A stretch of 61,524 nt of DNA, taken from Candidatus Altiarchaeota archaeon (GTDB lineage: Archaea; Altiarchaeota; Altiarchaeia; IMC4; JBDREA01). Below are positions 1 through 61,524 of this stretch, piece after piece. Position 1 is the stretch's first letter, and the number at the start of each line of letters is the position of its first letter. The stretch is from the NCBI GenBank assembly GCA_043820265.1, contig JBDREA010000097.1, forward strand, positions 1 through 61,524, in the 5' to 3' direction. A program made the position numbers and the translations under genes. Below the pieces are notes generated by a model. That model was not told the DNA's origin, searched no databases, and saw nothing but the letters and a program-made list of their open reading frames with translations.

Positions 1-162
1 ATTCTCCTTTACAACTTTTCGGGCGGGTTTTCTTCCTAGTAAATTCGGATCTTCAATCTCCTTAATCTGCGCCATTGCATCTTCAGGCGATACCTGATTT
101 AGCATAAGACGATTAAGGAGGTCTTGTTGTTTCGCCCTTTCCCCCTTGTCATAAAGAGGCAT
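1..162 (-). CDS. hypothetical protein, N-terminal fragment (gene runs off the window start)
   Basis: A minus-strand ATG (plus-strand cat at 160-162) opens the frame MPLYDKGERAKQQDLLNRLMLNQVSPEDAMAQIKEIEDPNLLGRKPARKVVKEN..., which stays open to position 1. No family recognised. Confidence 0.3.
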   Translation of the reverse strand, partial: MPLYDKGERAKQQDLLNRLMLNQVSPEDAMAQIKEIEDPNLLGRKPARKVVKEN

Positions 163-364
163 GAACATATACAGGAATTCAAAGGAAAAAAATCATATAG
201 AAAAGCTAAACCTACTACCTAACTTCCTTTTTTATATTCTTTCCAGCCCAATAATCCCTTGAAATTTCTATCAAAAACCGTTTGTTTGAGTACTTGAACT
301 TTTAGAAAGTCCTGTCCAAGGTGAGTTTTTTATTTTTAAACATGTTTTTCTGTTTGTTACTGTT

Positions 365-859
365 ATGGTTTCGTGTGGGAAGTGCGGGGGTGAGGTTCAT
401 ATCGAGAAATCGGTTTGTGGTAAGTGTGTTGATGTTTTTGAGGATGTTGTAGTGCATCATATTCGGGGTTTTGTTTTGAGTTTTTTGTTTGTTATTTGTT
501 TGGTCTTTGTATGCTCTTATTTTTTAGTGTCTTTGGTTAGTGGCGGCTGGGTTTTAATCGATCCCTTTTATGTTTTAGGTCTTGTAATGCTTTTTTTTGC
601 TTTGTTGTTGTTGGGCATTTTTATTGCTGAGTTAAAGATTCACGGTTCGTCTGGGGGCATTTCTAATCCTTGGAGTGCCTTGGGTTATTTTATGGTGCGT
701 GTTTATACTGTCACAGGTTTTTTGGTGGGGGGAGGGGTTGGATTTATTTTAGGGAAGAATTGGATGAATGCTTTGCTTTTAGCCCCTCTTTTTGCGTTTT
801 TGGGGATGAGCATGTCCTATAAGGTTGGATACGGAAATAAGATGTATAGGTGGTTTTAG
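365..859 (+). CDS. membrane protein with N-terminal zinc-ribbon (CxxC...CxxC)
   Basis: 164-aa ORF. The N-terminus CGKCGGEVHIEKSVCGKC looks like a zinc ribbon and is followed by about 4 hydrophobic helices. No family recognised. Confidence 0.55.
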   Translation: MVSCGKCGGEVHIEKSVCGKCVDVFEDVVVHHIRGFVLSFLFVICLVFVCSYFLVSLVSGGWVLIDPFYVLGLVMLFFALLLLGIFIAELKIHGSSGGISNPWSALGYFMVRVYTVTGFLVGGGVGFILGKNWMNALLLAPLFAFLGMSMSYKVGYGNKMYRWF

Positions 860-862
860 TTT

Positions 863-1342
863 TTAGATATCCTTCGTTTTTTCGCATTCGTATTTTCCTG
901 TGGCGCAGTAGTTTTTGAAGTGTTTGAGCCATTTGGGGTTTTTTGGGTTGTTTTCGACGAATTCGACGAGTTTTCCGAGCTGCTCTATGCTTTCGGGGCT
1001 GAGTTGGTGCTCGATTTTGCAGGCATCCTCTTCTGCGGTTCTTTCTGATACTAGTATGATCTTTAGGAGTTTTGTGAGGGTTTCATGGCGTTTACTCACG
1101 GCTCTTGCAATCTTTTCGCCTTGGGGCGTCAATTCTGGCGGCTTGTAGGGTATGTGGGTGATTAGACCTTTCTCTGAGAGTTTGTTGAGCATCTCGGTTA
1201 CTGATGGGGCTGATACTTGGAGTTCTCGGGCCAGGTCTCTGGTTCGGACTGCTCCTTTTAAGTTTCTTAATTTGTAGATTGCTTCCAGGTAGTCTTCCAT
1301 CACATTGGTGATCATTTTAGGGTGGCCTAAGAATTTTTCCAT
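863..1342 (-). CDS. DtxR/MntR-family metal-dependent transcriptional repressor
   Basis: The N-terminal wHTH MEDYLEAIYKL...VRTRDLARELQVSAPSVTEMLNKLSEKGLI and the metal-binding/dimerisation region RHETLTKLL...AEEDACKIEH are typical of DtxR/IdeR/MntR proteins. The gene is divergent from feoAB. Confidence 0.9.
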   Translation of the reverse strand: MEKFLGHPKMITNVMEDYLEAIYKLRNLKGAVRTRDLARELQVSAPSVTEMLNKLSEKGLITHIPYKPPELTPQGEKIARAVSKRHETLTKLLKIILVSERTAEEDACKIEHQLSPESIEQLGKLVEFVENNPKNPKWLKHFKNYCATGKYECEKTKDI

Positions 1343-1398
1343 TTTCTAATTCTATCTCTTGGTTAATAAGTGCATTATAACCTTTTTTTTCAGGAATT

Positions 1399-1450
1399 TT
1401 AGGTTAGAAGATATATACAACCTAATTCTTTATTATTAGGTATGCCTAAC
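1399..1450 (+). promoter_or_regulatory. feoA promoter with DtxR-box-like operators
   Basis: TTAGGTTAG (1399-1407) and CAACCTAA (1418-1425) flank a TATA-like ATATATA (1411-1417). A second site, TTAGGTATGCCTAAC (1436-1450), matches 13 of the first 15 positions of the DtxR consensus TTAGGTTAGCCTAACCTAA and contains the feoA ATG (1442). TATA-to-ATG spacing suggests a leaderless mRNA. Confidence 0.55.
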
Positions 1451-1717
1451 ATGCCAAGACTGAAATTAACCGAAATACCTCTCGACACTATATTTGTTAT
1501 CGTCGAAGTTGTAGGGGGGAGGGGGATAAAAAAGCAGCTCCGAGACATCGGGCTAGGTGAAGGAGTTGAGCTGACGCTAATCGCCATGCAACCCGCAGGA
1601 GGCCCCCTAGTGGTTCGAACCCAAAGCTCGATGATCACTCTTGGCAGGGGAAAGGCGGAACGAATAATGGTGGAGATTCAAGATGAAAAGCCGTCAACAG
1701 GGGTCAAATCCGGATAG
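1442..1717 (+). CDS. feoA: FeoA-domain ferrous iron transport protein A
   Basis: 91-aa SH3-like FeoA pattern (VVGGRGIKKQLRDIGLGEGVELTLI...GGPLVVRTQSSMITLGRGKAERIMV), immediately upstream of and overlapping feoB. Confidence 0.85.
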   Translation: MPNMPRLKLTEIPLDTIFVIVEVVGGRGIKKQLRDIGLGEGVELTLIAMQPAGGPLVVRTQSSMITLGRGKAERIMVEIQDEKPSTGVKSG

Positions 1718-3437
1718 TTCGGAAAGATTTAGGAAAAAGATCCTTTTGATGGGTAACCCCAACGTGGGAAAAAGCGCATTGTTCTCCAGGCTGACAGGAT
1801 TGAACGTCATCTGCTCAAATTACGGGGGCACTACAGTAAGCTTCTGCATAGGAACCGTGAAAATCCGAGATAACACCTTTGATCTCATAGATGTCCCGGG
1901 GACATACAGCCTCGAAGCCACATCAGATGCCGAGAAGGTTGCCACAGATCTTGTAGCCGAAGGCGACATCATCCTCAATGTCGTTGACGCAACCAACCTG
2001 GAACGTAACCTCAAACTCACGCACGAACTCATGCATACTGGAAAACCGATGATTGTGGCGCTTAACATGTGGGACGACACCAGGCACCTTGGGATTCACA
2101 TCGACAAAGACCTTCTGAGCAAACGCCTTGGAGTTCCCGTAGTATCAACAGTTGCTGTGAGCGGGGAAGGATTGAAGACTCTGGTCGAATCAATCGACAA
2201 AGCGACTCCATCCAAAAATAAAAGCGAAGGAGATTCTGATCATAGATACAGGGAGATAGGAAAAATAATCGAGGAAGTGCAGGTCCTCGAGCACAGGCAC
2301 CACACCTTCCGGGAGCACTTGGAAGATGCAAGCGTTAAACCCCTGACAGGCATCCCGATAGCATTATTCGTCTTGTATGTTATGTTTCAGACGATAATCA
2401 CTGCGGGAAACCTCATAATTGAATACTTAATGGATCCTTTCTTCTATGGGGTCTATGCCCCCCTCGTTGTGCCAGTAGCTGAGGCTATAGTCGGGACCGA
2501 AGGGCTTTTGCATGAGATACTGATCGGCTCAGGTGAGAATTTCATCGAATCTTTTGGTGTGTTGACTACAGGACTCTATGTTCCCTTCGACATGGTCCTG
2601 CCTTTCGTAGTCTTATTCTATTTTATGCTGGCGCTCCTTGAGGACGTCGGCTATCTTCCCCGTCTTGCCACCTTATCTGACAGTGTCATGCACAGGGTTG
2701 GTTTGCACGGAACAGCCATCATCCCCTCGATACTAGGTTTGGGCTGCAATGTTCCTGGAGCACTTTCTGTCAGAGTTCTTGAGACGAGAAAGCAGAGATT
2801 CATCGCTTCGCTCCTTTTGGCTATTTGCATCCCATGTCTTGCCCAATCCGCTATGATCTTTGGATTACTGGCCCCCCATGGACTCAAATACCTGGCAATA
2901 GTATACGGCACTCTATTATTCCTATATCTTTTTCTAGGTGGTGTCTTGAACAGATTTCTTGAGGGAGAAAGCCCGTCTATCCTCATGGAGATCCCCCCCT
3001 ACAGGTGGCCGAACCTAAAGATTCTACTTAAAAAGGTCTGGATGAGGGTGAAATGGTTTCTTTTGGAAGCTGTGCCTTACGTGCTCTTAGGAGTGTTGAT
3101 TGTGAACCTTATGCATGTGACTGGGGTGGTGGATTTCCTAGCAAAACTCGCCGCGCCTTTATTCGTCAAGGTGTTCGGATTACCCGAGGAGGCAGTTGCC
3201 GCGCTCGTCGTTGGATTTTTCAGAAAAGACGTAGCCGTTGGGATGCTTGCACCTCTTGGAATGACAGCTAAACAACTAACGATTGCCTCTACTATACTTG
3301 CAGTTTACTTCCCATGCGTAGCGACCTTCACGGTTATGATACGTGAACTCGGATGGCGGGACATGACTTTGGCCGCAGCGATTATGGCAGTAGTGTCTCT
3401 AACGGTGGGGGCTTCGCTGAACTTGCTTTTAGCATAG
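1683..3437 (+). CDS. feoB: ferrous iron transporter FeoB (G-domain plus permease)
   Basis: N-terminal GTPase motifs (GNPNVGKSALF, DVPGTYS, NMWD) followed by a polytopic membrane domain. 584 aa. Overlaps the feoA end by 35 nt. Confidence 0.95.
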   Translation: MKSRQQGSNPDSSERFRKKILLMGNPNVGKSALFSRLTGLNVICSNYGGTTVSFCIGTVKIRDNTFDLIDVPGTYSLEATSDAEKVATDLVAEGDIILNVVDATNLERNLKLTHELMHTGKPMIVALNMWDDTRHLGIHIDKDLLSKRLGVPVVSTVAVSGEGLKTLVESIDKATPSKNKSEGDSDHRYREIGKIIEEVQVLEHRHHTFREHLEDASVKPLTGIPIALFVLYVMFQTIITAGNLIIEYLMDPFFYGVYAPLVVPVAEAIVGTEGLLHEILIGSGENFIESFGVLTTGLYVPFDMVLPFVVLFYFMLALLEDVGYLPRLATLSDSVMHRVGLHGTAIIPSILGLGCNVPGALSVRVLETRKQRFIASLLLAICIPCLAQSAMIFGLLAPHGLKYLAIVYGTLLFLYLFLGGVLNRFLEGESPSILMEIPPYRWPNLKILLKKVWMRVKWFLLEAVPYVLLGVLIVNLMHVTGVVDFLAKLAAPLFVKVFGLPEEAVAALVVGFFRKDVAVGMLAPLGMTAKQLTIASTILAVYFPCVATFTVMIRELGWRDMTLAAAIMAVVSLTVGASLNLLLA

Positions 3438-3454
3438 TAGGGCCAATCCGTTGT

Positions 3455-3808
3455 CTAATCTAAGCCACTTGTGATCTTTACTACGTAGTATGGTTGGCCG
3501 TCTACTTCAATGGGTGAAAACTTTGTGTTTAGGAGGACTACGTCCCCGTTTTTTTTCATGAGAGGTATCTTTTCGATTTCTCCCCCTCCGTGTAGGATGA
3601 TTTTTAGTAGCTCCTTCTTTTTGTCCCCAGCGAGTGTGCTTATGCTAAAAATCGGTTTTTCGCAAATCTCAGATGGGAGATAACCGAGCAAATCAGCTGT
3701 TTCATGGCTTATCCAGGCCACGCCCATTGCATACAAGTCGATTATCGCGTCAAAGTCCCCTACCCTCTCCTCTGCAATCCTGACAACTTTTTCGATGTTT
3801 TCGTTCAT
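3455..3808 (-). CDS. PAS-domain protein
   Basis: PAS-like core (AWISHETADLLGYLPSEICEKPIFSI...KKNGDVVLLNTKFSPIEVDGQPYYVVKITS). The ORF-track start at 3868 is a TTG, so I prefer the ATG at 3808 (MNENIEKV). Confidence 0.7.
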   Translation of the reverse strand: MNENIEKVVRIAEERVGDFDAIIDLYAMGVAWISHETADLLGYLPSEICEKPIFSISTLAGDKKKELLKIILHGGGEIEKIPLMKKNGDVVLLNTKFSPIEVDGQPYYVVKITSGLD

Positions 3809-3875
3809 AGTGGGTATATCTTGGAGTTTAGAAATAAATTTGAAGGAATGACTCAGTTGAGCTGCCAAATCTTTT

Positions 3876-4049
3876 TTAGGCGGGTTTGGGCGTTAGAGAA
3901 ATCCTCTCTCTGGGCTTGATCTTTACACATTGGTTCTCTTTTAGTTCCAGCCCATCTGCGACAAATTTATCGATGCATATGACGCCGTCTCTCCCTCTCC
4001 CCTGATACAAGAAGTAACCTCTAAACGACTTTCTTCCCCCATTAACCAT
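3876..4049 (-). CDS. small (57 aa) protein, possibly AbrB/SpoVT-like or double-psi beta-barrel-like
   Basis: Not in the ORF track (under 60 aa). ATG at 4049, TAA at 3876-3878: MVNGGRKSFRGYFLYQGRGRDGVICIDKFVADGLELKENQCVKIKPRERISLTPKPA. The G..I.ID......GL..(gd).V.I pattern resembles small beta-barrel DNA/substrate-binding domains. Lies directly upstream of the PAS gene on the same strand. Confidence 0.4.
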   Translation of the reverse strand: MVNGGRKSFRGYFLYQGRGRDGVICIDKFVADGLELKENQCVKIKPRERISLTPKPA

Positions 4050-4070
4050 GTCTTATCCAATCAAATATCA

Positions 4071-4105
4071 CAAAACAGATATATAAGCGTATGATGACGT
4101 CATCA
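4071..4105 (+). promoter_or_regulatory. TATA box with purine-rich BRE-like flank, followed by a perfect 14-bp palindrome
   Basis: CAAAACAG-ATATATAA (TATA at 4079-4086), then TGATGACGTCATCA (4092-4105), a perfect palindrome. A start about 25 nt downstream of the TATA would fall near G4111, where the GC-rich structured segment begins. Confidence 0.4.
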
Positions 4106-4110
4106 AATTA

Positions 4111-4495
4111 GTGGAATACCTCCTCATGCCGCGGAGAGCCGGAAACGACGAAGAGCTTCGCTCTTCGTGTTCACGAACAGTGAACTGTTCGTTGAACCCG
4201 GCAATTCATTGCCGGGATGCGAAAGAGACCGAAGGTCTCTTTGTGCGCATGAACGCGAATCGTTCTTCGCGGGAGGCCGCGGCCAATCCGGCTCTCCGGC
4301 ACACAAGCGACACCGATGTGTCGCTGTGCCCACAAACACCCTTGGGGTGTTTGTCGGGTGAAACCCCGCACTCGCTCAAAATCCCCTCGGGATTTCCCTA
4401 ATCAACCTTCGGTTGATTGGGCGCGAAATTCGCGAAGGGAATTTCAGCGTGGCGCACGGGAACACATAGCGTTCCCAGTGTTAGTGCGGGGTTAT
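4111..4495 (+). ncRNA. candidate large structured RNA of unknown class (strand assignment tentative)
   Basis: About 57% G+C by hand count versus about 33% in the 90 nt upstream. No credible ORF. Two perfect 11-bp long-range helices (4132-4142 with 4288-4298; 4362-4372 with 4483-4493) each enclose several perfect hairpins, with two further hairpins (4306-4325, 4332-4354) between them. See findings. Confidence 0.5.
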
Positions 4496-4929
4496 TCATC
4501 CAAAACGAGATGCGAGATATAGCCAAAAAACGCAAACCCGCAGTACACAGGGGACACTAAATACAAGGGCACAGAAAAAAACAAGGCGGCGGCCGGCGTA
4601 TGATAAAGCCTTCGATGCTTGGCGAACCAAAGCAGATACGGAAAGACAGCAAATATTAGAGCCACAAACAACACATAAATATCCGCCCTACCACCCAAAA
4701 ACATACCGATGGAAACGATGACGACAGCCAAGCATATGATGGAAACAGGCTTTCTGATCTTTGACGAAGGAGTGTCGATATCCGGCAAAATTGAATAAAC
4801 CGATCCAATCAATACTCCCACAAAAAAATCCCTAAAACTTATATCAATAAACTCCCCTCTTTCGTTTAAAACAAAAAACAAAAAGGCCAAAAACCAAAAA
4901 CCCACCAGATGAACTCGATAAGAAGGCAT
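4492..4929 (-). CDS. membrane-bound metal-dependent hydrolase-like protein (YdjM/DUF457-like)
   Basis: Polytopic membrane protein starting MPSYRVHLVG..., with PDIDTPSS and a C-terminal HLVLDE, typical of this family. The track N-terminal extension (MASNILEDI...) is encoded by the repeat element and was rejected. Confidence 0.65.
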   Translation of the reverse strand: MPSYRVHLVGFWFLAFLFFVLNERGEFIDISFRDFFVGVLIGSVYSILPDIDTPSSKIRKPVSIICLAVVIVSIGMFLGGRADIYVLFVALIFAVFPYLLWFAKHRRLYHTPAAALFFSVPLYLVSPVYCGFAFFGYISHLVLDE

Positions 4930-4932
4930 GAT

Positions 4933-5040
4933 AAATATAGTGGAGGACATATATATCCGGATAAATTCTATGTCTTCCAATATATTTGAGGCCATAACTG
5001 ATTACAGGACTGTCTAGGAGTTTATGGCCTCAACTATATT
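4933..5040 (-). repeat. double-hairpin promoter-proximal element, copy A
   Basis: Hairpin 1 arms are 4979-4997 and 5022-5040 (AATATATTTGAGGCCATAA / TTATGGCCTCAACTATATT). Hairpin 2 arms are 4942-4950 and 4970-4978 (GGAGGACAT / ATGTCTTCC). Homologous to the copies at 34086-34196 and 36682-36792. Confidence 0.65.
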
Positions 5041-5086
5041 ACACCGATACCTTTTTATTGTCTAATGCCCTATTATCTTCCTCACG

Positions 5087-5446
5087 ATGTACCATAAAGA
5101 CAAGACAAAAGCCCACAAAAAGAGGAAATACGCCCAAGGCAGGTTTTCAACCGAGACTACTGTTGGAAAAAACCAGATAAAAAAGGTCAAAGTCAAAGGT
5201 GGCGGGGAGAAGACAAAGCTAGCCTCAGCTGAAAAATGCAATGTCCTCCTCGACGGAAAGCACATTGTATGCGAAATCATCACAGTAACAGACAATCCAG
5301 CTTCAAGGGACTACACCCGCCGAAACATAATAACTAAAGGGGCGCACCTGAATGTGAAAACCCCGGCCGGAAAAGAGGTTGAAGTGGCAGTCACCTCAAG
5401 ACCAGGCCAGGTGGGGACAGTGAACGCCGTTGTAAAATCCGCTTGA
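5087..5446 (+). CDS. rps8e: 30S ribosomal protein S8e
   Basis: The basic N-terminus KAHKKRKYAQGR...KVKVKGGGEKTKL...NPASRDYTRRNIITKGA is typical of archaeal/eukaryotic S8e. Confidence 0.9.
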   Translation: MYHKDKTKAHKKRKYAQGRFSTETTVGKNQIKKVKVKGGGEKTKLASAEKCNVLLDGKHIVCEIITVTDNPASRDYTRRNIITKGAHLNVKTPAGKEVEVAVTSRPGQVGTVNAVVKSA

Positions 5447-5536
5447 AACTCAAGCAAGTAATATTTTCACTTAATATTTGGTCGGTAATATAAGCAGATT
5501 ACACCGATTCAATTCTAAAATTTTTTCGGGGGAAAA

Positions 5537-7180
5537 ATGGAATTCAAAGAAAAAGCTGAAAAACTAATTGAAACCCATAAAAACGTAAAGGATAATCTTA
5601 GCCGAAAAGAACTTATCAAAGCTTGTGTCGAAAACAGGGAAGCAATTGTAGCTGCAAACGGCGCGCTTACAACCTGGACGCCTACTAATTCAACCGGTAG
5701 GAGCCCAAAGGATACATACCTGGTGAAGCGTCCGGAAAGCCAAGACACAATCGACTGGAACAGCCCCAACAACATCCCACTCTCACCAGAAACCTTTGAT
5801 ATGGTTGTCGAAGATGCGTTAGCTACTCTATCAAAAAAAGAAAAAATATATGTAACCGACCGCGTCCTCGGAGCCGACTCCTCCTACGCCCTCCCCGTAA
5901 AGACAATCACAGACAAAGCAATAATCTCACTTTTCACTGACAACATGTTCAGAGCCACACCAAAAGATATTGAAAAGAGCGTCTTTGCAGACAAACCTTT
6001 CATACTCATTGTAGTCCCAAATGACAAACTTGACCCGAAAAAATACACTGGTCTTCTACGAGTCCGGTCTACGGGAAATACTTCGCGAATGGCGATCGTG
6101 GCAGATATCGACAAACGTATCGGAGTAGTCTACGGTAGCTTTTATTGCGGATCCGTGAAAAAACTCATGTTCACCGTTATGAACTACGTGCTCCCGGGTG
6201 TTGGCATCCTACCTTTGCATTGCAGCGCAAATGAAGGAAAGGAAGGCGATACAGCACTTTTACTCGGACTTTCTGGCACTGGAAAAACCACTCTTTCCGC
6301 CGATCCTAATAGGGCATTGCTAGGGGACGACGAACACGGTTGGGATGAAAATGGAATAGCAAACTTTGAAAATGGATGCTACGCCAAACTCATCAACCTT
6401 CGAAAAGAGAAGGAACCAGAGATCTTTAATGCATGTTTCAAAAAAGAAGACTACTTAGATCACGGAGCAATAATCGAAAACTGTATGATGTATCCAGACG
6501 GCACATTCGACGTCGACGACGAAAGGCTTACGCCCAATAGCCGAGGTTCATATCCCCTTTCCTCTCTTAAAAACATTAAGACCCCCCCTGTGGGTGGCCA
6601 CCCAAAAACGATTCTCTTCCTCACAGCCGATGCAAATGGTGTGCTACCCCCGGTCTCAAAACTCACAGCCGAGCAGGCGATGCTCTGGTTTTTGATGGGA
6701 TACACTAGTAAGCTCGCAGGCACCGAACGCGGAGTCACCGACCCTGTGTCGACATTCAGCCGGTTCTTCGGCTCACCTTTCATGCCCAGAAACCCGGACG
6801 TCTACGCCAAGCTCCTCGGCGAAAAGATGAAAAAGCACGGGGCAACCGTCTATCTCGTAAACACTGGCTGGAGCGGCGGACCCTTCGGCGAAGGCGAGAG
6901 AATGGACATCATGCTCACCCGCGCAATCGTAGACGCATGCTTATCGGGAAAGCTTGAAGATGTCGAATACGAGGAAGACCCCCTCTTTCACATACTGGTT
7001 CCAAAATCGTGCCCAGGCGTAGCCTCAGATGTTCTGCATCCAAAAAACACCTGGAAGGACAAACAAGCTTATGACAAACGCGCCGAAAAACTCGCCAAAG
7101 ACTTCTGCGAGCATTTCCAAAAAGCCTACGGCAAAAAAAACATAGACGTCAACGTAGCCCAGATGTGCCCTGGAATCTAA
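5537..7180 (+). CDS. pckA: phosphoenolpyruvate carboxykinase (ATP)
   Basis: 547 aa. Kinase-1a P-loop LGLSGTGKTTLS, plus GDDEHGW and NTGWSGGPFG motifs characteristic of ATP-dependent PEPCK. Confidence 0.95.
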   Translation: MEFKEKAEKLIETHKNVKDNLSRKELIKACVENREAIVAANGALTTWTPTNSTGRSPKDTYLVKRPESQDTIDWNSPNNIPLSPETFDMVVEDALATLSKKEKIYVTDRVLGADSSYALPVKTITDKAIISLFTDNMFRATPKDIEKSVFADKPFILIVVPNDKLDPKKYTGLLRVRSTGNTSRMAIVADIDKRIGVVYGSFYCGSVKKLMFTVMNYVLPGVGILPLHCSANEGKEGDTALLLGLSGTGKTTLSADPNRALLGDDEHGWDENGIANFENGCYAKLINLRKEKEPEIFNACFKKEDYLDHGAIIENCMMYPDGTFDVDDERLTPNSRGSYPLSSLKNIKTPPVGGHPKTILFLTADANGVLPPVSKLTAEQAMLWFLMGYTSKLAGTERGVTDPVSTFSRFFGSPFMPRNPDVYAKLLGEKMKKHGATVYLVNTGWSGGPFGEGERMDIMLTRAIVDACLSGKLEDVEYEEDPLFHILVPKSCPGVASDVLHPKNTWKDKQAYDKRAEKLAKDFCEHFQKAYGKKNIDVNVAQMCPGI

Positions 7181-7191
7181 TAAAAAAGAAA

Positions 7192-7380
7192 ATGCCTGTA
7201 ATAGAAGTAAAACTCTGGGACGGCCGCACACCCGAACAAAAGGAAAAAGTCATCGCAGTCGTCACCGACGCCATCTGCGAATCGATTGGATGCCCCCGCG
7301 AACACGTCCACGTCATCATCCACGACGTGAAAAAAGAGAATTGGGGGATAGGCGGAAAACAAGCAAGCAAAATCCAATAA
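7192..7380 (+). CDS. 4-oxalocrotonate tautomerase family enzyme
   Basis: MPVIEVKLWDGRTPEQKEKVIAVVTDAICESIGCPREHVHVIIHDVKKENWGIGG. Catalytic Pro-1 after Met and about 62 aa, a classic 4-OT monomer. The start was moved from the track's 7165 to 7192. Confidence 0.85.
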   Translation: MPVIEVKLWDGRTPEQKEKVIAVVTDAICESIGCPREHVHVIIHDVKKENWGIGGKQASKIQ

Positions 7381-7433
7381 ACCACCACCTTAAACGCACT
7401 ATTTATCCTAGTTCTTCCCTGATAATTAATGCT

Positions 7434-10400
7434 ATGGCGAGGGGAAAGGTGGTATCTGGGGGCCAAAGACTAGTTCAAAAACCCCCAATATTAGATTTTA
7501 CTGAACTTGATTCACTTCTTAAGACCGCGGGACCTCAAGTCCAAGAAAATGTTTCTGGCTGGATAGATTTTCTAGAGGTAGGAGGCTACCAAGGTAGCAG
7601 ATTGTCCAGATCGATCGGGAGGGCTCTATCCTCCTACGATCAATTTTATATGGCCCACTTTCTCTCAAAAATGGGTTTTGGAGCTCCGAGAATTGCACCT
7701 ATTGTAGGATTACGGAAGGCGGATAGTGTTAGCCAATATTTAGAAAGGGAAATTCCTCTAAAGTATTCGGGTGCATCTATCGCAAGAGGTGAGAGTAATA
7801 GGGATGCTGCTCCCATACCATTCGTTGAGTCAGAGGAATTTGCTTATCTTCTAGGAGCATATTTAGGTCAGAAAAATAGACCAGGAAATCCTCGGTGCAT
7901 CTCCTTCGTTTCTGATTCGGCCAAAGTGTTGCATAGGATTTCCAGTACATGCAGGCATTTATTTGATGATAACCGAGAAGAACCAGTCGAACCTGTTACA
8001 TCTGATGATGGAAAACCGACTGGTTTTCATAGATTTTTCTACTATTCTAACGAATTGACACAATACCTCAGAAGCATAACTGATGGTAAAAAACGTCTTC
8101 CATGGGAGCATCTTCAGTCCAAAGCAGAAAAGATCGCGTTCCTGCAAGGATTCTTTGATGTTTCAGGTCACGTTTATACTGGAAAACATGCAAAAACAGA
8201 CAGACCACTCACCGTAGGACTCCGTAGTGAAAAACCTAATAGTCAAATACCGATGCTAGAGGATGTTCAAGCGTTATTATACGATTTAGACATATTTTCT
8301 CTTGTCGCCCCCTACCCAAACGATCGTTGTCGGTTGAAGATTGGTCTAAGAGAGGATGCTAAACGACTTGTTGATATAGGGGTTTTTACGGATGTAGAAA
8401 GGTTAGGGAAGTTACAGGTTGCGATTTCTGCGGGGGAAGAAGCTCCCTCAATTATAGGGATTCACTTGATGGATACCCTACGGAAAAAACGCGGTATTGC
8501 GCTCAAAGAGAAAATGGCATCTCGCCCCGATCACAGATCGATTGGATTTTTCCACAGAAACGTAGCTCCAATACCTGCACTAGCTCAGAGGGCAGCCAAG
8601 ATAGATTTAGATGAACTTAAGAGGAGATATATTGTTCTTGGAGGAGCAATGGGTATTGTTGAGCTTCGTTTGAATCCACAGTTGATTCTTCTTTCCCCTC
8701 AGGAATTCGAGCAGAGGTTTGGGGAAGAAGTGGAAATAAAGGCGAAAGCAGAGGAGAAAATAACTCCAATAATACAATCGGGTTCACCAGCAACTGAAGC
8801 CATGAAAGCTCTTGAGCTTTTATCTGAGTACCGTGCTGAAGGCAAAAGCCTTGAAAATGGCAGCGAAGACGAAAAAACACTTTTTACTGGCCTTCGAAGC
8901 CTTAATCCAGAAACACACCAGGGTGAATGGGGACGCCTTCTGAACTTCCTAGCTCATCAAAAACAGGGATTGGTTAAACGAACTTCTAAGGCATTCAAGA
9001 ATACTGGAATAGAAGAAGATGATCTAATCCAAATGGGAAATGTTGGATTAACCAGGGCATTATTGAAATACACTCCAGGGAGCGGAGCGTCATTTGACTC
9101 ATATGCGCATTGGTTCATCTATGGCGGCGTCATTGATGAATTAAGGATAACTGGGCGTTCCTCTGATCCAGTTAAGCTATCCAGGAAGCTGTTTAAGGAT
9201 ATGGGTAAGGTGGATACTGCAATCAGTCAACTCGAGCAGGAGTCGGGTGTGTATCCGACAACTGAAAAGATCGCACAGAGAGCAGGATTAAATCCTGATA
9301 AAGTGATGGAAATCAAACAACTTTGGACCACAGACCTTGAACTTGACAGGCTTGTAGACGATGGAGAACATGAGAGTACTCGCCAACTACCTGCCCTTGA
9401 TGGCCTAGCTGATTTCCGGACTCCGGATCGAGTAACAGAGACCAGGGAGAAAATGCAGATTCTTCAAGCACAGATAGCCGATCTTCCAGCCGAAGAAGGT
9501 TTTGTATTGAAGTTGAGAGAAGGTATCGGCACAAAAAATCACAGAAAGTACACAAACGATGAGATAGGTTCTGCATTAGGGGTTGATGATACTCGAGTCT
9601 CCCAGATCTATTCAAACGCTATTGATAAGCTAAAGAAAATCAATTATTCTTCTCGGGAAGCTCGCCAAGCCAAAGTTAGTAACTCTGATGTCGTCCTCTT
9701 CGAGGAGCTTGGCTGGACTCCCAGGAAACCTTTTTTCGACAGCCTTTGTCATGTACCTCATGATTGGCTGAGAGAAGCGATCACTGACATCCGCAAAAAT
9801 AATATTACGTTACCACCAAACATAGCTAAGGTTTTATTTATCCTGTTTCCTCTTGATCCAGTTCAGGAACAAACCAAGGACTTCCCACCTGAAATCATTT
9901 CTAATCTGCCTCGAAGTGAAAGAGTCATCTATAAACTACGCAATGGGATTGGAACTGAAAATGGATGGCGTTATTCGGCTGAAGGCATCGGCCTTATGTT
10001 CGGATTCTCCCCTGATCGTGTTAGAGACATGGAAAGGAAGGCTCTGACTACTCTTGAGGCACGAAAGGTAGATGCTAATACTGTAAGATCCGGAAGACGG
10101 TTGAAGCCCAATTATGCTCACATGGATAATGCAGACGTTTTTATCGCTGAACAGCTACATATCACATTTCAGGATCCAAGATTCACAGAGCTTGAGGAAC
10201 TCGGGGAGAAACTTCTTCGAGGAGAAGTTGCTAGACTTCATGATAAGAGGATCTCCTCAACTTCAGATATGATTGACCTACTCTTAAAGCATCCTCAAAT
10301 ACATCGAAACCGAGATTATAAGGCGAGAGTAGTGTCTCTAATCCCATTAAAGCAAGGACTTATATGGAAGCTTATGAATGGAATCGGGACTAGTGGGGGG

Positions 10401-10487
10401 AGATACACTCTAAGCAGATTAGTAAATGAGTTCAACCTTTCTCCAGGTTACGTAACACCTATGCTACAAAAAGCAGAAAAAACCTAG
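7434..10487 (+). CDS. LAGLIDADG-like domain / sigma-70-like (regions 2, 3, 4) fusion protein with two additional region-4-like HTH modules
   Basis: LAGLIDADG-like motifs FAYLLGAYLGQ (about 7839) and IAFLQGFFDVSGHV (about 8132). Sigma region 2 is DDLIQMGNVGLTRALLKYTPGSGASFDSYAHWFIYGGVIDELRI (about 8925-9155). Region 3 is about 9175-9325. Region 4 is FVLKLREGIG...YTNDEIGSALGVDDTRVSQIYSNAIDKLKK (about 9436-9640). Extra region-4 copies lie at about 9906-10062 and about 10341-10484. Start set at ATG 7434; the track start at 7290 overlaps the tautomerase gene. Confidence 0.8.
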   Translation: MARGKVVSGGQRLVQKPPILDFTELDSLLKTAGPQVQENVSGWIDFLEVGGYQGSRLSRSIGRALSSYDQFYMAHFLSKMGFGAPRIAPIVGLRKADSVSQYLEREIPLKYSGASIARGESNRDAAPIPFVESEEFAYLLGAYLGQKNRPGNPRCISFVSDSAKVLHRISSTCRHLFDDNREEPVEPVTSDDGKPTGFHRFFYYSNELTQYLRSITDGKKRLPWEHLQSKAEKIAFLQGFFDVSGHVYTGKHAKTDRPLTVGLRSEKPNSQIPMLEDVQALLYDLDIFSLVAPYPNDRCRLKIGLREDAKRLVDIGVFTDVERLGKLQVAISAGEEAPSIIGIHLMDTLRKKRGIALKEKMASRPDHRSIGFFHRNVAPIPALAQRAAKIDLDELKRRYIVLGGAMGIVELRLNPQLILLSPQEFEQRFGEEVEIKAKAEEKITPIIQSGSPATEAMKALELLSEYRAEGKSLENGSEDEKTLFTGLRSLNPETHQGEWGRLLNFLAHQKQGLVKRTSKAFKNTGIEEDDLIQMGNVGLTRALLKYTPGSGASFDSYAHWFIYGGVIDELRITGRSSDPVKLSRKLFKDMGKVDTAISQLEQESGVYPTTEKIAQRAGLNPDKVMEIKQLWTTDLELDRLVDDGEHESTRQLPALDGLADFRTPDRVTETREKMQILQAQIADLPAEEGFVLKLREGIGTKNHRKYTNDEIGSALGVDDTRVSQIYSNAIDKLKKINYSSREARQAKVSNSDVVLFEELGWTPRKPFFDSLCHVPHDWLREAITDIRKNNITLPPNIAKVLFILFPLDPVQEQTKDFPPEIISNLPRSERVIYKLRNGIGTENGWRYSAEGIGLMFGFSPDRVRDMERKALTTLEARKVDANTVRSGRRLKPNYAHMDNADVFIAEQLHITFQDPRFTELEELGEKLLRGEVARLHDKRISSTSDMIDLLLKHPQIHRNRDYKARVVSLIPLKQGLIWKLMNGIGTSGGRYTLSRLVNEFNLSPGYVTPMLQKAEKT

Positions 10488-10764
10488 CTGAACACCTACG
10501 TATTAAAACACCAGTAGGTGACTTAGCAACCAACAATAGCGACGTTTGCGCCGTAGAAGAACTTAGACTAAAACCAAGCGATCCTCGGATTAAACCTTTA
10601 TCTACTCTACCCGAGGCTACTATGCGAAAAAAAATAGCCGAACTTCGGAACCAAAAAAAATCCAATCCAGAAATCATTTCAGAGCTTGTTGCACTCGCTA
10701 CTTGGGATCAGAATTGTTTTTAAGAACTCTCTTTTTTCTAAGCGATCAAGATAACTGATTATAT

Positions 10765-11244
10765 TCATCTTTCTTTCAGCACGACTGACGTTTCCACTTG
10801 TCTTTCTGGTATCTTCCAGTATTTTCTTAGTAGCCTTTCTTTTTCACTGTGGGATACGACTTTGAATCCGTGTTTTTCGTAGAATTTTATCGCCCAAGAT
10901 GCGTCAGCCCAGGTTCCGATCAGGAGAGGTTTGTTCGTTTTTTTTCTGAGGTGGGTGAGCAACTCACTTCCTATTCCTCTTTTTTGTTTTTCCTTTAGGA
11001 CGTAAGCGTGTCGAATTAATGTGATGTCTTTAAGTTCCTGGATGCCCATCACACCCACAAGAACTCCATTATCCTCTGATCCCCAAAACACAACGCCAGC
11101 ATCGATCTCTCCTCGCAATTCTTCTTTAGGCATATATGGTTCATGCCAGCAGTCAGCGGGGATGACGCACTTGTAAGCGAAGGCTGCCTCATTTATTATC
11201 TCAAAGACAGCATCGAAGTCGTCGGAAGTGCATTGGGTGATCAT
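10765..11244 (-). CDS. GNAT-family N-acetyltransferase
   Basis: Acetyl-CoA binding motif KEKQKRGIGSELLTHL, then a C-terminal ...AIKFYEKHGFKVV. 159 aa. Confidence 0.85.
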   Translation of the reverse strand: MITQCTSDDFDAVFEIINEAAFAYKCVIPADCWHEPYMPKEELRGEIDAGVVFWGSEDNGVLVGVMGIQELKDITLIRHAYVLKEKQKRGIGSELLTHLRKKTNKPLLIGTWADASWAIKFYEKHGFKVVSHSEKERLLRKYWKIPERQVETSVVLKER

Positions 11245-11250
11245 GTTTCC

Positions 11251-11856
11251 TCAAGTTTCCACTTTTTTATAGTAGCATCTTTCATTGGTTTTTGGGACCT
11301 TGCTTTTTTCTGGAACCTCGCATTTGGATCCCCACTCATACACCTTCCAGTTGGTACCCGGGACCTGGTTGCACTCCTCTTCTATGAGTCCTTCGTTTTT
11401 TGATTTCCACAATCCCCTCAACTTTTCGCAGTAGTCTTTTTGGGAGATGCATCCTTCAACTTCGTCGAAGATTAGGTGGCCAAGGGTCTTTCTGTCATAG
11501 GATTCATGGTATTTACAGTTGCAATTTTCCTTGAAGATCCAATCTCCGCCGGTGTCCCTGCAAAGCAAGACTGATTTTTTGACCTTCTCGATTTCAGCCC
11601 TCCTCTTGTTTATCATATCTGAGTACTTGGGGTCGATAGTTGAGCAGCCGTTGAACTGGATGTCCTCACAAAAATCGCAGCTTGGACCGTAAGCAGATTG
11701 ACAAATCTCTTTTAAAAAGCATTCTGTTTCGTCAAGATTGGAACAATCGTCTTTATGGATTAGAGCGGTGTTTTTTTCGATGCAACCCGACATGAGAATT
11801 ACTATAAGAAGCACTCCGATGCAGATAACTAATATGGGCTTTTTTTCCTTGGCCAC
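11251..11856 (-). CDS. Cys-rich secreted lipoprotein-like protein
   Basis: N-terminal signal with lipobox-like LMSGC, followed by a domain of about 170 aa with many Cys residues. No family recognised. Confidence 0.55.
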   Translation of the reverse strand: MAKEKKPILVICIGVLLIVILMSGCIEKNTALIHKDDCSNLDETECFLKEICQSAYGPSCDFCEDIQFNGCSTIDPKYSDMINKRRAEIEKVKKSVLLCRDTGGDWIFKENCNCKYHESYDRKTLGHLIFDEVEGCISQKDYCEKLRGLWKSKNEGLIEEECNQVPGTNWKVYEWGSKCEVPEKSKVPKTNERCYYKKVET

Positions 11857-11861
11857 TTTCC

Positions 11862-13367
11862 CTATTCAGTGACTTCTTTCAGTATTACTCCGCCTACTCG
11901 AACTGGATTCAATTCTTTATTGAATCGGATTGCTTCGGTTAGCTTGTGTTCGTTTTCAGAGTAGATGGTGAAGAGGGGTTGGTTTTCTTCTACTTCGTCT
12001 CCGACTCTGACGTGAAGGTAGACTCCTGCGCCCTGGTCTTTGGGTGCTCCTGCGTTTCTTGCCACCTTTGATATCTTCTTGTTGTCGATGTGTCTTACGG
12101 TACCTTTTATCGGGGACTTGATGATGTGTGTTTTGTCTCCGATTGGTATGTCTTCAGCGGTCACTTGTGGGTCTCCGCCTTGGGCAGCGATTATTTCCTT
12201 CATCTTCTCGTAGGCTTTACCGGATTTAAGGATCTCTTCGGCCATCTTTCGGCCCTCCTTTTTCGGCACCTTGCCTGATAGCTCAAAGAGTATTCCTGCG
12301 AGGTCAAGAGACTTGTTTATCAAATCGACCGGCCCTTTGTTTTGAAGGGCCAAAAGCACATCTCGCGCTTCGAGGGCTGGGCCGATCCCCGAACCGATTG
12401 GCGCGCTTCCGTCGGTTATCAGGCATTCCACGGACATATCCAGCCTTTTACCTAACTCGATGAATTTGTGGGCTAGGGAAGTTGCTTCTGTCATGTCTGC
12501 GATCTTTGCCCCCTCGCCTACGGGGATGTCTATGACGACGTAGTCTGATCCGACGCTCTTCTTTTTTGCCATCACAGATGCGAGGACCTGTCCTTCGGGG
12601 TCGATCGACAAAGGATATTCTACTTGAATAATTCTGTCGTCTGCGGGCGCCAGATTGACTGCTCCCCCCCAGATAATGCAGCCGTTTGTTTTTTTCACTA
12701 TTTTTCTCAGCTCGTCGATTGAGAATTCGACGGGTGCCAGGACCTCCATTGTGTCTGATGTGCCTGCTGGTGACGTGATCGCTCTTGAGCTGGTCTTCGG
12801 CATCGTGTATCCAGCAGCGGCAAGTATTGGAACCACTATCATTGTCGTACGGTTTCCCGCCACTCCTCCGATACAGTGTTTGTCGACGATATCGGTTCCG
12901 AAGTCTATCTGTTGTCCAGTCTCGACCATGGCTTTGGTCAAAGCCACGGTTTCGTCCATGTCGTAGCCGTTTATGAAAGCCGAGGTTATGTAGGCTGTCA
13001 GCTCCACATCGCTTAGGTTGTTGTCGACGACGTCTTGGATTATCGTTCTGATCTCACTGGATTCGAGCTTTTTCCCCTCCATTTTTTTCCGAATGTATCT
13101 TATGGATTGGGGTTGGTTTGTAACGGTTATATCGACTTCGTCTCCTTCCTTTACATTCAACGCTTTTATCAGGTCCTCAAAGAGAGCTATTTCTCCTTCT
13201 TCGACGAACGTTGTGGTCGAGTCTGTTATGGCTGTGGCAATCGATTTTCCTGCATTGATCTTGATCCTGTCCGATACGTGTATTCCGAGCTCCTTCATGT
13301 CCTCTAAGCTCAAGACAGCAACTAGCTTTCCGGTCTCAACTGCAATGACTTTTACCTTACGTTTCAT
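11862..13367 (-). CDS. AMP phosphorylase / thymidine phosphorylase family protein (archaeal long form)
   Basis: About 500 aa with an extra N-terminal domain, then glycosyltransferase family 3 motifs (DKHCIGGVAGNRTT, TSSRAITSPAGTSD) and a C-terminal PYNP domain. Start set at ATG 13367 (MKRKVKV). Confidence 0.9.
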   Translation of the reverse strand: MKRKVKVIAVETGKLVAVLSLEDMKELGIHVSDRIKINAGKSIATAITDSTTTFVEEGEIALFEDLIKALNVKEGDEVDITVTNQPQSIRYIRKKMEGKKLESSEIRTIIQDVVDNNLSDVELTAYITSAFINGYDMDETVALTKAMVETGQQIDFGTDIVDKHCIGGVAGNRTTMIVVPILAAAGYTMPKTSSRAITSPAGTSDTMEVLAPVEFSIDELRKIVKKTNGCIIWGGAVNLAPADDRIIQVEYPLSIDPEGQVLASVMAKKKSVGSDYVVIDIPVGEGAKIADMTEATSLAHKFIELGKRLDMSVECLITDGSAPIGSGIGPALEARDVLLALQNKGPVDLINKSLDLAGILFELSGKVPKKEGRKMAEEILKSGKAYEKMKEIIAAQGGDPQVTAEDIPIGDKTHIIKSPIKGTVRHIDNKKISKVARNAGAPKDQGAGVYLHVRVGDEVEENQPLFTIYSENEHKLTEAIRFNKELNPVRVGGVILKEVTE

Positions 13368-13434
13368 TTTATCGAAATCAAATTTATCCAATAATAAAGG
13401 GATGCCTGTACTACACATTCAGGTTTTATTTTTT

Positions 13435-14442
13435 TTAGTACTGCATCATTCCCCCTAGGAAGTAGTCTAAGATAAAGCCACCTAAAAAGAATAGGCTTAA
13501 GGCGATAATAACAAGTATTGGGAAGAATTTAAATCCGTCTCTTTCTTCACCTTTCATTATCAAGCCCATGACCATTGCACCGAAAAATGACGAGGCGATG
13601 AGGGAACCTATGGAGTACAACCTGATGAATTCCGGGGTTATCTGCATTTTTGTTATTGAGATCGGCATGGCTCCTGATCCTTCTCCTCCTGCGGGCATGT
13701 CAGCAGCGATTGTGTTCATCATGCCCCCCATCAGGTTCACGAGGAAGGATGACATGGCATAAAGCGCCGGGGCTCCAATGCCAATCGCTATGAAGATGAA
13801 GAACACATACATCAGTACGGATGCGGAGATCTCTTTTTGGATCATTTGTTGATCTCTTAGGTCGTCTGCGGTCTGGTCGAGGAGATCAGCCAGTTTTCCG
13901 CCTGAATTGATGCTTTGGATTATGAGGTCCATGGTTCGCTCGAGGTTCGTTGATCTAACGTTTTTTCCGGTTTTTTGCAGTGCTTCGGTCAAGCTTCTAC
14001 CAGCCATTGCCTCTTTTCCTATTCTTTTTATCTCCAAGCTGAAGTAACCGAATTCTGGCCTTGCCGCAAGAAGAAGTGCTTTGTCTGTCGTCAGTCCTGC
14101 TCTGATGTTTGAGCTCATCAGTTGCAGGGCGTCTGGCAGGGCAGTTTCGACTTCTCTGGCCTTGGAGTCGGCAGATAATAGCACAAGCATGTAGATGAGT
14201 CCTTCGAACAATACGAAAAAGACGAGGATTCCGATCAATAGATTGATTGGTCCCCAAATGTTGATGAGGTCATAGGCTTCAATAAGGGATCCCATTATGA
14301 ATCCGAAAAATAATCCTAAAAGAAGCATTGAACCCATGAATGTGTCTGGGGGGGTTTGAATCCTAGAGAACCTCAGTAACTGGCGGTACTTTATTCTTGT
14401 ACCGCGGGGGAGAACCTTCACGATTGGATTGAATACATTCAT
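13435..14442 (-). CDS. type II secretion system F-domain membrane protein (TadC/PilC-like)
   Basis: 335 aa. Cytoplasmic helical T2SS-F domain (ALPDALQLMSSNIRAGLTTDKALLLA) flanked by TM segments. Adjacent to a second T2SS-F gene and the ATPase. Confidence 0.85.
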   Translation of the reverse strand: MNVFNPIVKVLPRGTRIKYRQLLRFSRIQTPPDTFMGSMLLLGLFFGFIMGSLIEAYDLINIWGPINLLIGILVFFVLFEGLIYMLVLLSADSKAREVETALPDALQLMSSNIRAGLTTDKALLLAARPEFGYFSLEIKRIGKEAMAGRSLTEALQKTGKNVRSTNLERTMDLIIQSINSGGKLADLLDQTADDLRDQQMIQKEISASVLMYVFFIFIAIGIGAPALYAMSSFLVNLMGGMMNTIAADMPAGGEGSGAMPISITKMQITPEFIRLYSIGSLIASSFFGAMVMGLIMKGEERDGFKFFPILVIIALSLFFLGGFILDYFLGGMMQY

Positions 14443-14449
14443 CTTTTTT

Positions 14450-15355
14450 TTAGTTACCTATTAGATTTGGTCTTTTGGATTTTATTATTCCCATGAATAT
14501 GAATTGCATGATGGCTGTTCCTCCAAAGAGCATGTAGTATGTCTGCTCTCTTCCAATGGCTTCCATTCCTGGGAAAGTTGAGAGGATGATGAGCATTGTT
14601 ATCCCAAGTGACGGCAGGATAACTGCAACCATCATATACATCATCGCTAGGGGATTGAGTATGCTCTTGTATCTCCTTATCTCGATTAGCTGTTCTTTGG
14701 AGAGGCTTGATATGACGTTTGCGATGTTGTCTCCGACGTCTGATCCGCTTTTTAGGCTGTTTACGAGCTGCCAGATTGCGCGTCTAAAATAAAGCGAGGG
14801 ATTCCTGTTGGCGAGTTCCTCGAGAGCGTTGACTACTGGTTCGCCGGCATTGACCTTTTCTATTACTGTTTTGAATTCCCCTGTTATTGGTCCGTAGTCT
14901 CCTGTCGAAAGAGATGCTAGGGAATTGAAGACTGGTACGCCTGATCTAATCTGTACTAACACGGTTCTTAATGCGAATAGCAGGTTTCTTTCAAGATATT
15001 TTACTCTTTTATTGACAAGGGATTTTGGATACATCAAAAGGTAGGCGAACATCCCGAATCCCACTATTCCTCCGAAGATGGGTCCTATGACGGGGTGTTC
15101 TCCCCCACCAACTAAGATGACGTAATATATGGGTATCGTGACCAGTATGAACATGAATATCCCCATGAAAAAGGCTATTGCAATGTAATCCCTGGAATTT
15201 ATCTTGTATTCGTCTGTGAGGCCTGATTGTTTTAGAAGGGAGTCTACGTTGGGAAAGAGCCTGAGAAAAAATGACCCTATTCCCCTGAATATATGGGATG
15301 CCGAGCGAATGCCCGGTGAGGCTAGGAATTTAAGCTTCTGTTTTCTTTCTATCAT
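14450..15355 (-). CDS. type II secretion system F-domain membrane protein (TadB/PilC-like)
   Basis: 301 aa with the T2SS-F pattern (NLLFALRTVLVQIRSGVPVFNSLASL...). Its start overlaps the ATPase gene end by 26 nt. Confidence 0.85.
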   Translation of the reverse strand: MIERKQKLKFLASPGIRSASHIFRGIGSFFLRLFPNVDSLLKQSGLTDEYKINSRDYIAIAFFMGIFMFILVTIPIYYVILVGGGEHPVIGPIFGGIVGFGMFAYLLMYPKSLVNKRVKYLERNLLFALRTVLVQIRSGVPVFNSLASLSTGDYGPITGEFKTVIEKVNAGEPVVNALEELANRNPSLYFRRAIWQLVNSLKSGSDVGDNIANVISSLSKEQLIEIRRYKSILNPLAMMYMMVAVILPSLGITMLIILSTFPGMEAIGREQTYYMLFGGTAIMQFIFMGIIKSKRPNLIGN

Positions 15356-17186
15356 CTTCTATTAGCTCTAACATATATTTTGGGTCTTTGTTTTCGTTTA
15401 CTGTGTCAAGGACGGTTTGTCGGTCGAGGTAGTATCTGCTGAGTATTTTTCCGACTTCGTCTATGCACCTGATGTTTCTGTCGACCATGTAGTTTAGGAT
15501 TTTTTTCTTCATCTCTATCTCTTCTCTGATTTCCTGCTGGTTGAGGCCGGTATGTCTTTCGAGTTCCGCAAATAGGTGTGTTGGTTCGTTCACCTTATCT
15601 ATGGTGTCGGTTCTGGCATTCCATGCGTACATCACGTTGGCCTTATATTTTATCCTGCCTTCTTTTTCCATATGTTCCTCATCCATTATAAATTCGCCGA
15701 CTTCGTAGGTCCTCCTTATCCCCCGTCTTCGGTCTCGGAACATTACCACGTTTAAGTGGACGGAGTCGAGCATGCTGTGCGGTATCTCGATTGGCGGATT
15801 GGTGAATCTTGTAATGGTCTGTGCGCATGTGTCTGCGTGAAGGGTTCCATATACACTGTGTCCTGTATGCATGGCTTCGAACAATACTTCGGCTTCTCTT
15901 TTTTTTCGGATCTCTCCCATAATGATCCTGTCGGGACGCATTCTTAGGCAGTTTATGAGGAGGTCGAGCATGGAGACCTCTCCTTTTCCTTCAGGATTTG
16001 GTTCTCTTGTGGTAAGCGGGCACCAGTATAGGAAGTCTGGAAGCTGCAGCTCTCGGGTGTCCTCAATTGATATGATTCTGTTGTTGGGGGGCATGAAGGG
16101 CATGCAGATATTTAGGAAACTTGTTTTTCCACTTCCTGTGCCTCCCGATAAGATCATGTTCATCTCGTATTGGATAACCAACCAGATCAAAGCGAGGGTC
16201 TCATCTGATGCTGTGTGGTTCTTGATGAAGTCTGTGCATGTCCATGGATCGCGCGCGAATTTCCTTATCGTCACAGTGTTGCCTTTGCTGGAGATGGGTG
16301 ATAGGATTGCATTGGCCCGGTCCTTGCTCATCAAATGGGCGTCAAGTAGCGGATTTAATGTTGAGATTTCTCGCCCGATCCTTCTAGCAATTGTTGATGC
16401 ATAATTGGCTATCTGGCTTTCGCTTACGAGATTCACGTTTGTTAAAAGCCAGCCGAATTTTTTTTGGTACACTCTCACCGGTTCCTTTGCCGAGTTTATG
16501 ACTATCTCTTCGAGGTTTGGGTCGTCTAAGAAGAACTCTATCTCTCCAAGGCCCAGTAGTTCGTGCACGAGGTTTAAGATGAAGTGGTCTTTTACATCGT
16601 CTTTGAGGTGAGGCAGTTCGCTTTTTATCAGTTCTTCAGCGCTTTTTTTGAATTCGTCCTTTAAAGCTAGTAGAAGTTTTGGATCGAGTATGTCACTTGT
16701 AGTCATCTCTACCGACGTGATCAGTCTTTCCTTGATGTCGTCTAGGAGGCCTGCGGTTGCGATGCCGACTTCCGGCAATACCAGCTTATATTTTGGGGTG
16801 TATCCTTCCTGCACTATTCTTACTCCAGTAGTTACTCCTTCGCATTGGATGTCGTATTCGTCGAGTATCTTCTCTTTTTTCTTCTTTGGTTTGTCAAAGG
16901 TGAGTTCCTCTTCTATTTTAACCTTCACTCCACCAGGACTTGGTATGCTTTCCTTTTTTTCTGATTCGGTTTTCTCTTTCTCCTCAGTGGATTTGGGCTG
17001 CTCTGATTCTTCTTTTTTGTCTTTTTGCTTTTGATCTTGTTGCTCAGGGGATCTTTCTTGTTGCTGTCCTTTATCTGATCGTTTCTCATCTGGTTTTTGT
17101 TCTCCCTGGTTTAAGCCTTCCTGGTTTTGGGTCTGCCCACCTTCGCCTTCATTGGGATTATTATCTGTTTTCTGGTCTCCTTCCAT
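15330..17186 (-). CDS. type II/IV secretion ATPase (GspE/VirB11/FlaI-PilB family) with low-complexity N-terminal extension
   Basis: Walker A LSGGTGSGKTSFLN, Asp box IISIEDTRELQL, Walker B/His box RPDRIIMGEIR...GHSVYGTLHA. The first 110 aa or so are K/E/Q-rich low complexity. Confidence 0.9.
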   Translation of the reverse strand: MEGDQKTDNNPNEGEGGQTQNQEGLNQGEQKPDEKRSDKGQQQERSPEQQDQKQKDKKEESEQPKSTEEKEKTESEKKESIPSPGGVKVKIEEELTFDKPKKKKEKILDEYDIQCEGVTTGVRIVQEGYTPKYKLVLPEVGIATAGLLDDIKERLITSVEMTTSDILDPKLLLALKDEFKKSAEELIKSELPHLKDDVKDHFILNLVHELLGLGEIEFFLDDPNLEEIVINSAKEPVRVYQKKFGWLLTNVNLVSESQIANYASTIARRIGREISTLNPLLDAHLMSKDRANAILSPISSKGNTVTIRKFARDPWTCTDFIKNHTASDETLALIWLVIQYEMNMILSGGTGSGKTSFLNICMPFMPPNNRIISIEDTRELQLPDFLYWCPLTTREPNPEGKGEVSMLDLLINCLRMRPDRIIMGEIRKKREAEVLFEAMHTGHSVYGTLHADTCAQTITRFTNPPIEIPHSMLDSVHLNVVMFRDRRRGIRRTYEVGEFIMDEEHMEKEGRIKYKANVMYAWNARTDTIDKVNEPTHLFAELERHTGLNQQEIREEIEMKKKILNYMVDRNIRCIDEVGKILSRYYLDRQTVLDTVNENKDPKYMLELIEDDRKKTEA

Positions 17187-17222
17187 ATTGTCTACCTATT
17201 TGCCTAATAGCACATATAATAG

Positions 17223-18359
17223 CTATTCTTTTCCTTCCTTGGAGATAATCTTAATAACTGGCTCCCCGATCGTTGGGTAGTGTAGCTCTAAGAGGTTGTG
17301 TTCTTCGAGGATCATGGCCCATTCCTCGATTTGGGTTTTGCTGACCCTCAACGCCCTCGCCAGCCTGTCATCTACCTTCAAGGTCTTGTATTTTTGGACG
17401 AGCTCATAAAGCCTGTCTATGCTTGTTTCGACCTTTTCTCCCGCCTCAAAGGATTTGACCTTGATTTTGGGTTCTTCTTCGGGTTTTTTTATCACGGTAA
17501 CGATCCTTTTTCTTTGGATCTCTTCCATGCGCTCCCGTTTTCGGCTGCTCATACCCTTGACTGTGCCGGTTACTGCGGCCATCATCCCCTGCTGTGGCTG
17601 ATTTAGTCTGTGCTGCTGGGCTGCAAGAGCGTTTGCAGCCATATCTGGGGCTGGGTTGCTGATTACAGCGTCAAGGCGGCCTTTCTGGATTTCTTTTGCT
17701 CGCTCGGCTTTTTTCATCTCTTCTTGGCTTGGCATGTTTCCCCCAAAACCTGCTACGTGGGGCATCTTGTCACTTATCCCTGCACCGTCTGGGTGGGGTG
17801 AGGGTCCTTTTCTGATTTCACTTAGCCTATCCCCTCTTAAAGGTTTTGGACTTGTGTGACTTGATCCAAATATGCTGGTTATTCTTCCCAGGCCGAACAT
17901 CCTGGAGTGTCGTACGTTCTTTTCCTGGCTTGCGGCTCCTAGCGGCTGGGGTTGGATTTTTGATATTGTTTCTTTTGGTTTAATGGATTTTATCTTTACT
18001 CCGATTTCGCTGAGCTTTAGGATTGAAGATGCCAGGGCTTCTTGATTATCATCTAAGGAGGTCTTCATATCCTGTTCGTCGAATCGATAGATGTCCAGTC
18101 TTCCTGCCGACCCGGCCATGTGTTCTCTGATACTTGCGAGCGCGTCGTCTCCGAGCAGGACTTTTTTGCCCCCCAACGCCTCAAAGGATGCTCCTCTTAT
18201 GTCTCCGTTTTCGATTAGGATGTCTGCTTGATAGAGGACTTTTTCTACTATCCCCATCAGCCTCATGCATCCTGTGAAGTTAACATCGAGTTCCTTACAG
18301 ACCTGGTAGAAGTCTTTTGTGTTTCTGGGTGTTATGTGGTGGCCTTTGAGGAGATTCAT
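17223..18359 (-). CDS. pilus-locus accessory protein with C-terminal winged-helix-like domain
   Basis: Hypothetical. The C-terminus SIDRLYELVQKYKTLKVDDRLARALRVSKTQIEEWAMILEEHNLLELHYP looks like a wHTH. Directly upstream of the ATPase on the same strand. Start set at ATG 18359. Confidence 0.55.
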   Translation of the reverse strand: MNLLKGHHITPRNTKDFYQVCKELDVNFTGCMRLMGIVEKVLYQADILIENGDIRGASFEALGGKKVLLGDDALASIREHMAGSAGRLDIYRFDEQDMKTSLDDNQEALASSILKLSEIGVKIKSIKPKETISKIQPQPLGAASQEKNVRHSRMFGLGRITSIFGSSHTSPKPLRGDRLSEIRKGPSPHPDGAGISDKMPHVAGFGGNMPSQEEMKKAERAKEIQKGRLDAVISNPAPDMAANALAAQQHRLNQPQQGMMAAVTGTVKGMSSRKRERMEEIQRKRIVTVIKKPEEEPKIKVKSFEAGEKVETSIDRLYELVQKYKTLKVDDRLARALRVSKTQIEEWAMILEEHNLLELHYPTIGEPVIKIISKEGKE

Positions 18360-18527
18360 GGTCTTGGGGTTAGAATAAAAGATATTATAACGAATTGCAT
18401 AAATAAATGAACATTTGGAGTTATGCAATTCGATATATTCGATTGCATAAGTAATCCTTATAAAGTTCAAAAACTTATGTAATCGACTATACTTTCAGAC
18501 ATTAAAAAAAAAGATTTTTTTTTAGAT

Positions 18528-20933
18528 CTAGGCTTTGATTTCGATCGACTCAATGTATACGTAAGTGTCTGAGCTTCCTTTCGCACCTGAGGGATTTTGC
18601 GTTCGAATCCAGCTCCAGGCTTCAAATCTGATTTGTTGGATTGTGTCGTTATCTGGGACTGAACCAATCCAGAATCCTGAGTTACCTTCTTCTATTGGAT
18701 CAGGTTCGTTTGCGGGGCAAGTGCCTGATTCAAGGGGGCAGTTTGGGGTTCCGCTAGGATTACCTATGAATCTATTTGAGGTCTCTGTTCCGTTGTGTGT
18801 CAATTTGATATTTGCCTCCCAGTTTCCACAAATATTTTGTACTTCACATGTGATATTATTTTCGGCCTTCCAAGTAAAGTTTACTTCAGTGAAACAGTTG
18901 TTTGGGAAAAGATTTATCTCGATATATGTTGTTTGTTCTTCTGTTTCTTGGACTCCAATCCCACCTTGTTCCTCGTTGACTTTAGACCAAAGAGTAATAT
19001 TTCCTGCTTCGTCTACACTCCACTCGGTTTTTGCCCCGTTTTCGTCGTCAAATTCTCTTCCTTGGAGTTTAGATGGGCCATAATAATTATCCAAGCTGCC
19101 GTTGTATAGTGTAGTCCATCCCATCGGACAACCCCCACATCCATCCAAAGTTACAGAGGTTCCTGTAGCTGGAGTTTCTTCTGTTCCATTATTGTCTGTT
19201 GCGCGAGCCTGTATTATGTATGTTCCATCGACTCCCGGATCCCATGATATGTTCCATTCATCTGTCCCATTAGCAAGCTCCCAAGTATTGCCTCCATCCC
19301 ATGACACATCGACAATTGTGACGTTTCCGTCTGAATCTGATGAATTTCCTTTGATGAATAAATTACTGGGACAGGTGTCGTATAGGGCTCCGTCAGCGGG
19401 TTCATTGATCTGTGAGGCAGGAGGTTTATTGAACGTGGAAAAGCAGGCTGATGTGAGATTGTCGAGTTCGGCGTGCGGGCAGTCGTAGCGGAAGGAGTAT
19501 GTATAAACTCCCTGGCAGACTCCATATACTTCACAGGCGGAGGTGTTCTGCCAGTAAAGATAGTCCACCCACGTGTCCGAGGTTTTCACAGTTATTCCCC
19601 GCGCCAATAGGTCATATGGGTTAATCAATGATTCAAGCCCGATGTAGGGATTATTGAAATATCTGATGCTGAGATTAACGTATTTTTCGCTCAAATTTAG
19701 TTTTCCGTCCATCCGGTCAAAGAAGCTCGGGCCGTTTTCGTACCGGCTCGGACAGTATGTTCCGTACCCGCTCACATTGCTTACCCTGTAGCATGTGGTG
19801 TTTATCTGGCGGGGATTTATTCCAAGCAATACTTGGTGAGTGCTTCCGTCGTTAAAGAGGTAAATGCAACTGTCTTCTTCGACGGTCAGGGAGTTGTCCG
19901 CTCCGCAGGAGGGGTCGGCTCCCGTGGGGGTGGGGGGTGACAAATCACCTGTTCCGTTTATCCAGGGGATTGTTGCGTTGCATGTCCCCCTGATGGCGTC
20001 TGGATGGTCTTCGTAATCGATGAGGGCTGAAAAAGTCTTTGAGGAATTAGCTAGAAAGCAATCCTGAATGCTTTGGTTGCAGGAGCCGGCATACGCTTGA
20101 TCCATCACCAATACCTTGTCTTTCATTATCTCTCGGTCTGTGTTTTGGCAGTATGTTTCTAGTGCGGCTTGGCTTCCGATCTGCGTTGAGTAAAGAAGGG
20201 CTTCCCCCCCAGATACGCCTATCCCGTTTTGCTGAGCGCATCCTACGACCCCTGATAGTTCGACAAAGTCTGTGCAATTATTCAAGGCTTTGGTTAAAAG
20301 TCCGCCTGATTCCAATGGATAAAGGGGGTCTTCTAAACCGATGATTGACGTCAAAGAAGTGGTTTCGACACTGCTTCCCCGATAAAAGCAGAGCCCGCTC
20401 TCGTCTTCCACGTTCAGTGAATTGTTGATGATTATCGCAAAGGTGAACGCGTCATATGGGACAATCGTGATGTTGTTCAATGTGATGTTTATCTTGAAGT
20501 TCATGTCGCTTTCAAGAGCCATCATCTTATCTATCCAAACCGGAAGGGTATGGTTTTTCATGTCGCTTATGTTGTTTCCCCCTACTGTTGCGCACATCAT
20601 CAGCTCGGCTATGGCCGCTCTTGAACCGACTTCGCTATACTGGAATGAGGAGCAGTTATTATAGGTGTAGCTCTCAAGAGGTTGGTTGTTGGATACGATA
20701 TAGTCGATGGAGTAGATAGTGGCTCTTCGGCCGAACACCGACATGGCCCTGTCCAGGTCTCTTTTTATGTCTTCGACAAAATACTGGAGCTCGTCGCAGC
20801 GTATTTTTCCAGCCGCATCATCCACTGATTCCTGCTGCTGGGTTGAGGTGAAAGTGACTAAAAGGAGGAATGGTATGGCCAGAAGTAGGATGGCTATTGT
20901 GAAAAAGTATCCTTTGTTGTTTTTTACGGTCAT
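18528..20933 (-). CDS. giant prepilin-like surface protein (801 aa) with Ig-like C-terminal region
   Basis: Class III signal-peptide-like N-terminus MTVKNNKG/YFFTIAILLLAIPFLLLV. A large Cys/Asn-rich ectodomain includes an Ig-like stretch NVTIVDVSWDGGNTWELANGTDEWNISWDPGVDGTYIIQARATDNNG. Start set at ATG 20933, 6 nt from the upstream gene's stop. Confidence 0.75.
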   Translation of the reverse strand: MTVKNNKGYFFTIAILLLAIPFLLLVTFTSTQQQESVDDAAGKIRCDELQYFVEDIKRDLDRAMSVFGRRATIYSIDYIVSNNQPLESYTYNNCSSFQYSEVGSRAAIAELMMCATVGGNNISDMKNHTLPVWIDKMMALESDMNFKINITLNNITIVPYDAFTFAIIINNSLNVEDESGLCFYRGSSVETTSLTSIIGLEDPLYPLESGGLLTKALNNCTDFVELSGVVGCAQQNGIGVSGGEALLYSTQIGSQAALETYCQNTDREIMKDKVLVMDQAYAGSCNQSIQDCFLANSSKTFSALIDYEDHPDAIRGTCNATIPWINGTGDLSPPTPTGADPSCGADNSLTVEEDSCIYLFNDGSTHQVLLGINPRQINTTCYRVSNVSGYGTYCPSRYENGPSFFDRMDGKLNLSEKYVNLSIRYFNNPYIGLESLINPYDLLARGITVKTSDTWVDYLYWQNTSACEVYGVCQGVYTYSFRYDCPHAELDNLTSACFSTFNKPPASQINEPADGALYDTCPSNLFIKGNSSDSDGNVTIVDVSWDGGNTWELANGTDEWNISWDPGVDGTYIIQARATDNNGTEETPATGTSVTLDGCGGCPMGWTTLYNGSLDNYYGPSKLQGREFDDENGAKTEWSVDEAGNITLWSKVNEEQGGIGVQETEEQTTYIEINLFPNNCFTEVNFTWKAENNITCEVQNICGNWEANIKLTHNGTETSNRFIGNPSGTPNCPLESGTCPANEPDPIEEGNSGFWIGSVPDNDTIQQIRFEAWSWIRTQNPSGAKGSSDTYVYIESIEIKA

Positions 20934-20938
20934 TTTTT

Positions 20939-23900
20939 TTATCGCCAGATTGTCAGGTCCGCTTGTATCGGACCCCAAAGAGATCTGACCTCACCTGTCT
21001 TTGAGAAGTCGACTATCAATTGTCCTGCTGCGAACTCTAACCCGAGCATTCCGTCATCGTCTATGTCCAGTTGGCTTAGAAGCCTATATACTGCGTCATC
21101 GACGGCGTCGTTCGTATCATAGCACGCCGAAGTGGAACAGATAGAAGTGTAGTTGCATTCGTTTGTCCCGTTGTAGTTCGAGGGAAAGTCGATTCTTGTG
21201 TCGCTTCCGTCCTCGAATTCTATGTTCCATGTGCAGCCCTCCTTGTCCTGGAACACCCCGCCGTAGTCTACGCTGCCTCTTAGTCTCACAGTGTATATCG
21301 CCCTGCTGTATTCAGAACAGAACGTTGGCGTGCTTGGGTCGTTTCCTGTTCCGATTGTGAATGAATTGTTTTCTCCGTTTTTTATAAGGGAAGCTGGGAC
21401 CTGTATGAAGTATGGGTCGCCTAGAATCGTGTAGTCTCCCCCGAAGTGGCTGTCGCGTAAGGTGTAGATGTCATAGCTTCCTGCGCTGTTGTTTAGGCTT
21501 AGGTAGTCTGTCCAGTACTCTCCGGAATATGAAGTTATCTTTACGTCGACAACTGTCAAGTTATCCCTTACACTCAGCTTACCCTCGCATCCACCGAATG
21601 TCGGCGTATCGAGGTTTATCGAAATCTCTCCGTAGTCTGGGGGATTGATGCTTGGATCATAGGTGAACTCGATGTATGAGTCGTTGTAGAGGATTCCCCT
21701 GAAAATATCCCCTTCGGTCACATTAATAGCCTGCCCTCTGTAGCTGGCATTCACAAGGTCTTGGGCTATCTCTCTGTAGATAGTCGCAAGTTCTGATGCA
21801 TTGGTGCTCATGTAGAAGTGGCTGCAGTTGTCAATGCAGGCTGTGTCGTTCATGTTGTCTGCGCAGGTTGAAGCGTCTCCATAAAGAACAGTATACAACG
21901 CAATGCCATACGTGTCGTATGCTATTGTCGCTTCGTCTAAGACTTCCTGCTTTGCCGTAGCGTCACTGCAGCTGACGCCTGGAATACATCTGTTAGCGCA
22001 TCCGTCGCTCATAATAATTATGGCCTTCAATCGGTCGATAGTGTTTATTATTTCTAGATCAAATGCAGCACTTGAGGTGTCGTCATTGTGGACTATCACA
22101 CCTAAAACATTATCTCCATCGGCCACATCATTATTGTTAATAACTATTCCGTCTCTATCCCAGTATGATCCAGAATGCTCGGTAGAATCGTTATCTATGA
22201 GCACCCCGTTAAGATAAACTTCGGCTTTGTCGTCTGATAGCACAAACAATTTCGTGATGTTTAGGGTCGACTTGTTCACAGTAAACGTCTTCCTGAAGTG
22301 GTAGTCTCCGCTGGCGGCGATTGTGGGTATGAGCTCTAAACTCACGTTTGTAAAGTAGGCTATTATGCCCTCACTGTCAGATTGGGATCCTGTAGTAGCA
22401 TCAAACTTTACTCCGAAATCCAAGTAATACCACCCTGCACCTCCAGAAGATATGATGGTAGACACATTTTGCCTGAATCTTCCGCTGTTATTGATTCCAT
22501 TACCATCCATGTCGAAGTCCCCGTAGACTTCATCTTCATCCCATTCTATGTTGTCGGTAATGCTATGGTCATAGAGTACTTCAAGAGTTGTATCAGTCGG
22601 AGCATCACCGTTTCCATTGCCTGTATCAAGGTCGTATCCAAGGTAGTTGTTGCTTAGGTCCGGGTCTCCGAGCTGGAAGAATCTTGACTTAATCCATACC
22701 GACTCCTCCGTATCGTCACTCGATGATGTGTCAAATGCTTCATAGTCAAATGACACAAAGACTTCTGCTCCAGCAGCAATTGCATCCACAACTGCTTGTG
22801 TGATGTTTATCTGAACCCCCCAGGCACCGCTGTCGGCTACCTCATCTGTGCGGCCCTCTATTCTAACCTCGAGCCGGCTGCTTCCATCTTGAGTTGTGCC
22901 GCCAGAAAGACCTGATGGATCATAGTGGCTGGTCATATCAGAATTACCTGGTATTCCTCCAGGTCCTAATGTTCCGTATGCGTCATCTCCCCTAAACCAG
23001 TCCCATCCGTCATCGTAGTTTGCAAAGTCTATGCTCATGATTATCTCAGTGTTTGCTGTGCTGTTTAAGCCGCTTGTGAAATCCACAGGAGACGGTATAT
23101 CTTGGGCCATATCCCAGAGGTCGGCGTCAAGTGCACCAGCCCCCTCCCCGACCTTTAATTGTATGTTATCAAAATATGCCGCCAGACCTTCTCTATTACT
23201 TCTCCCATTGCTCCATGGCCCCCTGAAGTCGACCTTCGCCCCAAGAGCCAAGTAGTACGCACCCGGACCTGAGATATAAGGTGAAACATTCTGCCAGAAA
23301 TTCCCTGATACTAGGCTGTTCCACCCGTTACTGTCATCGTCGACTGATCCCCAGATCTCATTTGATGCGTCACTGTATCTGTGGCCTGAATCCAGGTCTG
23401 AACCCAGCCAGTACGTATCGGTTGTGTCACTGAAGCGTGCTTTTATCCAAGCACCTTCCTCAAGGTCATCGTCGGCATCGTCTGCCCCCCACCAAAAGGA
23501 GAGGTTTGTTGTGGCTCCTGCATTAATCTGGACCCACATAGCGTCTGTTATGTTGAACTCTATCCCCCAGGCACCACTGTCTGAGATGTCGTCTAGGTTG
23601 TTCCCGCTGGGTCCCACAACAACTGCAATGTACTTTCGACTTCCTGGTCCATCATATCGCTGAATTTGGGTTGAAGTGTCGGTGTCGTAGTCGCTTTTTC
23701 CGGACGGATCGCCGTGCTCGCAGTGGTCGCTTGTCGCATCTCCCACGAAGTCTCTCCACCAGTCCCATCCGTCATTGCTATCGCCACCGTTTGAAAAGGT
23801 GTTGTCTAGGCTGTTCACGCCGTCCGTGAAGTCCACGTTCTTCGAGCAACCACCCGCAGTGTTCCAGATGTCCAAATACGTTGTATGCACGTTCGTACTC

Positions 23901-25531
23901 ATTAATTCGCTGGTGTTGCCGAAGCCGAGAATCGCCTTTCCCTGATCCCAGGTTGAGTCATCGAATGACAGGTTGTTCCAGCCGGCGGGCGGGGCACTGG
24001 CAAGATAATCAGTTGAATATTTCCAGCAGCTCTCTCTTTCCACGAGCTTTTCGAATCCCAGGTTAGCCAGAGTCTCACGGGCAGACCTTATCGAACACGA
24101 CGTGCATGTGTAACCGCAGTCGTCGTCGTAGAAGTCGATGTTCGCGATAAGCGCTGCAGTATTGTCAGTTAAGGACTGTGTCCTACAGACCGAGGTCCCG
24201 TAGGCGACCAACCCAATCCTGTTTCCCGAGACGTTTGTCACGATGTTTACGAAGTCTTTGTCGTTGCATTTGGCGACAGAAATCTTTGTGGTGTCCAGAT
24301 CAAAGAGGTTCGGATCAGTGCAAACGCGGTCCACTGCCCCAGTATAGTCTCCGTCAAATTTTTCACCCATGCTTCCCGAATTGTCTGTTATGAGCATGAT
24401 GTCTGCTATTCCGTCTCCCCCTTCCATGAAGTATGAAAGCCCTTCTGTTCCCAGACGCAGGGGGACGGTCTGCTCGGAGTACTCGTCGTCTGACGCACCA
24501 TAATCTATGAATGAGGAGAAGTTGACGTCATCCATCAAAATTATTTGTTCTGTACCGTTCGTGGAAAGATTCACCTGACTGTCCCCCACCCTCATAAAAG
24601 TCGTGTAGTTGTTTTTGATGTGAAGGTACATGTCCATCTGGTACAAGTCTCCGGGAACATAGAAGCTGTCATAGAGGTTTATCAACCCGACAATCCCCGG
24701 GAAATTATAGCGCATGATTCCGGCGGGATCCTGGGCAGCAAATTCTTTGGTTGTGTAGCTTACCCTGATGAATCCTCCGCCGATGTAGGAGACACTGAGG
24801 TCTGTGGTGTCAAAGATTATCTCAAATGTATTGTTTTCACCGGGAGTAATGTCATCATGGCAGACTGTATCGAGGATGTATGTGCCAACATTGTATGTGT
24901 TACTGGCTTTGGTTTTCAATCCACCGCATTGGATGCCGTTGATGAATACCTTGAAGTCTTCGCCCACGCTCAACTCCAAATAGATCTCCGAAATGTTTGC
25001 ATCGAGAGGTATGCCTTCAACTATCCTTGTGATGTTTCCCTCTCCCACAAATCCCCCGAAATAAGCGTATGAGGCAGTTTCCTTGGATTTTACTCCAGTA
25101 AGAAAAGCTCTCGCCACGCTCCCCTTCACGGGCAAACCCTTCCCGTAACCGACGAGTACCCTGCTTGAATGGGTTAGTTCTGTCGCATCACCCATGGACC
25201 TGCGCCCTGAGCCGTTGGAGACGACTTCATCGTCGATGGTGAGCCTGTATCCGGCGTTTGCGGGAACCAATTCAGAAAGATAGTAGTCTGCTATCCCCAT
25301 ACTACGGTTCATGTCGTTTTCCGCCCACGCCTCGCCGATCTCGTCAAGTATCCCTTGTTTGTTCATAGTTTCCAGCACGTCTTCGGATAGATAGTGGAGA
25401 TTCTTAAAGCTTGTAATCGAGGTCCTACTCGTCGCAGAATACTGGAAACCTAAAAGAGAAACGAAGATGACGGAAACAAAAAGGAGGGCAATGACTGAAT
25501 CAAGCAAAACGGTATACCCTCTATCCTTCAT
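20939..25531 (-). CDS. giant prepilin-like adhesin (1530 aa) with split VWA domain, split jelly-roll module and tandem internal repeats
   Basis: N-terminus MKDRG/YTVLLDSVIALLFVSVIFVSLL. VWA MIDAS DNSGSM at about 24370-24390, with the rest of the VWA (IIIMSDG...) at about 22000. Two repeats of about 235-255 aa at about 23145-23842 and 22325-23093. Confidence 0.8.
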   Translation of the reverse strand: MKDRGYTVLLDSVIALLFVSVIFVSLLGFQYSATSRTSITSFKNLHYLSEDVLETMNKQGILDEIGEAWAENDMNRSMGIADYYLSELVPANAGYRLTIDDEVVSNGSGRRSMGDATELTHSSRVLVGYGKGLPVKGSVARAFLTGVKSKETASYAYFGGFVGEGNITRIVEGIPLDANISEIYLELSVGEDFKVFINGIQCGGLKTKASNTYNVGTYILDTVCHDDITPGENNTFEIIFDTTDLSVSYIGGGFIRVSYTTKEFAAQDPAGIMRYNFPGIVGLINLYDSFYVPGDLYQMDMYLHIKNNYTTFMRVGDSQVNLSTNGTEQIILMDDVNFSSFIDYGASDDEYSEQTVPLRLGTEGLSYFMEGGDGIADIMLITDNSGSMGEKFDGDYTGAVDRVCTDPNLFDLDTTKISVAKCNDKDFVNIVTNVSGNRIGLVAYGTSVCRTQSLTDNTAALIANIDFYDDDCGYTCTSCSIRSARETLANLGFEKLVERESCWKYSTDYLASAPPAGWNNLSFDDSTWDQGKAILGFGNTSELMSTNVHTTYLDIWNTAGGCSKNVDFTDGVNSLDNTFSNGGDSNDGWDWWRDFVGDATSDHCEHGDPSGKSDYDTDTSTQIQRYDGPGSRKYIAVVVGPSGNNLDDISDSGAWGIEFNITDAMWVQINAGATTNLSFWWGADDADDDLEEGAWIKARFSDTTDTYWLGSDLDSGHRYSDASNEIWGSVDDDSNGWNSLVSGNFWQNVSPYISGPGAYYLALGAKVDFRGPWSNGRSNREGLAAYFDNIQLKVGEGAGALDADLWDMAQDIPSPVDFTSGLNSTANTEIIMSIDFANYDDGWDWFRGDDAYGTLGPGGIPGNSDMTSHYDPSGLSGGTTQDGSSRLEVRIEGRTDEVADSGAWGVQINITQAVVDAIAAGAEVFVSFDYEAFDTSSSDDTEESVWIKSRFFQLGDPDLSNNYLGYDLDTGNGNGDAPTDTTLEVLYDHSITDNIEWDEDEVYGDFDMDGNGINNSGRFRQNVSTIISSGGAGWYYLDFGVKFDATTGSQSDSEGIIAYFTNVSLELIPTIAASGDYHFRKTFTVNKSTLNITKLFVLSDDKAEVYLNGVLIDNDSTEHSGSYWDRDGIVINNNDVADGDNVLGVIVHNDDTSSAAFDLEIINTIDRLKAIIIMSDGCANRCIPGVSCSDATAKQEVLDEATIAYDTYGIALYTVLYGDASTCADNMNDTACIDNCSHFYMSTNASELATIYREIAQDLVNASYRGQAINVTEGDIFRGILYNDSYIEFTYDPSINPPDYGEISINLDTPTFGGCEGKLSVRDNLTVVDVKITSYSGEYWTDYLSLNNSAGSYDIYTLRDSHFGGDYTILGDPYFIQVPASLIKNGENNSFTIGTGNDPSTPTFCSEYSRAIYTVRLRGSVDYGGVFQDKEGCTWNIEFEDGSDTRIDFPSNYNGTNECNYTSICSTSACYDTNDAVDDAVYRLLSQLDIDDDGMLGLEFAAGQLIVDFSKTGEVRSLWGPIQADLTIWR

Positions 25532-25692
25532 TTTACCTCTCAGAGACGGTCGGACTGTAAACTAATTGCAGGCGGCGTATTAAAATGTTGAATTCTGGGT
25601 GTATATAGTTGTCGATTTCAAGCACTCAAAGTATTTAAATCTGTCGATTCCTGAACTGCTCCATGAAAAATTGTTTAAGTAGGGGTGAAGCT

Positions 25693-28332
25693 TCAACAGT
25701 GTCTATAAGTAATATTTAATAGGAAGTCTAAAAATTCCAATCCAGTTGCCTCTGATAGGTGGACTCCGAATACATTATCGCCCGTTGAAGTATATGCTGT
25801 AATGTTCTTCCAGCCAGTCGGATCTTGAACTGCCGCCTTATCGCAGTCTACTCCGTTGTTGTACCATCCGCAACCCGATTTGTTGCAGTCTGCTCCGGAG
25901 TGATTAGCTAGATTATCGTTTGCATAAAGCCAGAATCCATCATCCGAGTTGAATTTAAAAGTCACGTTTTCAGGAGTGCCAGGTATTGTGACAACCTTCC
26001 TATAGTAGAAATCGCAGTTATTGCAGTAGCTTCCTCTTGGAAGTGGCAGGTTTGTATCATTCCAAGCTGTATCGTCATATCCGAGCTGCGCCCATCCAGG
26101 TGGCCCACTGCAATTAGTAGAAGAATAATTCATTGTCTTCCACCCAGACGTAAGGTCCCCTAAACTGAAGGTTCCCTGGCAGTCGGCGTCCGCGCAGTCA
26201 ACATCGCCGTCGCAGTCGTTGTCTAAACTGTCAGTACAATCTACTTCTATCCCTCCACAGTCCACATCGTCTGTGTCTACGCATCCGTCGCAGTCGTTAT
26301 CATTTGAATCACCGCATTGGCCTAGCCCCTCGATTCCACTGCAGTCAGAATCTGCTGCATCTATACAAAGGTCGCAGTCATCGTCGACTGTGTTAACGCA
26401 GGAAATCTCTGTTGTAGTCAAGTTAACAGTTAAATTATAGCTGTCTAAGTCATCCACGACTCCATTGTCTTCGCAGTCTCCCCCGTCAGCATCAATTGTA
26501 ATATAATAAGTTATTCCTGAGGTGACACATGAGGAAATCCTAGCCGGCCAAATCGGCGGACCTGCGTCATGGGCTAAATGTATGCAGTTCTGGTCTTCGA
26601 TACTTACATCTGCTTGATCGTTTGATCCAGTTGGTGGTTCGCTCGACCAAAGAGCAACCCACAATTTTCCGCTGGCATCTGGAATATACTTGTAGATATG
26701 CCATTCGCTCGTGTAGTAGTCGAAGTTGTTGCAGGTGTAGGAGGCATTGTCTGGAATCAAGAAGGCATCTGCGGCCGGGTCGTTGCAACTATGCCAGTCC
26801 TGTCCGGCTCCATTGCATACATCGTCATCGGCGGGATCGCAACCAGTTGTCCAGCCACAACCGAATGGCAGAGTATCGGTGCAGTCTGTGTCGTTCCAAT
26901 CCAATAGTCCGTCGTTGTCGTTGTCGCCGCAGTCCCAGCAAATCTCTGCGCCGCCCCAGAACTTGCATTCACCCGCTCCATCGCATTGATATTGTCCCTT
27001 ACAGGCTTCATCCTGTAGTCCGATTCCCACAGGGACTTCTCCGCACCCAAGGGTACATGTGGGGTTATAGCACATATTGTTGGGACAAGACGAAGCATCT
27101 CCTCCACAATCTTCGCCTGGATCACATATGCCGTCGCCGCATTGCACTGACTTAACTTTTCTTTCGTCGGAGTACCAGAGAGTCAGAGTAGTCTTAACAA
27201 CTTCGTCTTCTAGAACACCAGTACGATAGGTCGTGAGTTTTTCAGTTTCGTTTTCAGGTCTCATCCCGAATTCGATTACGTATTCGTTGAAGGTCGCAAG
27301 GATTGGAAACAAAGATATCGAGTTTGGATCTCCGCTGTCTGCAATGTATCTGACCGAGCCATCCCCGTATTTCCAGCGGCAAAGAAGGCATTTGTCTGCG
27401 TCTCCCGCTACACTGATGGCAATCTTTTTCGTGTCATCGGAGTCTATCTGTATGGGATAACCTTCCATGGAGCCTATGGTATCGCCTACGCTGAGGTTTG
27501 TGGGAAGCAGGTAGTCGTTTGTCAGAACCTGACCGGTGTAATTATCTGGCACCCCTACAATGGATGAGTTGAAATAGCTTATCTCAGGAGTGAATTTTTC
27601 AGCCACAAGGATACCTCCCCTCGCAACATATTCCCGCAGAATATTTATCTCTGTGAAGGTCAGAGAAAGGTTATCCGTATCCTCCAATATTACAGCATCA
27701 TAGTTAGAGAGGTTGTTTAGAAGATACTGGGTGACATCGTCTTTTGTACCCTGATAAAATGATTCAGCAGTCGAATAATTGGTTCCTGGCGCTGCCAGGT
27801 CGTTTCCCCAATAATAGTCCCAAGTTATATTGAAGGCTTGAAGGGAGGGAAGAAAGCCTTGTTCGTCTATTTGATAAGTGAAATACGCAAGCCTTATCCT
27901 TGAAAGATTACTGATGATGACTTCGTTTCCCAGAACCAAAGGCGGAGTGCGCGAAACCTTGAACAAAAACTCGTATCTCCCGATCCCAAGCATATGCTTA
28001 TTGTTCTCATAGCCCATGCTCGGAATGTCCATCAACTCGGCGAACATGTAAAGTCTATCAGTCAACATCCTCCCCCGGTTCTTGTCTGATAACCCGATCG
28101 CTTGAACGTTCGTAAGGTTCCACTCAGTCGGGGTCCCAGGGGTTCGGACGAGTTGTTCTGCGACATCGATCGTCACTTTTTCGAGATCGTAGCGGATTTC
28201 TGCGTCAGCCAGGTTTCGGGTCGTAGAATCCCAAAGATAGATGGTCATCGTCAAGGCTGCTATGAAGATGATGTACGCCAAAAGGAATTCTCCCCCGAAC
28301 ATCTGCCCTTTCTTTTTGTTTTTTTCCATCAC
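25693..28332 (-). CDS. giant prepilin-like surface protein (879 aa) with Cys/Asp-rich repeats, PPC-like and jelly-roll-like domains
   Basis: N-terminus MMEKNKKKGQ/MFGGEFLLAYIIFIAALTMTI. Four repeats of the type C..S.DNDCDG.VD..D.DC. A pre-peptidase-C-terminal-like segment (...GITYYITIDADGG...YNLTVNL). C-terminal W..LGYDDTAW...FYYRKVVTIPG...FNSDDGFWLYANDN. Confidence 0.8.
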   Translation of the reverse strand: MMEKNKKKGQMFGGEFLLAYIIFIAALTMTIYLWDSTTRNLADAEIRYDLEKVTIDVAEQLVRTPGTPTEWNLTNVQAIGLSDKNRGRMLTDRLYMFAELMDIPSMGYENNKHMLGIGRYEFLFKVSRTPPLVLGNEVIISNLSRIRLAYFTYQIDEQGFLPSLQAFNITWDYYWGNDLAAPGTNYSTAESFYQGTKDDVTQYLLNNLSNYDAVILEDTDNLSLTFTEINILREYVARGGILVAEKFTPEISYFNSSIVGVPDNYTGQVLTNDYLLPTNLSVGDTIGSMEGYPIQIDSDDTKKIAISVAGDADKCLLCRWKYGDGSVRYIADSGDPNSISLFPILATFNEYVIEFGMRPENETEKLTTYRTGVLEDEVVKTTLTLWYSDERKVKSVQCGDGICDPGEDCGGDASSCPNNMCYNPTCTLGCGEVPVGIGLQDEACKGQYQCDGAGECKFWGGAEICWDCGDNDNDGLLDWNDTDCTDTLPFGCGWTTGCDPADDDVCNGAGQDWHSCNDPAADAFLIPDNASYTCNNFDYYTSEWHIYKYIPDASGKLWVALWSSEPPTGSNDQADVSIEDQNCIHLAHDAGPPIWPARISSCVTSGITYYITIDADGGDCEDNGVVDDLDSYNLTVNLTTTEISCVNTVDDDCDLCIDAADSDCSGIEGLGQCGDSNDNDCDGCVDTDDVDCGGIEVDCTDSLDNDCDGDVDCADADCQGTFSLGDLTSGWKTMNYSSTNCSGPPGWAQLGYDDTAWNDTNLPLPRGSYCNNCDFYYRKVVTIPGTPENVTFKFNSDDGFWLYANDNLANHSGADCNKSGCGWYNNGVDCDKAAVQDPTGWKNITAYTSTGDNVFGVHLSEATGLEFLDFLLNITYRHC

Positions 28333-28358
28333 ATATCCTATGATAAAATTATCACATC

Positions 28359-29129
28359 CTATGCTAATACTATCATTTCAACTAATTGGTTATTTGACTC
28401 TATGCTTTCAAAACTTGAATTCGAATCGTCCACGCTAACTTCTATCCTATAAGAACCCGCGGGCCAGGGGGGTGAAACATAGCTTACAGTCAAGGTCTCT
28501 CCCGCGCCAAGTCCTGTGACCGTCACCCCGGTGCAGGGGTGGTTGTCGGCGCATATACCGTCTGTTCGGTCGAGGTTGGTGAACATCACGATAAAATCCT
28601 TCGTTTCTTCGACGTGGGCGTCGTTTTCTATCTCCACTGACACGGTGTTTGCGACTCCCCCTTGCCCTGGAGTCGATTTTAATGTGTTGTTTAGGGGTCT
28701 GAGCTCCGGCCTGTGGCATGTGATGATTATCCTCCCCTCCTCGTTTAGCGCCCTGTTTGAATAGTTTCTTCCGTAGTCCAGGCAGTGGACGGTGACGTTG
28801 CTGTTTATGATCTGCCTCGCCCACGCCCTCTCCTCCCCCCAGAGTATCTCCACGATATTGCTTGATACGACCAAAGAGTATTCTTCTTGGGAGTAAAGCA
28901 GTCCGGGGAGAGTGAAGTATCTGAAGTAACCCGAACCCTGCTCGCTTATCGTATTGATGTTGTCTGCGAAGCTGTCGGTCACACTTTTTGCGTCAGAAAA
29001 GATTTTTATCTGGGTGCTGTCCTGGATCTTTCTGATGGAAAGAAGCGAGACCATAATGAAGATTATCAGGATGAATCCGAACACCATTATGAGCTCGACT
29101 CCCGACTGCCCTTTTCGTCTGTGATTCAC
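28359..29129 (-). CDS. prepilin-like protein (256 aa) with CARDB-like C-terminal domain
   Basis: Class III signal-like MNHRRKGQ/SGVELIMVFGFILIIFIMVSLL. C-terminal beta-sandwich-like VSVEIENDAHVEETKDFIVMF...GETLTVSYVSPPWPAGSYRIEVSVD. First gene of the minus-strand locus. Confidence 0.75.
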   Translation of the reverse strand: MNHRRKGQSGVELIMVFGFILIIFIMVSLLSIRKIQDSTQIKIFSDAKSVTDSFADNINTISEQGSGYFRYFTLPGLLYSQEEYSLVVSSNIVEILWGEERAWARQIINSNVTVHCLDYGRNYSNRALNEEGRIIITCHRPELRPLNNTLKSTPGQGGVANTVSVEIENDAHVEETKDFIVMFTNLDRTDGICADNHPCTGVTVTGLGAGETLTVSYVSPPWPAGSYRIEVSVDDSNSSFESIESNNQLVEMIVLA

Positions 29130-29269
29130 TTTCAGGTTAAGCGCGCATAAAAACTTTTATCGGCTGGCCTTAAAAGACTTTGTTCGGGGATTTTTTCGCT
29201 CACCTTAAAAGTAATTTAGACGTTTGCACTATTAGCTCATTTTAATCCTGAACTCTTAAATTCTTTCCG

Positions 29270-29671
29270 ATGAAAAAGAAGGATCAATCATCTGTCAGCA
29301 TTCGCGAACTCATGGATCTGATGGAGCATATGCGCTCGGAAGCCGGTTGCCCCTGGGACAGAGAGCAGGATTTCGCAACTATCAGAAACACATTCGAAGA
29401 CGAATTCCGCGAAGCTGCCTGGGCCCTCGATAACGAAGACTTCGAGAATCTGAAAGAAGAACTTGGAGACGTTTTCTGGAACATAATCTTTCTCTCTCAG
29501 CTCGCGAAAGAAAAAGGATACTTTGACTTAGAAGATGTTGTAACAGACATGAAGAAAAAAATCACAAGAAGGCATCCCCACGTCTTCGCAGGAAAAAAAT
29601 TAAACTCAGTAGAGGAAGTCAGAACGGAATATCTGAAAATCAAAAAGTCAGAAAAGAATAAAATAAGATAA
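29270..29671 (+). CDS. mazG: MazG-family nucleoside triphosphate pyrophosphohydrolase
   Basis: MazG motif pattern CPWDREQDF...EEFREAAWAL...LKEELGDVFWNIIFL...RRHPHVF. Confidence 0.85.
   Translation: MKKKDQSSVSIRELMDLMEHMRSEAGCPWDREQDFATIRNTFEDEFREAAWALDNEDFENLKEELGDVFWNIIFLSQLAKEKGYFDLEDVVTDMKKKITRRHPHVFAGKKLNSVEEVRTEYLKIKKSEKNKIR
29569..29626 (+). repeat. direct repeat, copy 1 (authentic mazG 3' end)
   Basis: AAGGCATCCCCACGTCTTCGCAGGAAAAAAATTAAACTCAGTAGAGGAAGTCAGAA. Repeated at 30194-30250 with a 1-nt deletion and a few substitutions. Confidence 0.8.
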
Positions 29672-29690
29672 AGGAAGGAGAAAAGAGAAG

Positions 29691-29924
29691 TTAGGCTACC
29701 CCTTTATCTATGTCTTGGAATACCAGGAATTCTGAAGAAGCACTAGACTTTGGGATAGGGATCTTGTCCTCTACCATCCCTTGAATATGCATTTCAATCG
29801 CTGTGTGCATGTTTTTTTCAGCCTCTTTTTTAGTGCGGCCGGCAGCTACGCAACCAAGAAGGTCAGGGGAGTATGCCGAGTATCCGTCTTTGGTTTTTTC
29901 AAAGACGACGAGGAACCTGTGCAT
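29691..29924 (-). CDS. hicB: HicB-family antitoxin
   Basis: MHRFLVVFEKTKDGYSAYSPDLLGCVAAGRTKKEAEKNMHTAIEMHIQGM matches the HicB N-terminal fold pattern. Located 4 nt downstream of hicA. Confidence 0.85.
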   Translation of the reverse strand: MHRFLVVFEKTKDGYSAYSPDLLGCVAAGRTKKEAEKNMHTAIEMHIQGMVEDKIPIPKSSASSEFLVFQDIDKGVA

Positions 29925-29928
29925 TTTT

Positions 29929-30129
29929 TCATTTACCTCTTTTCTTCAATTGAGCTTGTTTGAAGACGCTACTTAATGTCCCAGGCGCCAAAGTATGGCT
30001 AAGATTACCTGCTATTGTTACGCGACCTTTTTTGGAGGGATGTTTATACTGCCTATGACTTCCCCTCATATTTACGAGGTACCAGCCATCAGCTTCGATG
30101 AGCTTTATCACATCCCTGATCTTCATCAT
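29929..30129 (-). CDS. hicA: HicA-family mRNA interferase toxin
   Basis: MKIRDVIKLIEADGWYLVNMRGSHRQYKHPSKKGRVTIAGNLSHTLAPGTLSSVFKQAQL matches the canonical HicA pattern (GSH.....P....V.....L..GTL). Confidence 0.85.
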   Translation of the reverse strand: MMKIRDVIKLIEADGWYLVNMRGSHRQYKHPSKKGRVTIAGNLSHTLAPGTLSSVFKQAQLKKRGK

Positions 30130-30193
30130 AACTATTGATTGGAAGTCATATTTATAATCTCCTATCTACACAAACCAAGAAAAATACACTTAA

Positions 30194-30250
30194 AAGGCAC
30201 CCCACGTATTCGCGGGAAAAAAACTCAACTCAGTAGAGGAAGTCAGAAAA
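30194..30250 (+). repeat. direct repeat, copy 2 (orphaned duplicate of the mazG 3' end)
   Basis: AAGGCACCCCACGTATTCGCGGGAAAAAAACTCAACTCAGTAGAGGAAGTCAGAA. Read in frame it encodes PHVFAGKKLNSVEEVR, the same peptide as the end of mazG, but with no upstream ORF. Confidence 0.8.
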
Positions 30251-30304
30251 GAACAAAAAAAATCAAAGCAAAAGAGAAAACCAAGAAAAACTAATCAAGA
30301 TCTT

Positions 30305-30727
30305 TTATCTCTTCTTCTCTATAACCTTTGCTTTCGCATCGTCTGGTCTATAGTGTAGCTCTGAGTCCAATCCACGGAATTTATCTCTGCCGCTTATCCC
30401 GTTTCTTGTGACAAGGAAATGATCAGTTCTTGCAAAGTCGTATCCAAGTATAATCCCTGCTCTACGTATGCTCATGTCCATTTGCTTCATAGGCTCCCTG
30501 AGTTCTTCAAAGCCTGGTGTTTCTCCTTTTTCAAATATGAATAAAGTAAAAGCTCTTCCATGCGCATCGATATAGTAACCTAAGGGTGTCTCCCATAACA
30601 CACCTGCTTTGGTTCGAATATCCCATGCAACAGATAGTTCTCCCTTCGCCGCTTCCTCAGCCTTTTGTATTCCACCGTTTTTCCTTATTACTCTGATGGT
30701 TCTGGTCGGCTTAACCGCGATCTTCAT
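30305..30727 (-). CDS. hypothetical protein
   Basis: ORF with ATG at 30727 (MKIAVKPTRTIRV...); the track uses GTG at 30757. No family recognised. Sits in the small accessory islet. Confidence 0.5.
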   Translation of the reverse strand: MKIAVKPTRTIRVIRKNGGIQKAEEAAKGELSVAWDIRTKAGVLWETPLGYYIDAHGRAFTLFIFEKGETPGFEELREPMKQMDMSIRRAGIILGYDFARTDHFLVTRNGISGRDKFRGLDSELHYRPDDAKAKVIEKKR

Positions 30728-30769
30728 ACTTCCCCCATCCACTGGTTTTGTCTCCACCCAGAACGACTT

Positions 30770-31006
30770 TCACCCATTTCCTTCCAATTCATGTCTCTCG
30801 TTTAGAATCCAGTTTTCCGGTTGAAGGAGCCTGCGGAATCTATCCTTAGTCGATAGAAGAACCAGTTTTCCACCATCCCTAGTCGGTTGAGAAATGAAAA
30901 TCGGATCACCTCACTTTTCTCTCTTAGTCATCAGGTTTACTGCCGCTATCGTTGCGATGTCTCTATCAGTTAATGCATCCTTAGGTTTTTGCTGAGTGAT
31001 AACCAT
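30770..31006 (-). pseudogene. Phd/YefM-like antitoxin remnant interrupted by an in-frame TGA
   Basis: ATG at 31006: MVITQQKPKDALTDRDIATIAAVNLMTKREK-TGA(30911-30913)-GDPIFISQPTRDGGKLVLLSTKDRFRRLLQPENWILNERHELEGNG-TGA. The second half resembles the YefM core (P.lItr.g....VL.s.e.y..L). Total length of 77 aa fits the family. Confidence 0.3.
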
Positions 31007-31110
31007 TCTAAATAATATTAGGAAACTAAAAATTAAAAATCAGATAAAGAACAATAAAAGACGTTAGAGAAGAATACTTAAAGATAAAGGAAAAGAAGGA
31101 AAACGGCTAA

Positions 31111-31896
31111 TTACTTTGTTACTAATCGCCTAGATCTGTTCTTCCTAACCATATGATCTGCTGGTCTGATACCGTCACTGAATCTCCCATCAAGAGAGTC
31201 TCTTTGATTAACTAACTCCTCCTCACGATTCATTGGATCTGGTGGAGGTTCTAATCCACCCATCAATTCAAGGCGTTTTCTGTTCCTCTCCTCGGTCGTT
31301 CTTCCAGAAGAAGTTAAGTCTCTAGCATTTATTATATCACTCCTCACTTTTAACATTTTTTGATGTCGTGACATTTCAGACCTTGCCAACCACCTCCCAA
31401 CACGGCTCCCACTCATTATATATCCTAAACTCTTTCGAGAATACAGCTCCCGCAACCTTATAGAAGCAGTTCTATGAGACAATACTCCCTTCCTATTTCT
31501 AAAAGCGATGTATAAGCCATCGTCCCCAACACCTAATCTCACAGGATTATGCATACTCAATTGTCCGAATGTTTTAATGTCATGTTGAAGGGGGATGGTC
31601 TCTGGGGTTTTGGTAAATGAGAATTGAACTTTTGGTGTTCTATCAATTAATTTTTCCCCACCTTGATGACTGTCTTGCTGGAGATAGAAATACATAAAAC
31701 CTAGGGATCTTCTTCTTATAGGATCAAATACTTTGTGTACTTCGCTGTTATCTTCCTTATCAACTATTCTTGTGACTTCTAGATGGGGGTCACCTTTTCT
31801 TCCCCCTATTTCATAGTGGCTGATAATGAATCTCTTTCGATCTAATTCAGGTCTATGAAAATATTTTTCTCTTTGCTGAAACTTCTCATCAGGCAT
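31111..31896 (-). CDS. hypothetical protein
   Basis: 261-aa ORF, basic, with no recognisable motifs. Confidence 0.5.
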   Translation of the reverse strand: MPDEKFQQREKYFHRPELDRKRFIISHYEIGGRKGDPHLEVTRIVDKEDNSEVHKVFDPIRRRSLGFMYFYLQQDSHQGGEKLIDRTPKVQFSFTKTPETIPLQHDIKTFGQLSMHNPVRLGVGDDGLYIAFRNRKGVLSHRTASIRLRELYSRKSLGYIMSGSRVGRWLARSEMSRHQKMLKVRSDIINARDLTSSGRTTEERNRKRLELMGGLEPPPDPMNREEELVNQRDSLDGRFSDGIRPADHMVRKNRSRRLVTK

Positions 31897-31938
31897 AGTA
31901 ATTATAATTTAGGAGAACTCCGATTAAATACCCTTTTT

Positions 31939-32685
31939 TCAGTGCCCATGAGGCACAACTGAAAGCGCTGCCCAAATTACTACTATTCCAAGTATCAGTG
32001 CAATTGATTGTACGATCATCTTTTTGAAGTTTCTGGTCTTGTGTAGTTCGGGCATGAGGTCTGCGGTGGCGATGTAGATGAATCCTCCGGCGGCGAATGC
32101 GAGGGCTGCTGGAATGTATTTTTCTAGGGTGGATAGGAGGATGAAGGCCCCGATGGCTCCCCCGAAGGCGGTGAGGGCGGACAGGAAGTTGTAGGCGAGG
32201 GCTTTTTTCCGGGATAGGCCGCTGTGAATTAAAACCGCGTAGTCGCCTATCTCCTGGGGGATCTCGTGGAGGAGTACGGCGAAGGTGGTGACTGCGCCGA
32301 CGTGCAAGCTTGTCATGTATCCCGCCGTGATGATTACGCCGTCGATGAAGTTGTGGACTCCGTCGCCGATTAGGTTGAGGTAGGCGACGGGGTGTATCTC
32401 GCAGTCGTGGTCTCGGCAGTGGTGCCAGTGGATGAATTTCTCGATCAAAAAGAACGAGACGATGCCTGCGAGGATGAAGGCATATGAGTCTTCACCGATG
32501 AGGTCGGCTGCTTCAGGTATGAGGCCGAGGAAGGCGGCGGCGAGCATGGAGCCTGAGGCAAAGGCGACGAGGAAGAGTAGGAACCGGTCAAGAAACTCCT
32601 TACGAATCGAAAGAAAAATCACCCCAGAAAGAGAGATCAGGCTGACAATGAAAACACTTACCAAAGTCGGAAGGAGGACGTGCAT
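31939..32685 (-). CDS. zupT: ZIP-family divalent metal transporter (ZupT-like)
   Basis: 8-TM protein with the ZIP signature HNFIDGV...LLHEIPQEIGDYAVL. Confidence 0.85.
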   Translation of the reverse strand: MHVLLPTLVSVFIVSLISLSGVIFLSIRKEFLDRFLLFLVAFASGSMLAAAFLGLIPEAADLIGEDSYAFILAGIVSFFLIEKFIHWHHCRDHDCEIHPVAYLNLIGDGVHNFIDGVIITAGYMTSLHVGAVTTFAVLLHEIPQEIGDYAVLIHSGLSRKKALAYNFLSALTAFGGAIGAFILLSTLEKYIPAALAFAAGGFIYIATADLMPELHKTRNFKKMIVQSIALILGIVVIWAALSVVPHGH

Positions 32686-32686
32686 T

Positions 32687-34060
32687 TTATTTCAGTTTTT
32701 CTTTGAGTAGTTTTTGTACGACATCGGGTTTTGCTCTTCCTTTCATTTTTTTCATTGCTTGGCCCATTAGGAAGTTTAGTGATTCTTGTTTTCCATCTTT
32801 GTAGTCTAATGCTGCTTGAGCGTTTTCTTTTATTGCTTCATCAGCGGCGTTCCCGAGTTCATCTACGCTTTCAACTACACCTAAGCTTTCCTTTTTCACG
32901 ATTTCTGCAATGCTTTCGCCTGAGTCGATGACTCGTTCGATTAGTTTTTTTGCTACAGCATCAGTGACTTCTTTCTTTTCGAGGAGATTCAGCAGCTCTA
33001 TGATCTGTTTGGCGTGAAGCTTTGTCTCTCTGAGCTCCTGGCTTCTATAATTCAGCTGCCTTGCCACTTCTTGCGTTATCCAGACAGATGCCATCTGGGG
33101 ATTAGAGTCTTTGGCAACGTCCTCAAAGAGGTCTGCGAGCTGTTTTTCGGCTACCAATAATCCAGCGAATTTTTCTTCTAAGCCAAAGTCTTTGACCAAA
33201 CGCTTTCTTCTGCGCTCAGGCGTCTCGGGAAGCTCGATTGAGTCGATGAATTTCTTATCGAGTACTAGGGGGGGGATGTCCGGGTCGGGGATGTAACGGT
33301 AGTCGGCTGCGCTCTCTTTGGTGCGAAGCTCTGTTGTGATCATGTTCTTTTCGTTGAATCCTCTGGTCTCCTGTTTGACTTCCACCCCTCTTTTCGCCAT
33401 GTTTTTTTGGCGGATTATCTCAAATGAAACAGCCTTGAATGCCCCCCGCACGGAATTGATGTTTTTTATCTCAACCCTCGCACCACCCTCTATACTGATG
33501 TTTACGTCGGCTCGCATCACGCCTCCGACGTCGACTACTCTGCCAGTGTATGCGAGGAGATTTGTGAGTTCTCGAAGGAATTCCCTCATCTGTATGGGCG
33601 AATTCATGTCTGGTGCGGTCACTATCTCGATCAAAGGAACACCTGACCTGTTGTAATCTACATTGCCTGTGGCAAGGTCGTAACGACCCGGGTCTTCTTC
33701 CATGTGCACCTCCCAGAGCCCGACGCCCGCGAGATTTCCGTCTATTCCTATCGGTTCGCTTGTTCTCTGATAGCCAGACGGCAAGTCTGGGTAGTTGTAG
33801 TGCTTTCTTTTCACAAATGTTTTTGTCGTCGAAGTCTTGCAGTTGAGTAGCTCTGATATCATGACCACGGATTCGAGCGCCCGCTCGTTTATCGGATGCG
33901 GCTTCGAGCCAGGCATTCCCGTGCAGACTTCGCAGACGTTTGTGTTTGGTAATACTACCTCATAGTAGTTGGTGGGGCATGTGCAAAAAAGCTTCTGTTT
34001 TGTTGCAAGCGGCACGTGGATCTCCAATCCAATCTTGATGTTTGGCGTTTCTTCTTCCAT
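32687..34060 (-). CDS. gatB: Asp/Glu-tRNA(Asn/Gln) amidotransferase subunit B
   Basis: N-terminus IGLEIHVPLATKQKLFCTCPTNY...CEVCTGMPGSKP, and a C-terminal YqeY-like tail ending ...NFLMGQAMKKMKGRAKPDVVQKLLKEKL. 457 aa. Confidence 0.9.
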   Translation of the reverse strand: MEEETPNIKIGLEIHVPLATKQKLFCTCPTNYYEVVLPNTNVCEVCTGMPGSKPHPINERALESVVMISELLNCKTSTTKTFVKRKHYNYPDLPSGYQRTSEPIGIDGNLAGVGLWEVHMEEDPGRYDLATGNVDYNRSGVPLIEIVTAPDMNSPIQMREFLRELTNLLAYTGRVVDVGGVMRADVNISIEGGARVEIKNINSVRGAFKAVSFEIIRQKNMAKRGVEVKQETRGFNEKNMITTELRTKESAADYRYIPDPDIPPLVLDKKFIDSIELPETPERRRKRLVKDFGLEEKFAGLLVAEKQLADLFEDVAKDSNPQMASVWITQEVARQLNYRSQELRETKLHAKQIIELLNLLEKKEVTDAVAKKLIERVIDSGESIAEIVKKESLGVVESVDELGNAADEAIKENAQAALDYKDGKQESLNFLMGQAMKKMKGRAKPDVVQKLLKEKLK

Positions 34061-34085
34061 TAAGCGAAAAGAAATGGTAGACTAC

Positions 34086-34196
34086 GTATATAGTTGAGGT
34101 CATAATTACATGGGCATTCCAGGGTTAATTATGACCTCAAATATATTGGAGGACATTAAATATAGCCCAAATAATTATGTCCTCCACTATAAAAGA
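34086..34196 (+). repeat. double-hairpin promoter-proximal element, copy B
   Basis: Hairpin 1 arms are 34087-34104 and 34129-34146 (ATATAGTTGAGGTCATAA / TTATGACCTCAAATATAT). Hairpin 2 arms are 34148-34156 and 34177-34185 (GGAGGACAT / ATGTCCTCC). It is followed by ACTATAAAAG, then ATG at 34218. Confidence 0.65.
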
Positions 34197-34217
34197 GCTG
34201 ATTCGAGAATATATTTC

Positions 34218-35186
34218 ATGCGTTTTCTTTTGCAGTTTTCAGGCGAACACGACAAGCTTCCCAGAGCGGAGCTTACGGCGGTCTTGGAGGGCGAGGGTTT
34301 TCGTTTTGAATTCGGCCGCGTGTTTCGCGAGAAAAGGATGATTCTCGTTGACGTCGATTGCCCGGATGGTTCTTTTATTTCTCGGTTGGCTTACACTCAA
34401 AAGGCTCATAGAGTTCTGGAAGTTGCCCAGCGCATCGAGCCTTTGGCAGAAAAGGCAGTTTCTTTGATGGCAGAGAGTGATACTTTTAGGACTACGGCGT
34501 CTTCCCAGATACTTGAGAGGAGGCTTGGGGCTTTGATAGCCAGGAGTGGTTTTCACGTCAGCCTCGAAAGACCCGATAAGGTTTTCTCGGTCTTTGAGGA
34601 GAGAGGAATCTGTATTTTAGGTGAACCGATCTCATTGGAGAAGGATTTTGAGAAACGCAAACCACAGCACCGCCCGTTCTTTCATCCCACAAGTCTGCAC
34701 CCCAAGCTCGCCCGCTGCCTTGTCAATCTTTGTCGGGTCAGGGCAGGAGACACAGTCCTCGACCCATTTGTTGGAACTGGGGGAATCTTAGTGGAGGCTG
34801 GATTGATGGGGTTGAAACTTAAAGGGTGGGATGTCAAAGAAGAGATGGTTGAGGGGTGCATGATGAACTTCAAGCACTTCAGCTTAGTTGGGGGGTTGGA
34901 AAAAAGGGATGCTCTGAGAGACGGCAAAGATACTGGATTCGTCGATGCGATTGTCACCGATCCCCCTTATGGGAGGGGTTCTTATTCATCTGTTGGAAAT
35001 CCGTATTCACTCTACCAGAGTTTTCTCAGTGAAGCGAAAAGTTGGATTGCTTCGGGGAGATTTCTGGTTGTTGTTTTTCCTTCAGAGTTTGTTCCCCCGC
35101 TTGAGGGGTGGAGAAGAAAAGAGAGTTTTGAGGTTTACATCCATAAGAGCCTTACACGAAAGATATGGGTTCTGGAGAAAACCTGA
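34218..35186 (+). CDS. THUMP-domain tRNA (guanine-N2) methyltransferase (Trm-G10/Trm14-like)
   Basis: MRFLLQFSGEHDKLPRAEL... is a typical start for this family. SAM motif I is LDPFVGTGGILVEAG and motif IV is DPPYG. Start moved from the track's 34110 to 34218. Confidence 0.85.
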   Translation: MRFLLQFSGEHDKLPRAELTAVLEGEGFRFEFGRVFREKRMILVDVDCPDGSFISRLAYTQKAHRVLEVAQRIEPLAEKAVSLMAESDTFRTTASSQILERRLGALIARSGFHVSLERPDKVFSVFEERGICILGEPISLEKDFEKRKPQHRPFFHPTSLHPKLARCLVNLCRVRAGDTVLDPFVGTGGILVEAGLMGLKLKGWDVKEEMVEGCMMNFKHFSLVGGLEKRDALRDGKDTGFVDAIVTDPPYGRGSYSSVGNPYSLYQSFLSEAKSWIASGRFLVVVFPSEFVPPLEGWRRKESFEVYIHKSLTRKIWVLEKT

Positions 35187-35189
35187 GCG

Positions 35190-36659
35190 CTACTCTATAA
35201 TGGATTTACGCCTCTCAAAATCTCCTGCAATAGGTTTCCTTTTCGGTGTAGTTTCAAAATCATCCCCTCTTTTCTGTGTTTCTGCCTGCTTTATTTTTGG
35301 CGCCAGATAAGCTTCTCTCTTGATAACCCTTGAGAGCGATTGATTGATGAATCTGCCCTCATAGTAAGGCAAATATACTACTCCCTTGTGATGCACTTCT
35401 CCCCAGAAAATGCTTTTCAGTATCTGTTCGATGTCTTTTGAGCGGTAACGGGTTTGGTCGAATTCGAAGTCTTCCTCCAAGCCCTCTTCCACATCTATGA
35501 ATTCTTTCAGGTTGTATATCCCCCTGACGTGGTGCGGCATCTTTACCTTGGCTCCGACTTGGCGGTCTTCTTCTTTTTCCTGGGGCTTTGATTCGGTCCC
35601 CCCGTTTCCTTCTCCTCCGGTGAAGCTTCCGAAGATGTCGAGGAATTCGTCCAATATTAAAACGATTATGCTTTGGATGAATCCGACTATTTCTTGGGCG
35701 CGCGTTGTCGTCTTTCTGTCGCTTAGGTTATAGATATGGACTACCCCTCTTTTTTCAAGTATGGATAGGTGCTTTCCGACAAGGTGTTCGTGGGGTAGAT
35801 CTCCGTGCTCTAGGAGGTCGATTAAATGGGACTTTGACTCTGGCGGCAGAAGGAGGATATCTTCGATTATCGTTGAAGTCTTTAACTCATTCTCTGGTGG
35901 TTCGCTTTTTCTTGCTAGAAACCCTTTTTTTTGGGGGGTTCCCCTTAACATGTAATATAATTCGCCGTTGTTTAGGTTGACGTACAGAGATTCTTCGTCG
36001 TGAAGCATAGCGCCTTCCTTTTCAGCAGACTTTATTCTTGATTCATCAATGTCTGTTATCAAGAAAACCCCCACTGGGGTATATCGTCCCTCGACCCTTA
36101 ATCCCCTGTCCTTTTTTGCTATTATGTGAGAGGGGATTTTTTTCAATCTTTCCGCAAAGTACTCTTTTGCTTCACTTAATGTTTTTCCAATTTTGAAGGA
36201 GTGTTTTTCGGTTTGATAGTATTTTTCAGCCAAACCGTATTTGTCTAAAAGGTTCACAAAGTCTTCCTCGAGCTCTACCCCAGACATGCTCAGGCTTTCA
36301 AACAATCTGTACCTGTTCACCAGACTTAAAGGTTTTCCTGCGGCATATGCGTGGGCTTCCTCTGCGAAGTCGCTTGTCGTGACGTAGGCTGCCCGGACCG
36401 CACCCATCTTTTTCATGTCGTCGAAGAGTTTTTGGACGTCCGACTCCATGATCTTTTCAGTGGAGGTTTTGGCTCGTATAAGGCTTAGAACTGAACCCCC
36501 CAATGGGTTCGCTGATTTGGCTATGACATCTACGACGCCGTCTCTGTCCCTCTTTAGGGATTCCACTTCGAATCCCATCTTGGCGACGAATTGAGATATC
36601 ATCTTCTCAAAGTCGTAGGGATCGATTTCTGAGGAAATGTAGTCTTTTTGTTCGACCAT
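35190..36659 (-). CDS. Mrr-like restriction-endonuclease-domain protein with large uncharacterised C-terminal region
   Basis: The N-terminus FEKMISQFVAKMGFEVESLKRDRDGVVDVIAKS...LSLIRAKT fits the Mrr_cat (D-x(n)-(D/E)xK-like) pattern. The remaining 350 aa or so are unassigned. Confidence 0.6.
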   Translation of the reverse strand: MVEQKDYISSEIDPYDFEKMISQFVAKMGFEVESLKRDRDGVVDVIAKSANPLGGSVLSLIRAKTSTEKIMESDVQKLFDDMKKMGAVRAAYVTTSDFAEEAHAYAAGKPLSLVNRYRLFESLSMSGVELEEDFVNLLDKYGLAEKYYQTEKHSFKIGKTLSEAKEYFAERLKKIPSHIIAKKDRGLRVEGRYTPVGVFLITDIDESRIKSAEKEGAMLHDEESLYVNLNNGELYYMLRGTPQKKGFLARKSEPPENELKTSTIIEDILLLPPESKSHLIDLLEHGDLPHEHLVGKHLSILEKRGVVHIYNLSDRKTTTRAQEIVGFIQSIIVLILDEFLDIFGSFTGGEGNGGTESKPQEKEEDRQVGAKVKMPHHVRGIYNLKEFIDVEEGLEEDFEFDQTRYRSKDIEQILKSIFWGEVHHKGVVYLPYYEGRFINQSLSRVIKREAYLAPKIKQAETQKRGDDFETTPKRKPIAGDFERRKSIIE

Positions 36660-36681
36660 CGTCTGAGTTACCTATTTATTA

Positions 36682-36792
36682 TTATAGTCGAGGACTTAAT
36701 TACCTGGATTAATTTTTATGTCCTCGAATATATTTGAGGCCCTAACTTATCCTAATTCAGTCCATAACGTTGGGGCCTCAACTATAAATATA
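36682..36792 (-). repeat. double-hairpin promoter-proximal element, copy C
   Basis: Hairpin 2 arms are 36688-36695 and 36720-36727 (TCGAGGAC / GTCCTCGA). Hairpin 1 arms are 36727-36746 and 36769-36789. The orientation points toward the Mrr-like gene, whose ATG is at 36659. Confidence 0.6.
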
Positions 36793-36853
36793 GGGAATAG
36801 CGGGAAGAAATATTATATAAACGCCCAGAAAATGAAAAATAGGGATAAAAAAT

Positions 36854-37408
36854 TTATTTTTTAGTCTTGACTTTTTCCAATCCATAGTCGTAGCCTGCCT
36901 CAAACGCCTTCTGGTTTAACTCTAATGTTCCCGAAGGTACTGAAGAAAGTATGGATTCCTTCATAGCTTGAAAGCTGACTGCGCCGGTCACCGCCGTAAA
37001 GAACCCTAGCATTATGATGTTGGCGACTATCCTTCTTCCGATTTTTTCGGCCATTTTACTTGCCGGTATTGAGTAAAACTTCGTGTTTCCTTCGATTGTA
37101 CCTGTTTTAACTAAGTCTTCCTCGACGATCAGATAGCCGTCATTTTTTAGCTGGGGAAAAAACTTTGAGTAGGCTTCTTGGGACATGGCAACCAGTATGT
37201 CAGGGGCGATGAGCTTGGGGTAATCCACTACGTCGTCTGATATTATAACGTTCGCCGAACATGCACCTCCGCGAGCCTCAGGACCGTATGCCTGGGTTAA
37301 GGTGGCATTCTTTTTGTCGTATATGGCGGCAGCTTTCCCGATGATGTATCCTGAAAGGATTATTCCTTGGCCTCCGAATCCGCCAATCTTGATTTCTGTC
37401 CTCGTCAT
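36854..37408 (-). CDS. 2-oxoacid:ferredoxin oxidoreductase, gamma subunit
   Basis: IGGFGGQGIILSGYIIGKAA... is the typical gamma subunit start. Last gene of the delta-alpha-beta-gamma operon. Confidence 0.9.
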   Translation of the reverse strand: MTRTEIKIGGFGGQGIILSGYIIGKAAAIYDKKNATLTQAYGPEARGGACSANVIISDDVVDYPKLIAPDILVAMSQEAYSKFFPQLKNDGYLIVEEDLVKTGTIEGNTKFYSIPASKMAEKIGRRIVANIIMLGFFTAVTGAVSFQAMKESILSSVPSGTLELNQKAFEAGYDYGLEKVKTKK

Positions 37409-38247
37409 TTTTTTCGGAGCAGGTGTCTTGCGAATCCCTCTTTCATTGTGTGGGTGAAGGAGGGTTTGTCGATGTCTATGAATTTGCCGACTTTAATCTC
37501 CTTTTCACGCATTCCGAGGTAGACTTCCTGGGGGTCTGCGCCGTTTTTTATCAGGCTGTGGTCGCGGAAGAATTTCATTTCGTCTAATCCTGACCCGAGC
37601 TTGTTTCTTCGTTGAAAGGCGGTGGGGCAGGGTGAGATTATCTCGATGAAGCTGAATCCTTCCTTGTGCATGGCCTCTTTCATGGATTTGATGAGTTGTC
37701 TGACATGATAGGTTGTCCATCTGGCTACATAAACCGCCCCGCTTGCTGCCGCGAGGCCTGGGAGGTTAAAGGGTTTTTCGTAGTTGCCGTAGGGGGCTGT
37801 CGTCGCCTTTGCACCCACTGGTGTAGTCGGTCCAAGCTGTCCTCCCGTCATTCCATAGTTGAAGTTGTTCACACAAATCACTGTTATGTCGATGTTTCTT
37901 CTTGCGGCGTGTATGAAGTGGTTCCCCCCGATGGCAAACAGGTCTCCGTCTCCTGAAAATACTGTGACGTTTAGCTCGAGGTTGGCAAGCTTAAGCCCTG
38001 TCGCAAATGGGATGGCTCTTCCATGGGTTGTGTGAAACGAATCGATATTTGTGTAGCCTGCTACTCTCCCCGAGCATCCGATTCCTGAGACTACGACGGC
38101 TTTGTCCAATGGGATTTTTGATTCCTTTAGCGCTTCGAGGTAGCAGGTGAAATTCGTCCCAAGGCCGCAACCCGGACACCAGATATGCGGCATCCTCTCT
38201 GATCGTAGAAGGGCGTCGATTGGGTGTCCGCTTGCTTTGTTACTCAT
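37405..38247 (-). CDS. 2-oxoacid:ferredoxin oxidoreductase, beta (TPP-binding) subunit
   Basis: WCPGCG, GIGCSGR and GDGDLFAIGGNH TPP motifs. Start set at ATG 38247, which overlaps the alpha subunit's stop (ATGA). Confidence 0.9.
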   Translation of the reverse strand: MSNKASGHPIDALLRSERMPHIWCPGCGLGTNFTCYLEALKESKIPLDKAVVVSGIGCSGRVAGYTNIDSFHTTHGRAIPFATGLKLANLELNVTVFSGDGDLFAIGGNHFIHAARRNIDITVICVNNFNYGMTGGQLGPTTPVGAKATTAPYGNYEKPFNLPGLAAASGAVYVARWTTYHVRQLIKSMKEAMHKEGFSFIEIISPCPTAFQRRNKLGSGLDEMKFFRDHSLIKNGADPQEVYLGMREKEIKVGKFIDIDKPSFTHTMKEGFARHLLRKK

Positions 38248-39398
38248 TTGGCCACCTCCTCGATGACCTTTAATATTTCCTGGGGTGTATGGATATCTCC
38301 GCCGAGCTTGGAAATGAGTCTTACCTTGGCATTCCCCGCCGCACAACGTTCGACTTCGTGTACGATCTGTCCGTTGTTTATTTCGGGTACTATGAATACT
38401 TCAACGATTTCAGCGAGTTTTCGGATTTCTTGTTCTGGGAAAGGCCATATGGTGCATAGGCGGATCATGCCTGCTTTTATGCCCTTCTTTCTTGCCATGT
38501 GGATTGCGCTTAAAGCTGAGCGCGAAGGCGAGCCGAATGCCACGACAACGACCTTGGCATCATCCATTTCTGTCTTTTCTAATCGGATTATGTCTTTGGA
38601 GTTTTTCAGGATTTTGTCGCAGAGTCTTTTCACAAGTTTTTCCTGGACTTCAGCAGTTGTTTCGGGGTAGCCTTTCTCGTTGTGAGTCAAGCCTGTGGCT
38701 ATTACCCTATACCCTTCGCCGGCGTTCGCCATGGGGGGCACTAAATCATCGTCTGGTTTGTACATGAGGTACTCTTCTGGTCCGACACGGGGTTTTTTCC
38801 GGTTTATTATTTCGATTTCGGAGGCTTCTGGTATAACGACTTTTTCGGTCATGTGTCCTACGACCTCGTCTGATAATACGATCACTGGCAGCCTGTATTT
38901 TTCGCTTAGATTGAAGGCCCGGATTGTATAGTCAAACATCTCTTGGGGTGAATTAGGCGCTAGAGCTATTACTTCATAGTCGCCGTGGCTCCCCCATCTG
39001 GCCTGCATTATGTCTTGTTGGGCTACAAGGGTTGGAAGTCCTGTGCTTGGCCCCCCTCTTTGCACGTTGACTATGACTGCGGGTGTTTCCATCATTATCC
39101 CTAATCCGAAGTTTTCCAGCATCAAGCTGAATCCCGGACCCGATGTTGACGTCATGGATTTCACTCCAGCCCATGAGGCGCCAAGTATTGAGTTCATGGA
39201 AGCTATCTCGTCTTCCATCTGGATGAACACTCCTCCGACTTCCGGGAGTCTTCGAGCCATTCTTTCTGCGATCTCTGTGGCGGGAGTTATGGGGTATGCC
39301 CCGAAAAATCTGCATCCTGCAGCGATTGCTCCTTCTGCGCTTGCGATGTCTCCGAGCATGAAGTATTCTCCTGTCAAGGTTGCGTCGTCGTCAGCCAT
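38244..39398 (-). CDS. 2-oxoacid:ferredoxin oxidoreductase, alpha subunit
   Basis: 384 aa. GDIASAEGAIAAGCRFFGAYPITPATEI is the typical alpha N-terminus. Confidence 0.9.
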   Translation of the reverse strand: MADDDATLTGEYFMLGDIASAEGAIAAGCRFFGAYPITPATEIAERMARRLPEVGGVFIQMEDEIASMNSILGASWAGVKSMTSTSGPGFSLMLENFGLGIMMETPAVIVNVQRGGPSTGLPTLVAQQDIMQARWGSHGDYEVIALAPNSPQEMFDYTIRAFNLSEKYRLPVIVLSDEVVGHMTEKVVIPEASEIEIINRKKPRVGPEEYLMYKPDDDLVPPMANAGEGYRVIATGLTHNEKGYPETTAEVQEKLVKRLCDKILKNSKDIIRLEKTEMDDAKVVVVAFGSPSRSALSAIHMARKKGIKAGMIRLCTIWPFPEQEIRKLAEIVEVFIVPEINNGQIVHEVERCAAGNAKVRLISKLGGDIHTPQEILKVIEEVAK

Positions 39399-39678
39399 TT
39401 TTTAATATTTTTTCGTCTTCGTGGGTTTTAATATATATTGAGAATTCCGGGCATAGGAGCTCGCACATCTTGCATGCGATGCATTTTTCGGGGTGTGTTG
39501 CTTCGGGCGGGTGGTATCCTTTTTCGTTGAAGTCTTTGGATACTTCAAGCACTTTCATTGGGCAGAATTCGATGCAGAATCCGCAGCCTTTGCATCGGTT
39601 GCGGATTATGTGAACTTCTCCTTTTGGTTTGGTTTTCTGTTGGGGTTTTTCCGCATTGGATTTGTCTATTTTAACCAT
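39391..39678 (-). CDS. 2-oxoacid:ferredoxin oxidoreductase, delta (2x[4Fe-4S] ferredoxin-like) subunit
   Basis: Two cluster motifs, CKGCGFCIEFCP and CIACKMCELLCP. Start probably ATG 39678 (the track begins at 39744). Confidence 0.85.
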   Translation of the reverse strand: MVKIDKSNAEKPQQKTKPKGEVHIIRNRCKGCGFCIEFCPMKVLEVSKDFNEKGYHPPEATHPEKCIACKMCELLCPEFSIYIKTHEDEKILKNG

Positions 39679-39893
39679 TTCAAGATGCATTCGTAAATTG
39701 CTGCTTCTGCTGGTTTTTCTGACAGTTGGGAAGAAAGATACCATTGGGAGATTCCCTTTATAAAGTCGTAGGGGTTTCCGCTATGAGTAGGGCTTAGTTC
39801 TTTATAGTTTTACATTTAGATCTAAATGAAATCCCTGGGTTTTTCCCATATTGCTATCAAAGCCATATTAATCAAACAAATTGGAAAAAAATT

Positions 39894-40307
39894 CTAAGCG
39901 TGTTTTTCAATCTCGGATTTCAGCCAGGACTCAGCTTCTCTCCCTTTCATAAGATCTCCTTTCTCGTCTGGATTAGACAGCTCAATCTCGAAGATCCACC
40001 CGTCGCCGTATGGGTCGGAGTTGATGATTGCCGGGTCATCGAATAATTTCTCGTTTGTCGCAGTGACTTTACCTGACATGGGCGAATATATGTTTCCTGT
40101 CCACTTTTTGGTTTCCATTGTGCCCACTTGGTCGTCTTTAGAGACTTCGTCTCCATCAAACGGCATCTGCACGTAGCTTATCTCTCCTGCGAGCTTTTGT
40201 GCGAAATCGTCCACTCCAACCTTTGCCTTGTCTCCTTCTATTTTTATCCACATGTGTTCCTTGTGAAATAAAAGTTCATCTGGTAGCTCGTATGTATCGA
40301 CTTTCAT
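39894..40307 (-). CDS. gcvH: glycine cleavage system H protein (lipoyl carrier)
   Basis: HMWIKIEGDKAKVGVDDFAQKLAGEISYVQMP... with the lipoyl-lysine context GTMETKKWTGNIYSPMSG. Confidence 0.9.
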   Translation of the reverse strand: MKVDTYELPDELLFHKEHMWIKIEGDKAKVGVDDFAQKLAGEISYVQMPFDGDEVSKDDQVGTMETKKWTGNIYSPMSGKVTATNEKLFDDPAIINSDPYGDGWIFEIELSNPDEKGDLMKGREAESWLKSEIEKHA

Positions 40308-40387
40308 TTTCAGAAATACACCCCCTGATTTTAAGGAAGAATCTCGTAGTCAAATATATACTCTAAGCTTTATAAGAATGTTGGAAA

Positions 40388-40876
40388 ATGATCGTAGGGA
40401 AAGATGGGCTTCGCAAGTTAGTTGAGGAAAACCACTTGTTGGAAAACTTTAGCATGAAGGCTCTGGGTGGTGCTGGATACGACCTCAGACTCGATAAAAT
40501 CTATCAGCTCAAATCGGAATCCTATCTTGGAGTAGCGGACAGAAAGACCCCGGAAATCAGAGAAATTTCTTTTGAAGAATATACTCTAAACCCCAATGAA
40601 TATGTGTTGGTTGAAACCCTTGAAAAAGTAAACATGCCTGAAAATCTGATGGCCAGGATCCTCCCCAGATCAACTCTCTTTCGATGCGGAGTCACACTCA
40701 TTACAGCAGTCGTCGATCCGGGATTTCAGGGAACCCTGACAATGGGGCTGAAAAACATCTCAAACCAGGAGTTCAAAGTTGAGCGAGGCGCAAGGATCGC
40801 GCAAATAGTGTTTGAGGAAGTCGCAGGAAAAACTGAAAAATACAACGGAAAATACCAGGGCGGAAAAGTCGTATAA
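40388..40876 (+). CDS. dCTP deaminase / dUTP diphosphatase family protein
   Basis: GAGYDLRL, ARILPRSTLFRCGV and VDPGFQGTLTMGLKN motifs of the trimeric dUTPase/dCTP deaminase superfamily. The short (162 aa) archaeal form. Confidence 0.85.
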   Translation: MIVGKDGLRKLVEENHLLENFSMKALGGAGYDLRLDKIYQLKSESYLGVADRKTPEIREISFEEYTLNPNEYVLVETLEKVNMPENLMARILPRSTLFRCGVTLITAVVDPGFQGTLTMGLKNISNQEFKVERGARIAQIVFEEVAGKTEKYNGKYQGGKVV

Positions 40877-40919
40877 TATTAAAGGAAGATTTCAGGCATG
40901 GTTAGCCTTTTTGGACGGT

Positions 40920-41621
40920 TTAACTATACAGCGCAAAGGTTCCGCATGCGTCTTCGAGACCAGAATCTTTCATTTTCACAAGGCTTTCTGTGATCCTTTC
41001 CACTTCAACTATCTTTTCTGTTTCGGATGTCAGAGATTTCGCGGTAACAATTATCTTTGTATCACGGGTGAGTGTCTCCGTACCCCTGGTTGACACTTTA
41101 ATAACCTGGCTTCCACCAGGATTTAAGTTGAAATTTTCAGGTTCAACAATCAGTTGTTCACCTTCTTCCGTTTCTGCGAACACATCGACTATATCGTTTA
41201 TGTCTCCGTGGTTTTCAACGTTCAGCTTGAATCCGGCGCTGTCAGACCAGAGGGTTAATGGGCCTTCTTCGTCGGATGTAATCCTTAATTCGGCTTTTTT
41301 GTTTTCATCGAGCTTCTCAGAGACGTCTTTGGTTTGAAAGTCTTCTATGGCTGTTCTAGTCACCTTTAAGGGGATGCTTGTCTCCTCCTTAATCAGGGCT
41401 AGTTCATCCGCTCTGAGATTCTGAATTTCAATCTTTGGCACGAATGCCTGGACTTCCGAGCTCAAATGGGATTTCGTTAGCCCCTGTTGAATATCTTGTC
41501 GTTCCTCGGTCAAATCCCAAGATAAATAGATTACTGATGCTGCCGAGATTCCAGAAGCAAAGCTGATTACCAGGATAAAAAAGAGTGCAAAAAACAACGG
41601 AATGTTACTTGAATCGTACAT
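40920..41621 (-). CDS. membrane-anchored secreted protein (beta-sandwich-like)
   Basis: N-terminal signal anchor, then a domain resembling CARDB/NEW3-type beta-sandwiches (FKLNVENHGDINDIVDVFAE...NLNPGGSQVIKVS). Tentative. Confidence 0.5.
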   Translation of the reverse strand: MYDSSNIPLFFALFFILVISFASGISAASVIYLSWDLTEERQDIQQGLTKSHLSSEVQAFVPKIEIQNLRADELALIKEETSIPLKVTRTAIEDFQTKDVSEKLDENKKAELRITSDEEGPLTLWSDSAGFKLNVENHGDINDIVDVFAETEEGEQLIVEPENFNLNPGGSQVIKVSTRGTETLTRDTKIIVTAKSLTSETEKIVEVERITESLVKMKDSGLEDACGTFALYS

Positions 41622-41771
41622 TTAAACACCACCCTTAGGGATATAAACTACGCAACAATAGTATATAAAAGCGTATTTGGCGCCAAATTGCCTCGAAGGC
41701 TTATTATAACTGAATAAACTAAGTAATTCTTGTTGTTTTACGGCTCTGTATTCACCCAGAGGTTTCGAAAA

Positions 41772-42533
41772 ATGAAATATAATGTCAGCTTGGTCATGAT
41801 GGGCTTGTTGCTTCTGACAATCATCTCTCTTATCTCTCTAGCGCTCTATTCGAGGATGAAATACGACGATCTGAGCGAAGACTATGAGAACGCCATCAGA
41901 GAAGTCAATAAGGCGGCAGAAGAGCTTAATCAGACCCTTGCGGAGGCTCAGGCTAAAGAGAAGCTTCTAACAACCAAAGAGCAGATCCTCGTGGATTACC
42001 TCGATGAACTGAACCTCTCAAAGGAAAGGGAATCCAGTCTGGGGGTTCATTTCACAGAGCTCAGGGGAGAAAAAGACATCTTAACCGCGAACCTCTCAGA
42101 GACCAGGGAAAGGTTGGGGGAGTTAAACGACGAATTCGAGAAAGCCAAGACCAGCCTCGACGTATGCGAGATAGATTTCGACCTCTGCGAAGATCAGTTG
42201 GAGGATACAGCCGAAAATATGCCTGCGATGAAGGGTAATTTCAGCGAGCTATTGGAGGAGATGAATGATGCCTGGGCCGATCTCACCCGGATCCTTGACG
42301 AATACGAAGAAGTGGATTCTGAGGCAACTGCGTTAAGAAAGGAAATGGTCAAGCTCGAAAACTCAACCGATGATGAAGAAGAATTAGAAGATGCCATCGA
42401 CGCTGTCAAAGACGAGATTAATGACGTTGAGACAAAGCTTAGTGCATTGAAGCGCTCGATAAACGATCTCGAAGAAAACCTGGACAGCGCCCTTGACAGG
42501 ATGCGCCTGGAGCTAAAATGGATGACGTCCTAG
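41772..42533 (+). CDS. membrane-anchored coiled-coil protein
   Basis: N-terminal TM (MKYNVSLVMMGLLLLTIISLISLAL), then about 220 aa of acidic heptad-like sequence. First gene of the MoxR operon. Start set at ATG 41772. Confidence 0.6.
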   Translation: MKYNVSLVMMGLLLLTIISLISLALYSRMKYDDLSEDYENAIREVNKAAEELNQTLAEAQAKEKLLTTKEQILVDYLDELNLSKERESSLGVHFTELRGEKDILTANLSETRERLGELNDEFEKAKTSLDVCEIDFDLCEDQLEDTAENMPAMKGNFSELLEEMNDAWADLTRILDEYEEVDSEATALRKEMVKLENSTDDEEELEDAIDAVKDEINDVETKLSALKRSINDLEENLDSALDRMRLELKWMTS

Positions 42534-43441
42534 CAAAGATCAGAGAGGTCAGAAACCTCGTCTACTTTATCCTTTTATACACTGCCAGCCTGGATTTCAT
42601 TTTTTCCTTTTTGGTCTTCGCGATAATCCTAGACCTATTTGGTGTGAAGTTCCTTTATGCTCTGGTTCCCGCCTTGTTTTACACAGTCTACGCCCTGAGG
42701 GAGAACCTGAAGGAAAACGATGTAATCCGGGATATTGAAGCCAATTTCCATGGATTAAACGAGAGATTAAAGACCGCTTACGATAACCAGGGGCAAGACA
42801 ACGTTATACTCAGAGGGCTAAGAAGGGACGTCATCGTTAGAATGCAAAGCATAGAGTCAAATCCCTTCATCAATCTGGGTTCGCAGGTAAAGAGGGTCTT
42901 TTCCATAGTCATCCTCTCATTCATTTTCCTTTCTATTGGAACAATCGAATTCAGGGAAATGCCTTTATGGGATTTTCTGGGGGAAAATCCCGTCCTTAAC
43001 GAAGCGAGGGATGCAGTCAATTCAATTCGGGGGGGAATAGAAGATCAACTCGGCCTAGACGAGGACCGAAGCTACAAGGGCGGTAACTACTCTGATCCCA
43101 CCCAAGAGGAGACGTTGGGAGCTGAGGCGGGAGGAAGAAAACCTGGGATATCCTACGGGCCCATTCCTGGAACAGGAGGCGGGGCGGGCGATGATATAAA
43201 CGAAAACATTTTCGGCGAGGCATCTTCTGCGAGCCTTCAAGGCCAAAACATCGATTTCAAGCTTCACCCCGAATACGGGGGGGAAATCGAGGTAAACGAG
43301 GAAGAACAAGAAAACAAGCCATTTCAGGAATTCGTCTTACCTTACATAGAGTCATTAGAGGAGTGTCAGGAGTGCATTGTTGGTCCTGAACACGAAGAAA
43401 TCGTCAGAAGATATTTTGAAAAAATCGCGGAGGAAAGCTAA
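42518..43441 (+). CDS. membrane protein of the MoxR operon
   Basis: 307 aa with 2-3 TM segments and a Gly/acidic-rich tail. Overlaps the upstream gene by 16 nt and abuts moxR. Confidence 0.55.
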   Translation: MDDVLAKIREVRNLVYFILLYTASLDFIFSFLVFAIILDLFGVKFLYALVPALFYTVYALRENLKENDVIRDIEANFHGLNERLKTAYDNQGQDNVILRGLRRDVIVRMQSIESNPFINLGSQVKRVFSIVILSFIFLSIGTIEFREMPLWDFLGENPVLNEARDAVNSIRGGIEDQLGLDEDRSYKGGNYSDPTQEETLGAEAGGRKPGISYGPIPGTGGGAGDDINENIFGEASSASLQGQNIDFKLHPEYGGEIEVNEEEQENKPFQEFVLPYIESLEECQECIVGPEHEEIVRRYFEKIAEES

Positions 43442-44467
43442 ATGAAAGTAGGAACAAGCGTCTGGGACAGCAAAGAAGATGAAGAGCCAAAAAAGGATTT
43501 GGGCGAAGTCTATGAGCACATGAACGAAACCTATAAGCGAGTTATCGAGGAGGCTGGAAAAGTTGTTGTAGGTCAACGAGATGTGATCGAGCAGATACTT
43601 ATCGCAATATTCTCTGATAATCACGCGCTTATAGAGGGTTTTCCGGGATTAGGAAAAACCCTAATGGTTAAGACTTTATCACAGGTAATGAATCTCTCCT
43701 TCGGAAGGATTCAATGCACCCCAGACCTTATGCCATCTGATATAACGGGGACCTACATCGTCGAAGAGGATGCCGGAGGGAGAAAGAAGTTCAGGTTCGA
43801 AAAAGGGCCTGTTTTCACCAATATCCTTTTAGCTGACGAAATAAACCGTGCAACACCCAAGGCTCAAAGCGCTCTTCTCGAATCCATGCAGGAAAGGCAG
43901 GTAACTATGGGTTTGGAGACTCACCTGCTGGAAAAACCTTTCCTTGTATTGGCAACCCAGAATCCCATAGAAATGGAGGGGACATATCCTCTCCCAGAAG
44001 CGCAAGTTGACCGGTTCCTCCTGAAGATAATCGTTGATTACCCTGAACTGGCTGACGAACAAAAGATAATGGACAGATACACAATCGAATCCCTTCCCAG
44101 CGTAAACCGTGTCATAGACAAAGACGTTATTTTGTCAATCCAGGAATTGACCCGAAAGATGCCCATTTCAACCGAGGTCAGAGACTATGCCCTAAATATT
44201 GTGTCAGCAACCAGGCCTGGGCCAAAAAAGGCTACCGCAACAAAGTATCTGGACTTTGGAGCATCGCCTCGAGCTTCCATCGGATTAGTACTGGGTTCCA
44301 AGGCCAGGGCATTGATTAACGGGCGAAACTTTGTAAGCAAAAAAGATGTCGAAGCAATGGCGTTCCCGATTCTGAGACACCGGGTGATACTAAACTTTGA
44401 ATCGGAAAGGAAGGGCATGGTCACAGACGACATCATCGAAGAGATACTTGAGGGGGTGGAGGCTTGA
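43442..44467 (+). CDS. MoxR-family AAA+ ATPase
   Basis: Walker A EGFPGLGKT, Walker B ILLADEINRATPK, then sensor and LATQNPIEMEGTYPLPEAQVDRF, diagnostic of the MoxR/AAA_3 family. Confidence 0.95.
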   Translation: MKVGTSVWDSKEDEEPKKDLGEVYEHMNETYKRVIEEAGKVVVGQRDVIEQILIAIFSDNHALIEGFPGLGKTLMVKTLSQVMNLSFGRIQCTPDLMPSDITGTYIVEEDAGGRKKFRFEKGPVFTNILLADEINRATPKAQSALLESMQERQVTMGLETHLLEKPFLVLATQNPIEMEGTYPLPEAQVDRFLLKIIVDYPELADEQKIMDRYTIESLPSVNRVIDKDVILSIQELTRKMPISTEVRDYALNIVSATRPGPKKATATKYLDFGASPRASIGLVLGSKARALINGRNFVSKKDVEAMAFPILRHRVILNFESERKGMVTDDIIEEILEGVEA

Positions 44468-45345
44468 CCATTGACCCAAGCTTTCTAGACGAGTTAAAGG
44501 AGTTGAAGTTCATCTTAAAGCGCCGTGTTCAAAGCCTATATGCTGGAGGCAGGCCAAGCATCCAACACGGTCGAGGCCTTGAGATAATCGACTACCCAGA
44601 GTATAGTCCGGGCGACGATTTTCGCCTTGTGGACTGGAGGCTTTATGCTAGAACAGAAAAACTCTACATTAAAAGGTTCGAGGAGGAACGGGACCTTGAG
44701 ACCCACGTACTCTTGGATGCTTCTGCCAGCATGGATTTCCGAACCACTTCTATCTCTAAATACGATTTTGCAGGAAGCATCGCACTGGGATTCGCCTATA
44801 TTGCTTCAGTCAACAACGAAAAATTCGCCTTAGGTCTTTATTCAAAAGAACTGAGGGATGTCATCCAGCCGCTCCGGGGGAAAACCAACATTTTCCGGGT
44901 CATCGACCTGTTAAATAAAACAAAGCTTAGAGGAGAAACTGATTTGGGTGTTTCTGCGACTCAGTATTCAAAGATGCTGAAATCCAAGTCTTTCGCAGTT
45001 GTGGTAAGCGATTTTTTGGAGCCTATTGAATCGTTGAGGGAGGGATTTTACCGTCTAGCAAAGCACGTAAAGGATCTCATAATCGTCCAGGTGCTTGATC
45101 CCGGCGAAATCAGTTTTCGCTGGAGCGAAGACGTCAAATTCAAAGACCTCGAAACAAGCCGTATGAAACCGACATATCTTAGTCCAACCTTTAAGGCGGA
45201 ATATGAACGCAGATTCAACGAGCACATAAATAGTCTACAGGAAATAGCCCATGACCTAGGCTGCGATTTCATCTCCCTAAAAACCGATAGTTCGATAACC
45301 GAGGCCTTTGTAGACCTCCTTGGGGGGGCGAAGAGGCATGCTTGA
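44464..45345 (+). CDS. DUF58-family protein (MoxR partner)
   Basis: GRPSIQHGRGLEIIDYPEYSPGDDFRLVDWRLYART is the DUF58 signature, followed by a VWA-like core LLDASASM. Uses a TTG start that overlaps the moxR stop (TTGA). Confidence 0.85.
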   Translation: MTIDPSFLDELKELKFILKRRVQSLYAGGRPSIQHGRGLEIIDYPEYSPGDDFRLVDWRLYARTEKLYIKRFEEERDLETHVLLDASASMDFRTTSISKYDFAGSIALGFAYIASVNNEKFALGLYSKELRDVIQPLRGKTNIFRVIDLLNKTKLRGETDLGVSATQYSKMLKSKSFAVVVSDFLEPIESLREGFYRLAKHVKDLIIVQVLDPGEISFRWSEDVKFKDLETSRMKPTYLSPTFKAEYERRFNEHINSLQEIAHDLGCDFISLKTDSSITEAFVDLLGGAKRHA

Positions 45346-47284
45346 GTTTCTCGGGATAAACGAAGCAGATTTTTTCGGCAACCCAACCGCTTTTTGGGCG
45401 GCTTTCTTAGTTGTCCCGATAATCCTGCTTTATCTTTTGAGACCCAGACCTCAGGTGATCTCCATCCCATCACTTATGTTTCTTCGAAAGATCGAGAAAT
45501 CGCGGAGGCTTCAGTCTTTTTTCACCCGTCTGGTTCGCGACCCGATTCTCATTTTTCAAATAATCATCATTCTGCTTTTGGTTGGGTCTTTGGCTGGTCC
45601 ATTCACCCAGGTTCGCCAAAGCGTTAATCCCGAAGAAGAGGTCGTTATCGTTATCGATGCCTCAGCTAGCATGAAGGCGAAGGATGGGGCAGAAAGCCGA
45701 TTTGACGCTGCCTTGGATGTCACAAGACAGATAATCGGGGGATTGGATGAGCGGGATTTTGTATCCATTGTCGTTGCCGAATCTGTTCCTGCCACAGCAT
45801 TAGTCCATGGGAAACCGTTTGAAGCAACAAGTGCGATGGGACGTCTTAAACCCGCTGACACACCAACTAATCTGGGCGACAGCATACTCTTAGCTAAGGA
45901 TTTGCTCGCAGAAACTGAGCTACAGAGGGTTATCTATGTTGTGTCGGATTTCGCAGGAGAGAGCGTTACAAAAGCTGAACTGGCAAAAAAGATCGCTGCT
46001 GCCCAGGCAATCGAGGTGTCTTTCATCCAGGTTGGCTCAAATGAGGCGTCAAATATTGCCATCACTGCTTTTGAGGCGAAAAGGTCGCTAACCGATAGAA
46101 ACAGGATTATCGTATCGGCCAGCGTTGAAAACTTCGGAAGTGTTGATGTTGAGACCTCTTTTTTCGTCTATACATTCGAGAAGGAACTGGCCTCTGAAAC
46201 CCGGATGATAAAGGCGGGGGGGGAGGAGTTCTTTTATTACCAATTCGGAGTAGGACCTGAGGAACAAAGGATCAGAGCAGAACTGACAGATGGCGGGGCG
46301 CTTTCATCAGATGATGTTTCCTACTCTTATGTTTCCGGCCTAAGACAGTATAAAATCGCGCTTTTAAGTTATACTGGCAAAGACCGGTTTCTAAGATATG
46401 TTTTGGAGTCTCCGCTCAATAACCAAGTGGATATCTTTTACCCCCCAATAATACCTGATTTATCTGCATATGATATCATAATCTTGGGTTCTGTCTCCAA
46501 GGAAAACCTTCTTCCCGGAGCAACCGCTGAACTGTTAAGGCAAGTTAGGTCGGGAACCAACATCCTATTTGTCGGATCAAACGATTTAGGAGAAAACATA
46601 GATTCAAACCTTGCGCAAATTCTTCCGGTGACCCTTGGCGAGGTGATAACCCAGGATCTTCCCGTCAAACAGGCTATCGAGCATGAGATGCTCAAGGATG
46701 TAACTCTAAAAAACATTGTGGTGAAAAAATATTTCTCCTCTCAACCACGTCAGAATGCCACCACACTGCTTTTAGCAGGGAACAATTCCTTGGTGACCTA
46801 TTTCCCGTTTGGTGGGGGGAAGGCCATGTACATGGGGTTGAATCCAGAAAGCGATTGGAGCAATTTCTATCACAGTGCCTCTTTTCCGGTCTTTTGGGTT
46901 CAAGTCATTGAATTCATAGATAGGTTGGAGGATCAACCCACTCAGTTGAATCTGAGAACTGGGGAAATAGTTACTTTACTGTATGCAACAAACATAACAA
47001 CCCCTGCTTGGGAAACGATCCCTACCGGAAGCGTCTATTTGGACGAGATAGGATTTTATAGGGCTGAGATGGGATATGGTCCAGAAACATTTTCTGCGAG
47101 CATGCTTAATGGACTAGAATCGGACCTTAAACTGGGAGAAGTATCAGAAGAGGTTGGGATTGTTGCAGTGATAGTGGATGAACTAGAAGAGATAAGACGC
47201 GAGCACTACTGGATTTTATGTGTTATCTGCATCCTGTTCCTTTTCGCAGAGGCGCTTGTACTCAAGGGGAGGGGGAAGCTGTGA
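45338..47284 (+). CDS. BatA-like membrane protein with VWA domain
   Basis: N-terminal double-TM Bat-type segment (NPTAFWAAFLVVPIILLYLLRPRP), VWA MIDAS VIVIDASASM, C-terminal TM. The ATG overlaps the DUF58 stop. Confidence 0.85.
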   Translation: MLEFLGINEADFFGNPTAFWAAFLVVPIILLYLLRPRPQVISIPSLMFLRKIEKSRRLQSFFTRLVRDPILIFQIIIILLLVGSLAGPFTQVRQSVNPEEEVVIVIDASASMKAKDGAESRFDAALDVTRQIIGGLDERDFVSIVVAESVPATALVHGKPFEATSAMGRLKPADTPTNLGDSILLAKDLLAETELQRVIYVVSDFAGESVTKAELAKKIAAAQAIEVSFIQVGSNEASNIAITAFEAKRSLTDRNRIIVSASVENFGSVDVETSFFVYTFEKELASETRMIKAGGEEFFYYQFGVGPEEQRIRAELTDGGALSSDDVSYSYVSGLRQYKIALLSYTGKDRFLRYVLESPLNNQVDIFYPPIIPDLSAYDIIILGSVSKENLLPGATAELLRQVRSGTNILFVGSNDLGENIDSNLAQILPVTLGEVITQDLPVKQAIEHEMLKDVTLKNIVVKKYFSSQPRQNATTLLLAGNNSLVTYFPFGGGKAMYMGLNPESDWSNFYHSASFPVFWVQVIEFIDRLEDQPTQLNLRTGEIVTLLYATNITTPAWETIPTGSVYLDEIGFYRAEMGYGPETFSASMLNGLESDLKLGEVSEEVGIVAVIVDELEEIRREHYWILCVICILFLFAEALVLKGRGKL

Positions 47285-49839
47285 GTGTAATAGATACTTT
47301 CTTGGATTACGTAGTGGCAGCCAACCAGATTGCATTTGAGCACACTGAACGTCTGCTTTGGATTCCAGCAGTTATAATCCTTCTAGCTTTCTTAATGAGG
47401 AAAGGCGGCTTTTCCCTGAAAAAAATCTGGTTCATCTTGAAGAGATTTCTGCTTTTCTCATTAATCCTCGCAGCGATTGCTTCACCTTACATCCTGGAAA
47501 GCCAAGAGCTACCAAGAAAGATGCCTCCAATTACCTTACTCGTCGATGAATCGGCTAGCATGGGTCTTTTTGAAAATGTCTCAAATGAAGGCCGAGCGCT
47601 CAGACAAGATCTCGTTGAGATAATCGGAAATCTTTCAAGCATCCCGCCAGATGTTTCCATCCAGACATTCAGTAGGGGGAATTCGACATCAATAGGGGAC
47701 GTCCTTTACTCCCAGTCCGTACACTCTCAGAGCTCATCAAACATCATAATATTACTGAGTGACGGACAAAATATCGCGGGAAAAAATCCCCTGGAAGTTT
47801 CTAGGGCCTTAGGGAAAGCTAATTCATCGGTCTTGGTTATCAACCCAAAAATCCAACGCCCGGAAGTTTTAATCACAAACATTGTCGGCGAAAGAAAGAT
47901 TCCCCTTAAGGCCGAGTACACACTTTATGTGGAGGTCGAAAAAGTCACTCCCAAACCAGTGAACTACAAAATCGAGATATTCGTCGACGGATCAAAAAGG
48001 TTCGGCACTCGCGAAACACAATCTGAAGCAAAAAAATACTATCCTCTGAGTCTATCCTTCTCAGATGTCGGCATCCATGAAATCCGCGCAGAGATAACTC
48101 CAAGTTCCGCTGAGCAGGACACATTCCTAGAAAATAACATCTTCTATAAGGGTGTTGAAGTCATAGATAAGCCCCGCATCCTTGTGATAGTCGGAAACGA
48201 GACATCCTCACCTTTAGTCCAGGTACTGGACGACCTATACGACGTGACAGTCACACGCTCCCCCCAACTATCGCAGCTTTCCCAATACAACGCCATCGTA
48301 GTCGACAACCTGCCTACCACAAAGATGGTCAAAGGATTAGTTGACAGACTGAGAGACTATGTCATTGACGGAAACGGTATCTGGGTCGTAGGTGGGAGTA
48401 ACAGCTTCGAATACGGAGGCTACTACAACAGCGACTTCGAAAACCTCCTGCCCGTCCGCTCGATTCCAAAGCCAAAAGAGCTTCGAAAACCGATAAGCAT
48501 TGTTTTTCTTCTGGATGTGTCAAACAGCTTCTCCTATAGCCCAGACCCCCAGACTAAAAGCACGAAACTCGACGTTGAAAAAGCGATCGTCCTAAAGATG
48601 ATGAAGGAATTAAAAGACGACGACCTCGTAGGAGTAATAGCCATGAATGCCGGGGATTTTGCCCTGACGAATGGGATAGAAAGGTTCGGGGACATAAGAG
48701 ACGACATACAAAACGACATCTTACAATTAATACCTGGAGGAGGCACCATCCTAATAAAATCACTCGAAACATCCCAAAACCTTTTTTCGGGGAGAGGAGA
48801 AAAAAAGTTCCTTGTCATAATCTCTGATGGGGTATTTTCCAAATCCCAAAAAAAGCTCAGCCTCGAAAAAATTTCTCAACTCTCAGATTATGGAGTAAAG
48901 ACCTATACGATCGGCCTAGGCTTTGATACAGACGAATACTATATGAGCGAGATAGCGAAAGCAGGAGACGGCCTATACCTGAAACCGGAGGGTTACCAAA
49001 GGCTCAAACTCGAATTCGGAAGGGAAGCAGAGGCGGGAGATTCAGACGCCTCATCTTTGATGGTGAGAGACCAATACCACTACATCACACACAATCTTGA
49101 GCTCCCCGAATCTGCGGTTTCGGACTTCAACAAAGTCAACGAGAAATCAACCGCCAGGGTCCTGGTAACAGCCAAGGGGGATCAGCCCATAGTCACAGTG
49201 TGGAATTTCGGTTTGGGGCGAGTGGCTGCTCTCTCAACTGACAACGGCCTGCACTGGGCACCCCGGGTCTACGATTCTGAGAAAGGAAGATTGGTGGCAT
49301 CAATCACCAACTGGGTTTTGGGAGACATGGAAAAACACAAGAAAGTCCGGATTTCCACAAAGGATCTGTTTCTTGGCGAAGAGGCATTATTCGAAATAAA
49401 ATCTGAATCAAGACCCGAATTGATAATCGAAAAAGGAGATAGCCGGGAAAGGGAGGATGCTCCGCTGAAACGAAGAGAGATGGACTCCTACCAAGCATCA
49501 TTCATTCCCCAGGAAACCGGTTTCTACAGCATTCTCGCAGCAATCGAAGGCGAAGACGACATCGACCTTATCGCTGTCAACTATGAAATGGAGTTTTCAA
49601 AACTTGGCGTAAACGAGGACGTACTGGGATCTATGGCGCAACTTGGGGCAGGAAAACTCTACGGTATGGATGAACTTGATTCGCTAAAAGAGGACATACT
49701 CGAATATGCAAAGAAGGAAACCGTCGAGGAAGTGACAGAAAAAAGGCCGCTTTGGCACATCTTCCTGGTATTGGCTCTGGCGTTCTATTTCATCGATGCT
49801 GTGTATATGAGGATAAGGGAGCTATTTAAAAAACGATGA
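47281..49839 (+). CDS. large membrane protein with two VWA-like domains (BatB/D-like)
   Basis: GTG start within a GTGA overlap with the upstream stop. N-terminal TMs. MIDAS-like LLVDESASMG and FLLDVSNSFS. C-terminal TM. About 850 aa. Confidence 0.8.
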   Translation: MSVIDTFLDYVVAANQIAFEHTERLLWIPAVIILLAFLMRKGGFSLKKIWFILKRFLLFSLILAAIASPYILESQELPRKMPPITLLVDESASMGLFENVSNEGRALRQDLVEIIGNLSSIPPDVSIQTFSRGNSTSIGDVLYSQSVHSQSSSNIIILLSDGQNIAGKNPLEVSRALGKANSSVLVINPKIQRPEVLITNIVGERKIPLKAEYTLYVEVEKVTPKPVNYKIEIFVDGSKRFGTRETQSEAKKYYPLSLSFSDVGIHEIRAEITPSSAEQDTFLENNIFYKGVEVIDKPRILVIVGNETSSPLVQVLDDLYDVTVTRSPQLSQLSQYNAIVVDNLPTTKMVKGLVDRLRDYVIDGNGIWVVGGSNSFEYGGYYNSDFENLLPVRSIPKPKELRKPISIVFLLDVSNSFSYSPDPQTKSTKLDVEKAIVLKMMKELKDDDLVGVIAMNAGDFALTNGIERFGDIRDDIQNDILQLIPGGGTILIKSLETSQNLFSGRGEKKFLVIISDGVFSKSQKKLSLEKISQLSDYGVKTYTIGLGFDTDEYYMSEIAKAGDGLYLKPEGYQRLKLEFGREAEAGDSDASSLMVRDQYHYITHNLELPESAVSDFNKVNEKSTARVLVTAKGDQPIVTVWNFGLGRVAALSTDNGLHWAPRVYDSEKGRLVASITNWVLGDMEKHKKVRISTKDLFLGEEALFEIKSESRPELIIEKGDSREREDAPLKRREMDSYQASFIPQETGFYSILAAIEGEDDIDLIAVNYEMEFSKLGVNEDVLGSMAQLGAGKLYGMDELDSLKEDILEYAKKETVEEVTEKRPLWHIFLVLALAFYFIDAVYMRIRELFKKR

Positions 49840-49910
49840 CCTACCCTAATCTACCAACCAATCACACTATGAAAACTATATAAGGGGAAAAAGACAAATC
49901 CTAAACGAAG

Positions 49911-51380
49911 ATGGCAAAAAAACTCTGGGCTGGGCGGTTCACCAAGGAGTTGAGCGAAAAGGCGTTGGCTTATTCGTCTTCTGTGGCAATCGATTCCCAT
50001 CTCTTTTTCCAAGACGTCTGGCTTTCCCAGGCCCATGCCACAATGCTCGCCCGCCAGGGCGTGATCCCAAAAGGAGATGCCAAAAAGATCATCAAAGGCC
50101 TTGCTGCCATCAAGAAGGATTATGAGCGGGGTTCCTATAAGCTGAAAACTCGACTCGAAGACGTTCATCTAAACATCGAAACCGAGCTTGGAAGAAGGAT
50201 CGGAAAGGATGCCGCAGGAAAACTCCATACCGCGCGCAGCAGAAACGACCAGGTCGTTACTGGTGTGAGGATGCATCTTCGGGAACGGGTACTTGAGATA
50301 CAGGAAAGCCTAATCGCTGCAGAAAAGACGATTTTGTCTCAGGCCAAACGACACGCCAATACCATAACGCCCGGCTACACCCACCTACAGCGCGCCCAAC
50401 CGATTACGCTGGGTTTCTGGTTCACAGGCCTTGCGAGCACTCTCATTCGGGACATCGAGCGCCTCGCCGACTGCTTTGGGCGGATGAACAGAAACACCCT
50501 CGGCTCCTGCGCTCTGTCGGGCACGTCTTTTCCAATCGATAGAATTCTCACCACTCAGCTTTTAGGATTCGACGGAATAATAGAGAACTCACTTGACGCA
50601 TCTTCGTCGAGGGATTTCATTTTGGAGTTGCTATCTTGTCTTGCCATCCTTTCGTCAAATATCTCTAGGATCTGCGAAGACCTTGTCTTGTGGAGTGGAA
50701 GCGAATTCGGATTCGTAGAACTAGACGATTCACTTTCCACTGGATCATCCATCATGCCCCAAAAGAAAAATCCCGATCTCCTTGAGCTGATGCGGGGTCG
50801 GACCGGCGCAGTCTACGGCAACCTCATCCAGGCGTTGACTGTAGTTAAGGGATTGCCTTCTGGTTACAGCCGCGACCTCCAAGAAGACAAGACCCTCCTG
50901 TTCGAATCGCTTTTTATCATACAATCCTCCATCGTCATCTTAGATGAAATCCTAAAGACAGCCAAATGGGATAAATTGAAGATGAGGAAGGCTGCCGAAG
51001 GGGAAGGATTCCTTCTAGCGACCGAATTAGCAGACTTACTAACCCAAACAAAAAAGATGCCCTTCAGGAAAGCTCACACAGTCGTAGGAACCCTGGTTGC
51101 CGCACTCCAAAAGAAAAAGAAAAACCTATCAGACTCAGGTGAAGTCGCAAACCTCCTAAGAAAACAAAATATATCCGTCTCCCAAACCGAACTAGAAAAG
51201 ATACTCACAGTAGACGGAGCAGTAGCCTCCCACAAAAGCCAAGGAGGAACAGCACCCAAAGCAGTCGAAAAAAACATCAAAAACCTCACAAAACAAATCA
51301 AAATCCAAACCAAACAAATAGCAACACGAAAAAGAAAAATCGAAAAAGCAAAAAAGAAAATAGGGAAAACAAAAAAATAG
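49911..51380 (+). CDS. argH: argininosuccinate lyase with Lys-rich C-terminal tail
   Basis: LWAGRF, TARSRNDQV, GYTHLQRAQP and the fumarate-lyase signature GSSIMPQKKNPD. About 30 extra K-rich residues at the C-terminus. Confidence 0.95.
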   Translation: MAKKLWAGRFTKELSEKALAYSSSVAIDSHLFFQDVWLSQAHATMLARQGVIPKGDAKKIIKGLAAIKKDYERGSYKLKTRLEDVHLNIETELGRRIGKDAAGKLHTARSRNDQVVTGVRMHLRERVLEIQESLIAAEKTILSQAKRHANTITPGYTHLQRAQPITLGFWFTGLASTLIRDIERLADCFGRMNRNTLGSCALSGTSFPIDRILTTQLLGFDGIIENSLDASSSRDFILELLSCLAILSSNISRICEDLVLWSGSEFGFVELDDSLSTGSSIMPQKKNPDLLELMRGRTGAVYGNLIQALTVVKGLPSGYSRDLQEDKTLLFESLFIIQSSIVILDEILKTAKWDKLKMRKAAEGEGFLLATELADLLTQTKKMPFRKAHTVVGTLVAALQKKKKNLSDSGEVANLLRKQNISVSQTELEKILTVDGAVASHKSQGGTAPKAVEKNIKNLTKQIKIQTKQIATRKRKIEKAKKKIGKTKK

Positions 51381-51403
51381 ATTAATCCCCTGTCAATTTC
51401 AAT

Positions 51404-51799
51404 TCAACCTTCTTCCTCCTCGATTCTCAATTCAACTCTCTCCCCGTTCCTATCATAAGCTGCGATGTCTTCGATTCCTTGGTATGGATTTTTAACTATC
51501 AGGTGTATCTTTCCCATTTTTTGAAAGTAGCGGAGATCTTCTTGGCTGGGTCTGAAGCTTCCCCCCGGGTGGCTATGCACTGAACCAACAATGCTTTTGT
51601 CGAAGGGGATCATATCCCTTCTTGTTGTTGCGAATCCTTCGCCGAAGGTTGAAGCAGGGATGACTAGGACCTCGGTTATCGTTTCTCCTTCCGCTCTCAG
51701 CTGAGCCGTGAACTCCCGGGGATAGATCTCAGATGAAACACCCAAAATGAATTCAAGGGCAACATGGCGGATAAAATTAATCTGTTGAGGCTTATCCAT
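51404..51799 (-). CDS. JAB1/MPN/Mov34 (JAMM) metalloprotease-domain protein
   Basis: JAMM motif E...HSHPGGSFRPSQEDL in a 131-aa standalone protein. Confidence 0.85.
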   Translation of the reverse strand: MDKPQQINFIRHVALEFILGVSSEIYPREFTAQLRAEGETITEVLVIPASTFGEGFATTRRDMIPFDKSIVGSVHSHPGGSFRPSQEDLRYFQKMGKIHLIVKNPYQGIEDIAAYDRNGERVELRIEEEEG

Positions 51800-51802
51800 C
51801 CT

Positions 51803-52501
51803 CTAAGAGTCTAATATCTTCAGGAGGTCCCCAAGCTGGGAGATAATGTAGTCGGGTTCCTCGCGTTCGCTTTTGGGTTTGGGATGGTCACCTTCTATAT
51901 GTTTGTCTAATAATACAGATGTCATTCCTGCGATGTTTGCGCCTAAAACATCTTTTTCAAGACGGTCACCAACCATGATGGCCTCATCCGGCTTGCAGTC
52001 GACTTGATCACATGCGTCCAAAAATGAGGTGGTCTCAGGTTTTTCTACACCGCGTTCCTCACTAATAACCACCGAGTGAAAAAAATGCTGCAAACCCAAG
52101 CTAATCAGTTTCTCCCACTGCTTGACCGCCACACCATCTGTAATTATTCCAAGTTTGATACCTCTATCTCTGATAGAAATCAATGTGGGAACAGTCTCAG
52201 GATAAGGGACAAGATAGGCGGTCTTGGTTGAATGATAAGCAATGATTCCTGCAGCGATTATGTGGGGGTTGCCCTCCTTTCCGTATATCTTCAAGAGTTC
52301 GTCGAAGTGTCGGCCGTAATTCGAACCGTGCTTTTTGACCAACTCCATCAATTTCACATAGGCTTCGTCTTCGTCTACGTCAAGCCCAGACTCGATCATC
52401 GCCCTAATAGCGTTCCTCCTAGTTGCCTCAGCCAACCTCTTAGTGTCAAAGAGAGTGTTGTCAATGTCGAAGAAAACCGCTTTTACATCCATAATGCCCA
52501 C
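51803..52501 (-). CDS. HAD-superfamily hydrolase
   Basis: Motif I FFDIDNTLF, motif II ITDG, motif III/IV K...MVGDRLEKDVLGA. Confidence 0.85.
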   Translation of the reverse strand: MGIMDVKAVFFDIDNTLFDTKRLAEATRRNAIRAMIESGLDVDEDEAYVKLMELVKKHGSNYGRHFDELLKIYGKEGNPHIIAAGIIAYHSTKTAYLVPYPETVPTLISIRDRGIKLGIITDGVAVKQWEKLISLGLQHFFHSVVISEERGVEKPETTSFLDACDQVDCKPDEAIMVGDRLEKDVLGANIAGMTSVLLDKHIEGDHPKPKSEREEPDYIISQLGDLLKILDS

Positions 52502-52547
52502 TCAACTTATTAATGAACGATTCAATAATCTACTTCGATCTTAAAAT

Positions 52548-53474
52548 ATGGATTGGGCTAAAAAACATATCATTTCCATCAACGACTTCACGCGAGCTGA
52601 AATAGACTTCGTTCTTGAAAAATCCGAAGTAATGGAAGGACTGCTGGAAGACAACCTCACCTCACACCTTCTGGAAAACAAGATTCTCGGATTACTATTT
52701 TTCGAGCCCTCTACGAGAACCAAGCTCTCATTTGAGACAGCCATGAAAAGGCTCGGGGGGCAGACCATAGGTTTCGATTCCGCGGAAGCAAGCTCATCAA
52801 CGAAAGGCGAAACAATAGCAGACTGCCTGAGGATAGCCGCCGGATACGCAGACATCGTGGTATTACGCCATCCACTGGACGGTTCGGCAAGGCATGCATC
52901 AGAATTCCTGGATAAACCGTTGATTAACGCAGGAGACGGAAGCAACCAGCACCCCACCCAGACGCTTCTCGACCTCTATACCCTAAAAAAGAGGTTCGGA
53001 AAAATAGACGGATTAAAGATAGCTTTTCTCGGAGACCTTAAATACGGGCGAACCGTGCATTCCCTTGCAAACGCACTTGAAAAATACGATGTAAGTTTGA
53101 AGCTGATATCGCCTGATAACCTGAAGATGCCCGATGCCCAAAAGAAGTCGCTTACTTCAGCGAAAATCAAATTCAAGGAGACCCCAAAACTCGACTTCGA
53201 CGACTGCGACGTCATCTATGCGACCCGAATCCAAAAAGAGCGCTTCCCGGACCCGCTCGAATACGAGAAGGTGAAGGATGCATTCATATTGGATAAGCAA
53301 AACACCCAAAAAATCAAAAAGGATGCCATACTCCTCCATCCCCTTCCGCGAGTAAACGAGATAAGTCCAGAGCTGGATTCAGCGCCCTTCGCCCACTACT
53401 TCATCCAGGCAAAAAACGGCATCCCGGTCAGGATGACGATCCTCTGCCTCGTCTCCCAAGTGAAATTCTGGTAG
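52548..53474 (+). CDS. pyrB: aspartate carbamoyltransferase catalytic subunit
   Basis: FFEPSTRTKLSFETAM, RHPLDG, HPTQ and HPLPR motifs. Confidence 0.95.
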   Translation: MDWAKKHIISINDFTRAEIDFVLEKSEVMEGLLEDNLTSHLLENKILGLLFFEPSTRTKLSFETAMKRLGGQTIGFDSAEASSSTKGETIADCLRIAAGYADIVVLRHPLDGSARHASEFLDKPLINAGDGSNQHPTQTLLDLYTLKKRFGKIDGLKIAFLGDLKYGRTVHSLANALEKYDVSLKLISPDNLKMPDAQKKSLTSAKIKFKETPKLDFDDCDVIYATRIQKERFPDPLEYEKVKDAFILDKQNTQKIKKDAILLHPLPRVNEISPELDSAPFAHYFIQAKNGIPVRMTILCLVSQVKFW

Positions 53475-53479
53475 AAAAA

Positions 53480-53923
53480 ATGGAGAAAAAGGGAATAAAG
53501 ATAAGAAACATTAAAAACGGCATAGTCATCGACCACATACCTGCAGGCAAAGCCTTTGAGGTATTAAGGATTCTCGGAATCGACGAAAGCTTCCAGGAGA
53601 CAGTTACTGTGGCAATCAACGTTCCCTCCGGCGCATTCGGCCGAAAAGACCTTCTAAAAGTAGAGAACCGCGACCTCCAGTCGGACGAAGTAAATAAGAT
53701 AGCGGTCATTGCACCGCATGCAACCATCAACAAGATCAAGAACTACAAGGTCGAATCAAAAGAGGAAGTCGTTGTCCCAAAGATTGTCGTCGGAGTCCTA
53801 AAATGCCCCAATCCTGCCTGTGTCACGAACGCGGGAAGGGAGCCGATAAAATCCGTTTTCGAAGTATTAAAGACCGAGCCCCTCCTATTAAAGTGCCGCT
53901 ACTGCGAGAGAACGATCACTTAG
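53480..53923 (+). CDS. pyrI: aspartate carbamoyltransferase regulatory subunit
   Basis: IKNGIVIDHIPAGKAFEVLRILGI and a C-terminal zinc domain CPNPACVTN...CRYCE. Confidence 0.95.
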   Translation: MEKKGIKIRNIKNGIVIDHIPAGKAFEVLRILGIDESFQETVTVAINVPSGAFGRKDLLKVENRDLQSDEVNKIAVIAPHATINKIKNYKVESKEEVVVPKIVVGVLKCPNPACVTNAGREPIKSVFEVLKTEPLLLKCRYCERTIT

Positions 53924-53985
53924 CGCCTAATATATTATTTATCTTTCTTGGCGATAATATTTTCTAATGAGAAGGCAACTTCAAG

Positions 53986-54579
53986 ATGAGTCAATCCGTT
54001 AAAATAAGATTTTCCCGAGGCCAGGGTAGCCTGGAATTCATCGCAAGCTACGGCTGGGCGATAATGGTCGTTTTGGTAGCAGGCGCCGCCCTCTACAGCT
54101 TTGGGATAATACAAATTGGCGGCTCAAACGAGGAACTCTGGAGTGAAGGATTCAGCACACTTAAATTACAGGAAGAATCATCGGTTATTGATGATGAAGG
54201 CTACGGTTTGTTTTGCTCATACACGTTGAATTTTTTCAACGGCGGCCCAAAGATTATCGTCACTGAAGTGAATTTGACCTCCTATGCTCCATGCGAAACT
54301 ATATATGGGGATCCTGTTCCTCCGGTTGTTGTTTTAGCTGATCACACTGAAAGCCCGGTTGTAGGCCCCGGAGAATTCTTCACCCTACATGTCCCATTTA
54401 GCTTTTCTGATCCCTCCACCCCCTGCCCGGAGAATCCTGCCGCACCCAATTGCTTGAATTATGGGTGGGACCCTCCCTACAACTACGAAATGAATGTCTC
54501 CATCAAATTCAGGAAATTCGATTCAAACCTCACACACCTGGATCACGGTGTAATCCACGGATTTTTAGATGTAGTATAA
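53986..54579 (+). CDS. archaeal type IV pilin-like protein (class III signal peptide)
   Basis: The N-terminus MSQSVKIRFSRGQG/SLEFIASYGWAIMVVLVAGAAL has the positively charged leader, G/Q cleavage context and hydrophobic helix of archaeal prepilins. Confidence 0.7.
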   Translation: MSQSVKIRFSRGQGSLEFIASYGWAIMVVLVAGAALYSFGIIQIGGSNEELWSEGFSTLKLQEESSVIDDEGYGLFCSYTLNFFNGGPKIIVTEVNLTSYAPCETIYGDPVPPVVVLADHTESPVVGPGEFFTLHVPFSFSDPSTPCPENPAAPNCLNYGWDPPYNYEMNVSIKFRKFDSNLTHLDHGVIHGFLDVV

Positions 54580-54582
54580 AGA

Positions 54583-55383
54583 TTATTTACCAAGCTCCTT
54601 GGACTTTTTCGTTGCCGCAGCTACTGTGTCTCTTAGGATTTCACCTATTTTTCGTTGCCGTAGAACGTTAAGCCCCTCGATTGTTGTCCCACCAGGCGAT
54701 GAAACTCCCTCAATGAGTTCTTCAGGAGATCCCGTATTTCTGAGGATCATATCTGCCGCCCCCTTCGCGGTCTGGGCTGCGAGCTTTAAGGCGACATCCT
54801 CTTCCAACCCCTGTTCGACCCCGGCCTTTGCGAGCTCGTCGATGATAAGAAAAAAGTATGCTGGACCAGAACCGCTTAAGCCGGTAACAGCATCCAATTG
54901 GTCCTCGGAAACAGGCAGCACCAAGCCCATGCCTGAAAGCAACTCCTTAAGAATTCTGCCGTCTTCTTCAGTCGCCTTTGCACCGAGCGCAAACCCCCCG
55001 GCCATGTGGCAGACCCTTGCGGCAGTATTCGGCATCAACCTCATCACCCTTGAGGTCGAATCGAGTTTTTCCTCGATGAAATCCATAGAAATGCCTGCGG
55101 CAACCGAAACGAACAGTTTGTCTGCGCTAACCCTCCTAATCTCTTCGAGAAGCCCCGCCAAGTCCTGGGGTTTGACAGCCAAAAAAATGATTTCTGCCGA
55201 CTCAACTACTGCGGCTGCGGAGTCTTTTAGCTGGAATTCTAGAACCTTGGAAAGCTCTCCGGTTTTCCCCCGGTCCCTGTCAAAGACAAAAAGGTTTTCT
55301 GCCGCAACCTCTTCTGTGAAAAGCAAACCCCTAACAAAAGTCTCACCCATGTTGCCGCAGCCAATTAATCCAATCTTCTCCAT
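54583..55383 (-). CDS. proC: pyrroline-5-carboxylate reductase
   Basis: Rossmann start IGLIGCGNMG, and a C-terminal dimerisation-domain signature SPGGTTIEGL. Confidence 0.95.
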   Translation of the reverse strand: MEKIGLIGCGNMGETFVRGLLFTEEVAAENLFVFDRDRGKTGELSKVLEFQLKDSAAAVVESAEIIFLAVKPQDLAGLLEEIRRVSADKLFVSVAAGISMDFIEEKLDSTSRVMRLMPNTAARVCHMAGGFALGAKATEEDGRILKELLSGMGLVLPVSEDQLDAVTGLSGSGPAYFFLIIDELAKAGVEQGLEEDVALKLAAQTAKGAADMILRNTGSPEELIEGVSSPGGTTIEGLNVLRQRKIGEILRDTVAAATKKSKELGK

Positions 55384-55475
55384 GAAAGGATAATTAGCGA
55401 GACAACCATAAAAAATGAGAGGAAAGCTTGGGAAAAACCATTTTTTTCTTTCAACTTCCTATAATCTAACCTACT

Positions 55476-56639
55476 ATGGTGCACAAAGTCCGAGATCACA
55501 AAGCAGCTCAACAAACTAGGGGAATCGATTCTGTCTTTCAAAAACCCCTCGCCCTTGTTGAATCTCCTCGACAAAAGAGGAGGTTGAGGTGCATTGGTCT
55601 TCCCGTTCTTCTAGCAACAAGTGTACTGATGACCTCCTGCGCTTCACAACGCATTGGGATTCCCATAGAAGAACCTCAAAAACCTTTTGCAATAGAGGTT
55701 CAACAAGACATTGGAGAAAAGACCATCGAATACACAGTTGAGCAGTTCAAGAATGGATTCAGTAAAAAACATACTCCAATCGAGGAAAAGTTCATAGACA
55801 ACGACGAAAAAAAGAGATTTTCAAACTTTGAAACAGCCTCCCAAGTGGCAATCGAAGTGGCTACCCACCTACAAACAAAAGAAGGATTCAAGGTAACATA
55901 CGTTGACAGGGAACAACGTCTCCTAAGAGCCTATATCCTTGCAAGACTCAACCTAGAAGAAAAAGCTGCGTCAAATAAACCTTTAATAGTAGATGGCGAG
56001 CTTAACAAGGACTATCCAAAAACTCATATGTTTCAACTTATCAGGCAGCCAGATGAGGCCAGAAACATACTATTAGACATCGATGCATGCCTTGATCTCC
56101 AAGGAAGGGAAATACTAGACGGCTTTTCCGTAGATTGGAAGGCTAATGAAAGAGTTGTTAGATTAGAGGCATTTCATCCAAATGATTCTGTCTTCGAAAA
56201 AGAGTTCCAGAAAAAATGCCCGGAGGTATACAGTCGGGTGGCCAATCTAGCCAAACAAAAGTCAGATTCAATAGAGTCTCCCGGATTGTTTTCCCTAATC
56301 GAAAAGCACGGAGGAATAGAGCGGCTGCTTCGGCTTCTTTCGCTTGCCACAATTTATGAGTTTGAGAGGGGAAAAATCGACTCAACCACAGCGGACAGAT
56401 TCTCAGATGAAGTCATAAAAAAAGAAGTCATCGGAGACCCCCAAAAAATCCAGGAAAGAATCCTTAACCTCCTCATGAACCTCCAAAAAGCCAAAAAAGG
56501 AAATGACACACCAACCCCCCACCCCGAAGAACAAAAAAAGAAAAAAACCATCCAGGGACGAGCAGCCTCAACTCCACAAAAATATTCAATGCTCACACCA
56601 AACCAAAAAAACTTTCACCGAAGAAAACGTATGCGGTGA
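55476..56639 (+). CDS. paralog family member 1 (TM/lipobox-like anchor plus ectodomain; lacks the cytoplasmic N-domain)
   Basis: The RQKRRLRCIGLPVLLATSVLMTSC anchor aligns with the TM region of the three downstream paralogs. The ectodomain shares IEYTVEQFKNG / RLLRAYILARL / ARNILLDIDACL with 57714-58994. Basic C-tail. Confidence 0.65.
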   Translation: MVHKVRDHKAAQQTRGIDSVFQKPLALVESPRQKRRLRCIGLPVLLATSVLMTSCASQRIGIPIEEPQKPFAIEVQQDIGEKTIEYTVEQFKNGFSKKHTPIEEKFIDNDEKKRFSNFETASQVAIEVATHLQTKEGFKVTYVDREQRLLRAYILARLNLEEKAASNKPLIVDGELNKDYPKTHMFQLIRQPDEARNILLDIDACLDLQGREILDGFSVDWKANERVVRLEAFHPNDSVFEKEFQKKCPEVYSRVANLAKQKSDSIESPGLFSLIEKHGGIERLLRLLSLATIYEFERGKIDSTTADRFSDEVIKKEVIGDPQKIQERILNLLMNLQKAKKGNDTPTPHPEEQKKKKTIQGRAASTPQKYSMLTPNQKNFHRRKRMR

Positions 56640-56679
56640 GGGCGGTATTTATGCGTGTATTTCCTATATGTATCTACAG

Positions 56680-57483
56680 ATGAAACAAAAGCGTGTGAGG
56701 CCGGGCAAGGGAATCGAGGTAGTGTCTGAGGTACCTTCTACAGAGGAGGCTCTGGGGTTACTAAAGGAGGTGGGTATCCTAAAAATCCCTCTCCTGCACA
56801 GAAGAATACGCAGGGAGAGAAAGTTTATCAAAAAGGTCCACGACATGCTGCCCGCCAACGATGAGAGCTTGAAAGCTCTGTCAGAAAGGGGCGGTGAAGG
56901 CTGGAACGATATGAAGAGAAAGTTAGCTGAAAGTCGACCTTTAGTATCCGGCAAAGATAGCAACTGGACAGTAGAAACACTAAAACATTTCGCAAGTCAC
57001 GGATTCCAAGCGGCAGCGCTCCGCGATCTTTTATGGCACTGTAGAGGCCTCAACGAACTTGACTTCGCAGCTGACATATCCCAAAACATTAAGAAGGGGA
57101 TGATTTTGGTATCAGACGGACCTGATGGACAGGCGCGGGAACTAAGCGTTGATGAGGGTCCGGCTCAAACCATCATGTTTCTGACCAGCGAAAACCATCA
57201 CGGCCAAAAGATTGCGACTAGACGAAGGAGACGCGTAATAGGCATCGGAGTAGGACTACCTCTAACATTGGTTGCCCTCATGTTCCTCCACTTTGATCCA
57301 GGGACTAGAAAGGATTTTGAAAGGACACCTGAAGTACAAGGACCTCAACCCAAAGTGGACACCGTCTACGTACCCAGACACGATACTGTTTTCGTGCCAA
57401 AGGTAGACACAGTCTATGCCCCCAAAAAGTCCGGCGAAAAAAAGGAGAGAAAACCATATCTCGACAAGAGAAAAGTCGCTTAG
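56680..57483 (+). CDS. paralog family member 2 (N-domain, single TM, short basic ectodomain)
   Basis: Shares RRERKFIKKV...LKALSERGGEGW...TVETLKHFASHG...LRDLLWHCRGLNELDFAADI with member 3. TM is VIGIGVGLPLTLVALMFL. Start set at ATG 56680 (alternative 56668). The track start at 56503 overlaps member 1. Confidence 0.65.
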   Translation: MKQKRVRPGKGIEVVSEVPSTEEALGLLKEVGILKIPLLHRRIRRERKFIKKVHDMLPANDESLKALSERGGEGWNDMKRKLAESRPLVSGKDSNWTVETLKHFASHGFQAAALRDLLWHCRGLNELDFAADISQNIKKGMILVSDGPDGQARELSVDEGPAQTIMFLTSENHHGQKIATRRRRRVIGIGVGLPLTLVALMFLHFDPGTRKDFERTPEVQGPQPKVDTVYVPRHDTVFVPKVDTVYAPKKSGEKKERKPYLDKRKVA

Positions 57484-57713
57484 TCCAAAGGAGAAAGACA
57501 TCCCACCGACAAAGCGAGAAAAGACCAAAGTCTGCGTCAACCTAGTTCTATAGATAAAAAAAGACATGTATTCACCGACCAAAGACGGGGCATCAAAGCG
57601 ATAGGCGGACACCGAAGAAGGGCGTAATAAAAAATATTATTTTTTTATGAATTCTTTTTTTAATACCCTCCAAGGAGGTATTTATTGCACCACCTCCTAT
57701 ATGTTATTCACTG

Positions 57714-58994
57714 ATGAATCCCCAACCTGAGCCTAAAAGTAAGGCCATAAAGAGTGTTTCTCATATTCCGAGTCGAGACGATGCCTTGGAAGATTTAAAG
57801 GATGTGCATGTCCCAAGGTTTTTTTGGAGAAGAAAACTCCGTCGGGAGAGGAATTTCCTACGAGAAATACATAGCCAACTCCCAAGGGATAGGGAAGAGT
57901 TAGATGCACTATCTGAAAACGAAGATAATGGCTGGCCAGTCCTCCAGCGGAAATTGCTTAAAGCCGGCCAAAAAAACAAGATTTCGCCTGAAGATTTTAT
58001 GTTTACTATCGAGACACTGAAGTACCTTGCAGAAGACGGAATGCCGGCATTGGAGCTTCGAGAGATGGTGTGGAAGAGCAGAAACCTTGGAGACCTGGAA
58101 TATGCTGCAGATATCATCGAAAAAGTTCAAAAAGGAGATATTAAATTAGGGGACGGGACCAGCCGCATGGCAAGAAAACTCAAAAGAGAGGAGAGACATG
58201 CTTATTCACTCAAAAGCCTGGCGAAACGTCTTCAATCAGCGGGTGAAAGACGGGAAGGCGCTCAAATAGTTATGGGCGTCAGTATCGCCTTATGCGTGGC
58301 AGCAGGCACCCTCGTCTATAGCCAAGATATCATTGACTGGATCACCAATCTTGGAAAAACTCAAGAACAAACCACCCAACAACATCAACCCCCTCCAAAT
58401 ATTCACCAAGATCAACCTCACTCAAGTACTCACCAAGATCAACATCATCCAAGCACTCATCCAAATTCTGCCAGAGAAGATGTCATCTATCAGGTAGTCC
58501 AACAATTCAAAGAAGGAAATGATTTCAATTCAACCGAGTTGGAAAGGCGATACAATGGCAGCAATCCAGAATTGTATGATCTAGTTGGAAGAGTCGCAGC
58601 AAAGAAGGCGAAGGACATTGGCAGAGCAGGCTTATGGCATATTATCGATCCAATAGGTGCGAATAGAATACTTCGATTGTATGCGTTAAGCCACCTAGAC
58701 CAATCAGAAGATGGGGCAATAAATGGTGTTATCAAAAACCTTCACTCAAGAAAGGAAATCGAGGAAATACTTGGTAATGCCAACCAGGCCAGGGGGACCC
58801 TCTTAGACGTCGCGATTCAGCTGAATAAAATCCGAAAACCTCCAAGAAGAACCCCTGACGCTACCTCGGCCTTTCCCGGATTCAACCCGGATGAACTGAT
58901 TGACTTACCAATCAGCCAAAAAATTAGTAGGCAACAACTCCCAGACCAAAGGAAAAACATTAAACGAAAAGTAGGACATCGAAGGAGGATATAG
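57714..58994 (+). CDS. paralog family member 3 (N-domain, single TM, His/Gln-rich linker, ectodomain)
   Basis: 426 aa with the full architecture. N-domain RRERNFLREI...LDALSENEDNGW...TIETLKYLAEDG...LREMVWKSRNLGDLEYAADI. TM is IVMGVSIALCVAAGTLV. Confidence 0.7.
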   Translation: MNPQPEPKSKAIKSVSHIPSRDDALEDLKDVHVPRFFWRRKLRRERNFLREIHSQLPRDREELDALSENEDNGWPVLQRKLLKAGQKNKISPEDFMFTIETLKYLAEDGMPALELREMVWKSRNLGDLEYAADIIEKVQKGDIKLGDGTSRMARKLKREERHAYSLKSLAKRLQSAGERREGAQIVMGVSIALCVAAGTLVYSQDIIDWITNLGKTQEQTTQQHQPPPNIHQDQPHSSTHQDQHHPSTHPNSAREDVIYQVVQQFKEGNDFNSTELERRYNGSNPELYDLVGRVAAKKAKDIGRAGLWHIIDPIGANRILRLYALSHLDQSEDGAINGVIKNLHSRKEIEEILGNANQARGTLLDVAIQLNKIRKPPRRTPDATSAFPGFNPDELIDLPISQKISRQQLPDQRKNIKRKVGHRRRI

Positions 58995-59010
58995 GATACA
59001 ATTTTTCCCT

Positions 59011-59880
59011 TTAGCTCTTACAAAGGTTTTCTCCTTGGCATTCTAGTTTTTTCATTTTGCTGCAGCTGAAGTAGTTTTTGAATGCGTCGGCAAGGGGTGC
59101 TCCGCTGCATTCTGCGAGGACGTCTCCTTGGGAGTCAAAATAGACGATGGCCCCCCAGTCGTCGGGGGAGTTCAGCCTGTAAACGTTTTCTTCGCAGCGA
59201 TAGACTGTCCAGTTTGAATATCCTCTTGTAATAGCGAATTCTTTTTTTACTTCCTCTGAAAGTTGAGAGACTTCTCCCCTACAAACGGATGTTAGGGTCT
59301 TAGGTGATAAAGCCTCATTTTCTTCAGGATAGGTAGACCTTTCAGGTTGAATAAAAATTGGGAGGATGAGGATGTGGAAAAATAGAGTAGTGAATAAAGC
59401 AGTTCCAAATCCGGTAACTATTGCTTTTGAAGCAAGTTTTCTGGAAAACTTTTTCTCAAGATGCGATTCTCCTCTCCTCTTTTTTAAAAAACTTAATCCA
59501 GAGAATAAACCCCCCAAACCAGATAAACCAACAAAGAATACAAGATAGAAACTTAGTGAAGTGATCAGGTTTAGAAATAATTGAATGAATAAAATATTAG
59601 ATACAAAAAGTGTTGACTTCTGGAAAGATAGAAATTCTCCAAAAGTGAGAACGGAAAATCCGAAAGCCAAGATCAACCATGAAACTATTCCGACACCTAC
59701 TCCAAGGAGTACTCTGACAAACCAGTTCTTCGGTCCAAGCGATCCTGCGATAAATCCTCCAAAGCTCAGAAAGAATCCATAGACGAGTAGGAGGCCGAAG
59801 ATTGAATCGAGAAAACCAACCAAAGAAATCAGGAAGAAAGGAATAAACCAAAAAGCTAAAAACAAGGGAAAGCCCTTCAA
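59011..59880 (-). CDS. polytopic membrane protein with Cys-containing C-terminal domain
   Basis: 289 aa with about 6 hydrophobic helices, then a soluble domain of about 110 aa containing 6 Cys. No family recognised. Confidence 0.55.
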   Translation of the reverse strand: MKGFPLFLAFWFIPFFLISLVGFLDSIFGLLLVYGFFLSFGGFIAGSLGPKNWFVRVLLGVGVGIVSWLILAFGFSVLTFGEFLSFQKSTLFVSNILFIQLFLNLITSLSFYLVFFVGLSGLGGLFSGLSFLKKRRGESHLEKKFSRKLASKAIVTGFGTALFTTLFFHILILPIFIQPERSTYPEENEALSPKTLTSVCRGEVSQLSEEVKKEFAITRGYSNWTVYRCEENVYRLNSPDDWGAIVYFDSQGDVLAECSGAPLADAFKNYFSCSKMKKLECQGENLCKS

Positions 59881-59979
59881 TTCCTTCCCCCTCTCTCCAT
59901 GTCCTCGTAGGTGAATTTCATTGTTTAGGTAATAGATTTAGGATTATTTATGCGCTGGTTTCCTAAGAAATAAATATCT

Positions 59980-61210
59980 ATGGCAATGAAAATCCCTGAT
60001 CCAGCTCAAGGGAGGAAAAGAGGCATTAAGGTAGTTAAAGAACCTTTCGATTGGGATAGGCGCCTTTTCTCAGATCCAATTAATTGGTCCTGTAGCGAAG
60101 CCTAAAACCGGCCAAGTTGGAAGGGAGAAGGAATTTCTTAAGGGGCTTTTAGCTAGAATCCCAGAAGACGACCTTCGGCTGCGGGCTTTAAGGGATAGGG
60201 ATGGGGAGGGCTGGAAGGGGGTTGAAAGCGAATTAATTGTTCGTTTCCAAGGAACACTCGATGAAAAAAGCATAAGATATTCTGTGAAAGTAGCAAAACA
60301 ATTAGCTGAGAACGGGTGTCCTGCGAAAACGTTTCGCCTATTCCTCCAGAAATGTCGCAACCTAGAAGACCTTGATACCGTCTACGAAGACTTTATGGGT
60401 ATGAATGCCTGTAATGTTTTAAGAGGAAGCGGAAGCCAAGGAGCGCCTCGGAGATTCGAGCAAGGTGAAGCAGCAGCACAGGCGATCGGTAATTTTGCAG
60501 TTAGGAGGCGGGGACAGATACTTCGTGCAAGGAGTTTTAAGAGGGCAGGTATTGGGGCAGTCGGACTAACAGGCATTTCACTTGCTGTTTTCGTAGGTTC
60601 ATTTATTGCTGGATACAAGGGGGCAGAAAGAATTCCTGAAAATGAAATTCCTACGAAAAGAGAGTCATGGGATTATAATTATAAGGTACCCCTTATTCCG
60701 GACACAACAAATGCGAAATTAATGAGGGCGAAAAGAGGCGCTATCAGAGTCTATGCGAATGTCGCCGAACAAGGTGGACTCGACGGATTGATGGAGGAGT
60801 ATGGCGAATTTAGAGGGGAAACCTTTGACAGCATCCGTGTAGCTGCAGGATTAGTCGCACAAGATAGCTTAGGACTGACCGATACGACAAAGATCCCTGA
60901 AGAGGCTTCGAAGCTTACATTATATGCTGCATTGGCCTTAGACATGCTAGATAACGGAGGCTTCGTGTGCTTTGAGTTTCAAAAAGAACATTCGGTAGGG
61001 GACGTTTTGAAATTCCTGGGGTCAAAGGGGGACATACAAAGCACTATCCGAAAGATAAACAATGCAATAGCAGCACAGAGACATAAGAGGCATGAGATGG
61101 AAGACCCGGGGACCGCTGAAAAAGGCGGAAAACAGAAGAAGTTCGCTCCACCTGCTAGCCAGTTCGCTATCTCAAAGAAATCAAAAAAAGGCAGTCGTAG
61201 GGGGGTTTAA
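59980..61210 (+). pseudogene. paralog family member 4, interrupted by a +1 frameshift near 60090-60105
   Basis: Frame 1 (ATG 59980 to TAA 60103-60105) encodes MAMKIPDPAQGRKRGIKVVKEPFDWDRRLFSDPINW..., homologous to the N-termini of members 2 and 3. Homology continues in the +1 frame (open 60035-61210): GREKEFLKGLLARIPEDDLRLRALRDRDGEGW..., TM AGIGAVGLTGISLAVFVGSF. The track only calls a GTG at 60284. Confidence 0.6.
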
Positions 61211-61331
61211 GCCTACCACTCTTCTTCCACATCAGTGTGTGTGTATTTTTTCCCGTCTTTTCGATTGTATTCTGTCATTCTCGTCATGACTAAGGGTTCA
61301 ATTGATGGTTACTCACTATTTATCCTATGAT

Positions 61332-61524
61332 TTACTCCGCTGGCTTGATGATCTTGATTTTTTGTTCGGCTGAGACGAAGAGGATGTCTTTGTGTTCGTT
61401 GAAGTTCTTGAAGAAGTCGAGTCCCTGTTCTTCAAGCTTAGTCAGCGAGAATCCTGCGATGACGAGGTCGGCGTCCTCGGAATGCTCGGATACGAGCTTT
61501 TCTAGGGCCTGCTTAGCCCGGCTG
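61332..61524 (-). CDS. hypothetical protein, C-terminal fragment (gene starts beyond window end)
   Basis: The minus-strand frame is open from the window edge to TAA (plus-strand tta 61332-61334): ...SRAKQALEKLVSEHSEDADLVIAGFSLTKLEEQGLDFFKNFNEHKDILFVSAEQKIKIIKPAE. No family assignable. Confidence 0.35.
   Translation of the reverse strand, partial: SRAKQALEKLVSEHSEDADLVIAGFSLTKLEEQGLDFFKNFNEHKDILFVSAEQKIKIIKPAE

Follow-up and report, generated by a model that had tools for sequence, protein, structure and literature searches.

Hairpin-doublet repeats beside promoters in an Altiarchaeota genome: a probable family of non-autonomous mobile elements

Copies in the window and the structure of the element

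The window analysed here is the whole of contig C97 (61,524 nt) of a Candidatus Altiarchaeota genome, G000, whose assembly comprises 1.97 Mb with 45% GC in 172 contigs and is 82% complete. A preliminary description of this DNA reported three copies of a double-hairpin element, and all three were found where it had placed them, with limits that can now be refined to ends reading TATAG...CTATA. Its count was nevertheless too low, as a fourth copy is present in the window and many more in the genome. A covariance model, R1, was built from 21 full copies, and its scores are given with the features of the window below.

4936..5038, minus strand: copy A, full element (R1 102.4 bits), with hairpin 1 at 5038-4981 and hairpin 2 at 4984-4936
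18386..18491, minus strand: fourth copy, of a sister subfamily (R1 73.2 bits; fold z-score -5.95)
34089..34191, plus strand: copy B, full element, TATAG...CTATA, 103 nt (R1 106.9 bits)
34089..34145, plus strand: hairpin 1 of copy B, arms 34089-34105 and 34129-34145, 17 bp, loop of 23 nt
34142..34191, plus strand: hairpin 2 of copy B, arms 34142-34156 and 34177-34191, loop of 20 nt
36683..36786, minus strand: copy C, full element (R1 112.3 bits), with hairpin 1 at 36786-36729 and hairpin 2 at about 36732-36683

Copy B occupies the divergent gap between gatB (start 34060, minus strand) and a methyltransferase gene (start 34218, plus strand). The start codon of ydjM, at 4929, follows the end of copy A, and that of an Mrr gene, at 36659, follows the end of copy C, on whose other side a POR gamma subunit gene has its stop at 36854. 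The start codons described shortly after the three copies are thus indeed present, at 7, 27 and 24 nt from copies A, B and C, respectively, and the products that they begin are functionally unrelated, as had been noted: YdjM (former DUF457), a UPF0020-type methyltransferase and an Mrr_cat protein. A 17-nt arm motif, TATAGTTGAGGYCMYAA, matched six times in the window with at most one mismatch, once for each hairpin 1 arm, and was not found in 100 shuffles. The fourth copy keeps the skeleton TATAG - hairpin - ATATAT - hairpin - TTATA with stems of the CGAATTGC type, a subfamily that also occurs in the genomes G006, G013 and G035. It lies within a pilus locus between two minus-strand ORFs: read on that strand, the stop of the ORF at 18528-20933 precedes it by 31 nt, and the start of the ORF at 17223-18359 follows it after 20 nt.

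The element measures about 104 nt, and the TATA-like boxes that had been described at its ends and in its middle correspond to the terminal TATAG and CTATA and to a central TATA that belongs to both hairpins (34142-34145 in copy B). The preliminary description recognised neither the other copies nor the fact that the element consists of one unit of about 55 nt repeated in inverted orientation; the reverse complement of hairpin 2, its loop as well, is a unit of the hairpin-1 type. Each unit is laid out as TATAG - 12-bp variable stem - CATAA - loop - TTATG - stem' - AATATA. The consensus of the first half is TATAG-TTG-NNNN-CATAA-(loop of about 24)-TTATG-NNNN-CAA-ATATAT, and after ATATAT the second half reads TTG-NNNN-CAYAA-(loop of about 17)-TTRTG-NNNN-CAA-CTATA. 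A loop motif, CTTTCTnGAC, adjoins the outer arm in both units and is included in the terminal inverted repeats, which comprise the outer 28 nt or so. The ends themselves are near-invariant (TATAGTTGAGG / CCTCAACTATA), while the variable 4-nt core differs between them. Hairpin 1 of copy B also shows a conserved G.A mismatch at position 5 of its arms.

Variations on this plan are numerous. Loci are 90-215 nt long, non-coding and spread over many contigs, and those that seemed to be single hairpins proved to be doublets once inspected. About 11 longer loci carry one to five small GC-rich hairpins, with 8-9-bp stems and loops of 3-5 nt, placed in the central TATA, and such nesting is present in another genus too. 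Other subfamilies, recovered by a palindrome scan, have the same skeleton with different stems (e.g., TATAGCGAATTGCATAA). A minimal doublet of 62 nt was also observed at G003:C4:58306-58377 (TATAGCGGATGTCATAAATTATGACATCCGATATATCCGACGACATATGTCGTCGGCTATAG). Because this doublet is nearly loopless, the loops appear to be dispensable, whereas the TATAG / ATATAT / CTATA skeleton is kept.

Folding of each copy gives a pair of neighbouring hairpins (z-scores from -5 to -8 for DNA and of -6.4 for RNA), which supports the two-hairpin fold first proposed, and the compensatory differences quoted for the stems are real: GAGGTC/GACCTC in one copy stands against GAGGCC/GGCCTC in another, and TCGAGGAC/GTCCTCGA against TGGAGGAC/GTCCTCCA. 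Across the 21 copies, pairing was standard in 96.6% of cells, as opposed to 83.8% after shuffling and 33-47% when partners were slid. Both sides had changed in 17 of 28 pairs (69 cells), and none of 500 shuffles matched any of five measures, although the copies are related and these shuffle statistics therefore overstate independence. Copies from other genomes, which lay outside model building, were paired in 93.3% of cells versus 73.4% when shuffled, a figure obtained on an alignment fitted to the model and with both strands of each locus counted. The earlier view that the covariation reflects a constraint on pairing, and not a fixed protein-binding sequence, is thus borne out.

The left arm of hairpin 1 and the right arm of hairpin 2 do not covary (82.9% paired versus 82.1% shuffled), and a simple hairpin formed by the terminal inverted repeats was rejected on this ground; since the outer arms do not covary, the constraint on pairing is local to each hairpin. 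The stem cores of hairpins 1 and 2 assort independently. Within one stem type, the loops vary at many positions and 34 stem bases are near constant. On the top strand, G.T pairs outnumber A.C pairs by 17 to 6, a weak hint that a single strand is used.

Distribution, empty sites and position relative to promoters

BLAST, nhmmer and R1 together identified about 40 loci in the 1.97-Mb genome, or about 40 to 50 when the sister subfamilies from the palindrome scan are included. R1 matches were found in 9 to 10 of the 61 genomes of the phylum, all in one order, and they are patchy even within genera: G029 is positive and four of its congeners lack the element, and the same is true of G051 and three of its congeners. 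Most copies are old, with a median pairwise identity of about 55%, and there is one recent pair at 95.6%. Hairpin-1 units of G051, which belongs to another family, (contigs C19, C7 and C4) are identical over about 28 nt to those of the G000 locus C24:9489-9592, of the GCGGTC subfamily, whereas gene identity between congeners is only about 70%. Given this near identity of units against the divergence of genes, horizontal spread is suggested, and the sequences suggest that the element may have been transferred between families. Exact-protein look-up found no close strains for insertion polymorphism, a scan of metagenome proteins found no relative, and no hit came from searching metagenome and viral contigs by pattern.

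Comparison of orthologous regions, which had been proposed as a check, was informative. A congener, G001, holds the syntenic gatB-methyltransferase-Mrr-POR block with no element in its gaps: the gatB-methyltransferase gap measures 45 nt in G001 and 157 nt in G000, and the Mrr-POR gap about 68 nt and 194 nt, respectively. Conversely, five G001 copies are at sites that are empty in G000, and, with the two reverse cases, this makes seven orthologous sites at which no insertion is common to both genomes. The cleanest pair reads ...GGAGGAGTTTAT|TATAG-90 nt-CTATA|TTTCCTATT in G001, where the site is filled, and ...AGAGGAGTTTAT|TA|TTTCTCATT in G000, where it is empty, the filled site being longer, at a single TA, by the element less 2 bp. 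Another pair agrees, with ...CTAT|TA|AGC against ...CTAT|TATAG...CTATA|CTAGG and a difference of 102 nt for an element of 104 nt. A single TA is present at the empty site, and one at each end of the element at the filled site. As TA is palindromic, this fits either a 2-bp duplication or an insertion beside TA; the net gain is either a duplication of the TA target or an equivalent 2-nt terminal redundancy. No direct repeat beyond TATA gave a signal in the flanks, and a longer duplication was rejected for that reason. The flanks do show a preference for T before the element and for A or T after it. The copies are therefore short, non-coding, multiple and dispersed, with terminal inverted repeats and with presence or absence at orthologous sites, as expected of a MITE. 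Of the options first listed for this DNA, among which the preliminary description made no choice, the one of a MITE or REP-like palindromic repeat agrees with these dispersed copies, their patchy distribution, the empty orthologous sites and the insertion at TA.

Paralogous promoters were also tried as empty sites, but the upstream regions of three pilin-like paralogues are not homologous. These paralogous proteins of 114 aa match T4SS_pilin / TrbC-VirB2 (G000:C140:5071-5415, C123:720-1070 and C51:20686-21033), and one of them lies 23 nt from a long element. To our knowledge, conjugation-type pilins are unusual in an archaeal genome.

The element had been said to lie always upstream of a gene start. 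As a strong bias this holds, but not as a rule: with gene starts and gap classes taken from a crude, simple ORF caller, 26 of 50 loci are in divergent gaps, 16 in tandem gaps and 8 between convergent genes. The expectation by gap number is 13.8, 29.0 and 7.2, respectively (p = 2e-4), and, weighted by TATA occurrences, it is 19.1, 26.0 and 4.9 (p = 0.016). Because the divergent excess persists after this weighting, TATA density explains part, but not all, of the bias. For the 20 loci of G029 and G051, the corresponding counts are 9, 10 and 1. Orientation with respect to the adjacent gene is random (5 versus 6).

Throughout the genome, TATA motifs are most frequent between -35 and -26 relative to the start codon, and a minority of genes have a Shine-Dalgarno-like motif at -15 to -6. 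Of 40 genes that adjoin a copy, 21 have one of its terminal TATAs 22-39 nt upstream of their start, whereas in the background 21% of upstream TATAs fall in that interval (p = 1e-5); the proportion is 9 of 21 in G029 and G051 (p = 0.02), where eight of the distances are 25-30 nt. The start codons on the two sides of copy B are each about 30 nt from a terminal TATA, and no other TATA is available to gatB in the 157-nt gap that separates it from the methyltransferase gene. On contig C117, the terminal TATAs are 37 and 36 nt from the flanking starts. A crude alignment of native TATA boxes gave no clear consensus for comparison of a BRE-like motif. These distances favour a modified form of the mobile promoter cassette that had been suggested, in which it is the terminal TATAs that stand at promoter distance.

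Candidate mobilising enzymes

No autonomous partner with the same ends was found with the PF01797, PF13358 and PF13586 panels, among the ends of resident insertion sequences (ISs) or by an R1 scan around transposase genes. This absence refers to the assembled part of the genome, and the mobilising enzyme may lie outside the assembled 82%. The resident elements that were considered are as follows.

G000:C94:8476-10079, minus strand: IS605-type element, in which tnpA (Y1, 132 aa) overlaps tnpB (402 aa)
G000:C25:17897-18798 and C77:6919-7900: multi-copy IS of about 1.1 kb with DDE_Tnp_1, also present at contig ends
Ends of contigs C18, C34, C160, C159, C127, C140 and C130: the same multi-copy IS
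Ends of contigs C123, C60, C59, C11, C10, C50 and C39: the same multi-copy IS

The single Y1_Tnp gene of G000 is the tnpA of this IS605, which is accompanied by a tnpB with OrfB_IS605 and Cas12f1-like TNB domains and whose left-end hairpin, ATCCCAC...GTGGGAT, is unrelated to the element. Y1_Tnp genes occur in 5 to 6 of 9 element-bearing genomes and in about 8 of 32 others, but none was found in G029, which has about 14 copies of the element, nor in G013 or G035, and an R1 scan of five relatives located no element-like hairpins beside their Y1 genes. A mobiliser of the RAYT/IS200 type was therefore set aside. An IS630 (DDE_3) mobiliser was rejected as well, this domain being absent from G000, G001, G029, G036 and G051 and the IS630 copy of G006 having unrelated ends; the IS427/IS1031 type (DDE_Tnp_1_2) is present only in G036.

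The multi-copy DDE_Tnp_1 element has inverted repeats GGCTTTGTAGAAA and an 8-bp duplication (e.g., GAATACTA, AATTACTT, CCAAAACT and GAAACTTT) and is hence unrelated. At least nine of its copies are at contig ends, and it interrupts the assembly in nine or more places. Integron attC sites and CRISPR were also dropped, as the copies are single and dispersed in promoter gaps and not arrayed.

Interpretation and related systems

We consider it probable that the element is a non-autonomous mobile hairpin-doublet MITE, similar in kind to Correia elements or REPINs, that inserts at TA and tolerates or rebuilds promoters. TA-rich DNA resembling a TATA box would be its preferred landing site, and TATA would be regenerated at both ends, such that insertions in promoters, shared bidirectional ones included, could keep or supply a TATA box some 25-35 nt before the flanking starts. 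It is because the ends would rebuild TATA that insertions would be tolerated and copies found beside gene starts. The constraint on pairing would most likely act when the mobilising enzyme handles the element as single-stranded or cruciform DNA; that it acts on DNA and not on RNA can be argued because, in a divergent gap, both promoters would have the body of the element upstream of them. Several observations speak against a mobile element. The copies are mostly old and diverged, unlike those of a recently active MITE, and their pairing may instead be maintained in situ, through a host function or palindrome-templated correction. Moreover, no cognate transposase was present among those searched, and a simple DDE transposase that recognises terminal inverted repeats leaves the pairing of the internal arms unexplained.

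Among the other explanations, it is unlikely, although several features of the element would suit it, that the family is of the REPIN or IS200/IS605-PATE type, moved as single-stranded DNA beside TA by an HUH (Y1) enzyme with no true duplication; its stems would then covary since the enzyme reads the shape of the hairpin. The inverted doublet, whose partners differ in loop length and stem as in REP dimers (PMC3733652), the strictly local covariation, the top-strand excess of G.T pairs and the somewhat higher frequency of Y1_Tnp in element-bearing genomes all point this way. They have to be set against the sole Y1 gene of G000, which belongs to an ordinary tnpA-tnpB pair with an unrelated end hairpin, against the element-bearing genomes with no Y1 match and the Y1 genes with no R1-like hairpin beside them, and against the missing GTAG or CGTC tag; RAYT-type Y1 subclasses, furthermore, have not been seen in archaea (PMC6006769). 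The pairing could instead be under host selection in place, in a promoter or insulator module that supplies or separates bidirectional TATA-box promoters or tunes them through a cruciform. The three TATA motifs about 52 bp apart would fit such a module, as would the terminal TATAs at canonical distance on one or both sides, the lack of any other TATA for gatB in its gap, and the stems that remain intact in copies that have diverged to about 55-80% identity and whose loops drift. We nonetheless regard this as improbable, for the orthologous genes of the congener manage without the element, 8 of the 50 copies are in convergent gaps, the spacing to start codons varies, stem sequences vary freely among copies and the distribution among relatives is patchy. 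A host-serving module could, in any case, have originated as a mobile element, and the two readings do not truly exclude each other.

The preliminary description had also considered a small RNA or a 5′ leader, and structured small RNAs or leader and trailer hairpins that act on the stability, processing or translation of neighbouring transcripts would account for the strong folding as RNA, the compensatory changes with some G-U pairs and the UUCG/UACG-type loops of the small nested hairpins, and in tandem contexts the element would fall in the 3′ region of the upstream gene. This explanation is not supported by the analysis and seems very unlikely: Rfam 15 at gathering thresholds gave no match in the whole window, both orientations to the adjacent gene are about equally frequent, around half of the copies are in divergent gaps and upstream of both likely TATA boxes, and orthologous loci without the element, its patchiness among relatives and its transposon-like insertion at TA are not what an RNA would lead one to expect. 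Far less credible still is an operator, that is, a palindromic transcription-factor site that controls a regulon. The palindromes do adjoin promoters, but their half-sites covary and are not conserved, many stem cores coexist in one genome, the neighbouring genes are functionally unrelated and orthologous promoters lack the element.

If the element is indeed a mobile hairpin doublet, its closest counterparts are bacterial. The Correia elements (CREE/NEMIS) of Neisseria are 104-108 or 153-157 bp long, duplicate their target and lie mostly 5′ of genes; a promoter element in their first bases gives promoters at either or both ends, their termini read TATAG[CT]GGATTAA, and the mechanism that mobilises them is described as undetermined (PMC2649163, PMC10969869). 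The archaeal element shares with them its size class, its non-coding nature, terminal inverted repeats of about 26-28 nt and ends that form hairpins. Judging from the sequences, it would also share their position mostly 5′ of genes, with a TATA at promoter distance in one case and a promoter element at the ends in the other, and its gain at TA, by a 2-bp duplication or insertion beside TA, may correspond to their target duplication. In addition, the first 9-11 nt of some archaeal subfamilies (TATAGTGGAGG, TATAGCGGATG) are those of the Correia terminus. Of the 26-bp Correia repeat, TATAG[CT]GGATTAA(CAAAAA/ATTTAAA)..., only these first 9-11 nt agree, and the remainder is unrelated; a match so short could be due to chance, and it may serve as a lead but not as proof of kinship. 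There are further differences. The Correia elements have a bacterial host and a sigma-70 -10 box, and the archaeal one an archaeal TATA box; Correia elements pair end to end in one long hairpin, whereas the archaeal element pairs locally with outer arms that do not covary, and it contains no IHF site.

REPINs and BIMEs are likewise inverted hairpin doublets of about 100 bp in which the length of the stem or loop is unequal between partners; they are extragenic, form mosaics with small palindromes and conserve pairing above sequence (PMC3733652, PMC3116915), all of which is true of the archaeal element. Unlike the REPIN/REP-RAYT system, the latter has no RAYT that could be found, and its tag is TATAG instead of GTAG or CGTC. 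It is also present in tens of copies, and not hundreds, is much more diverged, shows a net gain at TA and lies on the promoter side of genes, where REPINs lie on the 3′ side. REPINs have been stated to be undetected in archaea (bioRxiv 10.1101/2021.07.10.451892), and the archaeal Y1 proteins that are known are of the IS200 type only (PMC6006769). With IS630/Tc1-mariner (Stowaway-type) MITEs, the element has in common an insertion at TA, a TA at both ends, a short length, AT-rich flanks and a non-coding, intergenic nature. MITEs that derive from IS630 and duplicate TA need no internally paired ends. The element also differs from them in that no DDE_3 gene accompanies it in the five genomes named above and the IS630 repeats of G006 are unrelated. 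It is similarly unlike the IS200/IS605-derived PATE, since the resident IS605 end hairpin is unrelated and the archaeal units are inverted, while PATE hairpins are direct.

Small palindromic mobile repeats such as REP/REPIN and Correia sequences are well studied in bacteria and barely so in archaea. The present family offers a defined and searchable archaeal example, for which a covariance model, well-marked ends, a target and one documented empty site are now available. Its position at promoters bears on gene annotation and regulation in uncultivated, compact genomes, and many of the intergenic “structured RNA” candidates and TATA boxes of G000 are parts of the element. The family is notable for its targeting of TA or TATA at promoters, for its strictly local stem covariation and for the absence of a mover from the searches described, and we know of no transposition mechanism that explains such covariation together with a gain at TA. 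It may therefore help to find a new mobilising enzyme, which could be akin to the one that moves Correia elements. Should the terminal TATAs be functional, insertion would offer a ready-made route to rewire or duplicate archaeal promoters. A bolder proposal, possible but doubtful, is that of an archaeal Correia/REPIN-like replicator that depends on an enzyme requiring local hairpins, inserts at a TA within TATA-box-like DNA and rebuilds TATA at its ends, in which case the shared TATAGYGGA would reflect one transposase family at work in both domains. Promoters, bidirectional ones among them, could be split, moved or donated by such a replicator.

That small inverted-repeat elements abound in the Altiarchaeum lineage has been recorded before. 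In a census of MITEs, Ca. Altiarchaeum hamiconexum was the archaeon with the highest density, 146 per Mb, although that work gives counts and no account of the structure, target, covariation or promoters of the families (PMC11602168). The window itself contains, in the GC-rich block at 4111-4495 that adjoins copy A, an array of small perfect hairpins with 8-10-bp stems and loops such as TTCG, GAAG and ATCG, which match in kind the modules that the long elements carry within their central TATA. Similar hairpins are present at G000:C98:28235-28392, C2:6694-6838, C23:4935-5043 and other places. Genome-wide, there are 316 small GC-rich hairpins, as opposed to 64 in a shuffled genome, and they form 56 clusters; these modules look like a second, BIME-like family in which the stem sequences are not conserved.
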